Source of the DNA: Fonticula alba ATCC 38817
Taxonomy: Eukaryota; Protista; Nucleariida
Reading direction: 5' to 3' (one strand)
DNA: 49,268 bases
Assembly (NCBI GenBank): GCA_000388065.2
Contig: KB932205.1
Below, piece after piece: positions 1 through 49,268 of the stretch (position 1 is its first letter; the number at the start of each line of letters is the position of its first letter). A program made the position numbers and the translations under genes. Under the pieces are notes generated by a model that saw only the letters and a program-made list of their open reading frames with translations, ran no database searches and was not told the origin of the DNA.

Positions 1-567
1 CTACCCGAGATGGTCCCCAGGCACGCGGGCCCCGCTAGCAGATCGCCCACCACGGGGCACCCCCCGCCCCCGGCCTGCTCGCACATTGTGGCTGCATCCT
101 TGGGCCCCTGAAAATCGCCCCGCCCCCCCTCCCCCTGCGCGAAATTGTCCGCCGATCTCCGAGGAGCGTGGGGGGGGGGGGGGAGGGGGGGGCCACATGC
201 ATGTATTTGCCCGCATGCGCTCGTGCACTCATGCCTCCGCCCCGTGCCCGCCCCGGGCACGCCATGAATCCCCCCCACGCCGGGAGCCACAAAAGCGGAC
301 GGGTGTGTTTACACATCCGGACGGGGCACACCCGGGGCCTCACGGGCAGGACAGCCCTGTGGGGTGTTTTCCCCTCGAAGTGCCCGCCTGGCGGGCGCAT
401 CGCCTCGGCCCCGGTCCCCCTTCTTCCCGAGCCCTGCGGCTAAGCGCAGCCCGGAGGGCCGACCTCACACATGCACATCGAGTGGCCGGCCGCCCGCAAT
501 CCCCGCACCATGCGCGATACCCACATGGGTACGAGCCCTCACACATGCATCCACACATGCATCCACA

Positions 568-568
<1 letters not shown>

Positions 569-601
<33 letters not shown>
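569..601. repeat. (AC)n microsatellite running into an N gap
   Basis: Perfect AC repeat directly followed by N602..1001; CACAC resumes after the gap. Confidence 0.95.
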
Positions 602-1001
602 NNNNNNNNNNNNNNNNNNNNNNNNNNNNNNNNNNNNNNNNNNNNNNNNNNNNNNNNNNNNNNNNNNNNNNNNNNNNNNNNNNNNNNNNNNNNNNNNNNN
701 NNNNNNNNNNNNNNNNNNNNNNNNNNNNNNNNNNNNNNNNNNNNNNNNNNNNNNNNNNNNNNNNNNNNNNNNNNNNNNNNNNNNNNNNNNNNNNNNNNNN
801 NNNNNNNNNNNNNNNNNNNNNNNNNNNNNNNNNNNNNNNNNNNNNNNNNNNNNNNNNNNNNNNNNNNNNNNNNNNNNNNNNNNNNNNNNNNNNNNNNNNN
901 NNNNNNNNNNNNNNNNNNNNNNNNNNNNNNNNNNNNNNNNNNNNNNNNNNNNNNNNNNNNNNNNNNNNNNNNNNNNNNNNNNNNNNNNNNNNNNNNNNNN
1001 N
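602..1001. other. Assembly gap; further gaps at 11324..11488, 26970..27093, 43238..43372, 46070..46208
   Basis: Runs of N. Each abuts an (AC)n tract or G/C-rich runs. None falls inside a predicted exon. Confidence 0.99.
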
Positions 1002-1757
1002 CACACAAGATTCCCCCGGCCTTGGCAGCGGTAGTTGCGGCGGCGACGCGAGGGGAGGCGACACGGCCCGGGCCGCATGATCTGCGCGTGATCCCCAATC
1101 CGACACTCCAGATTCCCCCGCCTGTCGGCCGGAGTCCCCCGCTCGGCCCCCCTCCCCGCTCCTCTCACCCGGACGGGCAGCCTCGAGAGCGCCCCCCCCG
1201 CCCTTCTCTCGCCCTTCTCTCGCCGTGCCTTGTCGGGGAAGGGGCGGGCGCGCGGGCGTCCCGTGGCAACTGCCAACCCTTCGCGGGTCGGAATTCCACT
1301 GACGGTCGAGATCGCCCCGGCGCAGGCTGAAGCCGGAATACCCCTTGCTCTCGCCTTCCCCCACTGGAAGGGCCCCCCGGCCGTGGCATCGGCAGGCGGG
1401 GAGGCGGAGAAGACACTGCGCGCGCGCGCGCGCACGGGAATAATTGCCCGCGTCCGCCGCCGCCCCCCTTCCCTCACGCGCCCGGCCGCGCCCTTCCCAA
1501 AATGCTGTCCCCCTTTTTCGCGCACCGGGGCGGGGCGCCCGTCCCGCGAACGAAGGAGGGAGGGACGCCTTTTAACCAAGGCCCCTATCTCTCCACCTCC
1601 CCCGCCCGCCCCGGTTATCTCCTCCCCACTTGCTCAGCCGAGAGGGGACACACACCCCCTCTCGCCCTCCTCCCCCCTCCCTCCCCCTCCCTCCCCCTCC
1701 CCTTTTCTCCCTCCCCTTTCCCTCCTCCCCCCTCCCCCTCTCACCGACAGCGTCGCG

Positions 1758-3835
1758 ATGACCAAGGACCCCTCGTCGGCCACCGCCAACGAGGCTCCCA
1801 TGTCGCCATCGCCCCGGCTGGCGAAGGACCCGCTCTTCGCACAGCTGGCCGACTCGCCGCTGCCAGCCGGCAAGCATTCATCGGGATCGGGTCTCGCCGG
1901 CAGCGGCGGGTCCACGACCCCGGCAAATGCCTCCTCGCAGGATACCCTTTCCACGGCGGCCGGGTCGATGAGCTTGACTGGCGGCGGCGGCGGCGGTACT
2001 GGTGGCGGTGGCGGCGGCGGCGGCGGCGGCACCGGCCCTGCCCACCACACGGTGCTGCCGCCATCATCGCTGTACCAGCACTCCCACAAGTGCGCACAAT
2101 GTGGCTGTCACCTTTCCTCGGCGGCTGATGGCTCCGGTTCGGCGGCCGCTCTGGCCGCCAGTCCGACAAATGGCGTGGCCTCGTTGAGCGGCGGCGGCGG
2201 CGGCGGCGGCGGCGGCACCGGCGCTGGGCCCGGCCCCGGCCCCGGCACCAGCGTGCGCGATGCCGACACACAGACTCGACGCAATCAGGAGTCCGCCTCG
2301 GTATCGCACCACTTTGCCTTCCATGACCCCCACCCGCCTGAGTGGCCGGAGTACGGGTCCTTCCTGTACTACCTGCTGTACCCCTTCACCACCATCCTGG
2401 ACAGCATCACGCGCTTTGTCAACTACATCCGGTCCATGCACCGGCTGCGCAAGCTCCGCAGCCACCCACCGCCCAATGTCAAGGGCTACCAGATCGACCT
2501 GACTTTCGAGCAGTCACGCAATGGCTCCAAGGGTACGCACTCCCCCCGCACCCGGGAGCTTGGCTCCCCCGTGTGCCATTCCCTCGCCCACCTCGCCCCC
2601 GTCCACGTCGCCTGACACTCCCTGCCCCACAGTCGACGCCAGCAGCTGGCTGCTGATCGTCATTAACGCCCTGCTGCAGGTCAGCACCATCGGCGTGGTC
2701 CTGGTGTCGGCGGTGTTCGTGGCGCTGGAGATTCGCTCGGACAAGGGGTCCGCCGGCAGCGGCCCGGATGTCGGTGGCGATGGCAGCGTCTCGGCTGTGC
2801 CGTACCTGGTGTCCATGCTGCTGATGTACTTCCTGCATGCGGCCACCGCGTCCATCGGGTACATTTGTGTCCTGCGCCGGGTGGTGCTCTATGCCTTCGT
2901 TGTGCGTGCTTGCCTGCTGCTGCGGTCTTTTCTTCTTCTTCCCTTTGCTTTTGCCCTGTGCCGCGCACCGAGGGCCTCGCCGGGGACATGTGCCGGCCCC
3001 CCTCCCCCCCCCCCCTCTCTCTTTCCCCCTGGCCGGGCCTTTGCACGCTTCCGACTTACTCCCAGCCGCGCCCGCACACTGTAGCACTGGATCCTCCTGC
3101 TCTTCTTCTTCCTGGTCAACGTCAGCCTCCTGACGGTGGTCTACTCCATCTTCATCCAGCATTATCGCCACTCGGCATCGCTGTCCTACTCGATCATTCT
3201 CTTCTTGGCCACCCTCAGTGCCATGATCCACCTGCTGGCCACACTCCAATGTACGCCCAGGCATACACGCCTGTTTCCCGCACGCACACACTCCCAACCC
3301 TCCCTCGCTGGAGCCCATCCCCGGTGCCTGGCTCCTGACATGTATTTTGCCGCGACCTATCGCCCCCCCCCCCCCTTCCTCCCCCTTGCCCGTTGAAGTC
3401 TACCGGTTCTGGAAGAACTTGCGTGACAGCACCCTCCGCGAGACGGCCATCATCGTCAAACCCGACACGGAGCACCTCATCCGCGTGCCGGACCACCATC
3501 ATGCCCATCCATCCCACTCGCGCTACCACCCCCACCTGGACTTCGAGCATCCGGCGTCGCATCTGCACCAGCAGCCCCTGGAGGGCGATTACTTCCACCG
3601 GCATTCCGATGACCAGGAGCGCTTCCTCTTCCAGGACAACTTCTCGCACGCGCAGCTGGCCAGTGTCCATCATGCCCGGCCGGTTGAGCCGGCCGATGAT
3701 CAGCGCAGCCCGTCCGGCCTGGCTGGCCTGATGTCCGACGCTCGGAAGCTGATCACCGGCCAGCTCCGGGGCGGTCGGTCCGAACACCAGCACTCGAGCT
3801 CGCATGCCTCGACCGAGGCGTACGAAATGCAATGA
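1758..3835 (+). CDS. Orphan multi-pass (about 4 TM) membrane protein, 548 aa, with Gly-rich N-terminus and His-rich C-terminal tail
   Basis: join(1758..2532,2633..2901,3085..3250,3399..3835) = 1647 nt, frame-consistent. Donors GTACGC/GTGCGT/GTACGC, acceptors CAG/TAG/AAG. Four hydrophobic segments: LLIVINALLQVSTIGVVLVSAVFVAL; VPYLVSMLLMYFLHAATASIGYICVL; VLYAFVHWILLLFFFLVNVSLLTVVYSIF; LSYSIILFLATLSAMIHLLATLQF. No family recognised. Confidence 0.75.
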
Positions 3836-4117
3836 GACCATGGGCAGGCGGGCATGTATTTGACCATGTCACCCCCCGATCCAGCACATGCGCACTCGTC
3901 AATAGAAAACTTGTACACTAGGGGCATGTGGTTGCCTTGTGCGAGGGAGGGAGGGGGGAGGGGGGGGGGGAGGCGTGCTTTGCTTGTTTTTGCTTTCTTT
4001 TTACCAGGGGAGGAGGGGGACTTTCTTCGCGCTCCCAAGGGCTCCGGGGAACTGGGGAGACAGATTGGAAGGGGGGGGGGGGGGGGAGTCCATGGGCAGG
4101 ACCCGTTGGCCAGCTGG

Positions 4118-4762
4118 CTACTGGCCGGGGAGATCCACCAGCAGGACGACACCACGGGCCTCGAGATCGCTGACGGTGGCGCGCAACCGGGCAATGTCCT
4201 CCTGGCTGGGCTCGGCCTGCAACAGGGGGTTCCCTCGCAGGTCGATATGCCGCAGCGCCTGGAAGGGCGAGTCGCCATCTGGCAGTGGCAGACGCACTTC
4301 AATCTGCTCGAGGGGCACCTGGCGGAGGCGATTGTTGCGCAGATCCAGCGCTGAGGTCGCAAGGGGGCGGTGAGAACCCACGCAAGAGGGGCGAGCAGGG
4401 CCGGGCGCGGGGAGGAGAGAAAGGGCGGGCATCGAGGGCGACGTACATTGGAGCATGTCGAAGTCGCGGATGCGCGGCCCGATGTCGCGGATTCGGTTGC
4501 CACTCAGGTCCACCGAGGTGACTGGCTTCGGGGCGGGGGCCCCCTCATCCACCTCGCTGAGGATCATGAACAGCGACACGGGCAGGCTGATCAGGTCACA
4601 ATCGGACAGGTCCAGACGGCCGGTGAGGCGCGCCTCGCGGGTGCGCGTGGCCACCAGCGCAGCACCAGCCGCCGGGGTCATGCCCGGCCGCCCGGCGGGG
4701 CGGGGCCGGCAGGCCGGCGGCGCGCTGGCCGGCGGCGGGGGCGGAGGCGGAGGGACGGTCAT
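4118..4762 (-). CDS. Small leucine-rich-repeat protein, LRRC20-like (182 aa)
   Basis: complement(join(4118..4350,4447..4762)); 96-nt GTACGT..CAG intron. LRR motifs LDLSDCDLISLP, VDLSGNRIRDI, LDLRNNRLRQVP, IDLRGNPL; overall layout recalls LRRC20. The start could instead be the ATG at 4681. Confidence 0.8.
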   Translation of the reverse strand: MTVPPPPPPPPASAPPACRPRPAGRPGMTPAAGAALVATRTREARLTGRLDLSDCDLISLPVSLFMILSEVDEGAPAPKPVTSVDLSGNRIRDIGPRIRDFDMLQCTSPSMPALSLLPAPGPARPSCVGSHRPLATSALDLRNNRLRQVPLEQIEVRLPLPDGDSPFQALRHIDLRGNPLLQAEPSQEDIARLRATVSDLEARGVVLLVDLPGQ

Positions 4763-5259
4763 CGGAGATGGGACAGGGGTACGCACGCACGCACGCACGC
4801 ACTCACACAGACATGCACAGAGAGAGAGAGAGAGAGAGGAAGAGGGGGGAGGGGATACACGGGGAGGGAGGGAGATAGGCGACCAGGGAGACAGAGGGAA
4901 GGCGCTGACGGTGGAAGACAGCGGCAGAGAAAAGTGAGGTAACCCGAGTCACCCACCCAGCAGGGAGGGCGATCCCCGCGCAACCGGGGGCCCAGAAAAG
5001 GGGACAACCGAAGGACACCCCCGGCGCGGGAGGGGGCCGCCACCGATCTGCCAGCCCGCGCCCCGCATTCCCGCCCCCCACCACCCCCACTGCCGCCGCA
5101 TCGCCCCCCCCCCCTGGACGCCGGGGAGAAAGAGAGGGAGAGAGAGGGAGAGGGACGAGACCGAGAACCGGGCAGGACAATTATTCTGGCACGTGACGTG
5201 TATTGGTGCACGCACCCACAAGGACAGGCGGGCCCGCATCTGGCCGGGGCCGGGCCACC

Positions 5260-6628
5260 TCAGCGCTTCTTTCGACGCTTGGAGGCGGCGGCGGCGGCGG
5301 CGGCGGCTGTGCGCTTCCCATCGGCCGGGCCACCGGCCGGGCCGCCGGCCGGCCCGCTTTCCGGGCCATCAAGCCACTCCAGCTGCAGGCAGCGCACCCC
5401 GGCAAAGCAGGGCAGTCGGACAAGGACTTGGTCATTGGGGTCCAGGGCCCCGAGGAAGCGCTCCAGCACGAAGGCATGAGGCCGGCTGGATGGGAGCGGG
5501 TCGGTGGCGGCGAAGACCGCCGCGTCATCCGTATCGATGAACTGCTCGTCATTGTACATGTCCACCTCGACGCCGTAATCCCCCGCTGGCAGGGCCAGGT
5601 ATGCCAGGGCCGCCGGCAGGAAGCCGGTGCCCAGACGTGCACGCAGCCCCGGCCCCCCGGCCGCATGGAGGACCACCCGGCTGGCGGTCAGATCCGACGC
5701 GCAGAGGGCCGCGAAGCTGGCCGGGATGTTGTCCAGCGGCGCATCGCAGGGGTCTTCGCCGACGGCCGTGGCGATGGATGCCAGGTCGAAATCCGGAACA
5801 TTGTCCACCTACCGTCGATGCCGCAGGCACGGCGGTGGAGATCAGCGTATGGAGGGTCGCCACAGGCCATGGCCGACCAGACGAGATAGGATGAGACAAG
5901 GCGAGGCCAGGTGAGAGGAGGCGAGGTGAGAGGAGGCAGGGTGAGAGGAGGCGAGGCGAGAGGCGACCACACGAGACCGGGAGAGGGAGGACAAAAAAAA
6001 GGACAATCCCCGGCCACGCAGGGTGGCAAGGGCAGCGCACCGTCTCAACATCAAGCTCAACTTCGGATGCAGACTCGGCAGCGGCGGACTCCGCGGCGCA
6101 GGCAGCCTCCAAGGTGGCCAGCAGGGGGGCCTCGCCGGCCATGGTGGCCGGAGCCGACAGGACATCACCGGCGGCGGGGAGCTTTTCCACCAAGCCCACG
6201 GCCGCCGCGGCGGCCGACGTGATGTCAATATCTATGAAGGGTCCGGTGGCATTGGCCCCGGTCCCGGCGAAGTACATGGTCCCGGCCGGCGGCAGGTCGA
6301 ACTCGTCCTCCCTCTCGATGTAGTGGACATTGCCCGGGAATTCCCGGAAGAGAGGCATGAACACGGCGAATTGCGAGGCGGCCGGGGCGGCCCAGAAGAT
6401 GAGTTGTCGGGGGATGACACGCCGGGCACGCGGGATACTCGACGCCCCGATGTGCGTGGCCGCTGACGTCAGAGATATCATCACCGGCTCCGAGGGGTGC
6501 CACTGGCAGGCACAGCGAGCAGGGGGAGGGGGAGACACAGGCGCCCACGGTGAGTTGGACGCATGGGCGGAGCGTAGGTGAAGCAGGTCTACTCAAGGGC
6601 GTGGAGCGAGGCGGGAGGCAGAGTGTGC

Positions 6629-6663
<35 letters not shown>

Positions 6664-8552
6664 AAAGGCAGGCAGGGGGGCGCACCACACAGCCATGCAG
6701 CCCATCCTTCGGGCCATGGATTTGCCGCCGGAGGAACTGCTCCATGCGATCCCACACAAAGAGACGATGCTGGTGGGTCGGGTCGGCCACCGCGCCGACC
6801 ACATGCTCCAGATCGTGGCTGAACGCGGCTGTCAGCCATTTCGAGTGATCCACCGGGTCCTGGAAGGCGTGCTGCAATTGCAACGGCTCCGCGCGGCGGG
6901 ATGCGCCTGGCTCGGGTGCCAGCAGGGCCCCGGCATTCAGATCCAGCAACCGCACCGCGCGCTGGGTGACTGCCAGCAAGCGTGATCCACTCGGAGCCAC
7001 CACCAAGTCCCGCACGGCGCCGGTGGCGCCGAGGCCCAGGGACAGGCACCGCGCCGTGCCGGTCAACGACAGGGCCAGGCTGTCGGGCTTGGACTGGGCG
7101 GCTTGTCGCGCGGCCCGCCGTGCAATCGGCCCCATGAACTCGACCATGTGCACCTGGCCCCGGCTGTCGCCCAGCAGCAGGGTCGACCCGGTCGGGTCGA
7201 ACGCCAGCGCCCCATAGCTGCGGCCACTGGCCAGGTAGATGGGCGGCGTGAGGCCGAGCTGGCCCGTGGGGAGTGTGGGGTCTGGCACAGGGCGATTGAA
7301 CACCGGAGCGAAGGCGCCGGTGTGAACATCCACCGTGATAGGCTCGCGGCCCTGTGCTGAGATGACCACCGTGTTGCTGTGCCAAAGGGAGAGCAAGCCA
7401 CAGGACGATCCCGGCCCCGGGGATAACCGGTCGACCGGCGGCGAGGCCGAGGCCGAGGCCGAGGCCGAGGCCGAGGCAAGGGAAGCGCAGAAAGATGTCA
7501 GAGGCACAGGGCGAGTGAGGGAGCAGAGGCAGAAACCCAAACAGGGGAGGGGGACGACGCACACATCGCCCGGCTGGAAGCCGACAGCCAGCACCGGGGC
7601 GCCAACATGGATGTCCATCACCAGGCGGACAACATGCGACAGGGGGTCACAACTTGAGAGGACCGCCATGCCGTTGGGCTGCCAGGATGGCACAAGCATA
7701 CTCTGAAGCGAGCGGCCAGACTGCCCGGGGAGCGCCTCCTCATCGACGGACTCGGCTTTCTCATCCGAGTCGGCGGGCTCCTGGTCGTCGGGGCATCCGG
7801 CGGGGGCTGGGCCGGGGCCCCGGGCCGCGTCGCTCCCGGAGCCGCAGCCTGAGGGATGGCCTCGGCGCCGGGCGACACCGGCCGACTTGGAGGTGGGAAC
7901 ACAGATGACGCCGGTGCGAGGCCGGGCTTGCGCACCGGCCGCACATGGCGGGTCCATCAGGGACCACACACGCACCCGGCCATCCTTCGAGCCGGACACC
8001 AGCCGCCGGCCGCGTGCCGACCAGGCAAGGCAAGAAATGTCGCACGGGCCGGCCACCGGGCGCGCGGCCCATGCGCTGAGGTCCAGCACCGCCGCGGGCT
8101 GAGTGGCGCCCGCCCGGGCCCGGGGCACCGGGGCATCCTGGACGGTCACCGGCAGCGAGCCGGCCGGAGGATCGCCACCGGCCCCAGGGTGAAGTAGCGA
8201 CACCGCCGGCTCCAACGCATACCCATGGGCCTTCCAGCGAGCGGCGCATGTCATATTCGCCACGTCCCACAGGGCGATGACTCCGGCGTCGGCGGTGCCG
8301 GAGGCCCCGGCCGCCCCGGTGCCCACGGCCAGCAGCGACCCCTTGGGATGCAGGGCCAAGACCGCGGCCTGTGGCTCACGCCGCCGGGCCACCGGGCGCA
8401 TGAACTCCACGTAATCCATGGCCGGGGCTGTGGGGCTGGGTGTTAGCAGGAGTGACAAGCGTCCAGGTGGGGCGATCTCTGCGCGCAGGGCCGACGGAGG
8501 GGGGAGAGGGACAGCCCCGGCGAGGGGACGCACTTTTCAGCATGCGATGCAT
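5260..8552 (-). CDS. RBBP5: RBBP5/Swd1, WD40 subunit of the COMPASS/SET1 H3K4 methyltransferase complex (861 aa)
   Basis: complement(join(5260..5808,6041..6502,6686..7376,7563..8427,8534..8552)) = 2586 nt. WD40 repeats (LAVGTG, ISCLAWSARGRRLVSGSKDGRVRVW, FQDPVDHSKWLTAAFSHD, WHPSEP). The hinge QFAVFMPLFREFPGNVHYIEREDEFD matches RBBP5 NWSAFAPDFKELDENVEYEERESEFD. Basic NLS-like end SKRRKKR. The 19-nt first exon (MHRMLK) is less certain. Confidence 0.92.
5911..5955. repeat. 15-bp tandem repeat x3 (GTGAGAGGAGGCGAG) in the last RBBP5 intron
   Basis: Copies at 5911, 5926 (2 mismatches) and 5941. Confidence 0.9.
7443..7477. repeat. (GAGGCC)n hexamer repeat in RBBP5 intron 2
   Basis: About 6 copies, read directly from the sequence. 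Confidence 0.9.
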
Positions 8553-8965
8553 GGTGGCGGTCGGGTGGTTGGGGTGGCGGCGTTAGCCGGCGCACGCGCG
8601 AAGTCGCCCGCGTGTGGGGCTGGCAGCAGGGGAGGGGAAGGAGGAGGAGGAGGAGCGTCCCGTTGGGAGGGAGGGCCGAGGGGAATGGGCGAAACAGGGG
8701 AGGAGGAGGGAAGGAAAGGGAAGGGTGGGTGCGGGAGGCTGACATGGCAGATCGCCCACCCGGGGGCGGCCAGCGGGTGGGTCTCGGGCCGAAAAATGGC
8801 CCTCCAGGGCACACGGACAAGGGCCGGCAGTAACGAGATCGCGCCCGACGCGACGGCCGCCCCCGGCCGAGCCCGCTCCGTGTGAGCCACATGCACCGAG
8901 GCCGCAGGCCCGAGTTGAGTGGGGCGGTGGAGAGAGCAGGGGGCGAGCGAGGCCGAGAACTTGAG

Positions 8966-8969
<4 letters not shown>

Positions 8970-9008
<39 letters not shown>
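8970..9008. repeat. (AG)n microsatellite in the RBBP5/LIMR divergent intergenic region
   Basis: About 19 units. Similar (CT)n/(AG)n tracts occur near 4818, 13030, 24710, 34197, 35428, 38434, 40324 and 42760. Confidence 0.95.
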
Positions 9009-9015
<7 letters not shown>

Positions 9016-9949
9016 CGAAGATGTTTGATGCCGGCGCGGCGCCTTGCGGCCCGCCCCCCCATGGTGTAATACGCCATTCGCGCCCGAAGGCAGGAGAACG
9101 AGAATTCGTTGGCATCTGGATAATCATGTGGCCCGGGTCTCGGGCGGGCCCTCCGCGGGTCGTTGGACCCGGCCCGGGGCCGCGGCCTGGCCGCCCGTGC
9201 GCGCCCGGCTGCACCCAGCCATGAGAGCCCGGCGCCCCGCCGTCCCCCCCCCCCCGACAGAGCGGGTGGGCGGGTGCCAGGGAGGATATTCGCGCCGGCT
9301 GCCGCTTGTGCCCCGTGTGCCCGGGCGCTAACCCGGCCCTCGGCGCCCTCGGGCGAGGGGGCGGGGCAAAGAAGCGGGGCGGCTGAAAACCGCCCCAGGG
9401 GGAACGCGGCTGGCATTCCGCAGCCGATTGCCGGACACTCCCCCCCCCCCCCCCCCAGGGGAGGGCGGGTCCGAAGAGCAAACGGCACGATGGGCGCCCA
9501 GCGGAAGCCCCCTCTCCCCCGGCCGGGGGGGGGGGGGGGGGCCAACATTGCTCCTTGGACCGGGGGTGCATTCTTTGCCTTGCCGGACCGATGGCAATCC
9601 TTTCATCGAAAGCAGCCGGAAGGCGCCAGGCCCGGAAGACCTGCCGGGGCGATAGGCTCGCCTCGCTCTTCCGCGGGTCGGCCTTTCCCCCCACTTTCAA
9701 GAGAACCCCGGCCGATTGGCACCAGGTGTCATACCTGCTCGGACAGTCCTCTTCCTCCTCCCCCCTCCCCCTGCACGTGTGCTGTGTTAACACTCGCGTT
9801 CAGTCCCCCTCCCTCCTTCCCTCCCCCTCCCCTCCCCCCCCCTCACACACACACACACACACACACACGCATACGTATACACGCGCATATATTTATACAC
9901 ACATCTGGGAGCCTTCTCTCCAGCTTGAAAGCAAGCAAATCCCCCCACC

Positions 9950-12178
9950 ATGGCCACTGCCGGTGATATCGTTCTGACGGTGGTGACGGGTGTCTTCCTG
10001 TTGCTGATCATCGTCGCGTCGATCTTTGGCCTGGCTCACTTGCAAGACCCGCTGGAGCGCAAGGCCGCCTGGTTCCCGAAGGTGGTGTGCATCATGGCCG
10101 CGGTCACCAGCGCCGTCATGATTCTGCTGCTGCCCCTGGATGTGGCAGGCCGCAAGCCGGTGGTATGTGCACATATGCGACCACACGACCATCCTCCCCC
10201 CCCCCCCCCCCCCCCCGCCACCGTGGCCCCTTCCTGACACTCGCCTCCCCTTGGCCCGCGCACCAACAGGGCACTCCCCCCTTCATCCCGGTCTACCTGC
10301 TCACCTTGATTGCGTACGGCCTGTCGCTCTTCCTGCTGGCCTTCCTCATCCCCCTGGCCTTCCTTCACTATGATGCCCTGGAGGAGCCGGAGCACGATGT
10401 GGACACCGTGCTGAAGAATGCCTCGCAGGGGCGCTCTTCGGCCGGGGCATCCAAACAGCTCTTCCATGCGCTCAAGTGGACGCTGCCCTTCACCCTGGCC
10501 CTGGTGGCTCTTGTGGGTGGTCTTTACTACGCCTATGGCTACTCGCGGCTGCCGACCGCCTTCCTGGAGAGTGTCGGCTCGACGGTGGCCGGCCGGGCCA
10601 CTTGTGTTGCGGCCGGCGACTGCCTGGCCTGGACGCGCTTCATGTAGTACGTATCCCGGCATGGGCATGCCCGCCGGTGGGCTTGGGTCTTCTGCTTCTC
10701 CGCGCCCCATCGGGGCCCTTTTCTTTCTTTTTCTTTTTTTCTATCTTCCTCCTCCTCGCGCGATAAGCCGCCCGGGCCCCCGTTTGCCCGAATATGTCTA
10801 CCCTCCTCACACCGAAGTACTTACACCGCTGGCGGGCTCCCCTGGCAGCATCCGCATCAATCCCCTGCTCTATGGGGTGGCCATTGTCAACCTCATTGGC
10901 ATGGTCTTCCTGATGCTGTATGGCGGTGTGGGCCTGATTTGCCTGCCCCTGGACCTGCTTCGGTCCTTCATCAACCGGCCTCGGGCCATGTCCATCTCGG
11001 CTGTGGTGGATGCCCGCGCGCGACTGTACACCCGGTCGCAGGAGCTAACCACCGAGGCACAGAAGCTGCTCGCCGAGCGGGATGAACTCCGTGCCAAGGG
11101 CGGCTTCTTGAAGAATCTCACCCGCAGCGGGGCCCTGGACAGCCAGTCCCGCCGGCTGGCGGCCAAGGTCTTCGAGCTGGAGGAGCAGGCTCATAAGCTG
11201 GAAATTGCGCGCTCCATTTCCGAGGAGAGTGTCCTGGTCCAGGTGCGTGGCCCGCCCTTTACCCCGTGGTCGGGGCCAAATGCCTGGGGGGGGGGGCGGG
11301 GGGGCAGCGTGCTGGCGTCCCCCNNNNNNNNNNNNNNNNNNNNNNNNNNNNNNNNNNNNNNNNNNNNNNNNNNNNNNNNNNNNNNNNNNNNNNNNNNNNN
11401 NNNNNNNNNNNNNNNNNNNNNNNNNNNNNNNNNNNNNNNNNNNNNNNNNNNNNNNNNNNNNNNNNNNNNNNNNNNNNNNNNNNNNNNNCGCGCACACACA
11501 GCCCGCGCCTTCGTGACATCCATCTGACCGGGGGCGAAAAAAAAATGGCCCACCACCCAACAGTTCTTCAAGCTCGCCCTTTCCATCATCGGGTTCATCT
11601 TCAGCATCCTCTGGCTGCTGCATCTGGCGTTGTACTTCGCGCCGGTTACCTTCGGCATGAAGCCCGTATCGGCCTTCATGAATGCCGTCTTTGCCGGGCT
11701 CTCCAAGGTTCCCTTCCTGGGCCCGGCCTTCTACGCCATCTTCGCCTTGCATCTGCTGCTGTGCCTGGCCCATGGGTCGGTTCGGCTGGGCCGGCTGTCA
11801 TCGATCCTCGGCGCGGTGCATTCCATTCGCCCCGGGCGGACGCTGACCTCGGCGCTGCTGTTCCACTCGTGGCTCCTGGTGGCCGGGGCCCAGGCGGTCT
11901 CGCATGCCGGGGCGCGGGTGTTCGGGTCCTACGCGCGGGACACCGCCTCCGGGCGCATTGCCAACACCCAGCTGGCCAACCTCTCGGGCGGCGTGGGCCA
12001 TGGGTTCGATGCGCTCATCTGCCTGATGGGCGTCATGGCCGTGGTGACTGCCCTGCTTGCGTGCATCCTCCCGGCTCGCAAGCGCAAGAAGAAGGTCAAG
12101 CTTGTGAGCGAGAAGGAGCGCGCCCGCAACCGCCAGAAGGAGAACAACTATGAGATGCGCCAGCGCGCGGGCAAGTGA
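9950..12178 (+). CDS. LIMR/LMBR1-family multi-pass membrane protein (532 aa)
   Basis: join(9950..10162,10270..10646,10849..11242,11564..12178) = 1599 nt; intron 3 spans an N gap. Family motifs ILLLPLDVA, LIPLAFLHYDA, LYGGVGLICLPLDLLRSFINRP, a coiled-coil loop, and VFGSYARDTA. About 9 hydrophobic segments. Confidence 0.9.
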
Positions 12179-12770
12179 CCATAACCTGCTGCTGTCTACC
12201 CACGCCTGCACATGCGTCCATGTGCGCGTGTGCGCCTGCCCATGATGCATCCACCCTGCCCCCACGTTGCAGGCTACCCCACCAGCTGCAATCGCTTCCT
12301 ATTTGTCCTTGTGATCCCCTCGGGGCTTTCTCTCTTCCTCTGCCACGTCTACTGCCCTGCGGCGCGCGATGCCCGCCCGTGGCGTGTTGCCTCTTCCATC
12401 TGTCTTGCCCGGGACCCACCCCCTTCGAGGAGGGGCGCTGGTCACCTCTTCATGTGCGGCTCGACGGGCCTCCTCCCTCTCCCTCCCTCCCCCTCCCTCT
12501 CTCCCTCCCTCTCTTCATACACGCATAACCACACACGCTCAACAATACACCCTCCCTGTATCTTGCACGAGGATGCGCTCTCGTCGCGTGTGCGTGCGTT
12601 GCACGCGCGCCCCAACGGGGGGGGCGGGGGCGGGGGCGGGGGCTGTGGCTGCCTTCCTGCCGTCCCGCCGCCCCATGCCCTGCCTCGGCCAAGAGAACCA
12701 AGGTGCCAGCGAATGCGGAGCATCCTGGAATACGCGAGCATATGTTGATCTTTTCCGACCACCCCCATAA

Positions 12771-12844
12771 GTCCGAATGGTGTAGTCGGTTATCACATTC
12801 GCCTCACACGCGAAAGGTCCCCAGTTCGAACCTGGGTTCGGACA
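12771..12844 (+). tRNA. trnV-CAC: tRNA-Val (anticodon CAC), intronless
   Basis: Acceptor stem GTCCGAA/TTCGGAC plus discriminator A; D arm GTGTAGTCGGTTATCAC; anticodon stem TTCGC/GCGAA with loop CT-CAC-AC (anticodon 12805..12807); T arm CCCAG-TTCGAAC-CTGGG. Confidence 0.97.
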
Positions 12845-12849
12845 CTTTC

Positions 12850-12860
12850 TTTTGATTTTT
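12850..12860 (+). terminator. RNA polymerase III oligo-T terminator of tRNA-Val
   Basis: T4 (12850..12853) and T5 (12856..12860) runs lie just downstream of the tRNA 3' end. Confidence 0.7.
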
Positions 12861-13137
12861 GCCCCGCCCCGCCAGGGGGGTGGCCGTTGCATTGTTTTTT
12901 GTTTTTTCTTCGACTTCGCATCGCTGGTGAAGCCATATCTTTCCCCTTTGTCTGAGGGAGGAAAATGCACAGATGCCGGGGTCACGATTTAGCTATATTG
13001 TGTGCAGGAAGGGGGGGTAGAGGTGGGCGGGAGAGAGAGAGAGAGAGAGAGAGAAAAAGAGGCAGAGAAACGAGGGAGACTGCCCGGGGCTCCGATCAAA
13101 CGCAATGGCCGCCGTTGGGAGGCAGGAGGCCAGGGCC

Positions 13138-14583
13138 TCACTCGCCACGCCAGTCGTTCCAGTTGAAACGCAAGTTGGGCAGGAGACGCGCCCGCTCGTC
13201 GAACCGCTTGACCGGGTTGTCTGACAGGTCCACCAGTCGCAGGCGGAATAGGTCGGCCAGCATGTCCGGGACAATGCAAATCTTGTTGGAGCTGAGAGAC
13301 GGCAAGAGGGCAGGTGGTGAGACGCCAGGCAAACAGGGGAGCAATGCATGTGTATGTGCTCTGAGAGGGCGAGAGAGAGCCAGGGTGGAGGGCGACGCAG
13401 CGGGAATGGCGGCACACGAGCGTGGCGCGCACCTGACGTTCAGCTCCCGGAGATTGACCAAACGCGACAGGTTCTCCAGGACCACCTCCTGCACGGTGGA
13501 GCGCAACAGCGCCGGTCGCCGAGGCGGTGTGAGGGCAGATGGGGGGGGGGGAGGGGGGGCTGTTAAGTCGGTGTGTTTGCCGGGCACGGGCGCGCATGCT
13601 CCGCCTGGGGGCGAGGTGAGGAGGAAGAGGCAGGAGAAGGCCCGCCAGATTGGGCGCACGTCTAACGACTCGAGGATGCCCTCGCTCAGGTCCAGGGTCT
13701 CCACATAACGCATCTGCCCGATGACCGGCGGCAGGGTGACGAATTTGTTCTTGTTCAGCTCGAGGACGCGGATCTGCGCAGAGTGCACGCATAAATGCAT
13801 GTATGTGCGCACGCGTGCGCACGCGCGCGCGAGGGGATGGCGCAGGAGGGAAGGTGAGTGACATGCCCTCGGCAAGGGGAGATGCCCCCCGTAACACGCG
13901 CACCGGCAGGTCTGAGAGCGTCGACGGCAGGTCGGTCAGCAGGTTACCATGCACACGGAGGACCTTCAGTGAGGATAGTGCCCCAATGGCCTCGGGGATC
14001 TCCTGGATTTGGTTTGAAGAGAGATCCAGCTCAACGATGTTGTTCAGGGAAAAGATGCACGAGGGAATGCGCGTCAGCTGGTTGAAGGACACTTTCAGAT
14101 CCATCAGACAGACAGCCAAGCTGGACAGATTCCGCGGCAGGTCCTTGAGGGCGTTGCCTATCGGGGGAGGGAGAGAGAGAGAGGGCGCGTTAGGCTGGGA
14201 TTTGGGTCGCGCACAGGGCCAAGGCCAGGTGAGGACAAGCGGGGCCGAGGTCGGCCACCGGCACGCACCGTCCAGGTGCAGTACGCGCAAGCGCAGCATT
14301 TTTCCGATGTCATTGTCAATCGTGGTGATCTGATTCCCCGCAAGGACCAGCTTCTCCAGCTGATCCAGACGGTAGATGGCTGTCGGGAGCGTCTTCAGAT
14401 CGCTGTAGCTGCAGGCGAGGCGAGGGGCCGATGGAGCGGGAGGGCGGGCAAATGGACAGGTGAGCAACCCCGCATGGGGAGGGCCGGCAAGAAAAGCACC
14501 CACTGGCCGGCCACGAGGTACCTGAGATCAAGCTCCCCAGTGATGGCGGCCCGCTTGATGGCAGACGAATGTGCGTTACCCAT
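13138..14583 (-). CDS. Leucine-rich-repeat protein, LRRC57-like, with N-myristoylation motif (259 aa)
   Basis: complement(join(13138..13291,13433..13488,13660..13773,13904..14157,14269..14408,14522..14583)) = 780 nt. Splicing restores LRRs across junctions (ELDLSYSDLKTLP, LHLDGNALKDLP, ELNVSSNKICIVP). N-terminus MGNAHSSAIKRAAITG resembles LRRC57 (MGNSALRAHVETAQKTG). Confidence 0.85.
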
Positions 14584-14879
14584 TTGGCCAAACTACATGC
14601 GAGGAGGCAAAAGTGACAGAGGGAGGGAGAGGAGGAGGATAGAAGGGGGCAAGGAGGTAGGGAGGGAAAAGGAGCTGAGCCGGGCTGGGGAACATGTTGG
14701 AGTCGGATGGTGGAGGCGCCAGCGTTTTTCAGGGCTGGCCCTTTTGAGATCTGGCTCGGGACCTGGGGCTCGCGGGCGATCGGCGCCGGCCCGTCCGCCT
14801 CCGGCCTGGCCGGGGCGCGAGAAGGCCGATCCCTCGGGCCGGCTGGGAAAATAATGACAACAACGCCAACACCGGTAGC

Positions 14880-14911
<32 letters not shown>

Positions 14912-15116
14912 TGGCGGCGGCGGCGGCAGGGCCGTGTGACGGAAGAGCCGCCAGCCGAGGGCCAGAACATGCGGGGAGGCCGGCCGCGGTTCTGAGCCTG
15001 CCCCACGCGAGCGCACAGTCATCCGGCACTGGGCCAACGGCCAGCGACGAGCCTTTTTTTTTACCCCTTGATGAGGAAGGCCCATTTTCGCGTGGGGGAG
15101 GCGTGAAGATCGCGCA

Positions 15117-15118
<2 letters not shown>

Positions 15119-15179
<61 letters not shown>
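15119..15179. repeat. Poly-C homopolymer (61 nt)
   Basis: Uninterrupted C run upstream of the LRRC57-like gene. Confidence 0.95.
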
Positions 15180-17329
15180 AGAGCCCCCAGCCGCTCTGTC
15201 CGACCCGGACCCCGGGGCCCGGCAGCGACGCGCGGCAGGCAACAGGCCTTTGGTACCAGCGCCCAGGGTCCCGCGTGCTCCGTGGGTACCTCGCGCCCGG
15301 GCAGGGTTCTGTGCCGGCTACGCCGCGGGACGCCCCGCCCCTGCCCGTGTCCCCCCCCCCCCCGCCCCCTTCCCATCAGGGAGACTCCCCAAGAGTAGGG
15401 GGCTCCCTCGGGGAAGGGGGCTGGCTGCAGCCGATCGCAACGGCCCCCCTCCCCCCCAGGTCTGGGCCACGAGAGGTTGCTTGTCTGAGAAAGAGTCGCC
15501 ATTCGACACCATAAAAGGCCTCATTTTCCAGCCCCGTCGGTGCGAGCCCTGCACAGGCCCCGCCCCCGCCCCTCCCCGGGCGCGAAGCGCCAGCAGGGAA
15601 CAGCCCCCGGAGGACCGGTGGGCTGGCACCACCGCACACCACGCGCGTTAGCCGGGACCGCAAACGAGGCGCTATTTGCGGCGGTCGGGCGAACCAACGG
15701 CACTTTCGGTAAATGGTGTTTTCCCATCGTCATATTGGCACTCGGGTCACATGCGCCCCTGTGCATGCAGGCCGGCGGATGGTCGTCCCCGCCCCCCCCC
15801 CCCCCCCGTGCCCCGGGGCCGCTGTTGTGCCTCGCCGCATGCGCCCACACACTTGGCACATACGGCGGCCGAGCTGGGAAGAATGCGCGGAACACCACGC
15901 CGCGGGCGGTCGACAAAAGCGCATGCACCCGGGCCCGGCCTCCCCCGGCGCGCCCGCCTGCCTCCCCGCCCCCCTGTCCAGGACTTGCGAAAGCCTCTCT
16001 GGCCAGGCGCGAATGCCAGGGTACACGCAAGCGAGCCCGCGATCAGCCCCCAGCCGAGCCCACCTTTCTGGCCCCCGCGCCGCCGCCCCCCTCCTCGCCG
16101 GCCTGGCTCTGGTACTCACTCCTCGGTTGAGCGCGCCCGGCTCCCCCCCCCCCCCTGGAACAGTGTGGGCCCCCGATCCGCCTGGCTGCGCATCGGAGCC
16201 ACAAAATGAGGTCAAGCCAAAAGAAGGGGCGCGATGGCAGAAAGACAAAAAGCGGGAACGAGGCACCGGCCGAAACGAGATACATGGGGGGATTGTATAG
16301 TAAAGGGCCGAATCTAATCACAAGTGCATGGGCGGGAAAAGGGAGGGGAGAGGGGAAGGAAAAGGGGGGTGGTTCGAGGAGAGGCACAGAAGGGGAAATA
16401 TGTGAACGTGCGCGGCGCATCGGCGGGGGAGGGGGAGGGACCGCACGTGCACGGACGCGCGGTGACAATGGCGAAGGGGAAGGGGGAGGAGGGAGGTACA
16501 AGAACGAGTGGCGAGGGGGAGGGGAGAACGCCTGTCTCTCTGGTCGGGGGTGAGGGCGGGGGGAGTGTGGGAGGAAGGAAAGAGGGGAGGTGGACGGAAG
16601 GGAAGGGGGGAAGGGTGGTGCGTCGGTCTCCCCCCGGCGCTGTCTCAGTGCCTCTCTCCAGCTGGCGCAGAGGCAGAGGGAGAGGAGGAGCAGAGAGTGA
16701 TATAGCAGGGCCCCACACACACCCACACGCGGCCGCCGTGTGTGTGTGTGTGAGTGAATGAATGCGCGCCACCTGCGCGCATACGCACACACACACACAC
16801 ACACACACGCACGCACGCACATGCACACATCCAAATGTGCAGTGGGGGGGGGAAGGTGGAGGGGATGCAGGGAGGGGGGGGGGGCGGCGGAGGGAGGAGA
16901 GGACGACCCTTGCATTGGCGCGCACGCAGGCGCCAGAGTGCACAGGGGAGGAAGGGGGGGAGACAACAGGCGGGATACCCTCCCACACATCTCGACCACT
17001 CGTGTGAAGGGGCGGAAGAGAGGAGTCGCAGTGGGGGAGAGGAGGACTTTCTCCTGGCGATGGGACAGTGAGGGGGAGAGGGGGCCACACGGGCGGAGAG
17101 AGGTGACCCCCTGTGCCCGGTGCACCGCATGGCGCACGTGCAGGCGTTCAGGCGGGTACGTGTGTGTGTGTGTGTGTACGTGCGTGCGTGCGGAGCGGCG
17201 CACATATGGTGTGCACACGCTTCCCTCGACCCCGTCAGCCATTTGACACACGCATCCACACGTGGGCACACCCCATCATCATATCACCAACATCATCATC
17301 ACCGGGGGAAAATGTGCCGCTGTTACTCA

Positions 17330-18906
17330 TCAGTTGCCACCAGCAGGCGGAGCACCGGCGCCGGTGCTGCTGCCGCGGCCGGAAGTCCAGGACGAGGTGC
17401 CACTGCCGCTGTTGCCGGAGCGCGAAGAGCCGCCGGAACGCGAGGAGCCGCCAGAGCGCGAAGAGCCACCGGAGGGGAAGTTCCGGCCGCCGCCGCTGCT
17501 GGAGCCGCTGCCACCGCCGGAGGAAGACGAGGAGGAAGCCTGGCGGCCGGAGGAGCCGCTGCCGTAGGGGTGCGCAGCCGCGGCCGAGGAGGCAGTGGCC
17601 GGATCAGAGGAGGAGGGGTTCGACGAGGAGCGGTGGCCGCCGGAGCCGCCGGAGCGATGGCCGCCGGAGCCGGAGGTGCGGCGCGGGCCACCGGAGCCCG
17701 TGGAGGAAGAGAGCGAGGCACCGCCGGAGGACCCGGCACCGCCATGGCCGCCGGAGTTGGACATCGGGCCGAGAGCAGGCGACCCGGAGGCCGAGCCCGG
17801 GGCGGAAGAGCCACCGGCGCCGGAGCCGGAGCCCGTCGTCCGGCGAGGCCGGGTGCCACCACTGGAGGAGCTACCACGCGAAGAGCGCGAGGCCGAGCGA
17901 TTGGAGATGGCGCTGAAGGAGGAATACTCGAAGTTTTTCCCGGTGAACCACTGGGGGAAGGACTGAAGGATGGGCGTGGAGGCGGCCGAGTCGGAGATCC
18001 AGATGTCGCACCGGGGGCGGTTCCCCAGGCGGAAGACCAGGCCGTTGATCTGGTTCTTGATCGAGTCGTCCTTGCCCGCAAGGAGACTCTCGGTCAGCAC
18101 GGCCAGGATCATCTCGAACCACTTGGCGTCCGGCAGGTTGTCCGACACGCGGAAGCGACCGCCATTGCAGAAGGCCGAGTCCTCCCAGGCGGGCTTGTAC
18201 CCGTCGCGGAAGATGTAGTAAGTAAAGGAGTCGGTCGAGCTGGCGAACGACGAGGGGGTGTGGATGTTGTTGAAGATCGACCAGAAGTCCTCGATCTGCG
18301 GGGAGGGAAGGGGGTGATGGGCCATGGGGAGGGGGCGCGCGCGGGTGCGTGTCAGAGGGAGGGAGAGAGGGCGCGCGCGGGTGCCAGGGTGGCGGGCGGG
18401 CGAGCGAGGGCGGGCGGGCCACAGAGAGAGAGGTGCGGCTGCCAGGGAGGGGGATGGCGCGTGTGGGGGAGGAGAGGGATGGGAAGCGCCCGGGCGAGAT
18501 GGGCAGGGCGCCGGGCGTGCGCGTGCAGGGGTGTAGGAGGAGAGGTAGAGAGAGAGAGAGAGAGGGGGGAGGCGCACGGTCGTGATGTTGCCACAGTCGA
18601 TGATGGAATCGGTCCAGGTATCGGCGCTGGGGGCGGCCGGGGCGGCGCCGGCACCGGCGGCGGCGGCGGCCGGCGGGGGGGTGGCGGCCGGCTCCGGGCG
18701 GGCGTTGCTGTCCTGGACAGAGAAGACCCAGGTGGAGGGGAAGGTGTACGAGCTCTGTCGGGGGGGGGAGAGAGAGAAGGGAGGGACAGGAAGGCCGGTG
18801 GGGGGGGCAGAAGAAGGAGACGGGTCAGGAGAGAAAGCCGGACGAGGACGAGGGGAGACAGAGATAGAGAGAAAGAAGGAGGGGGGGAGTTGCGCACGGA
18901 GGACAT
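17330..18906 (-). CDS. EIF4E: Divergent eIF4E-family cap-binding protein with long Gly/Ser/Arg-rich C-terminal tail (383 aa)
   Basis: complement(join(17330..18295,18578..18754,18898..18906)) = 1152 nt. Motifs TWVF, DTW, TIEDFWSIFNNI, YYIFRDGYKPAWEDSAFCNGGRF, KWFEMILAVLTESL, RCDIW. Confidence 0.9.
17420..17473 (-). repeat. 18-bp coding tandem repeat x3 encoding (SGGSSR)3 in the eIF4E tail
   Basis: Plus-strand units GCGCGAAGAGCCGCCGGA / ACGCGAGGAGCCGCCAGA / GCGCGAAGAGCCACCGGA. Differences fall at synonymous positions of the minus-strand frame. Confidence 0.85.
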
Positions 18907-21743
18907 GATGGCTATTGACTACTGGAAGAAGCGCTGGAAGCTACAGGGCCTTGAGGAGTTTCCTTGGGGATGTGCAAGAAGGAAAGAGCTAAGGGAAGCA
19001 CGACATCATGCGAGAGGGCAGGCAGGTTAGAGGAGGCGAGTGGCAGGAGGCCGGAAGCGCGGGGCCGGAAGCGCGGGGCCGGGCGATGGCGGGGGCTGGG
19101 CGGGGGAGGGGGTGCGGGGAAACATACAGGTGCGGGGAGCGACTGCCGGAATTCACGCGACGAAAGGCGGGAAACAGCAAGTGCAACGTGCGGGGGGGGG
19201 GGGAGGGGGGAGTTTGGGCGAGGAGGGGGGAGCTCAATATCCAAGGAAGATAGAGAGACAGCCAGGGGGAGGGGGGGAGGGGGAGGATGTAGCTTTCAGG
19301 AACTCCAGGCCGCGGGGCAGGGGGGACCTGGCGCGGGGCGTCGGAAGGCGGCAGGAAAGACGGGGGGCGGCGAGACCTCCTCTCTTTGTGATGCTCTCTC
19401 CGGGGGGGGACGAGGCGACGTATGGGGGGAGGAACGAAAAAAGGACCGATAGGGCAGAAGAGGGGGAGGGGGAGAGACAAGTGGAAAGGACGTGGGGCAG
19501 GGGGGGGGTAAGGGAGGAAAGGAGGAGGAGGATAGGTGCTCACGACCAGGTTGATGCCCGGGCTTCGGGGACCAGGAGGCTGGGGGGCGTGCTGAAGAAA
19601 TTCAGCCCTCTCGCGCACGGGGAGGGCCCAATGTGTCTGTGCGCCGGGGGCGCAAAGCGCCCAGGGGGGGGAGACGCCGCGTTCGGGACGAGAGCAGCGG
19701 GGCACACCACTCTCAGGTGCCGCATCCCTGGACAACGAGCTGGTGCATGGCTCACAGGAACACCCCCCTCCCGACCTCACTACCTCAGTTCTGTTGCCCG
19801 GTCGGGGGGGGGGGGGGGGGCAAGGGGGGAGGCAGGGGCGAGGCGGGGGGGGGGGGCTGGGCGGACGAAGCGCCAGGGCCGGGGGGGGGGGGGGGGCGGT
19901 CGGGCAGCACCGGCCGCTAGCCGGGCGGGGCCGCCCGTGGGCAGGACGCCGCGCACACGTGGGCAGGGTGAGGCACGCATCGGGGGGGGGGGGGGGGCAA
20001 GGGGAGCGACGCCACCTGCTGGGCCAGTGGGCCATGAGCCGGTACGCGAATGTGCCGGCCCCGCGCTGCGCCCTTCGCCCGTTGTGCCCCGCCGCCCCGC
20101 TGGCGTGGCCGGGGTAGCAGCCAGTGGACGGCAGCACCAGCCCCAACTGGCCGCTGCGGGGGGGGCTGGCACCGGGCAGCCTTCTGGGATATGAGCCCCC
20201 GGCCGGCGCGCGTGCCTCGCTTAAGTACAGCTGGGCTGGCAGTGGTTGGCGAACTCCGGCGGGGGGGGGGGGGGGGCCGGGCCCTGCTGAAGGCCGGGTG
20301 GACCGCATGCGCCCCGCCAGGCAGCCGAGAAAAGCGGCAGGGCGAAGGCCTCCGCGAGCCGCCAGCCGGACGAGGACCAATGGGGATCTAGTCCCGGAGA
20401 ACCTGCCCGGCGCGCTTTTCCATTGGCTGGGTGTCCGCCCCGCCCTCCGCCCGCCCCCCTTCTGGGCCGGGAGTTCGCGCGGGCAGCCCCAGAGCAAGGG
20501 GGGTCCGGAGTGGGCACCCCGGGGGAACACATACAGCCCCGGCCCGCACAGTTTGCCCCGGCCCGCGGCTGCTACGGCGACGCAAGTTATCGGATCGGTC
20601 CCCCGCTTGACTGGGGGGGGGGGGGGGGAAGGCCGCGCGGCCACGAGCCCTTGGTTGCCTGCCGCCCCTGCGCAGGAATGATACGCGAGCGATTCAGCCC
20701 TCCCCGCTCCCCCCCCCCCGAGGCGGAGGGACAGCTGAAGAAACAGCGCCTGGCCTGCCCCCTCCGAGAATATGTTCGGAGCATTATTTATTCCGCACTT
20801 TAAGAGCCCACACGGATGGCCTCGCAGGCACTCACGGGCGCGCACTCACCCAAGTCCACCGACAAACAGTTACCCTTGCCTACACTTCCCCTCCCCCCTC
20901 CGGGCTACGGAGAAAGAGTTCGCTCGGTCAAGAATTCCACACGGCCCCTCTTTCTTCCTGGGCCCTGGCGCGGGGGGGGGGGGGGGGGGGGGGGGCCGGG
21001 GACAACCACATGGGGGCCATCTCGAGAGCCCCGCCACCCCCGGGCCCGGGCCGCCCCCGCAGGGAGGAGCGCCCTTTTTCCCCCCCATTGTCGTCGACGC
21101 GGTCCGCTGGCCGGAGGAGCATCTCGGCGAAAGAAAAAAAGCGTGTCTTGCGTGTCCGGGCGTGCTTTTGCAGGCCGCTTGGGCTGGCGGCTCGCGCCGT
21201 CCCGGCGGAAAGGGGAGGGTGTTCATGAAAGACCCCAATGGACACCTCCTAAAGCCCTGGCAGAGTCCGAGTTAGTATAAACCCCAAGCATCAGAACCGG
21301 CGGGTCGGATCGACTGGCAGCCCGCGCCGCGCAGAGTTCCGGCCGCTGTCTAACCCAGTGCCGATTATCGCGCCAGGCCGTTGTCCTATTCGCCAGCCGA
21401 AGGGCCCCAAAATGCGCAGCCCCCCCCCCGCCCCGCCCCCGCCCCGCGCCCCCCCTCCGGCCATGCGCAGCTTTGTTGGCGGCAACGGTCACCATCCTGG
21501 ACATGCAGAACTGCTCTTGGGCGCGCAGGAAGGCTGTATTTCGCCCTGGTCTTTCCCGGGGGGAGAGAGAGAGAGTGGGGGAGGAGGGGCAACACACGCG
21601 CGGCGTGCGCGAGCGTGTGTTGCCCCTCCTCCCCCGGGCGTGTCTATGTGGGTGTGTACTTTGCAGTGCGGCCTCTCCTGGTCCCCACCCGAGGGGGTGT
21701 TACCCCCTCCCGTGCTCGGGTCGCCGGGGGGGGGGGGGGAAGG

Positions 21744-24700
21744 TCACTGCGGAGAGAGCGAGAGCCTCATGGCAAGGTGCCAGTCCGCATGCTCCGGCAT
21801 CTGGGTCACCGGGATATTGCGCTGGCAGTCCGGGCATACCTGCCACAGGGACTGCGCCGGCCGGGGGGAGGGGCTAGCGGCTGCCGGCGGGAACTCCCCC
21901 GGGTTTCGGGGAGGCGGCGTGCCAGGCGCCGAGGGCGGCGGTGGCGACACCGGCGGCGGAATGTCCGCGAGGCGGGCACGTTTGTTGGGCGACGCCGGGG
22001 GCGGGCCCCCGCCGGGGGTGGCATCCAGCGCTGGCGCCTGATCGGCCGCCAGCCGGGCGGCCCCTTGCTGGTCGTCGGCCGCCTTGAAGTAGCTGAGGAT
22101 CGAGCCCCGAGGCTTGAACACATGTGTCAGGTCCACCAAATGCGGCCGCGGCCGGTGAACGTCCTCATACGAGGCGAAGCGTGTGGATAGTGGGGCTGGC
22201 GTCAGGTCGACTGGCGCCGGTTTGGCGGGCCCCGGCAGGGCGGCAAAGAGTGAGGCCATCGATGAGGCCGGAGACGCCGAGGGCGATGCCCTGCTGCCGC
22301 TGCCGCTGCCGCTGCCGCCGAGGCGGAGGGCTCCTCGCCGGCCCGGGGAGGCCACCAGACTGCGCCTGGCCGGGGATCGGCTCCCGGGCGTCTCGGCCAG
22401 CGAGACCCCGGGGCGCCTGCTCCCCGCCTGGCGTGGTGTCGAGGCGCCCGGCGCCACCGGGGGAAGCGACGACGGCGGCGTCCCCGGCCCCGGGACCGAG
22501 TACAAGTCCAACGCCGAGGATGTGCCCTCGGCGCCGGGCCTGGTGTAGAATTGCTGGAGGGTTGTCTGCCCGGGAGCAGGCGCCACGGCCGCGGGGTGGG
22601 ATGATGGCGGGGAGTCGGCTGCCATGGCGGCCATGCTGCGAGGTGTTGCCGGGGCGGCATTGACATCCAGGAAGAAGCTGCTGTCCTCCGGCAGCTCGTC
22701 CACCGGCACGGCGCACAGGAGCACCGCCGGCGACTCGGACAAGGCCGTTAGCGGAGCGAAGTTGGTCACTCCAAGAGCCATGAAGGTGCAGGGGAAGAGC
22801 TTTTTGAACTGCCGAAGGGGGGGGGGATGGAGTTGCAGGGTGGTGGATCATCGGAGAGATAGATGGAGATAGACAGGCACAGGGAGGGCAAAGGAAGGGG
22901 AGGATGAGAGGGAGGGGGGAGGGAGAGGGGAAGGAGAGAAGAAGGAGAAGGAGAGAGGAGGGAGAGAGGTAGAAGGGAGAGAGGTAGAAGGGAGAGAGGT
23001 AGAAGGGAAAATAGATGTCAGTCATGCAGAGGGTGCGCGAGGCATACGCCAGGTCGGTCGAAAGAGACAGGGAAGAAAAGACCAGGGGGGTAGAGGGGCG
23101 GTTTGGTGGCGAACCTTGTGGAAGAGCTCCTGCGTTAGCCGCCGGACGATCGGCTCGATAATCAGGAAGAGCTCGCGGTTGAGCTGAACCGAGGTGAGCG
23201 ACAAATGCTCCTCCGGGAGCTTCTCCTCCCCAGCCGCCTTCTCGGCATCCGAGCTGTGCTTTGCACCCAGCAGCAGGCGCAGCATCGACATCGGCGCATG
23301 AGGGAAGGGGACCGACCGACGAAAAAGAGGCCCAACACCCTCAAGAGCAAAGGCCACCTGGAGACTCTGGTCAGAGGAGGGGGTCCCGCTTGTCGCGAAG
23401 AGGCGAGGACACCGACAAGCAGGCACACATGCAGACAGAGGGGCGGGAGACACGCACCGAAAAGGCCCGTGGCCAGCGGGTATGCTCGCGCAGCTCGACG
23501 CATATCCGCCGTGAAAGGTCACTTGACAACAGACGCTGCCATCGGTCCTGCACGATGGCATTCAGGATGGGCGGGCGCAAATGACGCGAGGCTGTCAGGG
23601 AGGAAAGCAGCCTCTTGGACCTGACTGCCAAGCAGAGGCAGCAGGGGCGGATGGTTAGACTGGGCATGCCCCAGGCGGATGGGGCCCGCCCGAGCCCGGT
23701 GGGCCATTTCATGGGTTTCCCTTTGGATGTGCCTTTTCCCTTCTCCTCCCCCCCCCCCTCTCTCTCTGTCACACACACACACACACACACACAGGCAGGC
23801 CCCATGGACGCAAGTACGCACCAACCTCTGTGCACCGGCCCCGAAGAAGAGCCCACAGCCAAGACACCCGGTCCTGGATGGCTGCCTCGCCCATGCCCGG
23901 GCCACCGCCGGTGGATGCATTCCCCTTCCGGTCGACCTCATGACCACCAGGGCCCTCATCATCGGACTCCCCACCGCCATGCATCCGATCGTCGCTGGCA
24001 ACCAGAGCCGCCCGAAGATCCGCCCGACTGAGGGCCCACGCATCGGAGGCCACCCGCACGCCGAACAGCGCTTGCAGGGCCATGCCCAGCTTCCCGCCAA
24101 GCGCTCGGATGGACTTGAGCTCCGATCGCCGGAGGACATACTGCACTGCCGATTGCCCGGGGACATCGGGCCCCGGGGTTTCCGGATCCACCTCGCCGAG
24201 CTCTGCCAGGTGGCCATCTGCAGGCTGGGCGCCGCCACTGCCCGGGCTGGCCCGGACAACCGACTGGCCGTCCGGCTTCCGCCAAGAGGTGGCCAACTTG
24301 GCCAGCAGCTTGTTGTGCGCCACGCCGGTGGAGGCGGTCAGGCCGAGCTCCGAGCGGACGGCCGCGCGGATCTCCTGCCCAAGCAGGGCCGCCCGGTGGA
24401 GGAGCACGTCCTCCAGCGCCACCAGGGATGGACCTGCATCGGGGGCGGCGCCCGGGACGGCTTGAGGCAGGCCGATGCACTCGCCGACCAGTGTCCAGTC
24501 CACCGGGAGCCGAGCCCCGGAGTAGGGCGTCGATGATTGCATGGCCGCGATGAAGGGCGCGCGACCGAGCTGATCAATGGCCTCAACCAGGATCCGGTGC
24601 GTGACATCCAAGCACGCCTCGTCAATGCTGCACTTCTCTTTGCCGCCCGAAAGATCATCCATGTCAGACCAACCCAATGTGCTTGACCTGCCGACGCAGA

Positions 24701-25708
24701 GAGAAGGAGAGAGAGAGAGAGAGAGATAAAAATACACACACACACACACACGGGCATGGGCACGCAAAAGATGGGAGGGCCGACCCTTGTGCGCCACGTA
24801 CCAACAACGTCACCAAAGCGATTGAGCAGATTGATCAGCCGCCGGCCCTCGGCCCGGTAGTGCTCCAGGTGCACTCGGCACTGGTACCGGTTGGCGGAGA
24901 TCTCCTCCTCGGCTAGGCGCTCGAGAAGGGGCGCATCTGCCGGGGTATATGGCTGGGCGCGGCCGGCCGCCACATCGGCCGCATGCCGGCGCTGGGTGTC
25001 TCGAGATGGCCCGACCCCGGCCACCAGCGTGGCATACGGCGACCCCGGCGGGCCGGGCTCGGTCACCGGGTCCGACGGGAAGAAGGCCGTGTCGCAGTCG
25101 GTGCAGTCGGCCCGGCAGCGCCCGGCGGCATTGGCATCTGACGATTGGAAGGGGCTGGTGTTGCTGCGCCACAGGGGTGCATGGGGCAGGGCAATTCCCG
25201 GGCACAGGCGTTTGGCTTCCTGGGCCGTGGTACTGCGCGTGATGCCGAAGGCTCGTGCCGCGTAGTTCGATGCCAGCAGTCCGTGGTACTGGCGCACGGC
25301 TGGTTCCGGTGTCAGAGGTGGGCGGACACGCCCCGCCCGTCGTCTGCAGGGGGGGAGGCCGAGGAGGCAGGGACAAAAGGGGCCAGCTCCCGGATGAAGG
25401 GGAGAGGCAGGGGGGGAAAAAAAAAGAGACACGGAGGGGGAGAGCGACGGCCGCAGCAGAGGCCCACGCACCGAGCGGCACATCCGGCGAGAGGTTCAGT
25501 CGCTTGGCCTCAATTTGCTGCGAAGGGGGCACTTGGTGTGAGGGCGAGGCGCACGGCGCCGGGGCAGAGCTGAGGCAGCGCGGCGCAAACGTACGGCAAA
25601 GTAGCAGTCCATGTCCAGGTGTATGACCAGTCGAAAGCGGCTGAACCGAGGAGAGGCCAGGACCTGCCGTGCCCAGGCGGCATTGCCACCACGGTCAGCC
25701 CCCTCCCC

Positions 25709-25742
<34 letters not shown>

Positions 25743-25789
25743 CGGGAAGGTAGCGCCCCGCCGAGGGGGGGCGGCGTGTCGGGCATCAT
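21744..25789 (-). CDS. POLH: DNA polymerase eta (Y-family, Rad30), 1009 aa
   Basis: complement(join(21744..22808,23115..23357,23458..23624,23822..24637,24802..25299,25472..25517,25595..25789)) = 3030 nt. Catalytic VIHLDMDCYFAQIE, AVRQYHGLLASNYAAR, VVEKCSIDEACLDV (AAG acceptor), STGVAHNKLLAKLA, IRALGGKLG. C-terminal UBZ CPDCQRNIPVTQMPEHADWHLAMRL. Confidence 0.95.
22961..23005. repeat. 15-bp tandem repeat x3 (GGAGAGAGGTAGAAG) in the last POLH intron
   Basis: Three perfect copies. Confidence 0.92.
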
Positions 25790-27167
25790 CGAAGGAAGCG
25801 AAAGGGGAGCAACGAGGAGGGCATGTGGGAGGTGTGGCAAAGCTAGGAGGGGGAGGGGGGGGGGGAGGGGGCAGGGTGTCGGCACTGGGGTTCCACACAA
25901 GCCGAGACGCATGCTTGAATGACGGCCGGCGCATGCGACGCCCGGTGCGAGGGCCGCCGGCCGCCGGCCGCCGGCCGCCGGCGGGGATGGGATCGATCTT
26001 AGTCCGATCGCCCGAGCGGATGGCTCCCGGGGTCCCGGGGGCCGGGCCTCAGATCGCCGGGCGAGCGGGGGTGGGCGGGTGGGGGCAGTGGGCCCGGCCG
26101 GGCCAAGCCCCCGGGGGCAATGTGAGACGCCGATCCGCTGGCCCCTCCGGCAGCCAATTTCACACACAAGTGGCGCGCGCATTCGCGTTCGTCCGCCGCG
26201 GGCTGCCTGCCAACGGCCGGCCCCGGCGCCACTGCCGACGGAGGGGAAACGTGATACGGCAGCTCAGCCTGACCTGTTCTGAGCCGGCGCCGGAGTGCGG
26301 CATCCTAGGGGAATTGGCGTCTGCCCGCCAAATACGCCCCCCCCCCCCCGCCCCTTCCCCGCTGCCAGTGTGTGTGTGTGTGTGTATGTGTACAAGACAC
26401 GCATGTGCGGCGTGTGTTGTGTATCTCTGTGATGGGGCCGGGGCCTCAACACGCCCGACCCTGGAGGCGCAGCGTCAAAAAATGGCCCCCACCGCGGCTC
26501 GGACATGCCGGTGTGCGTCGCCGCTCCGCGCCCCCTCGCGCCCGGCCCATTCGGCAAATGAGCGCACATTTGGCGCGAGCCAGCTCCCTTTGGCCATCAC
26601 TTCCCCGCGCCGGCGGCCGGCTTTCATGCCTGCACAGCCAGATTGCCCCCCCCCCCCCCCCCCCTGCTCGCGTCCGAAGGTGACTAGCTGGGCGGGTGCC
26701 CTCCTTCGCGCCGCCTTGATCTCGGGCATTTTTCGCCGGCCCTACACTCGCCCCCGCCATTCGGACCCGGTATTCTTCTTCTTCTCCTCCTCCTCCCCCT
26801 CCCCCTCGCGCTGCCCCGGCTCCCCTCCACATACACCTCCCCGCCGCCATCCTTCTCGCGCTCGACCAGCTTTCGCTCCCTTCGAGTGTGTGAGAGAGAC
26901 CCCTCCCCCTGATCCCGGCGCCCAGCGGCCAGCCGCAGAGCAGGTAGCTCCTGCTTCCCCCCCCCTCCTNNNNNNNNNNNNNNNNNNNNNNNNNNNNNNN
27001 NNNNNNNNNNNNNNNNNNNNNNNNNNNNNNNNNNNNNNNNNNNNNNNNNNNNNNNNNNNNNNNNNNNNNNNNNNNNNNNNNNNNNNNNNNNNNCCCTATG
27101 CATCCTCCTCGTCCTTCAGACATCTGACTCTCCCTCTCGGTGCCCCGCCCGGCATTTTAGACACATC

Positions 27168-27422
27168 ATGGCCGCCATTCCCCCCTCCGGGCTGGAGGCC
27201 CCGATCTCCGGGGCAAGCTGGGTCAACAGCCAGCTGGCGCCGGTGGTCGGTGTCTTCAGCAGCCGCGACGCGGAGGCCCTTTGCCGGACCAACAACATGA
27301 GCGTCGTCGAGATGTTGCGGGCCTTCAGCCGCATTGGCAGAAAGCGTGCGTGCCCCTCCGGCTCCCCCGGCCCGGCTGCCGGGCCCTCCCCTGCCCGTGC
27401 CACCCAGCTCACAGACGCCTTC

Positions 27423-27496
<74 letters not shown>

Positions 27497-30400
27497 CCCC
27501 GATGCGACAGTCGAGGTCACCGACATGACCGGTCAGCGGCGGCCGATCGCCGAAATGCATGTGCGCTTCCTGTCCGGCTCGGAGCTCGAGGCCGCGGCCG
27601 CCACCTTTGGCCACGAGGTCTTCAACACGCCAAGCCGCCTGGCACAGCTATCCGCCTCGATGGCCCTGGCGTCCGGGACCGCCGCATCCGACCCGACGAC
27701 CGACCTGCAGCAGCAGTACCCGGGCCCCGGTCCGGATGCGAGCTGCCTGGACACGGGGGCCGGTGTCGGGCCCCCGAGCACCGGGACCGATGCTGATCGG
27801 CCGGCCCGAGCCGACTCGGTGTCCAAGTACATTCGCGGATCGAGCATCACCGATTGCGCCCCCTGGTTTGGGGCCTTCGCTGACCAATTTGCCGGCCGCG
27901 TCCCGCCAAATGAGTTCGACTATCTGTCCCACCCGGTGGTCTGTGCGTTCAGCCCCTCGGGCCGGGCTTGGTCCCCCCTCGCCTGCTGCTCCTGTGCCGG
28001 CCATCTGACGTCTCCCCCTCCCCCACGCGTGCACGCACACACGCGCACACGCACACACGCACAAACGCCTGATGCACGCAGACCTGTGTGTTCTTGCCTC
28101 GCACGAGCCCAATCCCCTGGAGAAGGCCCGGGCGATCTTCCGCTCGGCCAGCACCACCGGATCCAACATGTTCGACCTCACCAACATCAGGGCCTTCTAT
28201 GTGGTGCTGCATGACGCGTCGCGCGATGTCCTGCCGGCATCCACCCCCGGCCATGTGGCTGCCTCTTCGCCACAGCAGGGCCTGCTGGACTCGCTGCGCT
28301 CTTCGCTCGGGCAGAATGTCCGCGTGCTGACGCTCAATTCCCAAACCCCAGCACTGGACCCGCTGACCCGGCCGCTGGCCGACTGGCCGTGGTACCGGCT
28401 GACGCGGCGCCGGCCACCGGCTCTCGCGCCCGCAACTGCCCCCGGAGCCACTGGCAGCTCCAGCGCCGGCACGTCGGATCCGAGTGCCGGCGTCGCGCCC
28501 GGGCTGGCGGCCGATGATCCGCTCGGGGCCGGGCTGGCCCAGTTCCCGGCCCGGGCCTCGGCGCCGGGCTCGCCGCAGCACGACCCGCAATCCTATGCCG
28601 GGGCCCAGCTAGCTGATGGCGATGTCCAGGCCATGCGCCAGTTTGTCGAGGATTTCGTCGAGAGCGTCATCCTGCCGAAGATGGAGTCCAGCTGTCACCA
28701 GTGGAATGTGCAGGTGGCCAACCAGCGTCGTGGCTTTACCGGGCGCCTGTTTAGCGTCGGCCGGCGGTACTTCTCCAGCGGCCCGGGCGGCGGCGGCTCC
28801 AGCGGTGGCAGTGGCTCCACCGGGGGCGGGGCTTCGGCCGGCACGTCCGGCGTCCCCGGCACCGGGGCCCTGATCAACCATAGCAGCCCCGAGGCCTTGC
28901 TCCGGCGTTTGGCGGACTTTTCGCTGCAATTGCAGGATTTCAAGTTCGCCCAAGAAATCTACAGCATCCTCAAGCGGGAGTTCGGGCCCGGCCGGACCCC
29001 GGGCCATGCCGGCTCCCTGCACGAAGCCCTCGGCGTGTGTCTCTTCCATGAGGAGAAGTTTGACCAGGCGGCGGCGGCCTTCTCGACGGCCCTGGCGGCC
29101 TACATGACCCCGGACCGGGGGCGCCTGCCGGTGCTTGCCCTGCGCGCGGCCCTGGTGACCGTGGCCCTGTCCCGGGGGCGCCTCCGCTGGCGGGACATCC
29201 AGCAGGCCCTGCAGGCGGTGGCCGGAGATGCCATCGACCATGTGCAGCCGGGCCCGGCATCGCCCCTGGACGCCTTGACCGGGGCCCGACTGCCCGGGAA
29301 CATCCCCTCCCCCTTGCCCGGGCCGGACATCACGCCGGCCGACAGCCTGCGAGCCGGGCTGCTGCAGGAGCAGCTGGCCTTGACGCTGCTTTTCGGCCGG
29401 CCGGATGCGCGGGCTGCCCACTCCCGGCGCTATGCCCTGCACATGGCCCTGGCGGCGGAGCGCTTTGCTCGGGCCCAGCAAACCGGCCACGCGGTGCGGC
29501 TGGTGGCCGGGGTGTTGCGCCTGTCCGCGCTGGATGGCCCGAATGCCGGGGCCATTGGCGTGGCCTCGGCCGCCGGCTGGACTGGGGTCGAGGCTTGGGC
29601 CCGGCAGCGCCTGCAGGGGCTCCTGTCGCCGGAGCACGCGCCACTTGATCTGCTGCATCTGGCCGCAGTCGGCGCCTCGGCTGTCAGCCTGCTCCGCCAT
29701 GTTGCATCGTCGGGCACGCCGGTTGCCCCGCCTGCTGGGTCTACGCCGCCCGATCCCGGGCTGCTCTTTGCCCTGATTTCCGCCTGGAAGCATGCCACCA
29801 AGACCCTGGATGCTGCCGGGGGTCGCCCGGCCCTGCCGGGGCCCGCTGGCGGCGCTGTCCCCCCCGGGGCACCATCCATTGAGCGTCTCTTCCCGGCCGG
29901 GGAGCAGGCCCTGCCGCTCAGTCATCTGCTGCATTGGCGCCCGGGGCGCAAGGAAATCGGCGTCCTGGTGCACTTCCCGTTGGTCTGCCCGCGGGAGGGC
30001 ATCCACACGCTGGTCAGCCGGGCGACGGTCGGCGGCTTGGCCATGGCGGCCCTGCCCCCAGCGGCCGATGCCCAGGATGACATCCAGCAGCTCACCGGAA
30101 AGGAGGCCCAGCTGAAGGGGGAGCTCCGCCTGGCGACCGAGTTTGCCGGGCGCCTGCGCCAGGAGCTGGGCCTCGGTGGCACGCCCTCCTTCTATGATTG
30201 GGAGCGCCTGGCCGTGTCGGCGGGCATTGTGCCGGCGGCGACCGGCGGAGCTCTGCGGCAGCTGGGCGCGGCCGCAGCCTCGGGCCGAGTCCCGGCCAGT
30301 CGGGTGTCGATGGCCGACCGCACGCAGCTGGTGGCCGCGCTGACGGGCAGCCGGCCGATCCTGACCCGGCTGCCGACGGAGCAGCAGCAGCAGCAGCAGC

Positions 30401-33400
30401 AGCAACAGCAACCCCTCAAGAGCGAGGCGGGCCCGGGGGCATCGTCACCGGGCGATGGCTCGGCCAGCGAGCCGGCCGGCTGGTGGGCCGGCATCGAGCC
30501 GAATGCCTTGCGGTCGGTGGCCGCCTTTCCTGACCGGCTCCGGTCGCACGGCGGCCTGGCGGTGTCTTACGCTTCCGGCGATCCGGTCAGCATTGTCATT
30601 CGCATGGGCAATCCCCTGTTGGTGCCATTGCTGATGTACCATATGCAATTGGAGCTGGAGCTGGTGGCCCCGGGCCCGGAGCCCGGCAGCCTGACCACCT
30701 GCACCGTGATGTCGGCCACGCGGCATTCATTTGTCTGTGTGGAGGCGCAGCGTGAGCTGTCTCTGGCGTTCTTGCTGCCAGACGCGGCACTTGCCCAGCC
30801 TGGGGCCGTGTTGACGGCCACCGCACTGCACTTCCTGTTTGCCGGGGTGGTGCCCTGCGTCCGGCCCCTGGGCCGGGTCTATGGCTCGGCCGTGGATCTT
30901 GGCAGCGGGGCCACCTTGGCGTCGCGGGTGCACCAGCTCCCCTCCGGCCGAGTGGCGCGCTCCGGCAGTGTCCCCTCCTCGCCGGCCACCGGGCCCCTCT
31001 CTGCGGCCATCGGCGAGGCGCGCGCGCGTGTGCTCAGTGCCGTGGCTACTGGAGCGGCCGCGACCGGCGCCGCGATCGACACGCGTCAGGTGGAAGCGGC
31101 CGCGGCCGCGGCCTCGGCCATCGACGACTGTGTGCGTCTGGTGACCGGCCCGGCGCGCGGGCTGCTCCGGCTGGACTGGCGCGAGGATGGCCGCCATGAG
31201 GAGCCGGAGCCCGGTGCCGATGGGCCGCCGGTCACGGTGTCCCTCCTTTCGAGCCAGACAAAGCGCACGACCCTGACGCTGACCAACATCGGCACGGTGC
31301 CGGTGTGGGGCCCGGTCCGGGTGGCCGTCTCCCACAGCGGGTTCCTGGTGGTCGAGCCGCCGTCGGCTGGGCGCTGTGGGGCCGAGGCTTGCGGCGCCGA
31401 AGCCGGCATCGAGTGCTCCTCCTCCGATGACGACGACGAGGATGGCGAGGCCACTGGGCTGGTGGTGCGGGCCCCGGTGGCCGCCGATGCTGGAGCCTCG
31501 TCGGCCTGCCGGTTTGTGGTGGCCGACAACAACATCCGCGACCGATCGGTGATGGAGTTCCACCTGGCTCGGGAGGCGGCCCTGGCCCCGGGGGCCAGCA
31601 TGCCGGTGACGGTGTTCGTGCGGGGCGAGCGCTCCGGCCAGCACCGGCTCCGCGCCCTGGTGGCCCATCAGACATCCCCCGGGGGGGTGGCCTCGGCCGC
31701 CGGGCCGGCATCGGCCGATGGGCCCAGCTGGCTGGCCGCGCGCGCCGAGCTGCACATTGATGTGCAGCCTGTCAGCCAGGTGAGCACCACATTGCTACAT
31801 CCAGCCGGGGCCAACCGGCGGCCGATTGTCTGCCTGGAGGCCGAGCACCTGGCCCCGTCCGGCGGCCCGGGTGGCGGCGCCGGCGGACGCGCCGGGCAGC
31901 ACCTGGTCCTGGAGCAGATCTTCTGCCTGTCAACCGGGTGGTCTCTGCGCCCGATGGACCCGGCCAATGTGGCCGACCGTCGGGCCATCCGCGCGGCCGG
32001 CGGGGTCCTGCCTGCCGGCACTCCGGCCAGCGAGCCCGGCATGCGTCTGGCACCGGGGGAGGCGTTTGTGCGCTTCTTCGAGCTGGTCCCGGCGCCGGCG
32101 GTCGAGCAGTTGTCCCTGCCAGCCGGGCCGGGGGGCCAGCCGGTGCAAGTGACCCGGCCACTGTCGGCGCCCCCGGGCCCGGGGGGCACCTGGTCTGCCA
32201 CCTCCTTCGAATGGGACCAGGCCGTGGGGCTGTATGCCATGCTGCGGGCCGATCGAACGGGGGCCCAGGTGCCGGCCTTGCGGCCGGTGGCTCTGCGCGT
32301 GCAGGCGCTGCTGCCGGAGGCGGAGCCCGGGTGGTCGGCCCTTGACACCTCGCAGCTTGTGCGCTGCCGGTCGGTGGCCATGCACGCGCGCCTTACTTCC
32401 ACCTACAAGGCCTCCAGTGGGATCTTCAGCGCGGCGGCCTGGCAGACGGCCCAAAGTGCCGGCCGGGCCATGCCGACCCTCTCGGCGGCGGCCGTGTCGC
32501 CGTACGACTCGGTCCGCGGGACGTCCAGCTGGGCGCCACCCGGGTCCGGGGAGGCCTTCGCCGCCAGCGATGTGTGGGAGCGCCAGGAGGTGCCAGATGC
32601 CCAAGTCCCCTCGGCCGACTGGTGGCGCGTGGTCGGCGGCCGTGGGGGGGCTGCCCCAGGCCACGGTCCGGCCCCCGGGGCGGGCTCTTCGGGCTCGGAT
32701 GTTCCCCTGGCCGCGGCCTGCATGGCCGCTGCTCCTGCCACTGCCACCGGTGCGGTGGCCTCCTCCTCGACCGGGTCCTTGGCTTGCTCCTCCTCCTCTT
32801 CCTCCGGGCTTCGGCCAGGTGGCGGCCCTGGCGGGGTGTCGAATGCCGCGTACAGTGCCCGGTGTCCCTTCGGCCTCTTCGACAGCACCACGGTGGATCT
32901 GTGCGTCCGGTGGCGCCTGGAGCCGATGGGCGCCGCCGCGAATGCCGGGGCGGTGGCCCCGGCGCGCGGCATGCACATGGTGACCGCGGTGGCGGTGACA
33001 TCTCCCAGTGCTCGGGCGGCCGGATTCCAGGACCCGCCCCTGCTGCCGGCGACGTACCTGCTGCATAGCCCCCGGCCGCCGGGTCCGGTGCCCCAGTACT
33101 TCCCGCTGCCGGGGCGCGCGTGTGGCTGTGGCTGCGGCCGGGCCACTCGGAGCCGGCGTCTGGCCCGTCTGGACCTGGCCGGTGCCGGTACCGAGCATTC
33201 GGCCACCGTGGCCGTGGAGCAGCTCCGCCTGGATTTGACGCGGCTGGGTGCCCTGCCGGCGGAACTGCAGCAGCTGGCTCGCGGTGGAGGGTCGTCGCAC
33301 TTGTCGACCGGCAGCGCGTCGGCCCTGGCACTGGGCGCCGATGAGACGCTCCAGCAGGCGGTTCTCGGGAAGGCCCTCCTGGACTCGACGCGCCTGGAGC

Positions 33401-34125
33401 GCGAGGCCATGGCCCTGGAGCTGGGGCTGGTGGCGGCAACCACGCCGGCGGCCCCTGGGGCAGGCCGGGTCGGTGGCGAGGCGCTTCGGATCCCGGCCGG
33501 CGGGTCGGTCCTCCGGGCTGCGCTGACCCTTGCCCAAGGGCCGAGTGGGGGCGACCTGGCCAGCATGCGCGGCCCCACCTGCGCGGCCACCGGGCGCCAG
33601 CTGTGGCTGGTGCCCTGTACATTGAGCGTGCGCAATGTCTCGGCCCACCGGTGCTTCGATTACTGCATCGATGTGCGCAATCCGGACACCATGGCCGGGT
33701 CCTCCGGCGCCGGCGACCCGCTGGGCGCGGTTTTGTGCATCGGCCTGACCCGCACGGCCGGCAGCCTGACTCCTGGCCGGGAGCTCCGGCTGGCAGGGCA
33801 GCTGGTCATGGCGCTGCCCGGGCCGGCCGATGCCGGGGTCCGGCTGACTGCCGGGGCTCTGCGGCTCCCGCACTTCGATGTGTACTTCCGGCCGAATCTC
33901 CCCCATCGTCTTGAACCGCTGGTCCGTTTGGATGAGCTAGCCCCCCCGGCGCCGCACCAGTTCCTGGCAACCGCCAGCCCGGGCCAGCCGGCGGCTTTCA
34001 CATTCTCCATTGACCTGGCGGCGGTTCGCTTGCAGATCCTGGAGATGGCCTCGCCATCGGGTCCCTCGCCGGTGTCTCTCCCCGTGGAGTCCGCCACCAC
34101 GGCGGCTGCATCGTCCTCCGGCTGA
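27168..34125 (+). CDS. TRAPPC8: TRAPPC8/Trs85, TRAPPIII-specific subunit (2217 aa)
   Basis: join(27168..27345,27511..27942,28082..34125) = 6654 nt. The N-terminus (APVVGVFSSRDAEALCRTNNMSVVEMLRAFSRI) matches TRAPPC8. Further motifs PWF..F, EFDYLSHPV, and LADGDVQAMRQFVEDFVESVILPKME..W..QVANQRRG..GRLFS..RRYF, EALLRRLADFSLQLQDF..A..IY..L. Confidence 0.92.
27425..27495. repeat. Poly-C homopolymer (71 nt) in TRAPPC8 intron 1
   Basis: Uninterrupted C run ending 13 nt before the CAG acceptor (27508..27510). Confidence 0.95.
30382..30411 (+). repeat. Coding CAG/CAA repeat (Q10) in TRAPPC8
   Basis: TEQQQQQQQQQQPLK in the main frame. Confidence 0.9.
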
Positions 34126-34193
34126 CGGGGGTCTGGCCCGCGGAAAGGAGGACCGATCCAGCGGGGGAGGGGCGATCCCGCCGGGCGCGGGCC

Positions 34194-34226
<33 letters not shown>

Positions 34227-34657
34227 GCCTTTCTGCCCTCCTGGGTCCTTTGCCCGCTTTCTCGCTTCCTCCCCCCCCCTCCCCCTGTTTCCTTCTGGGC
34301 ATCCAACACATGCGCATGGATCGTGTGTGTGTGTGGGATGAGAAATACACACTCACAACTATGCGTTGGCAGTCCGGGCATCTCCCTGGCTGACATCCGC
34401 GTTCGGGGGCGGGGGAGAGACTGGCCGGCGAGCGCGTCCCCACGCCACAGTGTGAGGCCTGTGTGGTCGTGTGTGTGTGTGTGTATGTGTATCTCTCTAT
34501 GTGCACGCGCGCGCGCTTGCGGCCAGTCCGGGGAGGTTTGGGTCTCCGCGGCAAGGCAGGAGGGGCTCAAAACCACGCCACCAGCCCATCCTGCCTGCTG
34601 CTCCGCCCTTGTTCCTTTTCCTCGCAAGCAAGTCACTTCCATCCTCCTCTTTGCCAC

Positions 34658-35257
34658 ATGCTAGTCCGACATGCCCTCGGAGGCGCCACAGTTCAGTCGC
34701 TGGCGCGGCGGGCGCGATCTACTTCCACGGCGGCCGGCCCCCCTCGGCTGCCGGCCACCACGAGGATGACAGCGGCCGCGGCCACGGCCACGGCCGCCAC
34801 CATTGCTGCGGCCACGGCCACGGCCGCCATGAGCCCCGACAAAAACCCCGCCACCGGTGCTGCTCTTCGGTCGATCGCCCTTCGCGGGGCCCCCCGCAAG
34901 AATGGCCTCGGGCCGGGGCTCTTCTACTCGCTGATGATGGATCGGCGTCGGTGCGCCGAGATCGGCGAAGCCAGGCATCCGAGTGAGGCGGCCACCGCCA
35001 CGGCGGCGGGGCCCGTGCCTTCCGGGGCCGGCGCCGCAAGCATCCCTTCCGTGTCTGGGGTCGAGTGTTGCATGAGCGGCTGCGTCAATTGCGTGCTGAA
35101 CGACGTTTTCGAACAGGCGGCCGCGGCTGAGGAAAGGCCCGGCGCCGATGCAGGCCCCCCGGCCGCCAATGTCGACCCGTCGATCAGCGCCTTCCTGGCC
35201 TTGGAGAGGCGCCTCCGCGCCAAGGCCGCTGCCGATGCCGCTGGCGGCGGGAGCTAG
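34658..35257 (+). CDS. OXLD1: Oxidoreductase-like domain protein (OXLD1/Oxidored-like), probably mitochondrial (199 aa)
   Basis: Single-exon ORF with ECCMSGCVNCV and C-terminal VDPSISAFLALERRL. The Arg/Ser-rich, acid-free N-terminus (MLVRHALGGATVQSLARRARSTST) is typical of a presequence. Confidence 0.87.
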   Translation: MLVRHALGGATVQSLARRARSTSTAAGPPRLPATTRMTAAAATATAATIAAATATAAMSPDKNPATGAALRSIALRGAPRKNGLGPGLFYSLMMDRRRCAEIGEARHPSEAATATAAGPVPSGAGAASIPSVSGVECCMSGCVNCVLNDVFEQAAAAEERPGADAGPPAANVDPSISAFLALERRLRAKAAADAAGGGS

Positions 35258-35424
35258 AGATCGCACGGGGGGAGCGTCCATGCCCTCGCATGATCCGAGC
35301 CCCCAAATACACCCAATGACCTTGTGAGCACATGACCATTTATTTCGCATCGGGGCGGGGGGCGGTCTGCGCCGCGCCTGTCCCTGCGTCCTCCGATGGC
35401 TCTCTGTTTGCCCGCCCCCTCGTT

Positions 35425-35459
<35 letters not shown>

Positions 35460-35876
35460 CCTCTCTCCGCCCTCCGCCGCGTTCTGTATTTTTACGGGCC
35501 TCGGGCGTGTGCCCCTTTTTTTCCCTGTGGGACCCATGGGCCTCGGAGCGCCGCCGGACACTTCCCAGCGCTCAACCCCGCCGGGACGGAGGTGGCCCCG
35601 GGCGCGGGCTGGCTCATTTCCGATGGGCAGGACATTCTTCCCACAGTGGCTTACAGGGGAGCTATGCTCCTCGAACCCTGGAGTCCGCATTCCTCCTCGG
35701 CGCGCGCCGGTGATTAGGGTTCGTAAGGGGGCATTTCGTCCGTCCCCCTCCCCCCCGCCCCCGCCCCCCGGCACGCCTTGGTGGCACGGTCGCTGACTCC
35801 GCGGGTGTGGACCGAGGGCCCCGGGGCCCGGCCGAAGATCTTGTCCCGCGTCTGATGCTGTGGGGGGGGGCGGGCG

Positions 35877-35908
<32 letters not shown>

Positions 35909-37517
35909 CGGCACAAGAGCCGAGTGTGTCTATGTGCGTGCGCATGCCCGGCGGAGGGGCCGACGAGGCGGGGGGAGGCTGCAGAACCACACCCATCCGA
36001 GCTCGGCGCCGCGCGATAGGCCCCCTCTCTCTCTCCTCGCCCCCCTGTTTGGCTGTCCGCGAGAAGGCGTGTGTGTGTGTGGGGGGGGGGAGCCGGCCCG
36101 GGTGCGCCGCCCTCCCATAATGTCGGCTCGCCTGGGTCCGCCGCACGAATTGCCAACGGCCTGCTTCGCCGGCCCCGTCCTGCGGCCCCCCCCCCCCCCC
36201 CCCCCCCCCCCCGCCCCCAGGTGACAGTTGGGCGCGGGTCGTCCCTCATTCTCGGCTCCGGGGGCCTTTTGGTGCCCGGGCAGCCGCGAGACGCCGGGCC
36301 GGTGCCGCGGCAACGCCAGGTCGCTGGGCACGGGCACTCTCCCCCCGCGGCCCATTCCTGGCCCCCGGGCCTCTGCCGCTCCGAGCCCCCGGCGTGGGGG
36401 GGGGGGGGGGGCCTCCCCACCCCGTTGTTCAATACATGCAAGCGCAGACACGCACTTGCTTCTCCGGGCGCTAGAGACGCCCCCCCGGGTCCCGGCCCCA
36501 GCCCCAGCCCAAGAGGCGTGTTTCCTCCTATCGCATCATACCGTGTGCGCGCGCGCGTGCGGAAGGCGGCCATTTCCAAAGGGCGGGAGGGGGGCGCCGG
36601 CGGAGTCGCGGGCGGGGGAATGCACCAGCCCGCGAGCCTGCGTAAGTGCGTCGGTGCCCCGCCCCCACCCCTGGCCCGGGGGCGCGGGGCATGAACAATG
36701 TGCGGCGAATGATTCATCAGCCCCAATTGGCCACCCATCGCTGCGTCCTGTCAGAGGCAGCCCCACAAGCATGCGGGGTGTTTCCTACACGCGTGCGGCA
36801 TGAGCGAGGAGCACCCCGCATGCTTGCGAGCGCGAGCGCGCAAGCGCGGTGAGGGCGCGTAAACAAAAATGCCCCGGGCCGGGCCGGTAGCAAGCCGGGC
36901 CGGGACTCCGGCCGGAGGCATCATGCCCGGCCGGCCCCCGCTGGCGCCCCTTTCCAGGCCCGACGCGGCGCCCCGCGCACCCCGAGCTGGCTGGCCTCGC
37001 CAGTCCCTGCGGAGTGCCCCCCCCCCCCCGAGTCCGGGCGCCCATTCCTGTGCCGTACCCCCCTCGCACATTGGCCAGTGTCGGCCAGACGGCTGCCCCC
37101 CCGCCCCCGCCCCCGCCCCCCCCCCTGCCTCGGCCCGCATGCTTCCGCCGCCGCCGCCGCCGTTTCATGCCCCGGGGCCCGGCTCTGTGGCCGGACACCG
37201 CTGGCGTGGCCAGACCGACCTTGCAATCGGATTCTCCCCGATCTCCTTTTGAGAGGGAGCGCCTCCGTGGTTCGTCGCCCGGGGCGGCGACCGCCATCCC
37301 CGCTCCGTCCTCCTCCTCGCCGCGCCGCCCCCTCCTCCTCGCCGCGCCCCCGCTTCTCCTCCCCTCCCCCTGTCTGCTCCTCGCCCCTGCCCCGAGGGAG
37401 GCCGAACTTGAGGTCTCGCGCGCGCGCGCGATCGCTCCCCTCCTCCTTCCCCCCCCCCCACACGCACACATCCCTCCTCTCTCCCCCCCTCTCTTTCTTC
37501 CTCCCTCCTCCTTCACC

Positions 37518-38426
37518 ATGACGGACGTATATGCCCCACTTACGCACGCGTATGAGGCCTTCACGGCTGCGCCTCCTGGAGAGTGGTCCGTCCTCTGACT
37601 CGGTCCTGTCGCTGTCTCTTGCTGGCCACGCGCTCACCCCTCCCCCTTTGCCCCATTGGTTCCCCCCCCCCCCGCCAACATCGTTGTAGGTTCTCCGTCC
37701 GGATCGCCGGCAAGGCCGGGCCGCAGCTCGGCCATTCCGGGTCCGGCGGTTTGGACGGCCTCCTGCAGGTCCGCTCCTCGGCGGACTTGGTGTGCTTTTA
37801 CTTCCTGCTGCACCACCCGGCCGCCGCCCCTTCCGGGACCGAGGAGGAGCCCGGCAGCCAGCAGGTCCTCCTGCATGTTGTTGGACCGGATGCCCCACTG
37901 ACAGACCAGGCCCGCGGTCTGACCTTCCTTCGGCATGTCATGTCCACATTCAAAGTGCGCACCTTCCCCCCCTCCCCCCACCCCCCTTTCGACAGGCCCC
38001 TTCGGCCCGTCCCTCCTCATCCCTCCCCATCTCCCAGCACACTCACTCTCCGGCCCCCCTCTCTCCCTCCCTCTTCCCTGCCATCCTGCCCCCATTCGGG
38101 CATGGTGCGGTGCTTGTCCAACCAGGTGGACTACGTGATTCCGGTTTCCTCGCTGGCGCAGATCACCCCCGAGATGCTGGCCGAATCGTTGCGGGCACCC
38201 ACGGCATACTCCTCTTCCCCGGTGGCCGGCTCCTCACAGTCGCTGCTGACCACCGGTCTGCAGAAGACCCTTTCCCCGGCGGGCTACCGGTACAGCGCCT
38301 TCGCCACGCCGACCCTCTCCGGTGCGTCCGCACTGTCCCGCCTTCGGCCCTCGCCCCCTTGCCCCTCGCCCTCCCTCTCCCCAGTTGCGTGTCCCATCCT
38401 CCGGACTGACCCTCGGGCGTGCCTGT

Positions 38427-38457
<31 letters not shown>

Positions 38458-41400
38458 CTGCCGGGCGCTCAGTTTTCCCGACCGCATCGAGGTACACCCT
38501 CTCGTCCCTTCGTTCTGTCCCTTGTTGCCCCTTCTTTTCACTCACCACTGCACGCTTGGAACTCACGGCCACACCGCCTCGGACGATGCCAGCTCGAGCC
38601 CAGGCAACCTGTCTCCGCGGAGGACGGTCTTCTGCCCCTACTTTCCGGCCTACACGGCCATGCCGCGGAGCCACCCGGATACCGAGCCGCCCGGTGACAT
38701 GGCCGAGGAGCAACCCGCCCCGACGCACCGGCCCCGCAGCGGAGGCGTCCCCCTCCTGGGCAAGGCTGCGGCACAGAATGCGGCCGCGGCCGCGGTCGCC
38801 GCCACCGCCGCCACTGCCACCGCTGCGGCCCCGGTTGGTGTGTCGGTCAGCGATGGGCCGACTCTTCGCCGGAGCGCCTCCATCTCGTCCAGTGCCTCGC
38901 GTGCTTCGTCGGTCTTCTCCACGGCCTCCGTCAACTACTCCTTCACGCGTCGGGACTCTGCCACCTTCCAGCTGCTCTCCTCCACCACGGCCCCCTTCCA
39001 TCAGGGGGCCTCCCCCGGGGCGGACAAGGGTGCGGCGGCCGGGCCGGCGGCGGCCGAGTCGCACCGCGGCGCCGGGCTGCCCCCCCCACAAATGGTGTAT
39101 CACCGCCATATCCGCTCGCGCGAGGATGAGATCTCCCTCTTCCCTGGCGACCTGGTGATCCCGTTGAACGAGGCGCCGGACTCGTTGGGACGCGTCAAGG
39201 TACGAAAAGGCCCGGCGGGTGGCCACCTCATTCCCTCCTGATCGGCGCCCCTCCCTCCCGGTTGTTGCTTGTGACCATGCCTATCTGACGCCTGTGATCT
39301 CCCTTTTTGCCCGGCTCCGCTCTTCTCTCCGCCCCTCTCTCCGCCCCTCTCTCCGCCCCTGTCCGGCACAGGTGATGCACGAGTCGCGCGTTGGGTATAT
39401 CTCGCCAGGGACCCTGCGCGGCCCGTCGGCCATCGGGACGGCCGCGGCCGGTGCCGGCGCCTCGCCCGCGGCCGCGACCACTTCCGACGGGGCTTCCGGG
39501 TCCTCGGACGCCAAATCCACATCCGATTCCTTCTTGGAGTCCAACAATCCGGAGGTCGTGCCGTACTACGGCAGCCTGGCGGCCTACTTCGACTCGGACC
39601 TCTACCGGAGTGATGCTTGCAACTGGCTCCTCCGCCACAACCTGGCCTCGGCCGTGCGATCCTACAATGAGGGGCTGCCCATCGATGTGGCTTCCGAGCT
39701 GGACCGTCTGTCACAGCAGATGCCCAGCCTCATGTACCCGGCGGTCCAGCGCCTGGTCTACCTGAATACCTTCCTTCGGGTGCGCGCCTTCCTCGGGCAG
39801 CCGATCCACTCTTCGTCCGCGGACAATCCCTTCATCATCCCGCACACGGCCATCAGCACGGCCGGGCTTCTGGCCTCGGGCCAGGTCTCGGCTGCCAGCC
39901 CCATCGGCCCTGGGGGGGCCACCACGCCGACGCGCCTCCCGGCCCCGACAGGGTCCACTGTGCAGTATGTGCCTGGCGCGCTCCCTCCTCCGTCTGCTGA
40001 GGGGGCCTCTTTTCTCTCTCTCTCTCTCTCCCTCTGCCCTTTTTCCATTCAATCTGCTCCTTCATGTATTCTCACCTCCCGTGCTCCTTCCCCACACAGG
40101 ACCGCCAAGACCGTCCCCGGTGGCCCGCCCTCGTCAAGTTCAGTGGGTCGTGCGCCCAGCGGCCTGAACCTCCGGTCATTCTTCCGGCCAACGCGCCGCG
40201 ACGCCAACAGCAGCAGCTCCAGTGTGCCGCTCTTCGTCTCGGCGGACTTCTTCCAGCAGGTGGCCAAGCCGGTGCATGACGCCGAGTACGTCCTCCTCCC
40301 TGTTCCTCCGTCTATCTCCCTCCCTCTCTCTCTCTCTCTCTCTCTCTGTCTCCCTTCCGCGCCCCCTCCACCTCAGGTGCCGAGGCCCTCCGTCTGATCC
40401 CCCCCCCCCCCCCCCCGCCCGACCACAGCAAGTACATCAAGATCACATCCCCCTTCCTGCACCCGGCACTGGCCAGCGCCGAGGGTGCCGACCCGACCAC
40501 CGTCACCTCGTACCTCATCCATCCTGATGCGTACAAGCACTTGACCGAGATGCGCAAGACCGCCTTCGACGAATTCCTCTCGCTGACGACCGTCGGCAAG
40601 CGGTCGAATCTCATCCGTCTGCCCACCGGCTGGCAGTACCCTCACATCGACTACAGCAACGACCCGGATTACTTTTGCCTGCCCGGGACCGGTGGCAGTG
40701 GCGGCGGCGGCGGCGGCAGCGGCAGCATGCGGCTCCTGCCGGCCGGGCGCAAGGGCGGAGCCGAGCACCACCACCAGGCAGGGGGCGCCGGCGGGCCGCC
40801 CGAGGCGGCCGGTGGCCCCGGTGCCACCCCGACCAGCGTCCAGCTGGGCAGCTCTCTCCATGCGTGGGTTCTCTTCCTCGGGCACAAGCCCTTCGATTAT
40901 AGCTTCCCCCTGCCGATGGCCATCACGTCGATGATTTCGGAAATCCGCCGGCAGAATGGCCTCCAAACCGAGGGGCTCTTCCGAGTGCCGGGCAATGCCC
41001 GGCGCATCAGCCAGCTGAAGGAGGTCATCGAGAAGGACGGCCACATGAAGAACTATGTCCAGTCCAATCCCACGCTCGGCATCAGTGTCCACGATGTGGG
41101 TGGCCTGCTGAAGCTCTTCCTGCACAAGCTGGCCGACCCGCTCTTCACGAGCGCGCTGTACAAGAACTTCCCCGACGTCACAAGTGCGTCCTGCCGCCAA
41201 ACTTCTGCCCGTCCCCCCCCCCCCCCCTTCGCTGGCTGCTTTTCCTTTCCTCTTCTTCCCCATCGCCCTTCCCTGCCCTTGGCCGGGGAGGGCCCTTTCC
41301 TCGGTGTCTGGTGGCACAAGATGCGACAGTGCCGTCTTTTTTTTTTTTTTTTTTGTTGCCTGCAGCCCGCCCCTTCGCTGTGTTAACCAACCCCTCTGCC

Positions 41401-42263
41401 TGTCTCTCGCCCTCGCCCTCCTCGCTCCCGTGCCACCGCCGCCCCCTCGCCCTCTCTGCTTCCCTTCCGCCCACTGCAGAGATTAGCTCCGGCACCGCGG
41501 ACCAACTGCGCGCCTTGCGGCACCTGTGCTTCCTGCTGCCCGAGCGCAACCGCCTGGTGGCCCAGTATCTGCTGGAGTTCCTCCGGTCGGTGGCCCAGAA
41601 TTCCGCCGTCAACAAGATGGACGCTCGGAACTTGGCGGTCGTCTTCGCGCCATCCTGCTTCCGCCAGCCGGCCAGCGAGAAGACCGACCAGCAGGCGGCC
41701 AAGCTCATGAAGGAGAGCAACCGCGTCATTGTCAGCCAGTATGTCCTTCAGCTGCTGATCGAGAAGTATGAGGTGCGTGTTTGGATGTATTTATATTCGT
41801 GGTGTTTTGCCGTTGGCGGTTCTTGTTGCGCCTCTCTCGGGCGGGCGCATGCACATGCACATGCGCGCGCGCGCGCGCTCACGTGGCCTCGCCCTCCCTG
41901 CCACCGGCTCCTGCTTCCCGTTTGTTTGCCACTGACGCCCTTTTCATGCACACATGTGTGCCTGTCCGTCTGTCCGCCCGTGTGCGCGTATGTGCTCGTC
42001 GACAGGAGATCTTCATGTTCCCCGAGGTGGTGCTCGAGCGCCATCCGCTCTTCCAGTCCTTAGCCACCTCGTACAGCGAGTACTTCACCAGTGCGGAGTC
42101 CGCTGGTGGCGGTGGCGCCGGAGCATCTCCCTCTAAGCCGGGTGGCGGTGCGGCCGGGTTGGCCAAGCCCGGCGCCAGTCCGGTGCTCCAGGCAGCTGGT
42201 GAACAGCCAGCTGGCGATGCCGGTTACTCAGCTGGTGATGTGCCCACTGTGGAGGCTGTCTGA
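37518..42263 (+). CDS. Multidomain RhoGAP: coactosin/Abp1-type ADF-H, atypical SH3, DLC-type SAM, RhoGAP (1079 aa)
   Basis: join(37518..37585,37690..37954,38126..38321,38473..38491,38593..39199,39372..39964,40100..40285,40429..41183,41480..41772,42006..42263) = 3240 nt. RhoGAP with arginine finger EGLFRVPGN, HDVGGLLKLFLHKLADPL, LLPERNR..LLEFL..V.....VNKMDARNLAVVFAPS. The 19-nt exon 4 is the least certain. Confidence 0.9.
39325..39360. repeat. 12-bp tandem repeat x3 (CTCTCCGCCCCT) in a RhoGAP intron
   Basis: Three perfect copies shortly upstream of the acceptor at 39371. Confidence 0.9.
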
Positions 42264-43555
42264 GTGTGCTTCCGACGGCCGTGGGGGCGGGGGATGGGGG
42301 AAGGGCTAGGGCACGTCGTGGAGCAGGAGACGCGGTTGTCCGCCACAAAGGGGGAGGTGGCCACGAGCGAAGTCGTCCATGCAAATGGTGGCGAGGTAGG
42401 AGGAGGGGCCCTGAGCGGCGCCTCTTCTTCTTCTTCTTCTCCTTCTCCTTCCTCCCTTCCCCCCCCCCTTCTTCGCCTGACGGCGGAGCATGGGTTGCTG
42501 GCTTGTCTCAAGTCACCTTCTCGTCTCCTTCTCCCCCTCCCCCCTCCTGGTCCCTCGCCACGGGATGTGGTCCTCCCCCCTCCCGGCCCTTTCTGCACTC
42601 CTCTCCAGGCGCACCCTCGTGCGGGAAGCAATACACCCTCCATATTTCCCCTCTTTCCTCTTCCCCTTGCACAGGCGGGGCTCCTCCGATTGAGGACCGC
42701 CTACTGTGTGTTGCGCACACGCACACCTTCCGCCAGGTAGACCAACGACCAAGAGAGGGAGAGAGAGAGAGAGAGAGGGCACGATGCGAGAAGTGGGAAC
42801 GAGACGCGCCACAGGATGTATTTCGGTGTCTTCATGAAGGCCGAGACGCGGGACAAAGGGTGTCTATGCCCGCGTGCGCGTGTACAGACGCACGCGTCGC
42901 GGCAAGCCCCGGGCCAGAGACCACATGGCAGCAAGAATGGCAAAAGGAAGTGTGTGTGTGTGGGGGGGGGAGGGGAGGGGAGCTTGATTGTGCGCAGGGG
43001 GGTGTCTCAATGCGCACAGTCAGGCCCTTCCTTCAAGGAAAAGAGCAAACAAGGAGGGAGAGAGGGGGGGGAGGGAGGGAGGAGCGCATCACCACAAGGG
43101 CAAGGAAAAGGCGTGCAGGGGGGGGGGGGGGGGGGGGGAGGGGAGGGGGAAGCACGCACAGGAGCCAGGAGAAAAACTTAGGGATACCCATCTTGAGTTC
43201 AGCAACCCTGGAAGCTGGGTTCGGGACTGGGGGGGGGNNNNNNNNNNNNNNNNNNNNNNNNNNNNNNNNNNNNNNNNNNNNNNNNNNNNNNNNNNNNNNN
43301 NNNNNNNNNNNNNNNNNNNNNNNNNNNNNNNNNNNNNNNNNNNNNNNNNNNNNNNNNNNNNNNNNNNNNNNNCCCCCCCCCCCCAACAAGGTGTGCCCCA
43401 GCCAGCGGTTCATCCCACATGGGATCTCGCCCCCCTGGCTGGTCTTGTGCGCTGTTTGGGCGCGCCGCCCCCCGCCGCCACTTTGGTTCCGCAAATGAAG
43501 AACCCGTTTGCGTGCGGGAGTGGGGCCGGCGCCCGGGCCGTCGGTGCGTGCAGAC

Positions 43556-46324
43556 TCACGCGTTGGACAGGACCTCCAGGTAGACCGTGCGACTGGGGGA
43601 GTTGGCCGCCGAAGCCAGGAGCCGGCCCAGCTGGCTGTCCGACTGGAGGTTGCCGCAGGAGGTGAGGTCTGAGGAGCCGGCGCCGGCGCCAGGGGTGAAC
43701 CCCTCAAACTGGATGTCCACGGCTCGCAGGGGGGCCGATGCGCCGGGCCGGGTGCCATTGGCGGCGGTCAGCTTGGCGGCCGCCAGGCGCCGAAGCTCCC
43801 CGAGCCCGACGCCGGCCGGCGCGATCCGCAAGGTCACGAAGACCGCCTCCCCGAGGGAGGGATGGCTGATTTTGACAAGGACGGGCGCGGCGCCAGCGGG
43901 GGGCGGCGGGCCGCCGGCGCGCGGCGAGGCAATCCCCCCGGCGGCCGGTGGCGGTGGCGGCCGCGGCGTGACCGGCGCCGAGGCCGGCGGCCGGCGTTCC
44001 GGCAGCAGGGTCGGCGATCCGGAGGGCAAATCCAGAGCCGAGCGGCTGCTGATGCCCCCGGCGCCCGGGCCACCGATGGTGGTGGTCGCCAGCTGGGGGT
44101 CATTCTTCAGGTCGATCTCCCGGGCCATGAAGAAGTCCCCGACCAGGGCACAGCCCAGCAGCTCGGCCGGCAGACGTGCCGGCTCGAAGAATTCCGTCAG
44201 ATAGGTGTCGATCTCGGCGCGGCGCTTGACGTGCGTCGACTCGCTGACAAGAAGCTGGCGGGGTGCCGGGGAGGGTGGGGCAGAAGGGGCGAGGGACCAT
44301 GGGTTAGCGGCGCCGAGCGGGACTTCGTCGGGCGGCGGGGGCGACACAGCAGCGGGACATGGCACGCACCCGGTGGCCTGGCAGGTAGGGAATGGGGCGG
44401 AAGCTGCCGCGGGCAACTGCCTGCGCCGGGAAGAGGGCCAGCAGGCTGACCTGGAAATCGAGGAAGTTCTGGTGGGAGCGCCAGATGAACCGCGGAGGCA
44501 GGCCCCCATTGAAGGTGAGCTCGCAGACGAAGAACACCGTGCGCGAATCGGCCTGGCGCTCGTGGCGGATGCACCGGGCCTTGGCCGGGATCGGGATGGT
44601 CGATGGCTGGCGCCCACGAGCCGAGCGGTCGGACTGATGGCGCATGGCAGGCATGCCACGCATGGATGTGTGTGTGTGTGTGTGCGCACACACAGGAGGA
44701 GCACGAGGGCCGCCCGGCGGGGGAGAGGCGCGGGTTAGAGGGAGACAGCCGGCTCGGATCAAGATGGACAGTGCCGGGGGGGGGGGGGGGCCGGGCGGGA
44801 GGGGGTGCACGTACGAGGTCACCGGTGGAGCCGGTGGCCGAGGCGGCGGGGGCCGCGGCCGCGGCAGGCGTGTGGCTCGGCGGGAGGGGCGCCTTGGCCG
44901 GGGCCGGGGCCGAGAGGGTCCGAGCGATGGCAGGCGGCTGGGCGGCCGCGGCCGCGGCGGCGGCGGCGGCAGCATTGCCGCGAGCCGGCAGCGGCGGAGG
45001 GGGGCCAGCCCGTGCGGCCGCCAGGTTGCCAGCCGGCGGAGGCGAGGGAGACCGGCCCGGCGGGACCGGCGAGGAGAAGGTGCTCGGCGGCGGGGTGAAG
45101 GCAGCCGTGCGCGAGGGAACCACCGGGGGAGGCGCCGGCGCAAAGGCCGACTTGGTCGGTGGAGGGGCGAAGCCGGGGGTGGCGCCGGCGGGCGGCCCGG
45201 CAAAGGCCGCCCGGGCGGAGGCCACGCTGCCCGAGGGGGTGGGCGAGCGCGAGGTCATCGGGGTGAAGGGAGCCGGGGGGGGCGGAGCCGCGTGGTGCCC
45301 ACCGGCCGGAGTGGTGGACGATGATCGGGCTGGGGGCATGGCAAATTGGCCAGCCCTGCTGGCGGTGGCCGGTGCCGGGGTGGGGGCAGCGCGCGGCGAG
45401 GCCACCGGCAGCGAGTCGAGCGAGCGCGTCCCCGGGCCGGCGGCCGACCCCATCCCGGCGGCCGCGGGCGGCGGGAAGAAGGACGCCGGCGGGGGGCTGA
45501 ACTTGCTGCTCCCGGGGCCGGGGCCCCGTGCGGAGGCGATGCCACTGGGCCCGGCCTCGCGCAATGGTGTGCCGTAGATGCCGCCTCGGGTCGGGGGCGT
45601 GGCCGCCGAATGGGCCGGTGCTTGGGAGGTGGTGGCGGTGGCGGTGGCGGTGGCGGCCGCCGGCCCCGGGGCCGCCTGCTTCAGGTAGCTGCTGGGGACA
45701 TACCCGGTGGCCGACGAGGTGGCCGACTGGACCCACACCCAGTCCTGGTCCTGGAGGTTGACCTCGGCGTCAGCCAGCACCAGGTCGCCCAGGCGCAGGG
45801 ACAGCTCCTCGGCAGACACGGCGGAGTAGTCGCCGAGGGCCTCGAAGGTGACCTGCCCGGTGGCGGCCGGTGCGGCCGGCGCGGCGGCCGCGACCGCGAC
45901 CGGGACCAGGACGCTGGCGCTCAATACGCGCGGGGGGGTGAAGTAGCTGCGCGGGACCATGCCAATCTTGCCGGCGAAGTTCTGCACCCGATACCAGTCA
46001 TCATTCTCCACATTGACCAGGATCATTTCCTCGGACTGAGCGGTGTGAGCAGTGGGATGGCTCGGGGGGNNNNNNNNNNNNNNNNNNNNNNNNNNNNNNN
46101 NNNNNNNNNNNNNNNNNNNNNNNNNNNNNNNNNNNNNNNNNNNNNNNNNNNNNNNNNNNNNNNNNNNNNNNNNNNNNNNNNNNNNNNNNNNNNNNNNNNN
46201 NNNNNNNNGGCGGGGAGGCGGGAAGGCGGGAAGGCGGGGGCCGCGGGCGTACCTCTTCAAAGGAAAGTTCCTCCGGGGCGTTGGCGCGGAGAGACCAACG
46301 GGCGGCCACAACGAAGGAGGCCAT
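43556..46324 (-). CDS. BEM1: Bem1/Scd2-like polarity scaffold, SH3-SH3-(Pro-rich)-PX-PB1 (751 aa)
   Basis: complement(join(43556..44254,44370..44633,44815..46035,46253..46324)) = 2256 nt; intron 1 spans an N gap. SH3a EELSFEESEEMI..DDWYRV..GMVPRSYF; SH3b ALGDYSAVSAEELSLRLGD..DWVWV..GYVPSSYL; PX IWRSHQNFLDFQVSLLALFPAQA..IPYLPG..RRAEIDTYL..FFMAREID; PB1 VLVKI..LQSDSQL. The 3' end may extend further (see findings). Confidence 0.87.
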
Positions 46325-46415
46325 CGTTCGCTGTTGCTGTGGTTGGCGCGCAAGCCGCGACGCAGTCAACGAGGGGGCGGGGCGCGGTGGGTGGAGCGTG
46401 TACGTGCGGTGCGTA

Positions 46416-46463
<48 letters not shown>
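46416..46463. repeat. (TGCG)12 alternating purine-pyrimidine repeat about 90 bp upstream of the Bem1-like ATG
   Basis: 12 perfect tetramer copies. Confidence 0.95.
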
Positions 46464-46633
46464 TGGGGGGGGGGAGGGGCAAAGAAAGAGGGAGACTAGA
46501 GGAGGGGAGGGGCTGTGCGGCGGCAGGGGGGGAGAGTGTGAGAATGGCGGGGAGCCTGGCTTGCGGCCCTTCTGGCGATCCGGACCCCGGCGGCTCAAGA
46601 GCGCCGGGTCTGCGCGCCTCCGCCCAGGAACAG

Positions 46634-46669
46634 GAGGAGGAGGAGGAGGAGGAGGAGGAGGAGGAGGAG
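46634..46669. repeat. (GAG)12 trinucleotide repeat upstream of the Bem1-like gene
   Basis: 12 perfect copies; reads (CTC)n on the Bem1 sense strand. Confidence 0.9.
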
Positions 46670-49268
46670 GCGGGTGATGGCCGGGTGGCGGGCGGGCGGG
46701 CGGCCTCGCGTCCAGCGGCTTCCCATCGGGGCGGGCCGATCCCGAACGATCAAGCGTCGGCCGGTGGGGCCTCCGGTGGTTTCGGCCTCGCGATGTCCCC
46801 CCCCCCCCCCCCCTCCCTCGCCGACTCCAGGCCTCCCTTCGCGGCAGGAGAGATACCTGCGCAGGAGCCGGGCCATGCCCTGAGGGGTGAAGGAATGCGC
46901 CCCGGATTTGGGGGAGACAGCTTCTCCGGGGCCGATGAGCCATGTGCGTTGGCGCGCGCACATATGAGAGCGCCTGCACGACCGACATCGGGCCATTCTT
47001 GCTTTCTGTTGGGGGGGCCGCCCGCTGGCCCCCCCCCCCCCCCGCCCCGGCTACGCCCTGTCCCTGCCCTTTCCGGCGCCCTAGCCCATCGGGTCCCCTG
47101 GACGGGGGGACCCGCGTCAGGGCGGGCCCCGAAGCGGCCAGCACCAACGGGGCTGTTCGGCACCGGGAACACAGGCCGGCCTTCCGGTGCGCCAGGGCAA
47201 AGGTTGCAAAGATTGCACACCCGGGCCAAGGGGCGGCGGCGGGGGGGGGGGGGGAACAGGGCGGAGCCGGGGTGGGCAACAATTCGTGCATGCTCGAGAG
47301 GAAAGAAATAACAGCGGGGATCGGCCCGGGCGCCGTTGCTTGTCTCAACCGGCGGGACCGTCCCGAGTCTCCGGCCCCCCCCCGGGGGGGGGGGGCGGGG
47401 GCAAAGGGCACATAATACGGCGGCCCCCGAGCGCCGGGGGCATGGGCTGATGCGCCGACACGGGGGGAGGGGCACCCGGGGCGAATGGCGCCGATCGGGG
47501 CCGGATCCCCGGCCGGCACGGCACGGCGCCACGAGCGTGGGGATGCCCCGAGAACGGCCCTGCCGGCTGCCCGGGCGGGGGCCGCGCCGAGCGGGGGCTC
47601 CTGCCTGCCTGCGAGTCCCCCCGCTCGCTGCAGCCCGAACCAGGCGGTGTCGAGGGGGGGGGGGCGCGAGGGACGGCCAAAAACAATGCCCTGGAAACCG
47701 CGATGCATGTGTTTCCGTGCGGGCACACGCGAGAGAGAGGGCGAGAGAGGGGGCAGGGCCGGGGCCGGCACATATGTGTGTCGGCATATGGCGAGCCTTT
47801 GCCGCTTCTCTGTGGGTGTTTTTGCCCAATCTGCGCCAGTGCACACTTCGTCTGAGCTGGTGGATTGTTTGCCAGGCTCCGGAGACCGGGCCACGGCGGG
47901 GTATATACGCGGCCGGGGTTGGCCCTGTGCTCGTCGTGGCCGTGCCGGCTGTCCAGCACGATCGTGCCGTGTGAATCTGGTGCGGCCCTGGGGGAAATGG
48001 GGGCCCTGTTTCCGGCTGCCCGCCCCCCCCTGCGGCTGAGGCGCCCCGCCCTGCCTTTCGCTCCCGCTCCACTGCCCGTCCGGCTGGCCCCCCCCCCGCT
48101 CGGCCGGAAAAGGGGGGGATGCACCCGCGGCCGATCGGGGAGTGCCCGCGCCGGGGCCCACCGGGCACTTCGCCCGGCCGGGCGGGCAGGCTCGGCCGTG
48201 CGCGGCGATACCCCCAGCGGGCCGTGAAGAGTGCTTGGGCTGGCCGAGGGCGCCCAACACTCCAAGTGCCCCCCCCCCCGCCCGCCCGGGCCTCACATTG
48301 GGGATCGGGGGGAGCCACCGGTGCTCGGGCGCCGGACCGGGACACAACCGGCACACGCGAGCCCGCCAGGCCCTTGGTGCCCGTGGCGTGTGCGGCCAGC
48401 TCGGAGGGCGGGGGAAAGGGAACTTCTCACGAGGCAAAAAGAGGGACCGGGCCCCGCCACAGCGCCCCGGCTTGCCCCCCCCGCGCGCCTCTCTGTCAGC
48501 AAACACACACATGCGCCGGCCGCCCCCTGTGCCGGGCCCGGCCAGCGCCCGGCACTTCGCGGCCCGGGGGCATCGTCACCAAGCATTTGCCCGGGCCGCC
48601 ACCACTCGAGGCGCCCCGGCCCCGGCCGGTCAACTCCTCTTCAGCATGGTCCGAGCCTGGCCACCGGGGCCCGGCCAGGACACCGGCGCAGCCGGGCCCA
48701 AATAGAGACCCGTAGCATGAGCAATGTTTACGCGCGTCCCCCCGCCCCGGGGGCCCTGGCGGTGCAGGCAGCGAGAGGGGCGAGGGGCCCCGCCCGGGGC
48801 ACGCCGAGGCCGGGCGCACGCATCCCCCCTGGCATGCACGCATGTATGCCGCATATGCCTGCGGCACAACATACACATGCTCCCCAATATGCGCTCGCGC
48901 GCGCACACACACACACGCACACGCACGCTCTGCGGGGCACAGCCGGCCCACGCGACCGCCGCAGCGCGAGGGAGATATCGGTCTTCCGGGAAAAGCGCCC
49001 GGGGACGCGGGTGCCCTCGCACACCCCCGGGGGCGCAGGACCATCTCCCATCCGGGTGCGAGATAATATATCTCATGGCGTCATATTGAAGCAGGCCGCG
49101 CTCGGGCGCGGGGGGCGTGCGGTGCCCGCCGCAGCTGGCCAAAGCCCGGAGCAAAGGCCCCCCCCCGGCGGCCGCCAGGACGACGGACGGCGCCGGCCGG
49201 ATCGTTGGGCGCCCCAGCATGCCAGGCAACAGAGAGATCGCCCGGCTGCCGGAGATCCCCCCCCCCCC

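What the first reader, a model, noticed from the sequence alone, without database searches (positions are those of the whole stretch)
37518..42263. Apparently novel architecture: ADF-H (coactosin/Abp1-like) + atypical SH3 + SAM + RhoGAP
Seen: the N-terminus MTDVYAPLTHAYEAF..EWFSVRIAGK..LGHSGSGGLDGLLQ..VLLHVVGPDAP..QARG..ITPEMLAESLRAPTAYS aligns by eye end-to-end with coactosin (MADVSSTELKAAYDEV..NWCLFKYEGK..LSGKGSGGFAELAQ..KVRKSSGADYS). An SH3 follows (~39088-39420; REDEISLFPGDLV..VGYISPGTL), then a SAM and a RhoGAP with an intact Arg finger. Established: ADF-H occurs in cofilin, twinfilin, GMF, coactosin and Abp1/drebrin; I know of no ADF-H-RhoGAP fusion. The conserved F-actin-site Lys/Trp (KF..W) appear replaced (QQ..V), and the SH3 lacks the ligand-binding Trp and PxNY. 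Inference: an actin- or Arp2/3-sensing GAP that switches off Rho/Rac/Cdc42 at actin structures, possibly through repurposed pseudo-domains.
Basis: partly seen in the sequence, partly recalled or inferred. Interest (0 to 1): 0.8.

Follow-up and report, generated by a model that had tools for sequence, protein, structure and literature searches.

The report
Orphan amoeba RhoGAP, possible ADF-H head
This is one real, expressed ten-exon gene of the amoeba Fonticula alba that encodes a switch-off enzyme for Rho-type GTPases; its front end may be a very diverged copy of an actin-binding (ADF-H) module, but that could not be proven here.

Summary
The gene is real. One spliced RNA contig of 3.65 kb, seen in two samples, joins all ten exons (37518-42263, + strand). 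It gives a 1079-aa protein identical to the database entry H696_03308 of Fonticula alba, so the two-gene reading is refuted.

The RhoGAP domain is solid: Pfam E = 1.2e-41 for aa 807-960, with Arg finger R830, Lys873 and Asn947 in place.

- **Sequence searches.** Pfam finds nothing but RhoGAP. phmmer against solved structures finds no ADF-H or SAM, and only NCK SH3 domains at E 0.27-0.84.
- **Structure.** Single-sequence AlphaFold models are poor (pLDDT 40-42), so fold searches on them mean nothing.
- **ADF-H support.** A protein-language-model search puts aa 1-150 among Cofilin_ADF clusters (98 of 100 nearest, score 0.89, 193 of 256 features shared). The predicted order of helices and strands fits ADF-H.

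I rate ADF-H at about 0.65, a degenerate SH3 at about 0.5 and SAM at about 0.35.

No orthologue was found in 1.84 billion representative proteins or in JGI metagenomes. This is a lineage-specific multidomain RhoGAP of moderate interest. The same scan noted two other supposed ADF-H fusions elsewhere in this genome; both are unchecked.

The parts
37457..37517 (+). 5' UTR (start of the RNA contig)
   Evidence: RNA contig record 1 begins at 37457 (X1) / 37459 (X3)
37518..37585 (+). Exon 1, ATG at 37518; aa 1-22 plus 2 nt (first helix of the N-terminal domain)
   Evidence: Joint 37584/37689 GT..AG (cut +1); translation
37690..37954 (+). Exon 2, aa 23-111: core of the ADF-H-like domain
   Evidence: Atlas features: 98/100 nearest clusters PF00241, score 0.86. 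phmmer against 1.84e9 proteins finds only itself
38126..38321 (+). Exon 3, aa 112-176: last strand and helix of the N-terminal domain (to about aa 140, nt 38212), then the start of the linker
   Evidence: RNA contig pieces; AF2 secondary structure E112-118 and H126-134
38473..38491 (+). Exon 4, a 19-nt micro-exon (aa 177-182)
   Evidence: 18 letters of the RNA contig (records 590-607) lie between 38320 and 38591. With this exon the frame stays open and the protein equals P0001
38593..39199 (+). Exon 5, aa 183-385: Ala/Ser/Pro/Thr-rich linker, then the first half of the SH3-like stretch (from aa 346, nt 39080)
   Evidence: composition; NCK SH3 alignment
39372..39964 (+). Exon 6, aa 386-582: second half of the SH3-like stretch (to nt 39422), a short Ala/Ser linker, and the five-helix SAM-like block (aa 436-532, nt 39522-39812)
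   Evidence: Joints; AF2 helices at aa 432-526 with pLDDT 52-54; no Pfam or PDB hit
40100..40285 (+). Exon 7, aa 583-644: Ser/Pro-rich linker
   Evidence: Joints 39964/40100 and 40285/40429
40429..41183 (+). Exon 8, aa 645-896: unassigned region 646-740, Gly-rich loop, and the first two thirds of the RhoGAP domain (from aa 807, nt 40913)
   Evidence: Pfam RhoGAP profile positions 1-82, E = 1.4e-18 on this exon alone; whole protein 807-960, E = 1.2e-41
40982..40984 (+). Codon CGA of Arg830, the catalytic arginine finger (EGLFRVPG)
   Evidence: Aligned with EGLYRVSG of beta2-chimaerin 1xa6; positions
41480..41772 (+). Exon 9, aa 897-994: last third of the RhoGAP domain (to aa 960, nt 41670), including Asn947 (MDARNLAVVF)
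   Evidence: Pfam RhoGAP profile positions 90-147, E = 3.6e-18; alignment
42006..42263 (+). Exon 10, aa 995-1079 and the TGA stop at 42261-42263: end of the GAP helical extension and an Ala/Gly-rich tail
   Evidence: Joint 41770/42004 (cut +2); ARHGAP11A alignment reaches query residue 369 of 640-1010; stop codon
42264..42612 (+). 3' UTR (end of the RNA contig)
   Evidence: RNA contig ends at 42612

Best explanation
Window 37518-42263 (+) is a single expressed ten-exon gene of Fonticula alba, H696_03308, encoding 1079 aa. Its C-terminal third is a catalytically competent-looking RhoGAP domain (aa 807-960; Arg830, Lys873, Asn947), which would speed GTP hydrolysis on a Rho/Rac/Cdc42-type GTPase. 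Ahead of it lie three hydrophobic blocks separated by Ala/Ser/Pro-rich linkers. The first block (aa 1-140) is most likely a very diverged ADF-H-fold domain, about 0.65 likely. The second (aa 346-402) is possibly a degenerate SH3, about 0.5. The third (aa 436-532) is helical and of unknown family, with SAM about 0.35 likely. Inferred mechanism, not shown: the front modules place or regulate the GAP at actin-rich structures or on partner proteins, so that Rho-family signalling is switched off locally in this filopodial amoeba. ADF-H followed by a long linker and an SH3 is the layout of Abp1/drebrin, so the protein reads as an Abp1-like adaptor joined to a RhoGAP.
For: Shown:
- One 3650-nt spliced RNA contig in two samples covers 37457-42612, with nine GT..AG introns.
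- The open frame is 3240 nt and the translation is identical to P0001, named Fonticula alba H696_03308.
- Pfam RhoGAP scores E = 1.2e-41 at 807-960.
- 45 solved RhoGAP domains match at E down to 1.2e-18, with the Arg finger and the NLAVVF Asn aligned (positions).

Indirect support for ADF-H:
- ESM-Atlas features for exon 2 alone score 0.86, share 175-180 of 256 features, and 98 of 100 nearest clusters carry PF00241.
- For aa 1-150 the score is 0.89 with 193 shared features, again 98 of 100 PF00241.
- Exon 6 serves as an internal contrast: score 0.84 but only about 110 shared features.
- The AF2 element order is H5-17, E23-30, E45-52, E57-64, E79-87, long H93-110, E112-118, H126-134. This fits the ADF-H order helix, strands, long helix, strand, helix (my knowledge of the fold).
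- Hydrophobic content is 0.31 in the head against 0.19 in the linker.

SH3: the only PDB hits at E <= 10 are NCK1/2 SH3 domains, in register. hhalign against a three-sequence SH3 profile gives P = 9e-4, against 0.58 for the control region.

Helical block: five helices are predicted.
Against: - Pfam reports no Cofilin_ADF, SH3 or SAM match for the whole protein or for the cut-out regions. HMMER's filters drop matches above roughly E 0.1.
- phmmer against PDB finds no ADF-H or SAM protein at E <= 10.
- phmmer of exon 2 against 1.84 billion representatives finds only itself and bacterial repeat proteins.
- The word-based search with aa 1-150 finds nothing.
- AF2 without an alignment gives pLDDT 42 and 40.5. 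Fold searches on the head model return unrelated folds with TM < 0.45.
- The atlas tool states that scores under 0.9 are leads only, and that a third of shuffled proteins also get ten same-family top hits.
- All five known ADF-H classes are normally caught by the Pfam model (my knowledge), so this head would be unusually diverged.
- No actin binding, GAP activity or substrate has been tested.
Confidence: 0.6

Rival explanations
1. Ordinary orphan RhoGAP. The GAP domain is real, but the N-terminal block is a lineage-specific alpha/beta domain unrelated to ADF-H, and the SH3-like and SAM-like stretches are chance resemblances within fast-evolving, partly disordered sequence. On this reading there is no ADF-H-RhoGAP architecture.
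For: No profile, pairwise or structure search detects ADF-H, SH3 or SAM. The language-model score of 0.89 is below the tool's 0.9 mark, and its calibration was not measured for parts of proteins. SH3 evidence is E 0.27 and 22% hhalign probability over only 19 columns. There are no orthologues to show conservation of these blocks.
Against: Two overlapping queries (exon 2 alone and aa 1-150) both land on Cofilin_ADF, with 175-193 shared features. The tool reports that level in 9 of 10 same-family hits but in only 1-2 of 10 chance hits or distant relatives. A non-recognised piece of the same protein shares only about 110. The predicted element order and lengths fit ADF-H. The only PDB sequences that aa 346-402 touches are SH3 domains.
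Confidence: 0.32
2. Gene-model artefact: two neighbouring genes, a small coactosin-like gene and a RhoGAP gene, wrongly merged.
For: The 195-aa low-complexity linker and the 19-nt micro-exon are the kind of places where models get merged. Assembled contigs can be chimeric (caveat printed).
Against: A single contig of even depth (about 38) carries all nine splice joints in both samples, and it starts 61 nt before the ATG and ends 349 nt after the stop. There is one uninterrupted 1079-codon frame. Intron depth is about a tenth of exon depth.
Confidence: 0.03

Closest known systems
Multidomain RhoGAPs (nearest GAP domains by sequence: beta2-/N-chimaerin, ARHGAP11A, ARHGAP35, ARHGAP21/23)
   Same: RhoGAP domain with Arg finger, Lys and Asn; 31-36% identity over the domain.
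   Different: None of the nearest proteins shares anything outside the GAP domain. Their accessory domains are C1/SH2, PDZ-PH, PX-PH, LIM or ankyrin.
Abp1 / drebrin / mAbp1 class of ADF-H proteins
   Same: Order of parts, if the calls hold: N-terminal ADF-H, long low-complexity linker, then an SH3. ADF-H classes as listed in PMC2447895.
   Different: Here the SH3 is followed by a helical block and a RhoGAP. The head is not recognised by the Pfam ADF-H model. The SH3-like stretch lacks the conserved Trp pair and the Pro-x-x-Tyr. There are only four Trp in the whole protein and no acidic Trp motif.
Coactosin
   Same: Single ADF-H of about 140 aa.
   Different: That match has E 0.25, TM 0.2 and 17% identity on a poor model, so it is not evidence. 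Coactosin is a stand-alone protein.
DLC1/ARHGAP7 (SAM-RhoGAP-START) and yeast Boi1/2 (SH3-SAM-PH)
   Same: SAM ahead of a RhoGAP (DLC1) and SH3 directly ahead of SAM (Boi1/2) are known orders (my knowledge). The DLC1 GAP domain matches at E = 2.9e-14.
   Different: The SAM here is not detected by any search. There is no START or PH domain.
Class IX myosins (actin-binding motor + RhoGAP)
   Same: Precedent for joining an actin-binding module to a RhoGAP in one chain (my knowledge). The Myo9b GAP domain matches at E = 5.8e-14.
   Different: The actin-binding part there is a motor domain, not ADF-H. The atlas hit of exon 6 to myosin-head fragments shares too few features to count.

Membership tests
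RhoGAP (PF00620) | Profile match above Pfam's gathering score | tested here: met
   142.4 bits against a cut-off of 24.5, E = 1.2e-41, aa 807-960 covering profile positions 1-147 of 148
RhoGAP (PF00620) | Catalytic arginine finger and the stabilising Asn/Lys | tested here: met
   R830 in EGLFRVPG aligns with EGLYRVSG of beta2-chimaerin. N947 in MDARNLAVVF aligns with MNAENLGIVF. K873 lies in LLKLFL
RhoGAP (PF00620) | Stimulates GTP hydrolysis on a Rho-family GTPase | not testable with these tools
   Needs a biochemical assay
ADF-H (PF00241; cofilin, twinfilin, Abp1/drebrin, coactosin, GMF) | Profile match to the ADF-H model | tested here: not met
   No Pfam family for aa 1-165, for exons 2 and 3, or for the whole protein at max_evalue 1-10; filters drop matches above about E 0.1
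ADF-H (PF00241; cofilin, twinfilin, Abp1/drebrin, coactosin, GMF) | Detectable sequence similarity to a member with solved structure | tested here: not met
   phmmer against PDB at E <= 10 returns only a dGTPase and cytochrome b5
ADF-H (PF00241; cofilin, twinfilin, Abp1/drebrin, coactosin, GMF) | ADF-H fold (mixed beta-sheet between helices, long central helix) | tested here: inconclusive
   AF2 single-sequence pLDDT is 42. The element order fits, but Foldseek and atlas shape searches give unrelated folds
ADF-H (PF00241; cofilin, twinfilin, Abp1/drebrin, coactosin, GMF) | Nearest neighbours in language-model feature space are family members (a lead, not a definition) | tested here: met
   98/100 nearest clusters carry PF00241; score 0.86-0.89; 175-193 of 256 features shared
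ADF-H (PF00241; cofilin, twinfilin, Abp1/drebrin, coactosin, GMF) | Binds G-actin, F-actin or Arp2/3 | not testable with these tools
   Needs co-sedimentation or pull-down. Residue-level comparison needs a reliable alignment, which I could not build
SH3 | Profile match (PF00018, PF07653, PF14604) | tested here: not met
   No Pfam family for aa 340-405 or for the whole protein
SH3 | Conserved ALYDY, Trp-Trp and Pro-x-x-Tyr ligand-binding residues | tested here: not met
   In the NCK1 alignment the WW pair aligns with LGR. The tail reads GYISPGTL instead of G-x-F-P-x-x-Y-V. Only the EDE(I/L)SL..GD..V part matches
SH3 | Any significant similarity to SH3 domains | tested here: inconclusive
   The four PDB hits at E <= 10 are all NCK1/2 SH3 domains, at E 0.27-0.84. 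hhalign P = 9e-4, probability 22%, 19 columns, against P = 0.58 for the control
SAM (PF00536 / PF07647) | Profile or pairwise match | tested here: not met
   No Pfam family for aa 435-535. No PDB sequence at E <= 10. The word search of 340-545 finds only itself
SAM (PF00536 / PF07647) | Five-helix bundle of about 70 aa | tested here: inconclusive
   AF2 single-sequence predicts five helices over aa 432-526, about 95 aa, at pLDDT 52-54. That is longer than a usual SAM and the packing is not trustworthy

The most novel reading that the evidence does not exclude
The head is a true ADF-H domain of a sixth, unrecognised class that still senses actin filaments or the Arp2/3 complex and is wired directly to a RhoGAP, giving a one-protein feedback from actin structure to Rho-family signalling. 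Together with the two other supposed ADF-H fusions noted in this genome (s1-065443, s1-066358, both unchecked), this would mean Fonticula re-used ADF-H as a general targeting module.
Probability: 0.2. Interest if true: 0.6.

Novelty: new variant of a known kind. Interest (0 to 1): 0.35.

Why it matters
RhoGAPs get their specificity in the cell from their accessory domains. Known ADF-H proteins fall into five classes, and none carries a GTPase regulator (PMC2447895). If the head is an ADF-H domain, this gene would be the first example of that module joined to a RhoGAP. It sits in the amoeboid sister lineage of fungi, which is useful for tracing how actin and Rho wiring changed between amoebae and fungi. 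If the head is not ADF-H, this is simply one more lineage-specific RhoGAP with unassigned regions. In either case the case shows that domain calls made by eye on a fast-evolving, 70% GC protist protein need structural proof.

Tried and rejected
1. **Pfam on every exon piece and on a read-through of exons 2-5.** Only RhoGAP was found.
2. **phmmer of exon 2 against 1.84e9 representatives.** The five non-self hits are repeat proteins matching GDGLDDLVQVRPNGDVV-type repeats or HILHH repeats in several stretches. I rejected them as spurious.
3. **Word-based searches.** With aa 1-150 nothing scored E <= 10. With aa 340-545 only the protein itself was found. With aa 640-1010 only GAP-domain relatives of other architectures appeared.
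4. **Two metagenome scans for orthologous loci.** Both were empty. In the first, several patterns straddled exon junctions, so I repeated it with exon 8.
5. **AF2 without an alignment for aa 1-165 and 345-540.** Both models were low confidence.
6. **Foldseek on the head model against PDB, Swiss-Prot AFDB and AFDB clusters, plus the atlas shape search.** All were uninformative.
7. **A profile-profile test of ADF-H.** I wanted one but could not get any ADF-H sequence as a tool reference.
8. **An AF2 run with an alignment seeded by coactosins.** I did not attempt this because it would have been circular.
9. **PDB search of aa 600-745.** It returned only noise (TAL-effector repeats, antibodies).
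10. **Literature searches** for ADF-H with RhoGAP, Cofilin_ADF with RhoGAP, and Fonticula alba with RhoGAP. Nothing relevant was found.
11. **The low-GC first kilobase of the window.** It is only an N gap.
Full report
**Gene model**

The window is about 70% GC and carries spliced eukaryotic genes. Logan contigs of two RNA samples (runs X1 and X3) hold one record of 3650/3648 nt. It lies on 37457-42612 in pieces separated by GT..AG gaps, at an even word depth of about 38, against about 4 in the introns. Six joints are listed outright, and the piece table gives the others.

Eighteen unplaced letters between 38320 and 38591 are explained by a 19-nt micro-exon at 38473-38491. The ten exons are:

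| Exon | Window coordinates |
|---|---|
| 1 | 37518-37585 |
| 2 | 37690-37954 |
| 3 | 38126-38321 |
| 4 | 38473-38491 |
| 5 | 38593-39199 |
| 6 | 39372-39964 |
| 7 | 40100-40285 |
| 8 | 40429-41183 |
| 9 | 41480-41772 |
| 10 | 42006-42263 |

Every intron is GT..AG, and the joined frame is 3240 nt, or 1079 codons plus TGA. A phmmer search of exon 2 against 1.84 billion representative proteins returned a 1079-aa protein, P0001, at 100% identity. P0001 is letter-for-letter my spliced translation. It is named hypothetical protein H696_03308 of Fonticula alba, and UniRef calls it a Rho-GAP domain-containing protein.

Its refutation test "cDNA showing two separate genes" fails: this is one gene.

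**RhoGAP domain**

Pfam gives RhoGAP at aa 807-960, 142 bits, E = 1.2e-41. The intron between exons 8 and 9 splits the domain. Forty-five solved RhoGAP domains match, the best being beta2-chimaerin at 1.2e-18 and ARHGAP11A at 3.8e-17. In those alignments EGLFRVPG aligns with EGLYRVSG, and MDARNLAVVF aligns with MNAENLGIVF. The arginine finger (R830, codon 40982-40984), Lys873 and Asn947 are all present. The enzyme looks competent. Its substrate cannot be read from the sequence.

**The N-terminal block, aa 1-140**

This is the heart of the finding, and the evidence is split.

Evidence against ADF-H:
- Pfam reports no family for aa 1-165, for exons 2 or 3, or for the whole protein apart from RhoGAP.
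- phmmer against all PDB sequences at E <= 10 finds only a dGTPase and cytochrome b5, and no ADF-H protein.
- The exhaustive phmmer search finds no relative. The five weak hits are repeat proteins and are spurious.
- A word-seeded search with aa 1-150 finds nothing.
- AlphaFold2 without an alignment gives pLDDT 42.
- Four fold searches on that model return unrelated proteins with TM under 0.45. Dictyostelium coactosin did appear end to end at rank 5 in Swiss-Prot, but at E 0.25 and TM 0.2, which I do not count.

Evidence for ADF-H:
- The ESM-Atlas feature search puts exon 2 alone among Cofilin_ADF clusters: 98 of 100 nearest, score 0.86, 175-180 of 256 features shared.
- For aa 1-150 the result is stronger: score 0.89, 193 shared features, again 98 of 100.
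- By the tool's own calibration, 170 or more shared features is seen in 9 of 10 same-family first hits and in only 1-2 of 10 chance hits or distant relatives.
- Exon 6 of the same protein scored 0.84 to myosin-head fragments but shared only about 110 features. This shows what an unrecognised piece looks like.
- The low-confidence model has the elements H5-17, E23-30, E45-52, E57-64, E79-87, a long H93-110, E112-118 and H126-134. That is the order and spacing expected of an ADF-H domain (my knowledge of the fold).
- The block is markedly more hydrophobic than the linker that follows, 0.31 against 0.19.

I put ADF-H at about 0.65. [quoted passage not shown]

I could not verify that sequence.

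**SH3-like stretch, aa 346-402**

An intron splits this stretch. Pfam sees nothing. The only PDB sequences reached at E <= 10 are the second SH3 domains of NCK1 and NCK2, at E 0.27-0.84. They align in the right register over REDEISLFPGDLVIPL, but the Trp-Trp pair and the Pro-x-x-Tyr have no counterpart.

I built a three-sequence SH3 profile from P0007, P0013 and the neighbouring Bem1-like gene. It aligns 19 columns at P = 9e-4 with probability 22%, against P = 0.58 for aa 1-340 as a control. This stretch is a possible degenerate SH3 and nothing firmer.

**SAM-like block, aa 436-532**

There is no Pfam, PDB or database hit. AlphaFold predicts five helices at pLDDT 52-54. That is compatible with a SAM but equally with other small helical domains.

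**Other regions**

Region 646-740 is hydrophobic enough to fold, but it matched nothing.

**Distribution**

The nearest proteins share only the GAP domain, at 31-36% identity, and carry other accessory domains. Two metagenome scans found no orthologous locus. Full-text searches found no paper describing an ADF-H-RhoGAP protein or this gene. The architecture is therefore not widespread, but its existence depends on the unproven head.

**How it most likely works**

Shown: a single transcript and an intact GAP catalytic set.

Inferred: the front modules, joined by long Ala/Ser/Pro/Thr linkers, target or regulate the GAP. The order ADF-H, linker, SH3 is that of Abp1/drebrin adaptors. A helical block ahead of a GAP recalls DLC1, and an actin-binding part joined to a RhoGAP has a precedent in class IX myosins (my knowledge).

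The simplest model is local inactivation of a Rho-family GTPase at actin-rich sites. If the head has lost the actin contacts, the GAP would instead act wherever the head's binding partner sits.

**Context from the scan**

Notes on other pieces of this genome claim a coactosin-type ADF-H joined to a tropomodulin LRR (s1-065443) and a coiled coil-SAM-spacer-ADF-H protein (s1-066358). I did not test them. Exon 2 of this gene did not hit either at E <= 0.001 in the exhaustive search, so the heads are at best distant relatives.

**Verdict**

This is a real, expressed, lineage-specific multidomain RhoGAP. The striking part of the claim is plausible but unproven. I score interest at 0.35 and file it as a new variant of a known kind.

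Noticed in passing
window 43556-46353, - strand: The Bem1-like gene downstream is convergent with this gene. Its long ORF shows two canonical SH3 stretches (DDWYRV...GMVPRSYF and ALGDYSAVSAEELSL...DWVWV...GYVPSSYL), and assembly gaps interrupt it. I used the second SH3 in my SH3 profile. The scan already holds a note on this gene (s1-066618).
   Followed up: partly
window 38473-38491: A 19-nt micro-exon, supported by the RNA contig and present in the database protein. It is easy to miss in ab initio models.
   Followed up: yes
window 37583-39241, + strand: A stop-free stretch of 552 codons runs straight through introns 2, 3 and 4 in the coding frame. In this 70% GC genome, open frames do not mark exons. 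Nearly every frame on both strands gives ORFs of 100-300 aa.
   Followed up: yes
window 602-1001, 11324-11488, 26970-27093, 43238-43372, 46070-46208: Runs of N (assembly gaps). The first explains the apparent low-GC first kilobase in the composition profile.
   Followed up: yes
introns of the gene, e.g. 38430-38458, 40005-40030, 40320-40345, 41333-41355: The introns carry CT-dinucleotide runs and long poly-C or poly-T tracts. The read-laying tool skipped several of them as repeats.
   Followed up: no
P0001 aa 275-305 (window about 38867-38959): A serine-rich stretch with basic-residue motifs (LRRSASISSSASRASS, TRRDSATF) lies in the linker between the head and the SH3-like part. It looks like a cluster of basophilic-kinase sites. 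This is untested.
   Followed up: no
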